NCBI GenBank assembly: GCA_013378385.1
Contig: JACAFS010000036.1
Coordinates: forward strand, 1-10,089
Source: Nitrososphaerota archaeon
GTDB lineage: Archaea; Thermoproteota; Nitrososphaeria; Nitrososphaerales; UBA57
Reading direction: 5' to 3'
DNA: 10,089 bases
Translations under genes and position numbers: made by a program
Notes under the pieces: generated by a model
Told to the model about the DNA's origin: nothing
The model's input: the letters and a program-made list of their open reading frames with translations, nothing else
The model's database searches: none
In this document: piece by piece, positions 1-10,089 of the stretch
Layout of the letters: each line of letters begins with the position of its first letter
How positions within the stretch are numbered: the first letter of the stretch is position 1

Positions 1-57
1 ATCTTGGACATTCAAGGATTTTCTTGATAGTCCTTCTTCTGTTCTTACGTATGGCAT
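1..57 (-). CDS. 5' end (first 19 codons) of an unidentified gene running off the left edge
   Basis: Minus-strand ATG at 57..55, then an open frame MPYVRTEEGLSRKSLNVQD to position 1. TATA-like CTTTATATG (plus coords 80-88) lies ~27 nt upstream, the same spacing as other genes here. Too short to assign a product; absent from the ORF track because it is truncated. Confidence 0.3.
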   Translation of the reverse strand, partial: MPYVRTEEGLSRKSLNVQD

Positions 58-79
58 AATATATGTAAAAAACTAGCTA

Positions 80-88
80 CATATAAAG
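80..88 (-). promoter_or_regulatory. TATA-like box for the truncated left-edge gene
   Basis: Minus-strand CTTTATATG centred ~27 nt upstream of the ATG at 57. Confidence 0.3.
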
Positions 89-95
89 AATAAGC

Positions 96-101
96 AAAAA
101 A
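96..101 (-). terminator. Oligo-T tract (T6 on minus strand) downstream of the 86-aa ORF
   Basis: A6 on the plus strand at 96-101 is T6 on the coding strand, ~54 nt after the TAA at 155-157. Archaeal termination commonly uses oligo-T runs. Weak evidence in an AT-rich genome. Confidence 0.2.
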
Positions 102-154
102 TTATGAACATTCATTCAATATTAATTTAACATTCTAGACGTATATATAATAAT

Positions 155-415
155 TTATCTTTTTGTTATCTTTTTGAGCGGCGTTTGCCTATTCCAAGCT
201 AATCCTCTCTTGTATCTGTATATGTCATTTTTAAGATATTGGACGTCCTCTGTTGTTTCTTTTATTTTCTTTTCTAAACGTCGTTTTCCAAAAAACCCGT
301 TTTCCGTGAGAATCTCTTTCTTTAGACTAGCTAGTTCCTTCTTCTTTTGCTTTAATAGCTCTCCAGCTCTTTCTTCATAGGGACTTAACATTACCATTAC
401 CATATTGTGATGCAT
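155..415 (-). CDS. Small basic, predicted coiled-coil protein of unknown function (up to 86 aa; start ambiguous)
   Basis: Only long ORF in the 58-476 gap; Lys/Glu-rich heptad-like sequence (ELLKQKKKELASLKKEI, RRLEKKIKETTEDVQYLKNDIYRYKR). Four in-frame ATGs in the first 9 codons (415, 403, 397, 391). Divergent from priL. No family recognised. Confidence 0.5.
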   Translation of the reverse strand: MHHNMVMVMLSPYEERAGELLKQKKKELASLKKEILTENGFFGKRRLEKKIKETTEDVQYLKNDIYRYKRGLAWNRQTPLKKITKR

Positions 416-446
416 TAGTCTTTTTTAAGATATCTATTTTATTGAA

Positions 447-456
447 TTATTATAAG
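447..456 (+). promoter_or_regulatory. TATA-like box upstream of priL
   Basis: TTATTATAAG centred ~25 nt upstream of the ATG at 477; no SD-like purine run, consistent with a leaderless mRNA. Confidence 0.35.
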
Positions 457-476
457 AAACCAAGTCCTATAACTCT

Positions 477-1550
477 ATGATAACTATATTGAATTATATT
501 ATCGGCGAAGATGACGAATCAAAGTATCCATTTCTACCGGAAGTAGGAAAACAAATGTCTGGATATAATATTCAAGACTTTCTCAATTCCGACTTACCGA
601 TTCTTGAAAATGCAAAAGATCGCATCATTTATGGTCTTAAAAACGGAACATCCCCAGAATTCAACGAAACCATCGAAATGAAAACCATTGCAAAATTCTC
701 TTTTCCAATTTCTATGTTGATTATCAAGTCTACTAATCAAAATTATCTCATCTCAAGATTTGCTTTGGCAGAATCACGTCGTGTTGAAGAACTATTACAC
801 AAAGAAAATCCTGATGTTATACCACAAATTTTCAAAACCATTTTAAACATACAACTTAGTCAAAGCAAAGACGTTACTGACAAATCAAATATAAACTCAG
901 ATTTTCTCACTAAGAACCGATTCAAATACAGAATAAATTTAAGCGATTATCTATCTCGTTCAATATCTCTACCGAAAAACCAATGGAGGCTTGTTAACAG
1001 ATCAGTTTCAGGCGGCTACGTATTTCTTACGCAAGATGAATTGATTGCATTGCTTAGGGAAGAAATTTATCAAATGATTCGCTCAAAGATTGACGATTTA
1101 AAAATTCCTCCTGAATTATTGGAGGAAGCAGCATTGAAATCGACTCTTGAGCAGATATTGAAGGTAGCTCCAAGGCCTCCCAAGGCTAAAATACGCGTAT
1201 TTTCTGGCGAATATCCTCCGTGCGTAGCCAAGGCCATTGAGATGATTCAAAAGGGCGACCAAGTTCCTCACTCAGGTAAATTCCTTATGACTACTTTTCT
1301 TCTACGTGCAGGAAAAACAGTTGATGAAATTATAGACATGTATCCAACAAGTCTTGGTTTTAACCAGAACATAACACGATATCAAGTCGAACATATTGCA
1401 GGCTTAAAGGGTGGCGGTACAAAATACGAAGTGCCGAGCTGCAGCACAATGAAGATGAAAGATTTCTGCTACAAAACCGATGCATGTGGCACAATAAAAA
1501 ATCCCTTGCAATTTAACGGCAAAACACAGGTGAAAAAACATGGAAGATAA
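477..1550 (+). CDS. priL: DNA primase large (regulatory) subunit PriL
   Basis: 357 aa. N-terminal KYPFLPEV...LPILENAKDRI and C-terminal YPPCVAKAIE ... YEVPSCSTMKMKDFCYKTDACGTIKNPLQF match archaeal PriL, including the four-Cys 4Fe-4S domain. 11-nt overlap with priS. Confidence 0.92.
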   Translation: MITILNYIIGEDDESKYPFLPEVGKQMSGYNIQDFLNSDLPILENAKDRIIYGLKNGTSPEFNETIEMKTIAKFSFPISMLIIKSTNQNYLISRFALAESRRVEELLHKENPDVIPQIFKTILNIQLSQSKDVTDKSNINSDFLTKNRFKYRINLSDYLSRSISLPKNQWRLVNRSVSGGYVFLTQDELIALLREEIYQMIRSKIDDLKIPPELLEEAALKSTLEQILKVAPRPPKAKIRVFSGEYPPCVAKAIEMIQKGDQVPHSGKFLMTTFLLRAGKTVDEIIDMYPTSLGFNQNITRYQVEHIAGLKGGGTKYEVPSCSTMKMKDFCYKTDACGTIKNPLQFNGKTQVKKHGR

Positions 1551-2694
1551 AACAGTTAATCTTCTAAAGAAAACATTCAGTGAATATTATAAACGAAATA
1601 AATCTCGTATATCCGAACCATCAAGATTCACTGAAAGGGAATTTGGGTACTGGCCTTTTGATGGATTCATGCAGCGACATATGGCAGTAGTGAAATTCTC
1701 CACATTTATTGACGAGCTAATATTAAATGCACCAAAGGGCGTGTACGCTTCTTGTTCATACTATGACGATCCTTCACTTCCTATGGAAGAAAAAGGATGG
1801 AATGGAGGAGATCTCGCATTTGATATTGACTGTGATGACTTGGAACTAAAATGTAAACGCGAACACGATAGATGGATATGTCGGGATTGTAAAAAAATTG
1901 GTATAGGTCTAAGACCAAAAGCATGCACTAAATGCAAAGAAAATAAAATCATTGTTCTTAACTGGTCATGTGTTATGTGTCTCGATGCAGCTAAAGAAGA
2001 AATCATAAAACTAAATGATATCCTTATGGACGACTTTGGAATTAACAAAAAAGAAATTTCAATATTCTTTTCTGGAAACAAAGGCTACCACTTGACCGTG
2101 GAAAGTTCAGTATACGAAAAATTGGATAAGCATGAACGAAGAGAGATTGTTAATTATGTTCTAGCCAAAGAACTCGATCTAAAGTATATGGGATTCGATA
2201 AAAAAACATCATTTAACGACCTAATTTCACGCTTGCCTCAATCTAACGAACCTGGTTGGCGAGGAAGACTGATGGAATTCTTCGAAAACTATGAAGACAG
2301 TTCTCTGAAAAACTTTAACAAAACCGAGAAAGTTGCAAAAATCTATAACTCTAAAACTATAAAATTCAATTCACTTTTTGAAGAGGGAATAAAAAACGTT
2401 CGTTCTACTATAGATCCATTAGTAACTTCCGACACCTCAAGAATCTTTCGATTGCCAAACTCTTTACATGAAAAAAGCGGTTTGTGCAAAACTCTGTGCA
2501 ACAGTATAGATAGTTTTGATCCGTATACGCAATCAGTGGTATTGGACGACGAATTAATAAAAATTAATATTAATTTCTGTCCCAAATTCACGCTAAAAGG
2601 CATATCGTATGGTCCATATAAAAGCCAAACATTGTCATTGCCCAAATACGCGGCAATATATTTGATGTCAAATAAACTAGCACAGGTCGCCTAA
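1540..2694 (+). CDS. priS: DNA primase small (catalytic) subunit PriS
   Basis: 384 aa. Archaeo-eukaryotic primase motifs: acidic catalytic LAFDIDCDD, FSGNKGYH, SRIFRLPNSLHEKSG. Zn-knuckle insert WICRDC-x12-CTKC plus extra Cys (LKC, SCVMC). Confidence 0.92.
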   Translation: MEDKTVNLLKKTFSEYYKRNKSRISEPSRFTEREFGYWPFDGFMQRHMAVVKFSTFIDELILNAPKGVYASCSYYDDPSLPMEEKGWNGGDLAFDIDCDDLELKCKREHDRWICRDCKKIGIGLRPKACTKCKENKIIVLNWSCVMCLDAAKEEIIKLNDILMDDFGINKKEISIFFSGNKGYHLTVESSVYEKLDKHERREIVNYVLAKELDLKYMGFDKKTSFNDLISRLPQSNEPGWRGRLMEFFENYEDSSLKNFNKTEKVAKIYNSKTIKFNSLFEEGIKNVRSTIDPLVTSDTSRIFRLPNSLHEKSGLCKTLCNSIDSFDPYTQSVVLDDELIKININFCPKFTLKGISYGPYKSQTLSLPKYAAIYLMSNKLAQVA

Positions 2695-2721
2695 TACAAT
2701 TTCTTTTAAAAAATACACCCG

Positions 2722-2733
2722 CTATAGTTATAT
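2722..2733 (+). promoter_or_regulatory. TATA-like box upstream of the GINS gene
   Basis: CTATAGTTATAT centred ~32 nt upstream of the ATG at 2760. A second AT-rich candidate, TTTTAAAAAATA, lies at 2704-2715. Confidence 0.3.
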
Positions 2734-2759
2734 CTAATTCAGACATTAGAATAAATTAC

Positions 2760-3323
2760 ATGTCTTCTCAAGAATTAACAAAAAACCTCTATTCTATTTT
2801 GGAATCAGAACGAAAAACTAATGAACTTACTAATATTCCGGAAGATCTTTATTGCAACATTACCGATCATATTAGTTCAATTACTAATGAAGAAAACACC
2901 AGTTTGCAGAACATACAAGAGATGGTAAATAACAAAGAAAAAGAAATTCTGTCCAATCTATTACAAATCCTTCTTCGTATACGGCTCGCAAAAGCTCTTG
3001 GTGATCAAAATAACATCAATATTAACCTCCTCACCAATGAAGAAAAATATGTCCTAGAACCTCTGATTAATGCATCCAAAAGAAACGTCAAATTACTCAA
3101 AGCGATAAATGACGGTAGTTTGTCATTCCTTCATGGATTAGACAGACACGACGTAAATCAATATTTGGCAGTTAAATTCCGTGAGGATTCGCCATCTGCT
3201 GTTGGTATAGATTCTCGCACATATGGCCCATTCAAGCAAGGAGATATGGCAATATTGCCCACAGATAACGCTAAATTGCTTATTCAGCAGGAAAAAGTAG
3301 AAGAATTAAATATGGAACTTTGA
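2760..3323 (+). CDS. gins51: GINS complex subunit, Gins51/Gins15 type (A domain then B domain)
   Basis: 187 aa. Helical N-terminal part (LYSILESERKTNELTNIPEDLY ... LLQILLRIRLAKAL; LTNEEKYVLEPL). C-terminal beta-rich part VKFREDSPSAVGIDSRTYGPFKQGDMAILPTDNAKLLIQQEKVEEL fits the archaeal Gins51 pattern. Position next to priS matches the known archaeal gins-primase linkage. Confidence 0.68.
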   Translation: MSSQELTKNLYSILESERKTNELTNIPEDLYCNITDHISSITNEENTSLQNIQEMVNNKEKEILSNLLQILLRIRLAKALGDQNNININLLTNEEKYVLEPLINASKRNVKLLKAINDGSLSFLHGLDRHDVNQYLAVKFREDSPSAVGIDSRTYGPFKQGDMAILPTDNAKLLIQQEKVEELNMEL

Positions 3324-3340
3324 TAAACTATAAAAGTTCA

Positions 3341-3356
3341 AATAATATATTTTAAG
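3341..3356 (+). promoter_or_regulatory. TATA-like box upstream of rpl44e
   Basis: AATAATATATTTTAAG centred ~33 nt upstream of the ATG at 3382. Confidence 0.3.
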
Positions 3357-3381
3357 ATAATTCATTACTGATTTACTGACC

Positions 3382-3660
3382 ATGAAAATAGGAAAAGAAA
3401 CAAAACGACATTGTCCAAAATGCAACAAGCATACAGTTAATGCTATTTCTATCTACAAAGCAGGCAAACAAAGAGGAAGCTCATTGGGAGCCCGTAATCA
3501 CGAAAAAGATCGCAAGGGTTATGGCGGACAAAAATTCCCAGAACTCAAACGTACTGCGAAAACAACCAAGAAAATAACTCTGCGTTACAAATGCAAAGAA
3601 TGTAGTAAAGTGTGCATGGGTCGTGGATTTAGAATCCGAAAACTGGAGATAATAGCATGA
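3382..3660 (+). CDS. rpl44e: Large-subunit ribosomal protein L44e (eL42)
   Basis: 92 aa, highly basic, CPKC...CKEC zinc ribbon, KGYGGQ motif; typical length and sequence for archaeal L44e. ATGA overlap with rps27e. Confidence 0.95.
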   Translation: MKIGKETKRHCPKCNKHTVNAISIYKAGKQRGSSLGARNHEKDRKGYGGQKFPELKRTAKTTKKITLRYKCKECSKVCMGRGFRIRKLEIIA

Positions 3661-3854
3661 AAACTTCTAGAATACATATTCCAGAACCTCGTAGTTCATT
3701 TATCTCAATTCAATGTCCGGAATGCGGAACATCTCGTGTTGTATTTTCGGCTTCGACAAGTAAAATAAACTGCGAAAAATGTAATACTCTTCTTTTAGAA
3801 AATACTGGTGGTCATGCAAAAATCCACGGAACAAACGCTTCTCGAGTTGATTAA
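3657..3854 (+). CDS. rps27e: Small-subunit ribosomal protein S27e (eS27)
   Basis: 65 aa, FISIQCPECG...INCEKC zinc ribbon; the canonical partner downstream of L44e in archaea. Confidence 0.95.
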   Translation: MKTSRIHIPEPRSSFISIQCPECGTSRVVFSASTSKINCEKCNTLLLENTGGHAKIHGTNASRVD

Positions 3855-6017
3855 ATGTCTATAGTTGATTCCATAAAATCTATCAAGCTTGATTCTATAA
3901 GACCCGTAACATCAAGACAAACACTTGTAATTGTAATGACTTTGTCTATTATATTCTCTGCAGCACTTATGCTGAGAATCTTTCCTGTAAAATACGGTTA
4001 TTTTCTCAATGAATTCGATCCCTTCTTTGACTATTATGCATCAAAATTTATTGTTGACCATTTTGACGCAAGTGGAATTAGTGGTTTATTAGATTATTTT
4101 AGTTGGCATGATTACAGAACTTGGTATCCAGAAGGAAGACCTGTAGCTAGAACTTCTCAGGTCGGTCTTCACTTTGCTGGCGCCTTATTTTATATTTTAG
4201 CAAGGGATGTTTTTGGATTAACTAGTTCCCTATACGATTTCGTCGTCATCTTTCCGCCAATCGTTGGTGCGCTTAGTATAATTCCAGTCTACTTGATTGC
4301 ACGTCGTGTTACTTCTGAAGGAGGAGCACTTTTCGCCAGCTTGCTTATTGCATTCTCAACGTCAATAATCCAAAGAGGCAATCTTGGTTGGTTCAAATCT
4401 GAGCCTTTTGCGTTACTTCTTTCTCTATCCGGTAGCTATTTATTCCTAACAATGTTTGACCCCGATCGCTCACACCGTAATCTTGTGCTACGTGCTGTAT
4501 TGGCAGGAACACTTATGGGAATATCACTCACAGCATGGGGAGGATCCCAATTCTTTAACATTGTATTCGCTGTATTGATTCTTGTTATACCGTTCATCAA
4601 AGTTGACCAACAGAAAGCCGTTTTTACCACATCGATCTTCGTAGCATTATATATTATCACAGCTGCAATATCTCCAAGACCAGGAGCAGCTTTTATTCTT
4701 TCTCCAGCAGGTCTAGCATTATTAGGTTCACTCGCTTTTGCTATTCTTGCAAATGTTATCAGACATTATTCACATGCATTTGAATATGTTAATATTCTCA
4801 AGAATACAGTAATTGGACTGTTCTTTAGCGCAGTTGTAATTCTAAGTTTAGGATTCTTATCTGAAGTAAGTGGACGCTATCTTACTGTAATCATGCCATT
4901 TCGAAGAAGTGGAGTTCCGTTGGTCGAATCTGTAGCAGAACACTTTGTTCCAACTGGAGCGCAGTTCTTCCAAGAATATATGATTCTATTACCATTTGCC
5001 GTGTTTGGAGCTATGCAATTACTTAACAAACGTGACATTAGTTCTGTCTTCGTTCTCGTATTGGCAGCTTCGGGTGTTTACATATCTGGTTCATTCTCCC
5101 GTTTAATGATCTTCTCGTCCATTGCCATTGCTCTTCTTGCAGCAGTAGGGTTCATCACAGTTACATCAGCTATATTTCGTCCATTATTGACAGGCATTGG
5201 AAAACAAGCTACCGGTAAATCGGAAACCCGGACAGGACTGAAAATTATGTATTCACTCTTCATGATTGTAGTACTATGTTTCCCAGTTATTGCACCATCT
5301 TACGGATACAATTGGGTGCTATCCGCAGACATACCAACTAGTATTTCTAATTCGGGCAGTACGTTCAGAGGACACGATCCAAGTTTCCTTGAAGCACTTG
5401 CATGGATGGAATCTTCTACTCCAGAAGACTCTGTAATTGCTGCTTGGTGGGACTATGGATATTGGATTACTGTCATGGGCAATCGGACAAGCCTGGCGGA
5501 CAACGCAACAATTAATGGCACAAGAATCGAAGTTCTTGGTCAAATGTTTATGTCGCCGGAGGAGGAATCATTGGAAATTCTAGATTCACTTGACGCAGAT
5601 TATGTTTTAATATTCCTAGCAGGAACAAAAACCGGAAACCAACAATTTGGAGATCTATATCTTCTGGGCGGAGGCGGAGACGAAAGTAAGAAACAGTGGT
5701 TTATACGAATTGGAGGATTTGATGAAGCTCAATTTCTAGAGGCTGATGGATTTTCACCTAATGAGAATTTATGGGAGAATTCATTCCTTGGTCGACTTAT
5801 GCCATTTACATGGGAGCTCGCCATAGATGCCGAAAATAATGTCTATCAAGAATACGAATTCAATCCTGAAACAACTGATCTTTACAAATATCAGATGAAA
5901 TATCCTGCAGACGGAAATGGTCCTTTAAGACTAGCATTCGCATCATCAAGTTTGCAACCAGATGCGCCAGAAGGTCGTTTTAGTGGTGTATTGATTTACG
6001 AAATAGTAAAAGACTAG
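3855..6017 (+). CDS. aglB: Dolichyl-(mono/di)phosphooligosaccharide-protein glycosyltransferase AglB (STT3 homologue)
   Basis: 720 aa, ~13 N-terminal TM helices, early acidic loop NEFDPFFDYY. Catalytic WWDYGYW at nt 5445-5465 (W531-W537), followed by NRTSLADNATINGT. DK-type motif GDESKKQWFIRIGG (D609 at nt 5679). ATG directly abuts the rps27e TAA (TAAATG). Confidence 0.9.
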   Translation: MSIVDSIKSIKLDSIRPVTSRQTLVIVMTLSIIFSAALMLRIFPVKYGYFLNEFDPFFDYYASKFIVDHFDASGISGLLDYFSWHDYRTWYPEGRPVARTSQVGLHFAGALFYILARDVFGLTSSLYDFVVIFPPIVGALSIIPVYLIARRVTSEGGALFASLLIAFSTSIIQRGNLGWFKSEPFALLLSLSGSYLFLTMFDPDRSHRNLVLRAVLAGTLMGISLTAWGGSQFFNIVFAVLILVIPFIKVDQQKAVFTTSIFVALYIITAAISPRPGAAFILSPAGLALLGSLAFAILANVIRHYSHAFEYVNILKNTVIGLFFSAVVILSLGFLSEVSGRYLTVIMPFRRSGVPLVESVAEHFVPTGAQFFQEYMILLPFAVFGAMQLLNKRDISSVFVLVLAASGVYISGSFSRLMIFSSIAIALLAAVGFITVTSAIFRPLLTGIGKQATGKSETRTGLKIMYSLFMIVVLCFPVIAPSYGYNWVLSADIPTSISNSGSTFRGHDPSFLEALAWMESSTPEDSVIAAWWDYGYWITVMGNRTSLADNATINGTRIEVLGQMFMSPEEESLEILDSLDADYVLIFLAGTKTGNQQFGDLYLLGGGGDESKKQWFIRIGGFDEAQFLEADGFSPNENLWENSFLGRLMPFTWELAIDAENNVYQEYEFNPETTDLYKYQMKYPADGNGPLRLAFASSSLQPDAPEGRFSGVLIYEIVKD

Positions 6018-6169
6018 TCATATTTCTCAGCGATTCTCAACCTTGCATATTTATCATCAGGAGAGAATTTAGCTGGATGAGGAGACAAGGTCTTTTCATT
6101 ACATTTAGGGCATGTTTCCTGTAAGCTATACTCTGAACACTTTGGGCATTTCTTTAAAAGCTTTTTCAT
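6014..6169 (-). CDS. nop10: H/ACA RNP component Nop10 (51 aa), absent from the supplied ORF track
   Basis: Hand translation of the minus strand: MKKLLKKCPKCSEYSLQETCPKCNEKTLSPHPAKFSPDDKYARLRIAEKYD*. CPKC-x9-CPKC zinc ribbon plus HPAKFSPDD matches archaeal Nop10. Its ATG overlaps the aIF2alpha TAA (TAATG); its TAG overlaps the aglB TAG. Confidence 0.88.
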   Translation of the reverse strand: MKKLLKKCPKCSEYSLQETCPKCNEKTLSPHPAKFSPDDKYARLRIAEKYD

Positions 6170-6960
6170 TATGTCTGTTCCTTCGAGAATGAAAACGAAG
6201 CTTTCTTTCCCATAGACTTTTTTATCTTTTCCAAAGCAGATGTAAGATGCTTTTCTGCCGCTTTGTAATCCTCCGCGTACACAGTTATTTTATATTTAGG
6301 AGATCCTAGATATGATATCTCTAGTTTGTTTCGTGACCTGTTTGATAAAACTTCAGACATTGAATCCTTGATTAAATTAATTCCATTAGGATCATGTGTT
6401 GTAACTTGAATTATGCCTGTCACATACACCATGGGGATTGATATCTTGGTCTTTGAAATATTTACTAATTCCGTAGTTACTTCCTTCGGAATATCCAATT
6501 TATCAAATGTCTTCTCGCCATTTTTTATCAATTCCTCCAACCCAGAGTAAACCGTTCCAAATTGATCTTCCATCATGTCGAAATATTGATTCTTCTGATT
6601 CTCAGTAATCTTTAATCTTGTCTGCAACGAATCGAATATAGTTCTCGATTTATCGTATCTCTTTACAGACAATAGCTTCTGTTTTCTATCTTCTCCAGAA
6701 ACCTGTCTTAACGAAAGGTCTACTTCTGCTCTTGCAGAATCTATTCTGATGACCTTTAATACGACCTTCTGATTCACAGTAATAAATCTGGATATGTTCT
6801 TAACCCAACCTGTAGCAATCTCTGATACATGCAAAAACCCATACATGTTGTTGTATTCCTCTAAGACAACCTTCGCTCCATGACTAGACATGCTTGTAAC
6901 TAAAGCTAGGACCAATTCCCCTACTTCTGGCATATCTTGATTTTCTATCTCTTGTTTCAT
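6169..6960 (-). CDS. eif2a: Translation initiation factor aIF2 alpha subunit
   Basis: 263 aa. N-terminal S1/OB domain (PEVGELVLALVTSMSSHGAKVVLEEYNNMYGFLHVSEIATGWVKNISRFI...KVVLKVIRIDSARAEVDLSLRQVS), then helical and alpha-beta domains of typical length. Followed by nop10 as in most archaea. Confidence 0.9.
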   Translation of the reverse strand: MKQEIENQDMPEVGELVLALVTSMSSHGAKVVLEEYNNMYGFLHVSEIATGWVKNISRFITVNQKVVLKVIRIDSARAEVDLSLRQVSGEDRKQKLLSVKRYDKSRTIFDSLQTRLKITENQKNQYFDMMEDQFGTVYSGLEELIKNGEKTFDKLDIPKEVTTELVNISKTKISIPMVYVTGIIQVTTHDPNGINLIKDSMSEVLSNRSRNKLEISYLGSPKYKITVYAEDYKAAEKHLTSALEKIKKSMGKKASFSFSKEQT

Positions 6961-6986
6961 CTATAGAGAGATGTACTTATAGATTA

Positions 6987-6996
6987 GATATAAAAA
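6987..6996 (-). promoter_or_regulatory. TATA-like box upstream of aIF2alpha
   Basis: Minus-strand TTTTTATATC centred ~32 nt upstream of the ATG at 6960, inside the 43-nt gap after the upstream gene. Confidence 0.35.
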
Positions 6997-7003
6997 TTTC
7001 ATA

Positions 7004-8395
7004 TTAGATAGAAGAAGTTGATAATAACCAAAGACCAAGTACAGTATAACCAACCATGAGCAGCAATATGGGCGCTTGACTTATGATTGATTTCTTGCTA
7101 TCCTTGAAAATTCTAAGAGATATTCTGTGTGCTACATAAACTGAAAGTATGTGACCAATCACAATTACAGCAACCTGGTAATTCCATAGCAATATGAAAT
7201 CTATTGCCCTAACAATCTCATAAGAACTTGTTCCAAATATATCCCAACCAAAACCAAACGGATCAGAAATCAGCTTAATTATCAGCTGACCGTTCAAAAA
7301 GAAATACGAAGAATAATGCGCTAAATGGTAAACAATTGATATAGGCAGAAGAGCTGGAACAAATCTTTGCGCAAGATCTACAACCGTTATGTCAGTTTGC
7401 GTAATAACTTTGGCTATTGTTACAAACGAATAGAATACAGAGAAGAATACAATAAATGACAATAAAATTCCTATTGTATTAACATAAATTACATCTAATC
7501 GTCCGCTTCCTCCAAATACATCTATTCCGATAAAATCATACCAAAACAAAGTAGAAATCAATCCATCGAACGACACCACGGATAATATCAAAATCAGAAA
7601 ACAAAGTTGATCAAAACGGTAACGTACGTCAAGTAGCCCAGATGCAATGGGACGTAACAGTATCTTTCCATCTGATGTTACACGAGTCATAGAAAAACTC
7701 GAAACAAAATTAAAGAAAACAGTAAAAGGTTCGCAGTTATTCAACCATTTGTCCTTTCCAAAGACCCGCATTCCTGCCAAAACAATTACCGAATAAACAA
7801 AAATTATGTTTCCGAGAAACTGGGGATATGCAGGTGTAGGATAGACCAACTCTATCCATGCAAATATGAGGAAAAACCCGAAGGCAGGCCATGACTTTAA
7901 CTTCTCTGGATACTGTCTCAGAGGCTTCTCATTGAACTTGATTAATTCAAAAATGTTTTTCCATGGATTTACAAAATTCCAACTGTCGCCAAACAGTATG
8001 TGCAGCCATATGAATCCTCCCCACCAAATTACCCAAACAAATGTTGGTGCAAAATTCTTTATTGGAAATTGCGCTCCCAATACTCCAGTAAGAATAGTCA
8101 GTATGAACAATCCAATCGAAATAATTTTGAAAACGTTCAACAGTGATTTATTCTTGTATAACGTATTGACAAAACCAAGATTGCGTAAATTATAAGTCCG
8201 ATACGAATCGTCGTATGACTTGCTCTTTACAAATAGACTAATTATGGCGAATGAAGCGATTACCGCAGCTCCACCACCTAACCAATACAGATATCCAGGA
8301 ATGGGAAGATCTATCTTCGAACCAAAACCATGAGCATAAGCATTGGGCAGAAGCAATAATTGAAGTAGGATTATGGTAAAAAATATTTTCTTCAT
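7004..8395 (-). CDS. Uncharacterised polytopic membrane protein (~11 TM) with signal-peptide-like N-terminus
   Basis: 463 aa. MKKIFFTIILLQLLLLPNAYA|HGFGSKIDLPIP (AxA-type cleavage site, then His22). About 10 further hydrophobic helices. His pairs in C-terminal helices (SIVYHLAHY; IGHILSVYVAHR). No transporter family confidently recognised. Confidence 0.8.
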   Translation of the reverse strand: MKKIFFTIILLQLLLLPNAYAHGFGSKIDLPIPGYLYWLGGGAAVIASFAIISLFVKSKSYDDSYRTYNLRNLGFVNTLYKNKSLLNVFKIISIGLFILTILTGVLGAQFPIKNFAPTFVWVIWWGGFIWLHILFGDSWNFVNPWKNIFELIKFNEKPLRQYPEKLKSWPAFGFFLIFAWIELVYPTPAYPQFLGNIIFVYSVIVLAGMRVFGKDKWLNNCEPFTVFFNFVSSFSMTRVTSDGKILLRPIASGLLDVRYRFDQLCFLILILSVVSFDGLISTLFWYDFIGIDVFGGSGRLDVIYVNTIGILLSFIVFFSVFYSFVTIAKVITQTDITVVDLAQRFVPALLPISIVYHLAHYSSYFFLNGQLIIKLISDPFGFGWDIFGTSSYEIVRAIDFILLWNYQVAVIVIGHILSVYVAHRISLRIFKDSKKSIISQAPILLLMVGYTVLGLWLLSTSSI

Positions 8396-8429
8396 TTCTT
8401 GAACGTATATCTAATTGTGTAATCTCAAC

Positions 8430-8436
8430 AAAAAAA
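8430..8436 (-). terminator. T7 tract between the 267-aa gene and the membrane-protein gene (terminator or attenuator; ambiguous)
   Basis: A7 on the plus strand is T7 on the coding strand, 10 nt after the TGA at 8446-8448. The only TATA-like element for the downstream gene (TTAGATATAC, ~8404-8413) sits just ~15 nt from its ATG. So this may instead be a read-through bicistron, or the T-tract may belong to a promoter. Confidence 0.25.
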
Positions 8437-8445
8437 CTTATTGAA

Positions 8446-9249
8446 TCAAGCCTTAGGCATGACTTCCAAGAATCCAATCAATGTGGCTTTTTCCTCTTCT
8501 TCATGTCCATGTTCCTCTTCCATGTCCATTCCTGGTTCCATCATGCTTTCTATTACAAATGTTTGACTTGCTTGGTTCCCGATTAACTTGTGCTCAGCAT
8601 TAACCAAGCTAACGTAAACTGTATGCTCGCCTTTTGTTATTGATTTCAAAATATACGCTTTCTCATCAAATACCATCAATGCAGAATGATCGTCATCTGT
8701 GATCTCTTCATCTAATTTAATATGCCAATGTATCCCTTTAGAAGGAAATTCTACACCCTCAATTTCCACCGAAACAGTTGCCATATTGTCCATTACCATC
8801 ACTGATTCAATACTAATCTTCGCATTACTCAAATCCATATTCATGTCACCCATATCGCCCATATCATCTTCTCCAGAATGTATCTCAATATCAAACCTGC
8901 CTGGGAGCGTCGCAGAAAAACTCAATACCCTAACCTCATCTGCCATGAGCATTATCTCATGATCGTATTCGTGTATATGAAACCTCAGATTCTCATCAGA
9001 TTTTATGTTAAGCAATACTTGATCCCCTACTTCTACCGAAATTAAAGGCGGATCTAAAGTCATCTTTCGATTAATTATATTTATTTCAAATTCCTTTAGT
9101 TTCTCTTCATCGACCTCTTTAGAAACTTTAATCTCTATCTGATTTTCAACAGATTCATCTTCTGTGCCAGTAAATGTGAAAGCAACCATTGCTAGAAAAA
9201 TTAAACCAACTATTCCAACTAGAAAATTCTTATTTTTTTGTGTACTCAT
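8446..9249 (-). CDS. Membrane-anchored extracytoplasmic two-domain protein: Cys-less cupredoxin-like domain, a second beta-sandwich-like domain, and Met/His-rich motifs
   Basis: 267 aa. N-terminal anchor FLVGIVGLIFLAMVAFTFTG. Cupredoxin-like pattern LISVEVGDQVLLNIKSDENLRFHIHEYDHEI...LSFSATLPGRFDIEIH, lacking the Cys ligand. MGDMGDMNMD linker. Second domain has GIHWHIKLD...KGEHTVYVSLVNAEH. Tail MMEPGMDMEEEHGHEEEE. Confidence 0.8.
   Translation of the reverse strand: MSTQKNKNFLVGIVGLIFLAMVAFTFTGTEDESVENQIEIKVSKEVDEEKLKEFEINIINRKMTLDPPLISVEVGDQVLLNIKSDENLRFHIHEYDHEIMLMADEVRVLSFSATLPGRFDIEIHSGEDDMGDMGDMNMDLSNAKISIESVMVMDNMATVSVEIEGVEFPSKGIHWHIKLDEEITDDDHSALMVFDEKAYILKSITKGEHTVYVSLVNAEHKLIGNQASQTFVIESMMEPGMDMEEEHGHEEEEKATLIGFLEVMPKA
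8833..8862 (-). repeat. Short imperfect tandem codon repeat encoding MGDMGDMNMD
   Basis: Plus strand atc cat att cat gtc acc cat atc gcc cat reads, on the minus strand, as ATG GGC GAT ATG GGT GAC ATG AAT ATG GAT (residues 130-139). Confidence 0.6.
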
Positions 9250-9272
9250 TTCTAATATAGCACTAATTGTTT

Positions 9273-9284
9273 CTATAATAAAAA
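9273..9284 (-). promoter_or_regulatory. TATA-like box upstream of the 267-aa gene
   Basis: Minus-strand TTTTTATTATAG centred ~30 nt upstream of the ATG at 9249. Confidence 0.35.
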
Positions 9285-9296
9285 TCTCACTACGTT

Positions 9297-9338
9297 AAAG
9301 AACTGATGCTAACACTGTTAACAAAAATTCAGTTGTTT
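9297..9338. repeat. Nested inverted repeat between the Cys-rich gene and the 267-aa gene
   Basis: Outer arms AAAGAACTGA (9297-9306) and TCAGTTGTTT (9329-9338) are complementary at 9/10 positions. Inner 11-nt palindrome TAACAcTGTTA at 9310-9320. Lies 4 nt downstream of the stop at 9342-9344 and upstream of the TATA at 9273-9284. Confidence 0.5.
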
Positions 9339-9341
9339 AGA

Positions 9342-9716
9342 CTATCCAGCGCCACGTGGTGCTTGACATACTCCAGCTGGGGAATGACATCTACCAGTCT
9401 GTGCATTGCATACTTGGGCTCCTCCACATCCACAGTCGAATTGACATGTATTGCAAAGTTCGTGAGCATCACATACACCATTACCACATGAGTTCGATAG
9501 AGTTGTACAGGTTTCTGCATCCATCCAATTTGGACATTTATATTTTGGTGCATTTGGAAGTAAAGGTGATATGTCGCCAACCGCAGAGATAGATAACGAT
9601 TCATCTTCTTCACCTATTCCTAACATTGGTACTCCACCTGTAAAGATCATATAACCTACTATTGCAGTTGCTATGAGAAGCGGAATAGGAATAAATTTTT
9701 CATATTGGGCTGACAT
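9342..9716 (-). CDS. Membrane-anchored small protein with extracytoplasmic 11-Cys domain
   Basis: 124 aa. N-terminal anchor FIPIPLLIATAIVGYMIFTGG, acidic linker. C-terminal KCPNWMDAETCTTLSNSCGNGVCDAHELCNTCQFDCGCGGAQVCNAQTGRCHSPAGVCQ contains a CGNGxCDxxExCxxCxxDCG-type module. Own TATA-like box ~31 nt upstream. Confidence 0.7.
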   Translation of the reverse strand: MSAQYEKFIPIPLLIATAIVGYMIFTGGVPMLGIGEEDESLSISAVGDISPLLPNAPKYKCPNWMDAETCTTLSNSCGNGVCDAHELCNTCQFDCGCGGAQVCNAQTGRCHSPAGVCQAPRGAG

Positions 9717-9741
9717 ATACGACTACTAGCGAGTATTTCAC

Positions 9742-9753
9742 TAATAAATATTA
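9742..9753 (-). promoter_or_regulatory. TATA-like box upstream of the Cys-rich gene
   Basis: Minus-strand AATATTTATTAG centred ~31 nt upstream of the ATG at 9716. Confidence 0.35.
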
Positions 9754-9755
9754 CT

Positions 9756-9761
9756 AAAAAA
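9756..9761 (-). terminator. Oligo-T tract (T6) downstream of the cupredoxin gene
   Basis: A6 on the plus strand is T6 on the coding strand, ~21 nt after the TAA at 9782-9784. Confidence 0.25.
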
Positions 9762-9781
9762 TTATTAATTTTATCACTAGA

Positions 9782-10089
9782 TTATCTGGGTATTACGGTA
9801 ATGGTTCCCATCATGTATGGATGTGGCTTGCAAAAATACTGGAATGTACCAACCTCATCAAATACGAAACTTGCATAGTCCTGTCTCTGCATATCCATGT
9901 CGAATATATTGTCCGGAGAAGTCACTGAATGAATTACATCATCTTTATTGTACCAAGTTACCTTCGTTCCTTGTACTATTGTTAATCCATGAGGTTCAAA
10001 ATTATAATTCTCGATATCTATCTGAATTTCACCCATTCCAATCACATCAAGAATCAAAAAGAAGGTCTTGACCGTGTTCTGGCTCTTTG
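9782..10089 (-). CDS. Type-1 (blue) copper protein, plastocyanin/amicyanin-like cupredoxin; 5' end probably outside the window
   Basis: Full T1 Cu ligand set: His in DDVIHSV, then FCKPHPYMMG (Cys-x2-His-x3-Met), ending TITVIPR. The track's 'M' at 10057 is really TTG. The frame stays open to 10089 (...KSQNTVKTFFLILDVIGMG...), so the N-terminal signal or anchor likely lies beyond the edge. An internal ATG at 10036 is the alternative start. Confidence 0.85.
   Translation of the reverse strand, partial: KSQNTVKTFFLILDVIGMGEIQIDIENYNFEPHGLTIVQGTKVTWYNKDDVIHSVTSPDNIFDMDMQRQDYASFVFDEVGTFQYFCKPHPYMMGTITVIPR

Follow-up and report, generated by a model that had tools for sequence, protein, structure and literature searches.

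A conserved cupredoxin-like and polytopic membrane protein pair as a putative copper handling system, found in an uncultured ammonia-oxidising archaeon

Do four neighbouring archaeal genes for exported or membrane proteins form one copper locus, as a first-pass annotation of the DNA had proposed, or is the functional unit smaller? We analysed a 10,089-nucleotide contig of a Nitrososphaerota archaeon (the window), in which these genes, numbered 1 to 4 along the minus strand, occupy the last third (Table 1). All four were confirmed as real, with small corrections to the earlier description: the open reading frame list agrees with the same-strand arrangement and with the gaps of 65, 92 and 50 nt, and each product is predicted to be exported or membrane-bound, as had been stated. 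The frame of gene 1 runs open from position 9782 to the end of the window.

Table 1. Features of the four-gene locus, with positions in the window
Feature	Position	Strand	Basis
Gene 4, 463-aa polytopic membrane protein, core membrane component of the pair	7004..8395	-	ORF; homologues; AF2; positive-inside count
Gene 4, TM8-TM9 with H357, H360, H415, H423; proposed intramembrane metal path	7127..7327	-	alignment; AF2 helix limits
His22 codon, predicted first mature residue (HGFG), candidate histidine-brace/'angler' ligand	8330..8332	-	invariant in alignment; cleavage site
Gene 4 signal peptide, residues 1-21, ending AYA	8333..8395	-	cleavage-site survey, 202 family members
Spacer between genes 3 and 4, 50 nt	8396..8445	-	T7 run and AT-rich box in the sequence
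Gene 3, 267-aa Cys-less membrane-tethered cupredoxin-like protein, conserved gene 4 partner	8446..9249	-	ORF; synteny
Gene 3 C-terminal strand LIGFLEVMP, completes cupredoxin sheet	8458..8487	-	AF2 strand E255-264
Gene 3 linker 2, Met/His/Glu-rich (MMEPGMDMEEEHGHEEEE)	8488..8550	-	sequence; pLDDT <50 at residues 238-251
Gene 3 Ig-like insert, residues 144-233, HWH (H174, H176), H188, H220; portable 'GHxH' module	8551..8820	-	homologue comparison
Gene 3 linker 1, acidic and Met-rich (SGEDDMGDMGDMNMDLS...)	8821..8877	-	sequence; pLDDT <50 at residues 128-135
Gene 3 cupredoxin-like domain, residues 51-124, FHIHEYD...IEIH	8878..9099	-	invariant H91, H93, H124; Foldseek
Gene 3 N-terminal anchor helix, residues 4-22	9184..9240	-	AF2 helix H4-22; hydrophobic sequence
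Gene 2, 124-aa membrane-tethered 11-Cys module protein	9342..9716	-	ORF; Cys count; N-terminal hydrophobic helix
Gene 1, amicyanin-like type-1 cupredoxin, C-terminal 101 residues of a ~228-aa protein	9782..10089	-	PF00127; NCBIfam; L001 relative

The functional unit is a pair

The four-gene order is repeated on four independent contigs (the window and the loci L001, L087 and L089), where gene 4 is 76-89% identical. The linkage of genes 1 and 2 to the other two holds only in this one uncultured marine clade of ammonia-oxidising archaea (AOA), and the proposal of a single four-gene copper locus had to be given up: genes 3 and 4 alone make up the functional unit. Homologues of gene 4 number more than 1300 and are mostly bacterial; in about 55 of 85 loci, from AOA, Chloroflexota, Proteobacteria and Actinobacteria, the next gene upstream is a homologue of gene 3. 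The two genes remain adjacent in Chloroflexota, Alpha-, Beta- and Gammaproteobacteria (Variovorax among the carriers), Actinobacteria, Rubrobacter and several AOA lineages, with a distant AOA carrying the pair in a different context, so that it ranges from ammonia-oxidising archaea to mycobacteria. In mycobacteria and Pseudonocardia the two genes overlap by 4 nt, and in Actinobacteria and haloarchaea an overlap of the same length joins gene 4 to the gene before it. The synteny suggested as a check for genes 3 and 4 is thus conserved in bacteria and archaea, as is the predicted combination of a polytopic membrane protein with a binder that faces outwards.

It is very improbable that the locus is no unit at all, with four unrelated surface-protein genes side by side by chance in an AT-rich archaeal genome. 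Such a reading accords with the linkage of genes 1 and 2 to the pair in close relatives only and with the signals around the genes: each has an AT-rich box of its own and a trailing oligo-T run, and the TATA-like boxes reported before were recovered, well placed before genes 2 and 3 and weaker before gene 4. Co-transcription is therefore unproven. For the gene 3-gene 4 pair, however, chance is ruled out by the synteny data, given adjacency over the lineages listed above and, often, overlapping stop and start codons; this reading stands for genes 1 and 2 only.

Gene 1 scores 37 bits against the Pfam Copper-bind profile PF00127 (cut-off 21.2), has amicyanin as its best NCBIfam match and is 90% identical to residues 127-227 of a 228-aa protein of L001. 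Its earlier assignment to the canonical type-1 cupredoxins stood; the Cys-x2-His-x3-Met spacing given with it did not, the conserved copper loop being C-x2-H-x2-M as in amicyanin, with the first Met of the MM pair as the conserved one because the relative reads PYMTG. Gene 2 does have the 11 Cys and the N-terminal hydrophobic helix described, has no family match in Pfam or NCBIfam and is represented by only 70 clusters. Its module is also found as a tail on a PQQ beta-propeller protein and within multi-repeat proteins; one locus scan confined it to the window and L001, and L087 and L089 too have a homologue of 124/126 aa, placed before gene 3. The Cys-rich domain is a generic portable surface module that nothing links to copper, contrary to its listing as a Cu-ligand protein, and gene 2 probably lies outside the core system. 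Genes 1 and 2 are not parts of that system and are at most its clients.

Architecture of the two proteins

Genes 2 to 4 had been placed in no named family, and our Pfam and NCBIfam searches likewise gave no named-family match; for gene 4 no match appeared at E<=1 and no neighbour among PDB folds (TM-score <0.2), and we found no paper on the gene 3-gene 4 family. The AF2 model of gene 4 has a pLDDT of 87.5. Its earlier description as a protein of about 11 TM helices is right in the number of hydrophobic segments and wrong in the number of helices, as the first segment is a signal peptide and 10 TM helices remain. The predicted topology is N-out/C-out, both ends being placed outside because of the positive-inside count over 35 homologues and the periplasmic solute-binding-protein-like domain fused to the C-terminus in Proteobacteria; this fusion is compatible with a transporter. 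The cleavage region reads AYA/HGFG. An AxA site immediately precedes the invariant His in 160 of 202 family members, and with VxA and other small-residue variants a cleavage site stands there in ~189 (~94%), so that His, as predicted from the start, would be the mature N-terminus, 12 residues ahead of TM1. Among the His residues of gene 4 (22, 132, 357, 360, 415, 423), H360, H415 and H423 in TM8 and TM9 are also invariant in the family alignment, as is D277 and nearly so E182, acidic residues close to the outer ends of TM4 and TM6. A signal peptide is missing in the actinobacterial members, and paralogues in Haloferax and Haloarcula have no His motif at all, hence the N-terminal brace is not universal. 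Most homologues carry a cytoplasmic Cys6 loop (CxxCxxxC...CxxCxxC), which is missing from gene 4 of the window and from several Proteobacteria.

Gene 3 contains all the motifs quoted for it and no Cys, with 11 His and 18 Met, or 4.1% and 6.7% of its residues as compared with 1.3% and 2.6% in the other proteins of the window. H91, H93 and H124 occupy the positions of the HxH/H ligands of multicopper oxidases (MCO), and in alignment the HxH motif matches HVHGLDYE, the T2/T3 motif of small laccases. The Pfam match to Cupredoxin_1 is weak; nitrosocyanin and CuA domains are matched as well, and Foldseek returned CuA, EfeO-Cup (7wgu), Brucella FtrB (8vuk) and Cu-bound Cupredoxin_1 (4hcf, 4hci). Flexible linkers, acidic and rich in Met and His, border the cupredoxin-like domain, with the insert between them in the window; a linker similar in character to linker 1 is kept in homologues. 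The Ig-like insert is not present in close relatives of 131-161 aa, and G259, V263 and P265 near the C-terminus are kept in all homologues, including these insert-free ones. The GHxH module of the insert recurs in proteins that adjoin CopCD, measure 250-521 aa and have an N-terminal His (supported by an hmmsearch match for the 368-, 431- and 521-aa proteins), and it is found fused to PCuAC.

Among the best Foldseek matches of gene 3 is also subunit II of haem-copper oxidases together with its TM helix (7deg_B, 5ndc_B), which raises the question whether the pair works not as a transporter but as a membrane-bound redox enzyme or electron-transfer complex. Gene 3 would then be a subunit-II-like anchored cupredoxin docked on gene 4, whose TM His would hold a metal or haem centre, the whole acting as a metal reductase or oxidase, or working with the neighbouring blue copper proteins as their quinol-linked partner. 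This agrees with the location of the three gene 3 His, at MCO sites that normally point towards a domain interface, as well as with the invariant TM His and the Cys loop (a possible Fe-S cluster holder) of gene 4, its want of a transporter-like internal repeat, and the type-1 cupredoxins, cytochrome c domain and HiPIP among the neighbours. Nevertheless we consider a redox complex distinctly unlikely: gene 4 matches neither COX1, cytochrome b nor any redox family, the His spacing 357/360 and 415/423 is unlike that of a di-haem bundle, the family can dispense with the Cys loop, and chaperone-type partners (CopC, PCuAC) together with the fused solute-binding-protein domain indicate delivery of metal or substrate.

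Copper and the competing metals

What stands next to the pair points to copper. Type-1 cupredoxins flank it in AOA, and where gene 3 is missing its place is taken by a CopC-CopD-YtkA-cytochrome c fusion (on the same strand upstream in 7 Dehalococcoidia loci, immediately so in most), by a PCuAC-GHxH fusion (adjoining gene 4 in Sulfitobacter) or by P19-like and DyP-like proteins; these substitutes are other extracytoplasmic copper-binding folds. Two mycobacterial plasmids, of M. chubuense NBB4 and M. dioxanotrophicus PH-06, carry the pair between sigC, which it follows, and a CAB operon for a copper membrane monooxygenase; in PH-06 an anti-sigma gene separates it from that operon. M. tuberculosis uses SigC as its sigma factor for copper starvation (PMC7924339). 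An N-terminal His is a hallmark copper ligand of LPMO, CopC, PmoB and YcnI (PMC8424229). The copper link first suggested by motifs thereby gained independent genomic context in the CopC-CopD and PCuAC fusions and the sigC and monooxygenase operons; the MCO-type HxH and the N-terminal His agree with it. Since no described family matched and copper-binding neighbours are almost always present, the pair is most likely an undescribed copper handling system, with iron less likely. In its full form, as a two-component outer-face system for a transition metal, copper before others, this remains a tentative reading of sequence data, to which we give a little less than an even chance and more than to any competitor. 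The linkers and the three-His site of gene 3 would capture Cu from the medium and pass it to gene 4, whose N-terminal His would form a histidine-brace-like or 'angler' site; from there gene 4 could conduct it over its His ladder, either into the cell or to cuproenzymes of the membrane or pseudo-periplasm. In most bacterial homologues the Cys6 loop, absent from gene 4 of the window, may accept the metal on the cytoplasmic side. Contrary to the earlier hypothesis, the pair cannot be the general copper import route of AOA, because the family is mostly bacterial and all AOA members found come from uncultured marine metagenome-assembled genomes; no cultured AOA was seen among the gene 4 homologues.

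The same N-terminal His could serve another divalent metal (Ni, Co or Zn), as the 'angler' does in the permeases HupE/UreJ and CbiM/NikM, and a His exposed by signal cleavage is known from Ni permeases (HupE/UreJ) and Ni-binding proteins (PMC12537917). In Proteobacteria the gene 4 fusion domain is a member of the peptide/nickel solute-binding-protein family, CbtA is found close to the pair in M. rufum and M. vanbaalenii, and haloarchaeal neighbours are P1B-ATPase genes, joined in Haloarcula by a CDF gene. A Ni-SOD gene near the pair in L088 also speaks against copper. A Ni, Co or Zn permease is improbable all the same: there is no Pfam match to HupE/UreJ, CbiM or NiCoT, no cobalamin or NiCo riboswitch was found in 22 loci, urease and hydrogenase genes do not recur in the neighbourhoods, and the Met-rich linkers, like the partners cupredoxin, CopC and PCuAC, are typical of copper.

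Iron is the serious rival, though an unlikely one. The pair would be an uptake system like the oxidase-dependent Fe2+ transporters EfeUOB and FtrABCD, with gene 3 in the role of the Cup domain or FtrB and gene 4 in place of the permease Ftr1/EfeU; gene 4 homologues that have the Cys-rich loop would stand in for the FtrD polyferredoxin as well. P19-like and DyP-like proteins are the accessory set of Ftr1/EfeU iron transporters, and FtrB is a Cu-dependent ferroxidase. Two observations speak here against copper: the folds nearest to gene 3 include EfeO-Cup and FtrB, beside the Cupredoxin_1 matches by Foldseek and Pfam, and gene 4 adjoins P19-like (PF10634+DUF7350) and DyP-like genes in the haloarchaea Haladaptatus, Halobaculum and Haloarcula (only the P19-like one in Haloferax), the Halobaculum locus having also MCO and ZIP genes and a DtxR-type regulator. 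Furthermore, the Cys-rich loop weakly matches FtrD-like (E=0.054) and NapH/MauN (E=0.083) proteins, JGI named one gene 4 member 'polyferredoxin', and a soluble di-iron monooxygenase operon follows the pair in NBB4. Against iron, P19 is itself a copper-binding protein, neither P19-like nor DyP-like genes were found in 86 genome and metagenome loci, and the CopC-CopD, PCuAC, sigC and copper monooxygenase contexts are copper-specific. Moreover, gene 4 has no REXXE motif and no FTR1 Pfam match, its conserved ligands are mainly His, and in the window it lacks the loop that would stand in for FtrD. The ligands of gene 3 (H91, H93, H124) also differ from those of FtrB, which are D118, H121, E86 and E93 (PMC11966278).

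Further neighbours of the pair also favour copper: a weakly YtkA-like Ig protein, counted with the substitute partners, in 35 loci, TlpA-like thiol-disulfide oxidoreductase frames in 7, CoxB-like frames in 3 and, in L006, adjoining cytochrome oxidase genes.

Gene order in the window and the genes 1 and 2

The open reading frames confirmed the arrangement proposed in the first-pass annotation, four consecutive minus-strand genes separated by 50, 92 and 65 nt (genes 4, 3, 2 and 1, in this order along the window). Its caution that this is a neighbourhood rather than a proven operon also holds, given the oligo-T runs after each stop and the AT-rich boxes ahead of the starts. The genes for eIF2-alpha and Nop10 follow downstream of gene 4 on the same strand and the remaining genes of the window are housekeeping genes (primase PriL and PriS, Gins51, L44e, S27e and AglB). 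Packing among the housekeeping genes is tight: there are overlaps of 11 nt between PriL and PriS, of 4 nt between L44e and S27e and of 4 nt between the convergent ends of AglB and Nop10, the gap from S27e to AglB is 0 nt, and one base belongs both to eIF2-alpha at its end and to Nop10 at its start. Upstream of PriL lies a lysine-rich, probably coiled-coil ORF, and on L001, a contig from a relative among the ammonia-oxidising archaea (AOA), an unannotated 78-aa gene is found at the equivalent position.

Coordinates of the genes in the window and of features at homologous loci
Feature	Source	Position	Strand	Length
Gene 4 ORF (polytopic membrane protein)	window	7004-8395	-	463 aa
Gene 3 ORF (cupredoxin-like protein)	window	8446-9249	-	267 aa
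'GHxH' Ig module (gene 3 residues 144-233)	window	8551-8820		
Gene 2 ORF (11-Cys protein)	window	9342-9716	-	124 aa
Gene 1 ORF (type-1 cupredoxin)	window	from 9782, open to window end	-	
Lysine-rich ORF	window	155-415	-	86 aa
Tight packing of housekeeping genes	window	1540-1550, 3657-3660, 6014-6017, 6169		
PQQ beta-propeller gene divergent from gene 1	L001	4448-6238		
PQQ beta-propeller gene divergent from gene 1	L087	1471-3246		
PQQ beta-propeller gene divergent from gene 1	L089	1053-2843		
Ni-SOD gene and S26 maturation peptidase	L088	7451-8484		
sigC-type ECF sigma factor/pair island	L090 (NBB4 plasmid)	6710-9332		
sigC-type ECF sigma factor/pair island	L091 (M. dioxanotrophicus plasmid)	5487-13560		
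Haloarchaeal megaplasmid metal island	L095	6932-10766		
Haloarchaeal megaplasmid metal island	L097	1413-12709		
Haloarchaeal megaplasmid metal island	L099	6355-11831		
Haloarchaeal megaplasmid metal island	L098 and L101	5257-10881		
Liv-type (HAAT) transporter genes	L037 (Bradyrhizobium)	2746-8592		
Liv-type (HAAT) transporter genes	L100 (Sulfitobacter)	6752-12870		
Liv-type (HAAT) transporter genes	L055 (Caldarchaeum)	7528-10844		
Haem O synthase and cytochrome c oxidase II, I	L006 (Rhodospirillaceae MAG)	7609-11367		
Secreted beta-propeller protein	L011	4286-5476		
Secreted beta-propeller protein	L020	4133-5314		
Secreted beta-propeller protein	L073	4205-5404		

Gene 1 scored 37.0 bits against Pfam PF00127 (Copper-bind; gathering cut-off 21.2, E=4.7e-9), and because it lies above this cut-off its sequence identifies it as a genuine type-1 cupredoxin, as the first reading had it. 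The best NCBIfam match is amicyanin (E=3.5e-10, under its equivalog cut-off). The copper ligands follow the pattern His...Cys-x2-His-x2-Met (VIH...FCKPHPYM); the loop had earlier been read as C-x2-H-x3-M, but the Met two residues past the loop His is the one conserved in the L001 relative, as in amicyanin. Gene 1 resembles the amicyanin/plastocyanin type-1 cupredoxins in its Pfam match and ligand pattern, and differs from them in that its full-length relative carries a membrane anchor and an extra N-terminal domain of ~80 residues. The window end truncates gene 1, the full length in relatives being 228 aa. In three of three relatives a PQQ beta-propeller gene is the divergent neighbour of gene 1.

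Gene 2 matched no Pfam or NCBIfam family, and an exhaustive phmmer search recovered only 70 representative clusters of homologues. Its 11-Cys module is found again at the C-terminal end of a PQQ beta-propeller protein of 716 aa (P0246) and in 4-18 tandem copies within larger proteins, behaving, as far as its sequence tells, like a portable surface module. Because the module is portable and found on unrelated surface proteins, we rejected, as unsupported, the reading of gene 2 as a copper-binding Cys domain; among the contexts of its homologues no evidence tied the module to copper.

The membrane protein and its cupredoxin-like partner

Gene 4 had no Pfam or NCBIfam match at E<=1, 35 diverse members of its family gave sub-threshold Pfam matches only, and it has no sequence relative in the PDB. 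The profile searches thus bear out the earlier statement that genes 2-4 match no nameable family, gene 3 reaching sub-threshold matches only. The AF2 model of gene 4 is confident (pLDDT 87.5, pTM 0.86; residues 16-27 pLDDT <50), and a Foldseek comparison of this model with the PDB found no neighbour (all TM-scores <0.2). An internal or inverted repeat, as in many secondary transporters, was not detectable in the protein. Instead of the approximately 11 helices first counted, the topology comprises a signal peptide and 10 TM helices with both ends outside; the positive-inside count over 35 homologues averages 4.7-6.2 K+R in loops 1, 3 and 5 and 0.1-1.4 in loops 2, 4, 6 and 8. Invariant columns of the family alignment (A1) include H22, D277, H360 (outer third of TM8), H415 (mid TM9) and H423 (inner third of TM9), E182 is nearly invariant, and the motifs PTFVWVIWW and SDPFGxGW are conserved. 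In Proteobacteria the C-terminus is fused to a periplasmic solute-binding-protein-like domain (PDB 7fi3, E=4e-12). This fused domain is family-5-like, and upstream there is another ORF (~390 aa) that resembles a solute-binding protein. Most of the distant homologues have CxxCxxxC-x6-CxxCxxC in the long cytoplasmic loop, a stretch missing from the window protein with its 2 Cys.

By every membership test applied (CopD, FTR1, FtrD/NapH, HupE/UreJ and COX1) gene 4 stands apart and, judged on these comparisons, appears to represent an undescribed family. For CopD (PF05425), hhalign of A1 with CopCD fusions gave a probability of 0.2, and no Pfam match was found in the 35 members. An Ftr1/EfeU permease is contradicted by the lack of an FTR1 Pfam match and of a REXXE or ExxE motif. 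Matches to the FtrD/NapH polyferredoxins, which are marked by CxxCxxCxxxCP Fe-S motifs, stayed sub-threshold at E=0.054 and E=0.083 (12.4 bits versus a cut-off of 213 for the latter), and the Cys loop is absent from the window protein.

In about 189 of 202 gene 4 members the residues just ahead of the invariant His form a signal-peptidase site (AxA, VxA or similar), so that the mature protein would start with H-G/A-F-G. The mature N-terminal His claimed in the first-pass annotation is therefore upheld as a prediction, and His as residue 1 is one mark of the histidine-brace copper proteins, the others being a second His that completes the T-shaped Cu site and Cu(II) binding. Exceptions are the actinobacterial members, which have no signal peptide, and the Haloferax/Haloarcula paralogues without the His motif; the candidate brace is therefore frequent and not universal. 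A mature N-terminus bearing a metal-fishing His is also a feature of the HupE/UreJ and CbiM/NikM permeases (PMC12537917), which gene 4 resembles as a predicted membrane permease with an N-terminal His. This principle is all they have in common, since HupE/UreJ and CbiM/NikM lack sequence kinship to gene 4 (no match at E<=1), carry Ni or Co and have no cupredoxin partner. Transport of nickel or cobalt by the gene 4 pair, to which these permeases and a few neighbours (Ni-SOD, CbtA) would point, is improbable in our view: no family match links it to such carriers, and the 22 loci searched contained no cobalamin or NiCo riboswitch, only tRNAs and SRP RNA.

Gene 3 contains no Cys and is rich in His (4.1%) and Met (6.7%) compared with 1.3% and 2.6%, respectively, in the other proteins of the window. 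Its AF2 model (pLDDT 78) shows an N-terminal helix, a beta-sandwich (51-124) closed by a C-terminal strand (255-264) and, between two disordered Met/His/acid-rich linkers, an Ig-like domain (144-233). Foldseek matches were CuA domains (top), the EfeO Cup domain (7wgu), a Bacillus anthracis Cupredoxin_1 protein with bound Cu and Brucella FtrB (8vuk, TMt 0.61); the Cupredoxin_1 entry 4hci gave TMt 0.72 and rmsd 1.7, and E was about 1e-4 for 4hci, 8vuk and 7wgu. The modelled fold is cupredoxin-like, close to the solved Cupredoxin_1/Cup-II FtrB members. Residues H91, H93 and H124 are invariant among archaeal and bacterial homologues, as are D85 and Y95, and D96 is nearly so. In the family profile FH-x-H-G-Y-D lines up with HVHGLDYE, the small-laccase motif that provides T2/T3 copper ligands; nitrosocyanin and CuA domains are also within reach of this profile. 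Like domain 1 of multicopper oxidases (MCO) and the small, two-domain laccases, gene 3 has ...GD.V.l.i.sDe...FH(l/i)HgYD in the place of SLHVHGLDYE with its T2/T3 HxH motif, and its third His takes the place of the second HxH motif; it thus has three of the four His that one MCO domain gives to the trinuclear cluster (eight in all). Unlike an MCO, it is a single domain without a type-1 site, and one HxH and one further His without Cys contrast with the four HxH-type motifs and type-1 Cys expected. Scores of the homologues lie below the Pfam Cu-oxidase_2 cut-off, and gene 3 itself is below threshold against Cupredoxin_1 (PF13473; 17 bits, cut-off 27, E=0.006; 18.3 bits for the L086 homologue). 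On this sequence evidence gene 3 is probably related, below threshold, to Cupredoxin_1 and to domain 1 of the MCOs and carries a set of ligands of its own.

The Ig-like domain is an insert that comes and goes among close relatives, very close marine AOA included: it is present in the window protein and in L089 (256 aa), and missing in L001 (161 aa), L087 (146 aa), L088 (157 aa) and L002 (131 aa). No Pfam model covers this 'GHxH' Ig module, some homologues having weak DUF2846 matches, and its occurrence suggests a mobile, metal-related module.

The pair also recalls subunits II and I of the haem-copper oxidases, with a TM-anchored, outward cupredoxin domain (gene 3) encoded directly upstream of a polytopic protein with TM His (gene 4). 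In contrast to these subunits, CuA Cys ligands are missing, there is no COX1 or COX2 Pfam match and gene 4 has three invariant TM His versus six. A redox complex of the subunit II/I type is an unlikely role for the pair: no redox family was matched and the Cys loop is dispensable.

Distribution and partners of gene 4

In the protein collection the gene 4 family numbers >1300 members, and a GTDB scan found it in at least 342 species genomes. The best 80 loci come from Dehalococcoidia and other Chloroflexota, Alpha-, Beta- and Gammaproteobacteria, Rubrobacter, Rokubacteria, Methylomirabilia, Tectomicrobia, Nitrospiraceae and Caldarchaeum. As no AOA genome is among the GTDB matches listed, the absence of gene 4 from cultured AOA is read from the named family matches only, none of which bears a cultured AOA name. 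The AOA carriers found are uncultured marine MAGs, one cluster also having a Tara mesopelagic gene label.

In about 55 of 85 loci the gene directly upstream of gene 4, in the same orientation, is a gene 3 homologue, and the median distance of -32 nt means that the ORFs overlap. Conservation of the neighbourhood, a point raised by the first reading, thus extends across phyla for genes 3 and 4, whereas linkage of genes 1 and 2 ends with the close marine AOA. Four AOA contigs (gene 4 identity 76-89%) share the full series PQQ-propeller, gene 1, gene 2, gene 3, gene 4, eIF2-alpha, and an AOA member with a 53%-identical gene 4 (L088) has the pair only, in an unrelated context. On that contig a Ni-SOD gene and an S26 maturation peptidase lie 1-2 kb downstream of the pair. 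Two further neighbours recur: an Ig protein of ~180 aa that is weakly YtkA-like and anchored at its C-terminus (35 loci; usually upstream of gene 4, downstream in two non-marine Thaumarchaeota) and, upstream, a His-rich TM protein of ~137 aa (19 loci). Several Proteobacteria (8 loci) have, upstream of the pair and divergent from it, the gene of a secreted, YNCE-like beta-propeller protein, whose match to SBP56/methanethiol-oxidase is weak (E=0.009).

Where gene 3 is missing, another outward-facing protein, metal-binding by its sequence, appears to stand in. In seven Dehalococcoidia loci a 742-aa CopC-CopD-YtkA-cytochrome c fusion is encoded upstream of gene 4 on the same strand, adjacent in most, with N-terminal-His proteins further upstream, of which at least three carry the 'GHxH' module (L044, L067, L078); two of these loci (L044, L067) also encode TlpA-like redoxins. 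In Sulfitobacter, a PCuAC domain (31.8 bits versus 29.4) fused to the 'GHxH' module divergently adjoins gene 4. In two mycobacteria, M. chubuense NBB4 and M. dioxanotrophicus PH-06, gene 4 overlaps by 4 nt with the gene of a lipoprotein resembling gene 3; the two genes follow sigC and adjoin a copper membrane monooxygenase (CuMMO) CAB operon, with a zf-HC2 anti-sigma gene in between in PH-06 and a soluble di-iron monooxygenase operon on the other side of the pair in NBB4. SigC controls the copper-starvation response in M. tuberculosis (PMC7924339). Furthermore, haem O synthase and cytochrome c oxidase subunits II and I are encoded directly downstream of the pair in a Rhodospirillaceae MAG, and Liv-type (HAAT) ABC transporter genes adjoin gene 4 in Bradyrhizobium, Sulfitobacter and Caldarchaeum. 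The links to CuMMO, PCuAC and P19 come from plasmid records only; up to 6 kb from gene 4, the 86 loci from genomes and metagenomes contained none of these genes.

In haloarchaea, gene 4 lies beside P19-like (PF10634+DUF7350) proteins and, except in Haloferax, DyP-like (DUF7405) proteins too; P1B-ATPases are found nearby in Haloferax and Haloarcula, a CDF protein in Haloarcula, a HiPIP in Haloferax, and an MCO, a ZIP protein, plastocyanin and a DtxR-type regulator in Halobaculum. Several such metal islands lie on megaplasmids. With the Cup/FtrB-like gene 3, P19/FtrA, DyP/EfeB and an FtrD-like Cys loop (weakly FtrD/NapH-like), the folds around gene 4 are those of EfeUOB/FtrABCD, which makes gene 4 a possible new permease of the oxidase-dependent iron transporters (OFeT). 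We consider this iron reading less likely than copper, though a serious rival. Gene 4 is a 10-TM protein without the REXXE motif or an FTR1 match, unlike the permeases of these systems, and FtrB uses D118/H121 for Cu and E86/E93 for Fe (PMC11966278), a ligand set different, at the level of sequence comparison, from the three invariant His of gene 3. Moreover, the CopCD, PCuAC, sigC and copper monooxygenase contexts are copper-specific, and P19-like/DyP-like genes occurred in 0 of the 86 genome and metagenome loci.

A putative copper hand-over system

The conserved pair consists of a cupredoxin-like protein that faces outward with a His3 site and of a 10-TM protein rich in His, and the partners of gene 4 have copper-binding folds (Cup-like, CopC, PCuAC, P19, YtkA-like). 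From these observations and the N-terminal His, which is the defining ligand of LPMO, CopC, PmoB and YcnI (PMC8424229), we infer that Cu is handed from one protein to the other. Gene 3 would gather Cu with its flexible Met/His/acid linkers and its His3 site, the N-terminal His of gene 4, 12 residues ahead of TM1, would take it over, and H360, H415 and H423 might form the path across the membrane. Transport or delivery is favoured over catalysis because of the fused solute-binding-protein domain and the chaperone-type partners, and the choice of metal is drawn entirely from genomic context and ligand chemistry. We tentatively suggest that gene 4 founds an unrecognised, widespread N-terminal-His family, which together with interchangeable copper chaperones (Cup-like, CopC, PCuAC, P19-like) might act as a new type of copper importer or insertase feeding membrane and periplasmic cuproenzymes, including CuMMOs (AMO of marine AOA, HMO of mycobacteria).

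By analogy, the pair would work like CopC/CopD or the OFeT iron systems, as a periplasm-side metal binder with a membrane permease. As in CopC/CopD (YcnJ of B. subtilis, YobA-YebZ of E. coli), an outward, putatively copper-binding His beta-sandwich is combined with an ATPase-less polytopic protein and a His is N-terminal after signal cleavage; the CopC-CopD-YtkA-cytochrome c fusion even adjoins gene 4 in Dehalococcoidia. Nevertheless, gene 4 is no CopD homologue, gene 3 has a cupredoxin and not a CopC fold, and the N-terminal His here sits on the membrane protein. A binder combined with a putative permease is of a kind already known, and what is new is the membrane component. No paper on the gene 4 family was found in the literature on AOA copper limitation, CopC/CopD, FtrB, the histidine brace, SigC, hmoCAB and DUF7350; the Cu-limitation study of N. 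viennensis names CopC/D, MCOs, DsbD and ZIP permeases only.

Prokaryotic copper import and the loading of copper onto membrane and periplasmic enzymes are poorly understood and, to our knowledge, proposed copper importers are few (CopD/YcnJ, CcoA). The pair is present in hundreds of species, among them deep-ocean ammonia oxidisers, SAR202-type Chloroflexota, rhizobia, mycobacteria and haloarchaea, with a membrane component that has no Pfam, NCBIfam or PDB relative. If the metal were iron, the EfeUOB/FtrABCD class would gain in gene 4 a new type of permease, a novelty as well. Although the AOA carriers are uncultured, a knock-out route is open: since the pair lies beside CuMMO operons with a SigC-type regulator in culturable mycobacteria and Haloferax volcanii, a genetic model, has related genes, the question of copper or iron supply is testable in this way. 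Ahead of their gene 4 paralogues, Haloferax and Haloarcula encode a zinc-ribbon TM protein of 85-88 aa.

Follow-up and report, generated by a model that had tools for sequence, protein, structure and literature searches.

A widespread family of membrane proteins with a predicted N-terminal histidine and a cupredoxin-fold partner: a candidate copper-handling system of archaea and bacteria

The window, i.e., the whole stretch of 10,089 nucleotides of archaeal DNA analysed here, carries on its minus strand, at positions 7004..8395, a gene for a precursor protein of 463 amino acids with a predicted signal peptide and ten transmembrane (TM) helices, in an N-out/C-out arrangement. The open reading frame (8395 to 7004) is intact and its start codon is the first ATG past a stop. 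Directly upstream, on the same strand, lies the gene for a protein of 267 amino acids (8446..9249), called the partner below. Further upstream, again on the minus strand, the gene for a TM-anchored, Cys-rich protein of 124 amino acids (9342..9716) stands between the partner gene and the 3′ part of a gene for a membrane-anchored blue-copper protein of the plastocyanin/amicyanin type (9782..10089), which is cut by the window edge. The first-pass annotation of this DNA had placed the target reading frame and its motifs correctly: SIVYHLAHY corresponds to residues 353–361 (including H357 and H360), IGHILSVYVAHR to residues 413–424 (H415 and H423), WLHILFGDSW to residues 130–139 (H132) and MVGYTVLGLWLL to residues 447–458. 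In total, the target protein in the window has six histidines.

Residues 1–21 (MKKIFFTIILLQLLLLPNAYA; 8333..8395, minus strand) are predicted to form a Sec-type signal peptide with a KK-containing n-region, an h-region of 13 amino acids, Pro at position −5 and AYA at −3 to −1. The predicted cleavage site (AYA|H) would make His22 (codon at 8330..8332, minus strand) residue 1 of the mature protein, joined to TM1 by the tether GFGx[RK]xDLPxP. Presequence statistics rest on 175 sequences of the family that are complete at the N-terminus and include the conserved His, which is at +1 in 175 out of 175. Position −1 is Ala in 162 of these sequences and Gly in 10, and −3 is A, V, T or S in 163, so that the −1/−3 rule is satisfied in roughly 93–98% of members. 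The median presequence is 25 amino acids long with a net positive n-region, the median h-region counts 13 residues, and Pro or Gly occurs between −4 and −7 in 147 out of 175. The conservation of these signal features in a presequence that is otherwise unconserved would be expected of a peptide that is cut off, and we infer that signal peptidase takes off residues 1–21. The combination of an AxA signal peptide and His at +1, first noticed in this one protein, is a near-invariant trait of the family, far above chance. A lipoprotein signal peptide was set aside since a lipobox Cys is absent, as was a Tat signal peptide, as RR is not consistent.

A histidine as residue 1 is characteristic of the histidine-brace copper proteins (CopC, LPMO, PmoB and X325) and of the mono-histidine-brace proteins YcnI and Ang. 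In the brace, this His with its free alpha-amine is complemented by a second His (tau-N) to complete a T-shaped N3 Cu site, which holds Cu(II) at high affinity. Candidates for the second brace His are His360 of the target and His91, His93 or His124 of the partner. An N-terminal His is also able to chelate Ni and other metals (PMC12537917).

Hydropathy and the positive-inside rule, applied to 196 sequences, yield ten TM helices in N-out/C-out orientation, and an AlphaFold2 model of the target (pLDDT 86.5, pTM 0.84) agrees with ten helices, which backs the earlier estimate of about ten helices beyond the signal peptide. Other family members, in which extracytoplasmic domains are fused to the C-terminus (see below), lend further support to the C-out topology. 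Residues 2–14 are helical in the model and residues 16–27 have a pLDDT below 50; the position of His22 is thus not confident and the model lends no support to a meeting of His1 with the helix histidines. An internal repeat of TM1–5 versus TM6–10, as in secondary carriers, was not detected at the sequence level.

Conservation was assessed in an alignment of 196 diverse members with identities as low as ~35–40%. His22 (98%), the conservation of which was put forward for checking in the first-pass annotation, proved almost invariant, as did three of the histidines in the C-terminal helices: H360 (98%), H415 (97%) and H423 (98%). The fourth, H357, is conserved in 67%. The histidine of WLHILFGDSW, likewise suggested as a ligand, does not qualify: H132 (8000..8002, minus strand) is conserved in 8% of the members, usually being Ser, and is therefore not a family ligand. 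Glu182, Asp277, Asp378, Tyr356, Met447 and Tyr450 are conserved about as strongly as His22, H360, H415 and H423 (97–98%). On the minus strand, Glu182 (7850..7852; 96%) and Asp277 of an FDG motif (7565..7567; 97%) are at the predicted outer ends of TM4 and TM6, respectively, and Tyr356-His357-x-x-His360 (7316..7330; Y356, 96%) is in the predicted outer membrane half of TM8. A nearly invariant extracytoplasmic loop, S377-D-P-F-G-x-G-W-D-x-F-G-T389 (7229..7267; D378, 97%; P379, 99%; W384, 94%), follows, then His415 and His423 in TM9 (7127..7153), 8 residues apart and predicted mid-membrane and in the inner leaflet, and a conserved face of TM10 formed by Q440, P442, (M443), M447, Y450 and T451 (7046..7078). 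The invariant His, Asp, Glu, Tyr and Met residues occupy single faces of TM8–10 and the outer ends of helices, and the extracytoplasmic loops SDPFGxGWDxFGT, NPW and PTFVWVxWW are very highly conserved. TM10 of most relatives features M-x3-M-x4-M, of which the window protein retains M447 only (two of the three Met are lost); the Ctr-like M-x3-M of most relatives is thus not present in the window protein. An optional cytoplasmic insert with six cysteines, CX2CX3CX5-6CX2CX2C, occurs in ~40% of members and is absent from half, including the window protein. One family member has a weak FtrD-like match.

The family comprises 6,949 clusters at 50% identity, confirming the suspicion of a broad uncharacterised family, and is spread over Nitrososphaerota, Chloroflexota, Proteobacteria, Rubrobacter and others, the first three of which predominate. 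Its consensus N-terminus, H-G-F-G-x-R-x-D-L-P-V-P, and C-terminus, L-M-V-G-Y-T-x-x-S-L-W, bear out the termini given in the first-pass annotation (HGxGxxxDLPxP and MVGYTxxGLxLL), but not their assignment to actinobacterial proteins: the family is not mainly actinobacterial, Rubrobacter being the only actinobacterial lineage found. As was supposed from the start, the protein fits none of the named transporter families. Scanning the target with Pfam and NCBIfam returned 0 families, and Pfam searches with 29 relatives at E ≤ 5 gave no match, including CopD and HupE/UreJ. No matches were found for the target in the PDB with phmmer and profile searches (0), and Foldseek against the PDB gave noise only (best E 0.12, TM 0.10–0.20). 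Eight relatives are named “hypothetical protein” or not at all in their source records, and literature searches did not find a description of the family, the closest concepts being YcnJ/YcnI and the “anglerases”. This is a family of thousands of sequence clusters, unnamed in domain databases, the predicted fold of which is unlike any solved structure.

Specific candidates were considered in turn. CopD (PF05425) was rejected as there is no Pfam match and an hhalign comparison of profiles with CopC-CopD fusions was null (probability 0.2%), and the permeases HupE/UreJ and HupE_UreJ_2 (PF04955, PF13795) were rejected as none of 29 members matched in Pfam at E ≤ 5. The FTR1/EfeU iron permease also lacks a Pfam match to the target; its REXXE motif is absent here and occurs in 7 out of 196 family members, a chance-level frequency for such a regular expression. 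A scan for the CPx motif was negative. Ctr, ZIP, P1B-ATPase, NnrS, Caa3_CtaG and other named metal transporters or assembly factors have no match by curated profile or solved fold, and enzymes of the GT-C, MBOAT and O-antigen-ligase types were dismissed in the absence of fold matches although many such structures have been solved. A two-haem cytochrome b is disfavoured by the spacing of H415 and H423 (8 residues apart) and by the lack of a fourth intramembrane His.

In 53 of the 83 loci, including the window, the partner gene lies immediately upstream of the target gene and in the same orientation, in archaea as well as bacteria. Bradyrhizobium and Rubrobacter species are among the carriers of the pair. 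The product of the partner gene is anchored by an N-terminal TM segment and combines a cupredoxin-fold domain with a second beta domain, which is inserted and bears an HWH motif; its linkers read as rich in Met, Asp and His, and its C-terminal strand, LEVxP, is conserved. The invariant residues are D85, H91-x-H93-x-Y-D96 and H124, with no Cys; the HxH motif, His91-Ile-His93, is encoded at 8971..8979 and the third invariant His, His124, at 8878–8880 (both minus strand). A structure model of moderate quality (pLDDT 65) predicts a cupredoxin fold (Greek-key beta sandwich), with Foldseek matches to CuA domains, FtrB (8vuk), the cupredoxin domain of EfeO (EfeO-Cup, 7wgu) and 4hci (probability 1.00, rmsd ~2 Å over ~75 columns), CuA domains being the best local structural matches. 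The window partner scores 17 bits with Pfam Cupredoxin_1, below the cutoff of 27, which a freshwater ortholog exceeds with 29.1 bits. Type 1 and CuA centres rely on one or more Cys thiolate ligands plus two His (and Met). Both a type 1 (blue) and a CuA centre were discarded for the partner, where a conserved Cys is absent; the candidate metal ligands, judged by their conservation, are Asp85, His91, His93, Asp96 and His124. FtrB and EfeO, which serve in iron uptake, belong to the Cupredoxin_1 group (PMC11966278).

The other neighbours vary. The position of the gene for the 124-amino-acid Cys-rich protein is kept in a related marine archaeal contig; this protein is at most a possible part of the system. 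Archaeal loci contain blue-copper protein genes, and the L085 ortholog of the one cut by the window edge counts 223 amino acids. In eight Dehalococcoidia loci, a gene for a CopC-CopD-cytochrome c fusion is located directly upstream. A secreted, Ig-like neighbour of 180 amino acids occurs in 32 loci and displays weak YtkA-like similarity (hhalign E 4e-4, probability 35%); a His-rich TM protein is found in 14 loci and a distant MtoX/SBP56-like beta-propeller protein in nine. Seven of the 83 loci are without any copper-type neighbour. Liv-type or Opp-type ABC transporters adjoin target homologues in some loci, and in a freshwater archaeal locus the pair is adjoined by an iron-type SBP_bac_6 gene. 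C-terminal fusions of family members involve a Cu/Zn-SOD (Sod_Cu, E 6.6e-34), a YtkA-like domain (E 3.6e-4, below cutoff), an SBP5-like domain (PDB 7fi3, E 1e-7) and, in some members, a TPR domain.

All that is said above on the reading frame, the size of the family, its signal-peptide features and conservation, the topology, the fold of the partner, the gene linkage and the domain fusions was obtained in silico. A family that is predicted to begin with His and usually has a copper-type partner suggests a form of membrane copper handling that has not been described. With a likelihood that we would put a little short of even, the target is the membrane core of a two-part copper-handling system, of which the cupredoxin-fold protein is the second part, and a functional but non-homologous analogue of CopC-CopD/YcnJ or anglerase-HupE. 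What we infer is that the metal is copper, which residues bind it, that it passes between partner and target, and in which direction it is transported (import or supply to exported enzymes). In the proposed mechanism, signal peptidase would take off residues 1–21 so that the mature protein starts at His22, which the presumably rigid tether GFGxRxDLPxP to TM1 would keep at the outer surface of the membrane. Outside the cytoplasm, the free amino terminus and imidazole of His1 could then bind Cu in the manner of a histidine brace or mono-histidine brace, and Glu182, Asp277, Asp378 and His360, invariant and predicted near the outer face, probably contribute to this site. The partner may exchange copper, or electrons, with the His1 site by way of its HxH...H centre and its Met/His-rich linkers. 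From there, copper might be relayed across the membrane along one face of TM8–TM10 via Tyr356/His360, His415, His423 and Met447/Tyr450; alternatively, it might be handed to extracytoplasmic client cuproproteins.

Independent support for copper comes from the partner with its three histidines, the CopC-CopD-cytochrome c neighbours, the Cu/Zn-SOD fusion and the blue-copper neighbours in archaea, and the Met-rich TM10 motif of most relatives and the linkers of the partner would likewise count towards it, as would the secreted Ig-like, the His-rich TM and the MtoX/SBP56-like neighbours. Against it, the N-terminal His may bind Ni or other metals, His, Asp and Glu ligands would suit Zn or Fe, and the loci free of copper-type neighbours (7/83), the Liv/Opp ABC loci and the SBP5-like fusions point away from copper. 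The loss of two TM10 Met in the window protein and the null result of the internal-repeat search also count against the proposed system. Loops as conserved as SDPFGxGWDxFGT, NPW and PTFVWVxWW would be less usual in a simple permease than in an enzyme or a tight complex, and the SOD fusion could equally reflect protection from the superoxide of a redox enzyme.

Some of these observations would suit a different metal. The same logic of capture by His1 and relay through the TM helices could serve Ni, Zn, Fe or a metal chelate, in an uptake of oxidase/permease type or fed by a substrate-binding protein; we regard this as rather unlikely. N-terminal His proteins that bind Ni as well as Cu exist (DUF4198, Ni-SOD, HupE; PMC12537917), the partner falls in the Cupredoxin_1 group with the iron-uptake proteins (PMC11966278), SBP5-like fusions are known, an Opp/Nik-type ABC transporter is encoded next door in one case and the iron-type SBP_bac_6 gene stands beside the freshwater archaeal pair, and SodC requires Zn too. 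Copper is nevertheless favoured by the CopC-CopD-cytochrome c neighbours, the Met-rich motifs in partner and TM10, and the blue-copper neighbours together with the relative of cuproenzyme-like MtoX, while the Ftr1-type REXXE is missing from the target and nearly so from the family (7/196). A very unlikely account leaves the N-terminus uncleaved or gives His22 another role, as an axial haem ligand or a structural contact, in a membrane protein that binds haem or quinone or is unrelated to metals. Cleavable signal peptides are indeed uncommon on polytopic prokaryotic proteins, the AlphaFold helix at residues 2–14 and the low confidence for His22 would fit, and the Trp-rich outer-leaflet motifs, taken with the four invariant His, bear a loose resemblance to haem-handling proteins. 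The −3/−1 rule, short h-region, Pro/Gly at −4 to −7 and positive n-region are, however, kept in 175 sequences; the 8-residue spacing of H415 and H423 is too close for two haems, bis-His pairs would want a fourth intramembrane His, and similarity to the cytochrome b, CcsA/CcmF and CtaA families is absent.

It is unlikely, too, that the target serves a new copper-dependent oxidoreductase as its membrane subunit, with the cupredoxin as electron-transfer or second-metal subunit and the catalytic site in the 10-TM protein. This site would combine the His1 brace with outer-leaflet Asp, Glu and His residues, comparable to CuB of PmoB and Asp/His/His of PmoC, or to oxidase subunits II/I. The order of a cupredoxin gene followed by a polytopic one mirrors these oxidase subunits, and the best local matches of the partner are CuA domains. 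The CuB ligand set of pMMO is His33/His137/His139, which the partner HxH and the target N-terminal His resemble. The extreme conservation of the outer loops, the blue-copper electron carriers nearby in archaeal loci, a SOD fusion that could scavenge superoxide from a redox site, and the 6-Cys insert (~40% of members), which could hold an Fe-S cluster and is accompanied by the one weak FtrD-like match, are in line with an enzyme. Yet neither haem-copper oxidases nor CuMMO subunits nor any other solved enzyme are similar in fold or sequence, the invariant His number only four, the Cys insert is missing in half of the family, including the window protein, conserved neighbour genes related to substrate, quinone or NAD were not found, and the TPR, SBP5-like and YtkA-like fusions resemble accessories of chaperones or transport. 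Less likely still is that partner and ten-helix protein constitute a new class of membrane-bound copper enzyme with an N-terminal histidine-brace active site at the outer surface (as in LPMO/pMMO). Such an enzyme would be common among aerobic bacteria and constitutive in marine ammonia-oxidising archaea, a group in which the search for further copper enzymes continues.

As a putative copper-handling pair, target and partner can be set beside several known systems. The copper membrane monooxygenases share an N-terminal His freed by signal-peptide cleavage (predicted in the target) combined with the HxH of a cupredoxin domain; in the CuB site of PmoB/AmoB these are in one chain, whereas here they would be split between target and partner. 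Further common points are intramembrane sites of the Asp/His/His type, as in PmoC (predicted in the target), and an occurrence in ammonia-oxidising archaea. There is, however, no similarity in fold or sequence, and the target family is widespread in organisms lacking CuMMO; any catalytic role is pure speculation. Haem-copper oxidase subunits II/I also pair an upstream TM-anchored cupredoxin with a large polytopic subunit bearing invariant intramembrane His, but the partner lacks the CuA Cys, and the target has 10 TM helices and four invariant His versus 12 and six, with no fold similarity. In the iron-uptake systems FtrABCD, EfeUOB and Fet3p/Ftr1p, a Cupredoxin_1-type extracytoplasmic protein is encoded beside a polytopic permease, and the partner matches FtrB (8vuk) and EfeO (7wgu), among others, in structure. 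The target nevertheless has neither a Pfam match to FTR1/OFeT nor REXXE, the partner has HxH...H as its ligand set, unlike FtrB with its Asp118/His121 and EXE motifs (PMC11966278), and the target loci are without P19 or DyP companions.

Closer in layout are CopC-CopD and YcnJ with YcnI of Bacillus subtilis. YcnJ is a CopC-CopD-YtkA protein for which Cu(II) exchange between membrane-tethered extracellular domains has been described (PMC12362106). In common are an outer Cu(II) site at an N-terminal His exposed by signal-peptide cleavage (both being predicted in the target), a polytopic domain with conserved intramembrane His and optional C-terminal YtkA-like modules, and an adjoining gene for a second membrane-tethered extracytoplasmic copper protein (predicted in the target), with metal exchange proposed (PMC12362106); in eight loci, a CopC-CopD-cytochrome c gene even adjoins a target-family member directly. 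The target is unrelated to CopC-CopD in sequence (no Pfam match; hhalign 0.2%) and has ten rather than eight TM helices, its partner has a cupredoxin fold instead of DUF1775, and a globular CopC domain is lacking, as His1 is ~12 residues from TM1. The anglerase (Ang-1/Ang-2) domains of HupE/UreJ-2 permeases have a His1 that is 100% conserved and binds Cu, with nM affinity, or Ni, and are proposed to “fish” metal to the mouth of the permease (Nat Commun 2025, PMC12537917). They share with the target a signal peptide on a polytopic permease and the conserved His1 (cleavage and His1 being predictions in the target), and three conserved His within the membrane domain; the target differs in having no HupE/UreJ Pfam match and no beta-sandwich Ang domain, in its larger size (10 TM) and in its conserved separate cupredoxin partner.

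The capture of copper and its loading onto exported enzymes are poorly understood, most so in ammonia-oxidising archaea, the energy metabolism of which is copper-dependent and the copper uptake route of which is unknown (PMC7785015). If confirmed, the copper-handling pair would add a new component to models of copper homeostasis and provide a starting point for studying how copper is supplied in abundant marine nitrifiers, SAR202-type Chloroflexota and rhizobia. The target is a concrete, testable candidate and may represent, beside CopCD and anglerase-HupE, a third type of metal permease or insertase with a tethered His1.

The target gene is an intact open reading frame on the minus strand (8395 to 7004; 463 aa), and the coordinates and motifs given for it by the first-pass annotation were all correct on checking. 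Residues 1–21 are built like a Sec signal peptide: KK precedes a hydrophobic core of 13 residues, Pro stands at −5, and AYA occupies −3 to −1. Among 175 family members with complete N-termini, position −1 is Ala in 162 and Gly in 10, position −3 is A, V, T or S in 163, and position +1 is His in every one. The presequences (median 25 aa; h-region median 13; Pro or Gly at −4 to −7 in 147 of the 175) are unconserved apart from these cleavage-site features, and a conserved cleavage site combined with an otherwise unconserved presequence is the pattern expected of a removed peptide. The observation of a Sec signal peptide with an AxA site that would expose His22 is confirmed and strengthened by these family statistics, cleavage itself being predicted from sequence. 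The mature N-terminal consensus is H-G-F-G-x-R-x-D-L-P-V-P, directly followed by TM1.

An AlphaFold2 model of the target, built from a 29-sequence alignment, is confident (pLDDT 86.5, pTM 0.84), with pLDDT below 50 at residues 16–27, and comprises ten long membrane helices past the signal segment. In a positive-inside test on 196 family members, Lys and Arg together number 5 in loop 1, 5 in loop 3, 8 in loop 5 and 2(+2) in loop 9, against 0–1 in loops 2, 4, 6 and 8 and at either end of the mature protein; this distribution points to ten transmembrane helices with both termini outside. Independent support for this topology comes from natural C-terminal fusions to extracytoplasmic domains. The fused parts include a Cu/Zn superoxide dismutase with a terminal anchor (E 6.6e-34), TPR repeats (two representatives), a YtkA-like domain (E 3.6e-4, under cutoff) and, in Bradyrhizobium-type loci, an SBP5-like domain of about 400 aa (PDB 7fi3, E 1e-7). 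On the contig with the superoxide dismutase fusion, the partner lies upstream and the N-terminus of the target homologue reads ALA|HGFG.

A broad uncharacterised family had been suspected, and it is real, large and unannotated: a word-indexed search returned at least 1,300 relatives, all of them lacking Pfam domains, and an exhaustive profile search yielded 6,949 clusters (50% identity) at E ≤ 1e-3 and 1,714 at E ≤ 1e-30. The nearest named relatives are labelled “hypothetical protein [Nitrososphaerales archaeon]”, and the family is undescribed in the searchable literature. In a genome scan, bacterial members occurred in Dehalococcoidia and other Chloroflexota, Rubrobacter, Alpha-, Beta- and Gammaproteobacteria (including a Bradyrhizobium isolate), Methylomirabilia, Rokuibacteriota, Tectomicrobia and Nitrospiraceae, and archaeal members in Caldarchaeum and Nitrososphaerota.

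In the 196-sequence alignment (target numbering), conservation reaches 98% for H22, Y201, H360 and H423, 97% for D277, D378, H415 and M447, 96% for E182 and Y356, and 95% for Y450. The target has six His in total, four of which are invariant family positions. The C-terminal His pairs singled out earlier hold for H360, H415 and H423 but not fully for H357 (67%), and H132 of WLHILFG, conserved in just 8%, drops out of the candidate ligand set. On the predicted topology, E182 would be at the outer end of TM4 and D277 at that of TM6, D378 in the invariant outer loop SDPFGxGWDxFGT, H360 in the outer half of TM8, with H415 mid-membrane, and H423, M447 and Q440 toward the cytoplasm. The conserved residues of TM8, TM9 and TM10 share one helical face within each helix. 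Most relatives have M443-x3-M447-x4-M452 in TM10 (73/97/45%), of which the target keeps M447 alone. About 40% of members carry a 6-Cys insert in cytoplasmic loop 5, CX2CX3CX5-6CX2CX2C (exact spacing in 55 of 196), at a site between target residues 232 and 250; it is missing from the target and roughly half the family. The insert may form a zinc ribbon or an Fe-S site, and it is probably the reason for the JGI name “polyferredoxin” and a weak FtrD-like match.

With about 35% GC, the window is a low-GC stretch of housekeeping genes from an archaeon of ammonia-oxidising type, and a marine contig of 55 kb shows the same gene order. PriL, PriS, Gins51, L44e, S27e and AglB/STT3 are encoded on the plus strand; Nop10, eIF2-alpha, the target, its cupredoxin-like partner, a small Cys-rich protein and an edge-cut blue-copper protein are on the minus strand. 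The blue-copper gene (9782–10089, plastocyanin/amicyanin-type, H...C..H..M) is truncated at the window edge, and the 91-aa ORF with a TTG start there is an edge artefact; the ortholog in the related marine archaeal contig L085 (4321–4992) specifies 223 aa and is anchored by an N-terminal TM segment. Between this gene and the partner lies one (9342–9716, minus strand) for a TM-anchored protein of 124 aa with a very Cys-rich extracytoplasmic tail (CGNGVCDAHELCNTCQFDCGCGG...), without a match in Pfam or NCBIfam; it is conserved, in the same position, in L085 (5081–5455). The Nop10 gene (6014–6169, minus strand; 51 aa, zinc-ribbon CPKC...CPKC) is too short for the default ORF length cut-off and shares 1 base with the eIF2-alpha stop and 4 with the AglB 3′ end. 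Upstream of PriL, on the strand opposite to it, is an 86-aa Lys/Glu-rich ORF (155–415, minus strand). The spacer between partner and target measures 50 nt (8396–8445); it has a T7 run immediately past the partner stop and a TATA-like AGATATA some 15–20 nt ahead of the target ATG. Besides read-through from the partner, there may be a promoter of the target's own (leaderless transcript).

The partner gene, immediately upstream of the target (8446–9249, minus strand), encodes a TM-anchored protein. In 53 of 83 non-redundant loci, drawn from archaea and bacteria alike, a relative of the partner directly precedes the family member on the same strand. The core has invariant D85, H91-x-H93-G-Y-D96, F111, A113, G117-R-F119, H124 and a C-terminal LEVxP strand, and no conserved Cys. 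Its AlphaFold model, of moderate quality (pLDDT 65), matches cupredoxins at about 2 Å rmsd across about 75 columns, namely CuA domains of ba3 oxidase, Brucella FtrB (8vuk), EfeO (7wgu) and 4hci. The window's own partner contains a further, inserted beta domain that carries an HWH motif, and its Met/Asp/His-rich linkers DDMGDMGDMNMD and MMEPGMDMEEEHGHEEEE are reminiscent of Met-rich motifs in periplasmic copper-resistance proteins.

Clustering of all ORFs from 85 loci revealed further recurrent neighbours. A secreted Ig-like protein of about 180 aa with a C-terminal anchor, which bears a weak resemblance to the YtkA-like module found in CopCD fusions (hhalign E 4e-4), occurs in 32 loci and a His-rich TM protein in 14. 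Directly upstream in eight Dehalococcoidia loci are CopC-CopD-cytochrome c fusions (Pfam: CopC 5e-20, CopD 3e-17, cytochrome c 1e-12), each accompanied by another protein predicted to start with His when mature. A family of secreted, C-terminally anchored proteins from Dehalococcoidia (predicted AxA|H(D/E) N-terminus; L043 1618–2724, L059 2618–3505, L064 2844–3632, L066, L073, L077 and L079) is encoded just upstream of such fusions; the arrangement is like that of YcnI, although they have no DUF1775 match, and some share the HxH beta domain inserted in the window's partner. Nine proteobacterial loci have a beta-propeller neighbour, a distant relative of the copper enzyme methanethiol oxidase (NF052453, E 3e-11, far under that model's cutoff). 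Alphaproteobacterial and Caldarchaeum loci have Liv-type ABC genes and a secreted protein of about 390 aa without a family match, whose predicted N-terminus, G|HE(L/V)P(V/M)YPSYYP, makes it another N-terminal-His candidate (L036 4229–5410, L046, L048, L058, L071 and L075 in alphaproteobacteria; L028); its gene sits between the ABC genes and the partner–target pair, the target there being fused to an SBP5-like domain. Seven of the 83 loci with enough upstream sequence have none of these neighbours.

The cupredoxin partner, the CopCD and blue-copper neighbours, the Met motifs, the SodC fusion and the MtoX-like neighbour together favour copper as the metal. The interpretation in the first-pass annotation is partly supported, by the family-wide His at +1 and the copper-type context, but not for H132. 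Nickel, zinc, iron or a chelate would be the rival cargo, a reading favoured by the links to SBP5 and Opp and by N-terminal His chemistry. By analogy with pMMO and oxidases, it is also possible that the pair forms a genuine redox enzyme of a cupredoxin subunit and a catalytic membrane subunit, a reading in line with the extreme loop conservation. The cleavage-site statistics and the spacing of the His make a non-cleaved N-terminus or a haem role the least likely reading.

With copper as the favoured metal, transfer could be directed inward, as import, or could supply exported cuproproteins, an option in keeping with the fusions to SodC and TPR and with the neighbouring enzyme genes. The proposed architecture would begin with an N-terminal His held by a tether at the outer face and continue with a polytopic core, whose intramembrane His are invariant, and an optional YtkA-like module, with a second, predicted membrane-tethered extracytoplasmic metal protein encoded next to it. 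In Bacillus subtilis, YcnJ (CopC-CopD-YtkA) and YcnI exchange Cu(II) between tethered domains, with import proposed afterwards (PMC12362106), an architectural parallel to target and partner. The “anglerase”-HupE/UreJ-2 permeases described in 2025 combine a 100% conserved N-terminal His of nM Cu affinity with a permease carrying three membrane His (PMC12537917). The target, whose proposed architecture parallels these permeases too, is homologous to neither system, and we, therefore, read it as a putative new variant that follows the same logic by convergence.

Follow-up and report, generated by a model that had tools for sequence, protein, structure and literature searches.

We find that the 267-residue protein encoded near one end of the window (the whole stretch of 10,089 nucleotides analyzed here, from a marine, ammonia-oxidizing archaeon of the Nitrososphaerota) has a cupredoxin-like fold without the type-1 copper ligands, and we tentatively propose, with somewhat less than even confidence, that it is the extracytoplasmic metal-binding subunit of a two-gene uptake module, whose other member is the 463-residue polytopic membrane protein encoded downstream and whose metal is most likely copper. 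Read from sequence, the pair is probably an uncharacterized copper or iron uptake system, with copper favored and iron possible. The open reading frame described in an earlier note on this DNA is real and encodes 267 amino acids, none of them cysteine, and the positions given there for HIHEYDH, MGDMGDMNMD, and MMEPGMDMEEEHGHEEEE agree with the sequence (Table 1). Homology searches provided 50 close homologues of the protein and 1,310 representatives of the wider family (E ≤ 1e-3, clusters at 50% identity).

Table 1. Features of the two-gene module and its upstream neighbors, in window coordinates
Feature	Position	Strand	Basis
463-residue polytopic membrane protein gene, with signal peptide	7004..8395	-	Alignment of 27 diverse homologues, AF2
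50-nt spacer with seven-T run and TTAGATATA	8396..8445	-	Conserved
267-residue cupredoxin-like protein gene, stop codon included	8446..9249	-	Open reading frame list, homologues
C-terminal strand KATLIGFLEVMPKA, closing the cupredoxin barrel	8449..8490	-	AF2 strand 256-264; kept in short forms
Met/acidic/His segment MMEPGMDMEEEHGHEEEE at insert exit	8491..8544	-	E244 and E245 invariant
Inserted DUF4399-like beta-sandwich, residues 140-235	8545..8832	-	Absent in same-locus orthologues; AF2 strands 144-233
Met/Asp linker MGDMGDMNMD at insert entry	8833..8862	-	Varied (MxM) in all long thaumarchaeal forms; short forms without it
Cupredoxin-like core, strands 1-7, residues 50-125	8875..9102	-	AF2 strands, Foldseek, profile matches
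E122-I123-H124 on strand 7	8878..8886	-	HMMER alignment to NirK and conservation counts
HIHEYDH motif	8959..8979	-	H91 and H93 family-wide (HxHG/E-Y-D); H97 in Thaumarchaeota only
Predicted N-terminal membrane anchor, residues about 4-27, lysines ahead	9169..9240	-	AF2 helix 4-24
124-residue membrane-anchored Cys-rich protein, upstream	9342..9716	-	Conserved neighbor in Thaumarchaeota
Plastocyanin-type gene, 3' part, cut by window end	9782..10089	-	Pfam Copper-bind 3.3e-9; frame open to window end

A Cupredoxin Barrel with an Altered Metal Site

The AF2 model of the 267-residue protein is moderate (pLDDT 67, pTM 0.44) and contains seven strands within residues 51 to 125 and one more at residues 256 to 264, which together make up the eight-stranded Greek-key barrel of cupredoxins. 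Two kinds of comparison bear out the fold that had been suggested from the sequence. Foldseek against the PDB retrieved cupredoxin domains at an overall rmsd of 1.5 to 2.5 over 71 to 80 columns, including CuA domains (about 2 over 80 columns), the Cupredoxin_1 structure 4hci (TM 0.72), FtrB (8vuk), and EfeO (7wgu), and a family profile searched against PDB sequences matched NirK (1.8e-7), CuA (6e-7), nitrosocyanin (1.7e-6), and SLAC. The wider family was needed to reach these relatives, as a thaumarchaeal profile returned chance antibody matches alone from the same PDB sequences. The protein scores 17 bits (E = 0.006) with Pfam Cupredoxin_1 (PF13473), under the gathering threshold of 27 bits, which is passed by the relatives P0161 (41.1), P0150 (33.6), and P0056 (27.6), while others fall short of it; the family looks like a divergent sister group of PF13473 or a sub-group within it. 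In the last cupredoxin strand (residues 254 to 267), G259, L261, E262, and P265 are invariant (position 262 is Glu in 155 of 191 relatives), and the strand aligns with MMGTITVIPR, the last strand of the plastocyanin encoded in the same window.

The loss of the Cys ligand that had been noted earlier is confirmed by the HMMER alignment to NirK, where I123 stands at the position of the type-1 Cys, and, in the alignment with the plastocyanin of the window, an acidic loop or the insert takes the place where the ligand loop would be. PF00127 (plastocyanin/azurin) was not matched by the protein in the Pfam search. As the earlier note had argued, a blue-copper electron carrier can be rejected: the protein has no Cys, its ligand loop is replaced, and with these the ligands of a type-1 site are lost.

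Contrary to what had been supposed, HxH was not newly acquired in place of the Cys loop; the motif sits at the type-2/type-3 ligand positions of NirK and multicopper oxidases: H91 aligns with the type-2 His of NirK (HMMER), E122 with the NirK His that precedes the type-1 Cys, and HLHG with H101-W-H103-G of CueO, the alignments being weak (hhalign probability 8%). The HxHG, H91, and E122 positions are thereby shared with NirK and with the first domain of such multicopper oxidases as CueO and two-domain laccases, and we take the family pattern GRFxxExH to parallel the laccase motif G-T-x-W-Y-H-x-H. Unlike these enzymes, the 267-residue protein is a single domain, with no second cupredoxin domain that could supply the rest of a type-2 or trinuclear site, has Glu (or Thr) for one His, and lacks a type-1 center feeding electrons. 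A metallochaperone or binding subunit, which the earlier note had preferred to a redox protein, is still the best-supported reading, but the location of the HxH at type-2/type-3 positions means that a redox or oxidase role, of the kind proposed for FtrB and for the cupredoxin domain of EfeO, has to be weighed against it.

In thaumarchaeal orthologues, H91, H93, H97, E122, and H124 are all invariant. Among the 191 relatives, HxH is retained in about 183, position 124 is His in 158 and Glu in 31, and position 122 is Glu in 147, one His of the multicopper oxidase and NirK motifs being Glu or Thr here, and the conserved motif set of the family reads HxHGYD ... GRFxxExH ... LGxLEVxP. Of the histidines whose conservation the earlier note proposed to check, H91, H93, H124, H174, and H176 are, but H97 is not kept beyond the Thaumarchaeota.

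By prediction, the protein is membrane-tethered and extracytoplasmic. The positive-inside rule suggests that its N-terminal anchor is oriented N-in with the domain outside, and many bacterial relatives have lipobox (lipoprotein) signal peptides at the same position; both agree with the periplasmic placement proposed earlier.

An Optional Domain Inserted before the Last Strand

The second domain, which had been read as fused to the first, is an optional insert in the loop that leads from strand 7 to the last cupredoxin strand. Orthologues of 161 residues at the same locus have neither the insert nor the Met motifs and retain the tail, and we rejected a C-terminal domain fusion on these short orthologues and on the alignment with the last strand of plastocyanin. 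The insert of this protein bears only a weak likeness to DUF4399 (PF14347), the family suggested in the earlier note (13.2 bits, E = 0.12, over profile positions 8 to 87 of 91, against a gathering threshold of 28 bits), but 11 of 18 homologous inserts reach E ≤ 1, the lowest value being 4.3e-5. No solved relatives of the inserted domain were found. Its invariant residues are H174 and H176 (8722 to 8730), G207, and H220 (8590 to 8592). H220 is absent from the histidines that the earlier note listed. The Met motifs, which that note had also singled out, are present with variation in the long forms but are confined to them, flanking the insert; at the position of the insert exit, the short forms retain an acidic, His-rich loop (EEEEEEHDHDEEE).

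Linkage to a Polytopic Membrane Protein

In 57 of 86 loci, the gene directly upstream of the membrane-protein homologue encodes a member of the cupredoxin family and has the same orientation; in the other 29, no family member was detected. The linked loci span Thaumarchaeota, Chloroflexota, Proteobacteria, Actinobacteria, and other phyla, including replicons of Mycolicibacterium and Variovorax, and the pair is adjacent in every thaumarchaeal locus examined. This adjacency across phyla supports a functional tie between the 267-residue protein and the downstream gene. Haloarchaeal loci are missing the cupredoxin partner, a C2H2 zinc-finger protein being paired with the membrane gene instead, and the link of the two families is therefore frequent and not obligatory. 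The module as a whole is met again in Dehalococcoidia, Proteobacteria, Actinobacteria, haloarchaea, and further groups. In the window, the two genes are separated by the 50 nucleotides reported earlier, and this spacer is under strong constraint, with an identity of 88 to 90% vs. about 59% at third codon positions. Its seven-T run could be an archaeal terminator, and TTAGATATA appears TATA-like. The earlier reading that the membrane gene has no convincing promoter of its own is no more than a possibility. A search for an RNA element in the spacer gave no Rfam family and no stable fold.

The AF2 model of the partner is confident (pLDDT 87, pTM 0.86), and the membrane-protein family has at least 1,300 homologues. 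Its invariant residues are H22 (8330 to 8332), E182, D277, H360, D378, H415, and H423, the set including acidic residues and histidines of the membrane helices. H22 follows directly on the predicted AxA signal-peptide cut and is invariant in 27 of 27 diverse homologues, A21 is conserved in at least 90%, and haloarchaeal homologues likewise have ASA/HG at the predicted cut, so that His is the first residue of the predicted mature protein, as in histidine braces of the CopC, LPMO, and PmoB type. One homologue, P0312, has an extracellular Pro/Thr-rich tail, which fits a partner C terminus outside the cell.

The partner matched no family in Pfam (E ≤ 1) or NCBIfam, and Foldseek with its model against the PDB gave nothing below E = 0.09, with TM scores ≤ 0.2. 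This PDB result led us to reject a known transporter or redox fold. Ftr1/EfeU (PF03239) was rejected in the absence of a Pfam or NCBIfam match and of REXXE in the alignment of 27 homologues, and CopD (PF05425) in the absence of a Pfam match and at an hhalign probability of 0.3% between the membrane family and CopC-CopD fusions. Transport is an assumption, because the partner has neither CopD homology nor a transporter-fold match in the PDB.

In most homologues of the partner, a Lys/Arg-rich loop, presumably cytoplasmic, contains an insert of the form CxxCxxxC...CxxCxxC. Together with the histidines in two adjacent membrane helices, this insert suggests a redox module, in which the membrane protein would move electrons via haem (H360, H415, H423) and a cytoplasmic Cys-rich cluster, exchanging them with a mononuclear copper site of the cupredoxin-like subunit; a metal reductase or oxidase at the cell surface would be one example. 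HiPIP genes, cytochrome c fusions, and plastocyanins are found among the neighbors, one partner homologue is labeled "polyferredoxin" in one source, and Nitrosopumilus maritimus reduces Fe chelates by a reductase that is unidentified (PMC6776035). We nevertheless consider such a module improbable: only three membrane histidines are invariant, which would not suffice for two haems, the Cys-rich insert is absent from the membrane protein encoded in the window and from all marine relatives, Foldseek against the PDB found no fold likeness to cytochrome b, ferric reductases, or NapH-type proteins, and Pfam gave zero matches to redox-cofactor motifs.

Copper-Type Neighbors and Their Exceptions

YtkA-like genes occur at 33 loci, 16 loci have a His-rich membrane protein, and in P0150 YtkA-like domains are fused to the same cupredoxin domain. 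CopC-CopD-cytochrome c fusions stand directly upstream of the membrane gene in 8 loci where a cupredoxin-like gene went undetected, and the membrane protein therefore adds to CopC-CopD and does not replace it. Plastocyanin genes adjoin thaumarchaeal pairs; that of the window carries a true type-1 site (H...CxxHxxxxM), and its full length is 228 to 234 residues in loci L001 and L002. A tie between the cluster and Nmar_0815, an iron-responsive plastocyanin, was considered and is at most speculative. The 124-residue Cys-rich protein between it and the pair has no family match in Pfam or NCBIfam and, going by synteny alone, may belong to the module.

Some loci bring to mind copper tolerance or buffering, in which the cupredoxin-like protein would sequester surplus copper, or another heavy metal, outside the cytoplasm and act alongside efflux ATPases. 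P1B ATPases adjoin the membrane gene in Haloferax, Haloarcula, and locus L083, where a P-type ATPase with heavy-metal-binding motifs lies upstream (the haloarchaeal enzyme has Zn/Cd-type scores that exceed its Cu-type scores), many bacterial and haloarchaeal copies are on plasmids or megaplasmids, and Cupredoxin_1 also holds a His-rich protein of a copper-tolerance operon of Myxococcus (PMC3707914). In oligotrophic marine Thaumarchaeota, however, the pair belongs to a conserved core region that also holds housekeeping genes (primase, ribosomal proteins, eIF2-alpha), in a habitat scarce in copper and iron, and thaumarchaeal and Dehalococcoidia operons lack an efflux pump; of the explanations considered, tolerance is the one to which we give the least credence.

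Comparison with Known Uptake Systems

Among the known systems closest to the proposed capture and uptake of metal are those of FtrB (FtrABCD) and of the EfeO N-terminal cupredoxin domain (EfeUOB). Both are single domains without the His-Cys-His-Met type-1 site, extracytoplasmic, and co-encoded with the membrane component of a metal uptake system, as in the candidate system here, and they share with the 267-residue protein conserved His and carboxylates, acidic patches, and the structural match described above. They differ in that the partner here is unrelated to Ftr1/EfeU, that the 267-residue protein is membrane-anchored and has an inserted domain, and that the described FtrB site is D118/H121, compared with the HxHGYD, GRFxxExH, and LGxLEVxP motifs here; no sequence-level match was found between either protein and the 267-residue protein.

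FtrB binds Cu(II) and accelerates Fe(II) oxidation in vitro (PMC11966278), which favors a possible, though unlikely, explanation by oxidase-dependent iron uptake: a copper cofactor at the His/Glu cluster would oxidize Fe(II), the acidic stretches would hold Fe, and the membrane protein would replace an Ftr1/EfeU-type permease. FtrB and EfeO are among the closest single-domain structures, the ligands occupy the positions of catalytic type-2/type-3 sites, and Glu-rich loops are invariant. In addition, haloarchaeal membrane-gene homologues neighbor P19-like (PF10634) and DyP-like genes, which are other Ftr/Efe parts, locus L006 has a Fe-type SBP_bac_6 gene next to the pair, and in marine ammonia oxidizers, including the model strain N. 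maritimus, an iron-specific transporter has not been recognized (PMC6776035, PMC9723733). The haloarchaeal neighbors and the closest structures point to iron no less than to copper. Against iron uptake, Pfam (E ≤ 1) gave no FTR1 match for the membrane protein, REXXE motifs are absent from it, the commonest operon partners are copper types (YtkA-like, CopC-CopD, plastocyanin), Met-rich motifs fit Cu(I) and not iron, and the P19/DyP context was encountered in haloarchaea only, where the cupredoxin partner is missing.

Copper capture has parallels of its own. CopC-CopD (YcnJ-type) likewise combines an outward beta-sandwich binder, for which the 267-residue protein is a candidate, with a polytopic membrane protein, keeps YtkA-like operon company, and has an N-terminal His after predicted signal-peptide cleavage, here on the membrane partner; the two systems have no homology. 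CupA of Streptococcus pneumoniae is a membrane-anchored Cu(I) chaperone for a nearby-encoded membrane transporter and belongs to Pfam Cupredoxin_1 (PMC5552934). Like the 267-residue protein, it has one N-terminal membrane helix and one cupredoxin-like domain without type-1 copper, and its Pfam family is the one whose threshold some relatives of our protein pass. CupA has its domain on the cytoplasmic side and works for an efflux ATPase, whereas the family described here is predicted to face outward, lacks Cys, and has His and Glu at other positions.

A Model for Metal Capture and Hand-Over

In the two-gene uptake module that we favor, the barrel would present an open candidate cluster of H91, H93, E122, H124, and probably E262, on the sheet face that, in nitrite reductase and multicopper oxidases, builds the copper sites between domains. 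The flexible loops rich in Met, His, and Asp/Glu would act as capture arms for scarce metal ions, and the inserted DUF4399-like domain, with its second His triad, could provide an extra arm in this lineage. The bound ion, most likely copper, would then be transferred to the histidine at the N terminus of the membrane partner and from there along D378, E182, D277, H360, H415, and H423 to the cell interior, in a hand-over resembling that of CopC feeding CopD or of FtrB and EfeO serving Ftr1-type permeases. The fold, the placement and conservation of the candidate ligands, the inserted domain, the gene linkage, and the metal-related neighbors are observed; that the protein binds metal, which metal this is, which way it would be transported, and that the two proteins touch are our inferences.

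A bolder and distinctly doubtful extension of this model, less probable to us than oxidase-dependent iron uptake, is that the two genes form an unrecognized, widespread class of metal importer, in which a permease of new fold with a copper-binding N-terminal histidine works with a cupredoxin that retains, of the ligands of multicopper oxidases, only the inter-domain, type-2/type-3-like set. The cupredoxin itself would be related, as a free-living protein, to the single-domain ancestor postulated for multicopper oxidases, its site would be completed by the His triad of the insert, a second copy of itself, or the N-terminal His of the permease, and the importer would be the missing high-affinity route for copper or iron in marine ammonia-oxidizing archaea and SAR202-type Chloroflexota.

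The module would add a membrane protein fold without a solved relative, and the type of cupredoxin that it contains bears on the evolution of multicopper oxidase sites. Homologues occur in the cultured hosts Variovorax paradoxus, Mycolicibacterium, Rhizobium, and Haloferax volcanii, which makes the question testable. Copper acquisition by ammonia-oxidizing archaea has been described as poorly understood (PMC7785015); if the pair does belong to such a class of importers, the route by which these marine archaea take up copper or iron would be accounted for.

A cupredoxin fold without a type-1 site

The window protein, a 267-aa cupredoxin-like product, is firmly supported as an outward-facing cupredoxin that lacks the type-1 site and carries a conserved His/carboxylate cluster. 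Its ORF, three motif positions, and the 50-nt gap to a 463-aa membrane gene, as described in the earlier note, all match the sequence. The proposed cupredoxin-like fold is borne out by predicted strands, structural matches, and family profile matches: AlphaFold (pLDDT 67) predicts seven strands within residues 51-125 plus an eighth spanning 256-264, and Foldseek against the PDB retrieves CuA domains (80 columns at rmsd ~2), 4hci (a Cupredoxin_1 protein of Bacillus anthracis; TM 0.72), FtrB of Brucella (8vuk), and the cupredoxin domain of EfeO (7wgu). These structural neighbours speak for a rival reading, iron uptake, in which the copper-loaded window protein would act as a ferroxidase; such a role has been proposed for FtrB (PMC11966278). 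A profile built from 81 diverse family members and compared with PDB sequences matches NirK (1.8e-7), CuA (6e-7), nitrosocyanin (1.7e-6), and two-domain laccases (~1e-5). The window protein scores 17 bits against Pfam Cupredoxin_1 (threshold 27), and several relatives exceed that threshold. With respect to the Cupredoxin_1 group (CupA, EfeO-Cup), it looks like a divergent relative. It has 50 close homologues, and a profile run against 1.84 billion cluster representatives brings the family to 1310 proteins at E <= 1e-3.

The claimed loss of the Cys ligand also stands: the protein contains no Cys, and HMMER alignment to NirK places I123 at the type-1 Cys, E122 at the His preceding it, and H91 at the type-2 copper His (FHA). 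Alignment to CuA puts H91 three residues past the canonical ligand His, and a weak hhalign match to Escherichia coli CueO (probability 8%) pairs HLHG with H101-W-H103-G, residues that serve CueO as type-2 and type-3 ligands. Single-sequence hhalign to the window's plastocyanin sets H91 on the type-1 His instead, leaving some uncertainty in the exact ligand register. Over 191 relatives, HxH (H91, H93) is kept in ~183, position 122 is E in 147 and T in 33, position 124 is H in 158 and E in 31, and position 262 is E in 155; among the first-domain His residues named as candidates in the earlier note, H91, H93, and H124 are thus widely kept, but H97 is invariant only in Thaumarchaeota. Judging from strand periodicity, H91, H93, E122, H124, and E262 should share the non-core face of one sheet.

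The His-triad domain is an optional insertion

The DUF4399-like beta-sandwich at residues ~140-235 had been read as a second domain fused to the first, which is not what its relatives indicate. Thaumarchaeal orthologues occur in two lengths (256-274 aa and ~161 aa) at the same locus, with the same neighbours on both sides, and the short ones wholly lack residues ~137-236 while keeping the last twelve residues, ILIGFLEVMPKA. This tail, which follows the motif LGxLEVxP[RK] across the family, aligns with MMGTITVIPR, the final strand of the true plastocyanin at the window end. Because the short forms keep the tail, and the tail is the last cupredoxin strand, the domain must be inserted into the loop that joins strands 7 and 8, the site of Cys-His-Met in blue copper proteins. 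Across the family the content of this loop varies, some members having no insert and others a plastocyanin-like domain, a beta-sandwich similar to this one, or two inserts, and the optional nature of the His-triad domain is firmly supported.

H174, H176, G207, and H220 are invariant among homologous inserts, which confirms the conservation of the two His residues singled out before. The suggested resemblance to DUF4399 holds in part: it is the nearest family, matched by 11 of 18 homologous inserts (best 4.3e-5), but the window's own insert reaches only E = 0.12. The Met motifs are likewise real and lie at both insert junctions but are missing from the short forms; an acidic and His-rich stretch is present in long and short forms alike. 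The same His-triad beta-sandwich (DHWH...GEH...H) also precedes a genuine plastocyanin domain in P0081 and P0152, both thaumarchaeal, and is therefore a mobile module associating with copper domains.

Gene neighbourhood and linkage

Besides the genes in the table, the window encodes archaeal housekeeping products (primase subunits, GINS, L44e, S27e, the AglB/STT3 oligosaccharyltransferase, and eIF2-alpha), and its nearest relatives carry Nitrososphaerales or Thaumarchaeota annotation, which places its origin in a marine ammonia-oxidising archaeon. The Nop10 gene overlaps the eIF2-alpha stop codon by 1 base and the AglB end by 4 bases.

Features of the window around the cupredoxin-like gene
Feature	Position	Strand	Remarks
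Nop10 gene	6014-6169	-	51 aa; between eIF2-alpha and AglB
Membrane partner gene	7004-8395	-	463 aa; downstream of window protein gene
Spacer between the gene pair	8396-8445	-	50 nt, fixed length
Window protein gene	8446-9249	-	267-aa ORF
Cys-rich membrane-anchored protein gene	9342-9716	-	124 aa; conserved neighbour in fetched loci L001-L003
Plastocyanin-type gene	9782-10089	-	intact type-1 site; cut by window end

The spacer is 88-90% identical among four thaumarchaeal loci, far above the ~59% at third codon/synonymous positions of the flanking gene, so it must be functional, and it may terminate, attenuate, or promote transcription. Seven consecutive T directly follow the stop codon, and a TATA-like TTAGATATA stands at -19 to -11; neither an Rfam match nor a stable fold was found for the spacer. 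Bacterial versions of the pair, whose genes abut or overlap, argue for a shared operon in bacteria.

We fetched 80 membrane-gene loci from Dehalococcoidia, other Chloroflexota, Alpha-, Beta-, and Gammaproteobacteria, Rubrobacter, Rokubacteria, Methylomirabilia, Tectomicrobia, Nitrospiraceae, and Caldarchaeum, and ran the cupredoxin profile against their ORFs. Together with six earlier loci, 57 of 86 contain a family member, nearly always immediately upstream of the membrane gene on the same strand, and in many cases abutting or overlapping it. Annotated Mycolicibacterium rufum and Variovorax paradoxus replicons carry the pair as well, with both genes labelled hypothetical. When neighbouring ORFs were clustered, the recurrent partners were a C-terminally anchored YtkA-like protein (33 loci), a small membrane protein whose His-rich motif reads DHH...HxH (16 loci), CopC-CopD-YtkA-cytochrome c fusions directly upstream (8 loci), and, in one locus (L083), a P-type ATPase with heavy-metal-binding motifs. 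Within gene sets for metal handling, a tight, ancient link of the window protein to an uncharacterised membrane protein is firmly supported.

In Thaumarchaeota the pair adjoins plastocyanin-type genes and the Cys-rich secreted protein, whose outer part holds 14 Cys (CPNW...CGNGVCDAHELCNTCQFDCGCGG...) and for which no family match was found. Orthologues of the window-end plastocyanin span 228-234 aa; Nmar_0815, a Nitrosopumilus maritimus plastocyanin reported to be induced by iron limitation, may or may not be its orthologue. Large PQQ-like beta-propeller proteins flank the thaumarchaeal cluster (L001 1029-6369, L002 1306-6774), divergently oriented PQQ-like propeller genes lie beside the membrane gene in two haloarchaea (L095 3523-4758, L096 3428-4597), and a YNCE-like propeller is found in 8 bacterial loci.

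The membrane partner

Pfam and NCBIfam searches with the membrane partner gave no match, and at least 1300 homologues are spread across many phyla. A confident AlphaFold model from 27 diverse sequences (pLDDT 87, pTM 0.86) has no fold match in the PDB by Foldseek (best E-value 0.09, TM <= 0.2), and the partner may represent a new protein type. Profile comparison with the CopC-CopD fusions indicates no homology. In an alignment of 27 diverse homologues, an invariant His directly follows the predicted signal peptide, preceded at position -1 by Ala in at least 90% (AYA|HGFG), and E182, D277, H360, D378 (motif SDPxGxxW), H415, and H423 are invariant.

In most homologues a Lys/Arg-rich loop contains a CxxCxxxCx6CxxCxxC insert (alignment columns ~285-310; e.g., P0294 and P0312), which is missing in marine Nitrosopumilaceae, the window included; one source labels a homologue with this insert "polyferredoxin." Lys/Arg counts in the loops suggest ten membrane helices, with both mature termini outside and the Cys-rich insert cytoplasmic, and a Pro/Thr-rich extension in P0312 is consistent with an outside C terminus. 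Alphaproteobacterial and Methylomirabilia versions bear an extra C-terminal domain of ~400 aa (L038 5845-8589, L030 1506-4349, L080 1432-4059), for which no Pfam match was found, and in 10 loci, including L048, a separate gene upstream encodes a protein of >370 aa that likewise has no Pfam match.

A candidate metal import system

A literature search found no characterised member of either family, and we infer metal binding, mechanism, and the role of the gene pair from sequence, predicted fold, and gene context. Haloarchaeal homologues of the membrane partner lack a cupredoxin partner; in its place, the membrane gene is preceded by one for a C2H2 zinc-finger-like protein of 85-88 aa, which has an acidic stretch and, at its C terminus, a membrane helix (L091 5375-5632, L093 4304-4570). 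Their other neighbours encode a heavy-metal P1B ATPase and HiPIP, P19-like (PF10634), DyP-like, and PQQ-like propeller proteins. P19-like (PF10634 + DUF7350) and DyP-like (DUF7405) genes lie at L091 4197-5261, L093 7425-8486 and 8473-9780, and L089 8331-9593. The P19-like and DyP-like neighbours echo the make-up of FtrABCD and EfeUOB, two systems for iron uptake, and this context, together with the structural neighbours of the window protein, supports iron uptake as a serious rival, if an unlikely one. Less likely are a pure electron-transfer module, which we regard as improbable, and a tolerance or buffering role, to which we give a lower chance again.

The most economical mechanism, which we hold tentatively and at slightly under an even chance, is that the window protein would capture a metal and hand it over to the membrane partner for import. 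Several features favour copper as that metal: the homology of the ligands, the arms with MxM and abundant His, the partner's N-terminal His, and the YtkA, CopCD, and plastocyanin neighbours.
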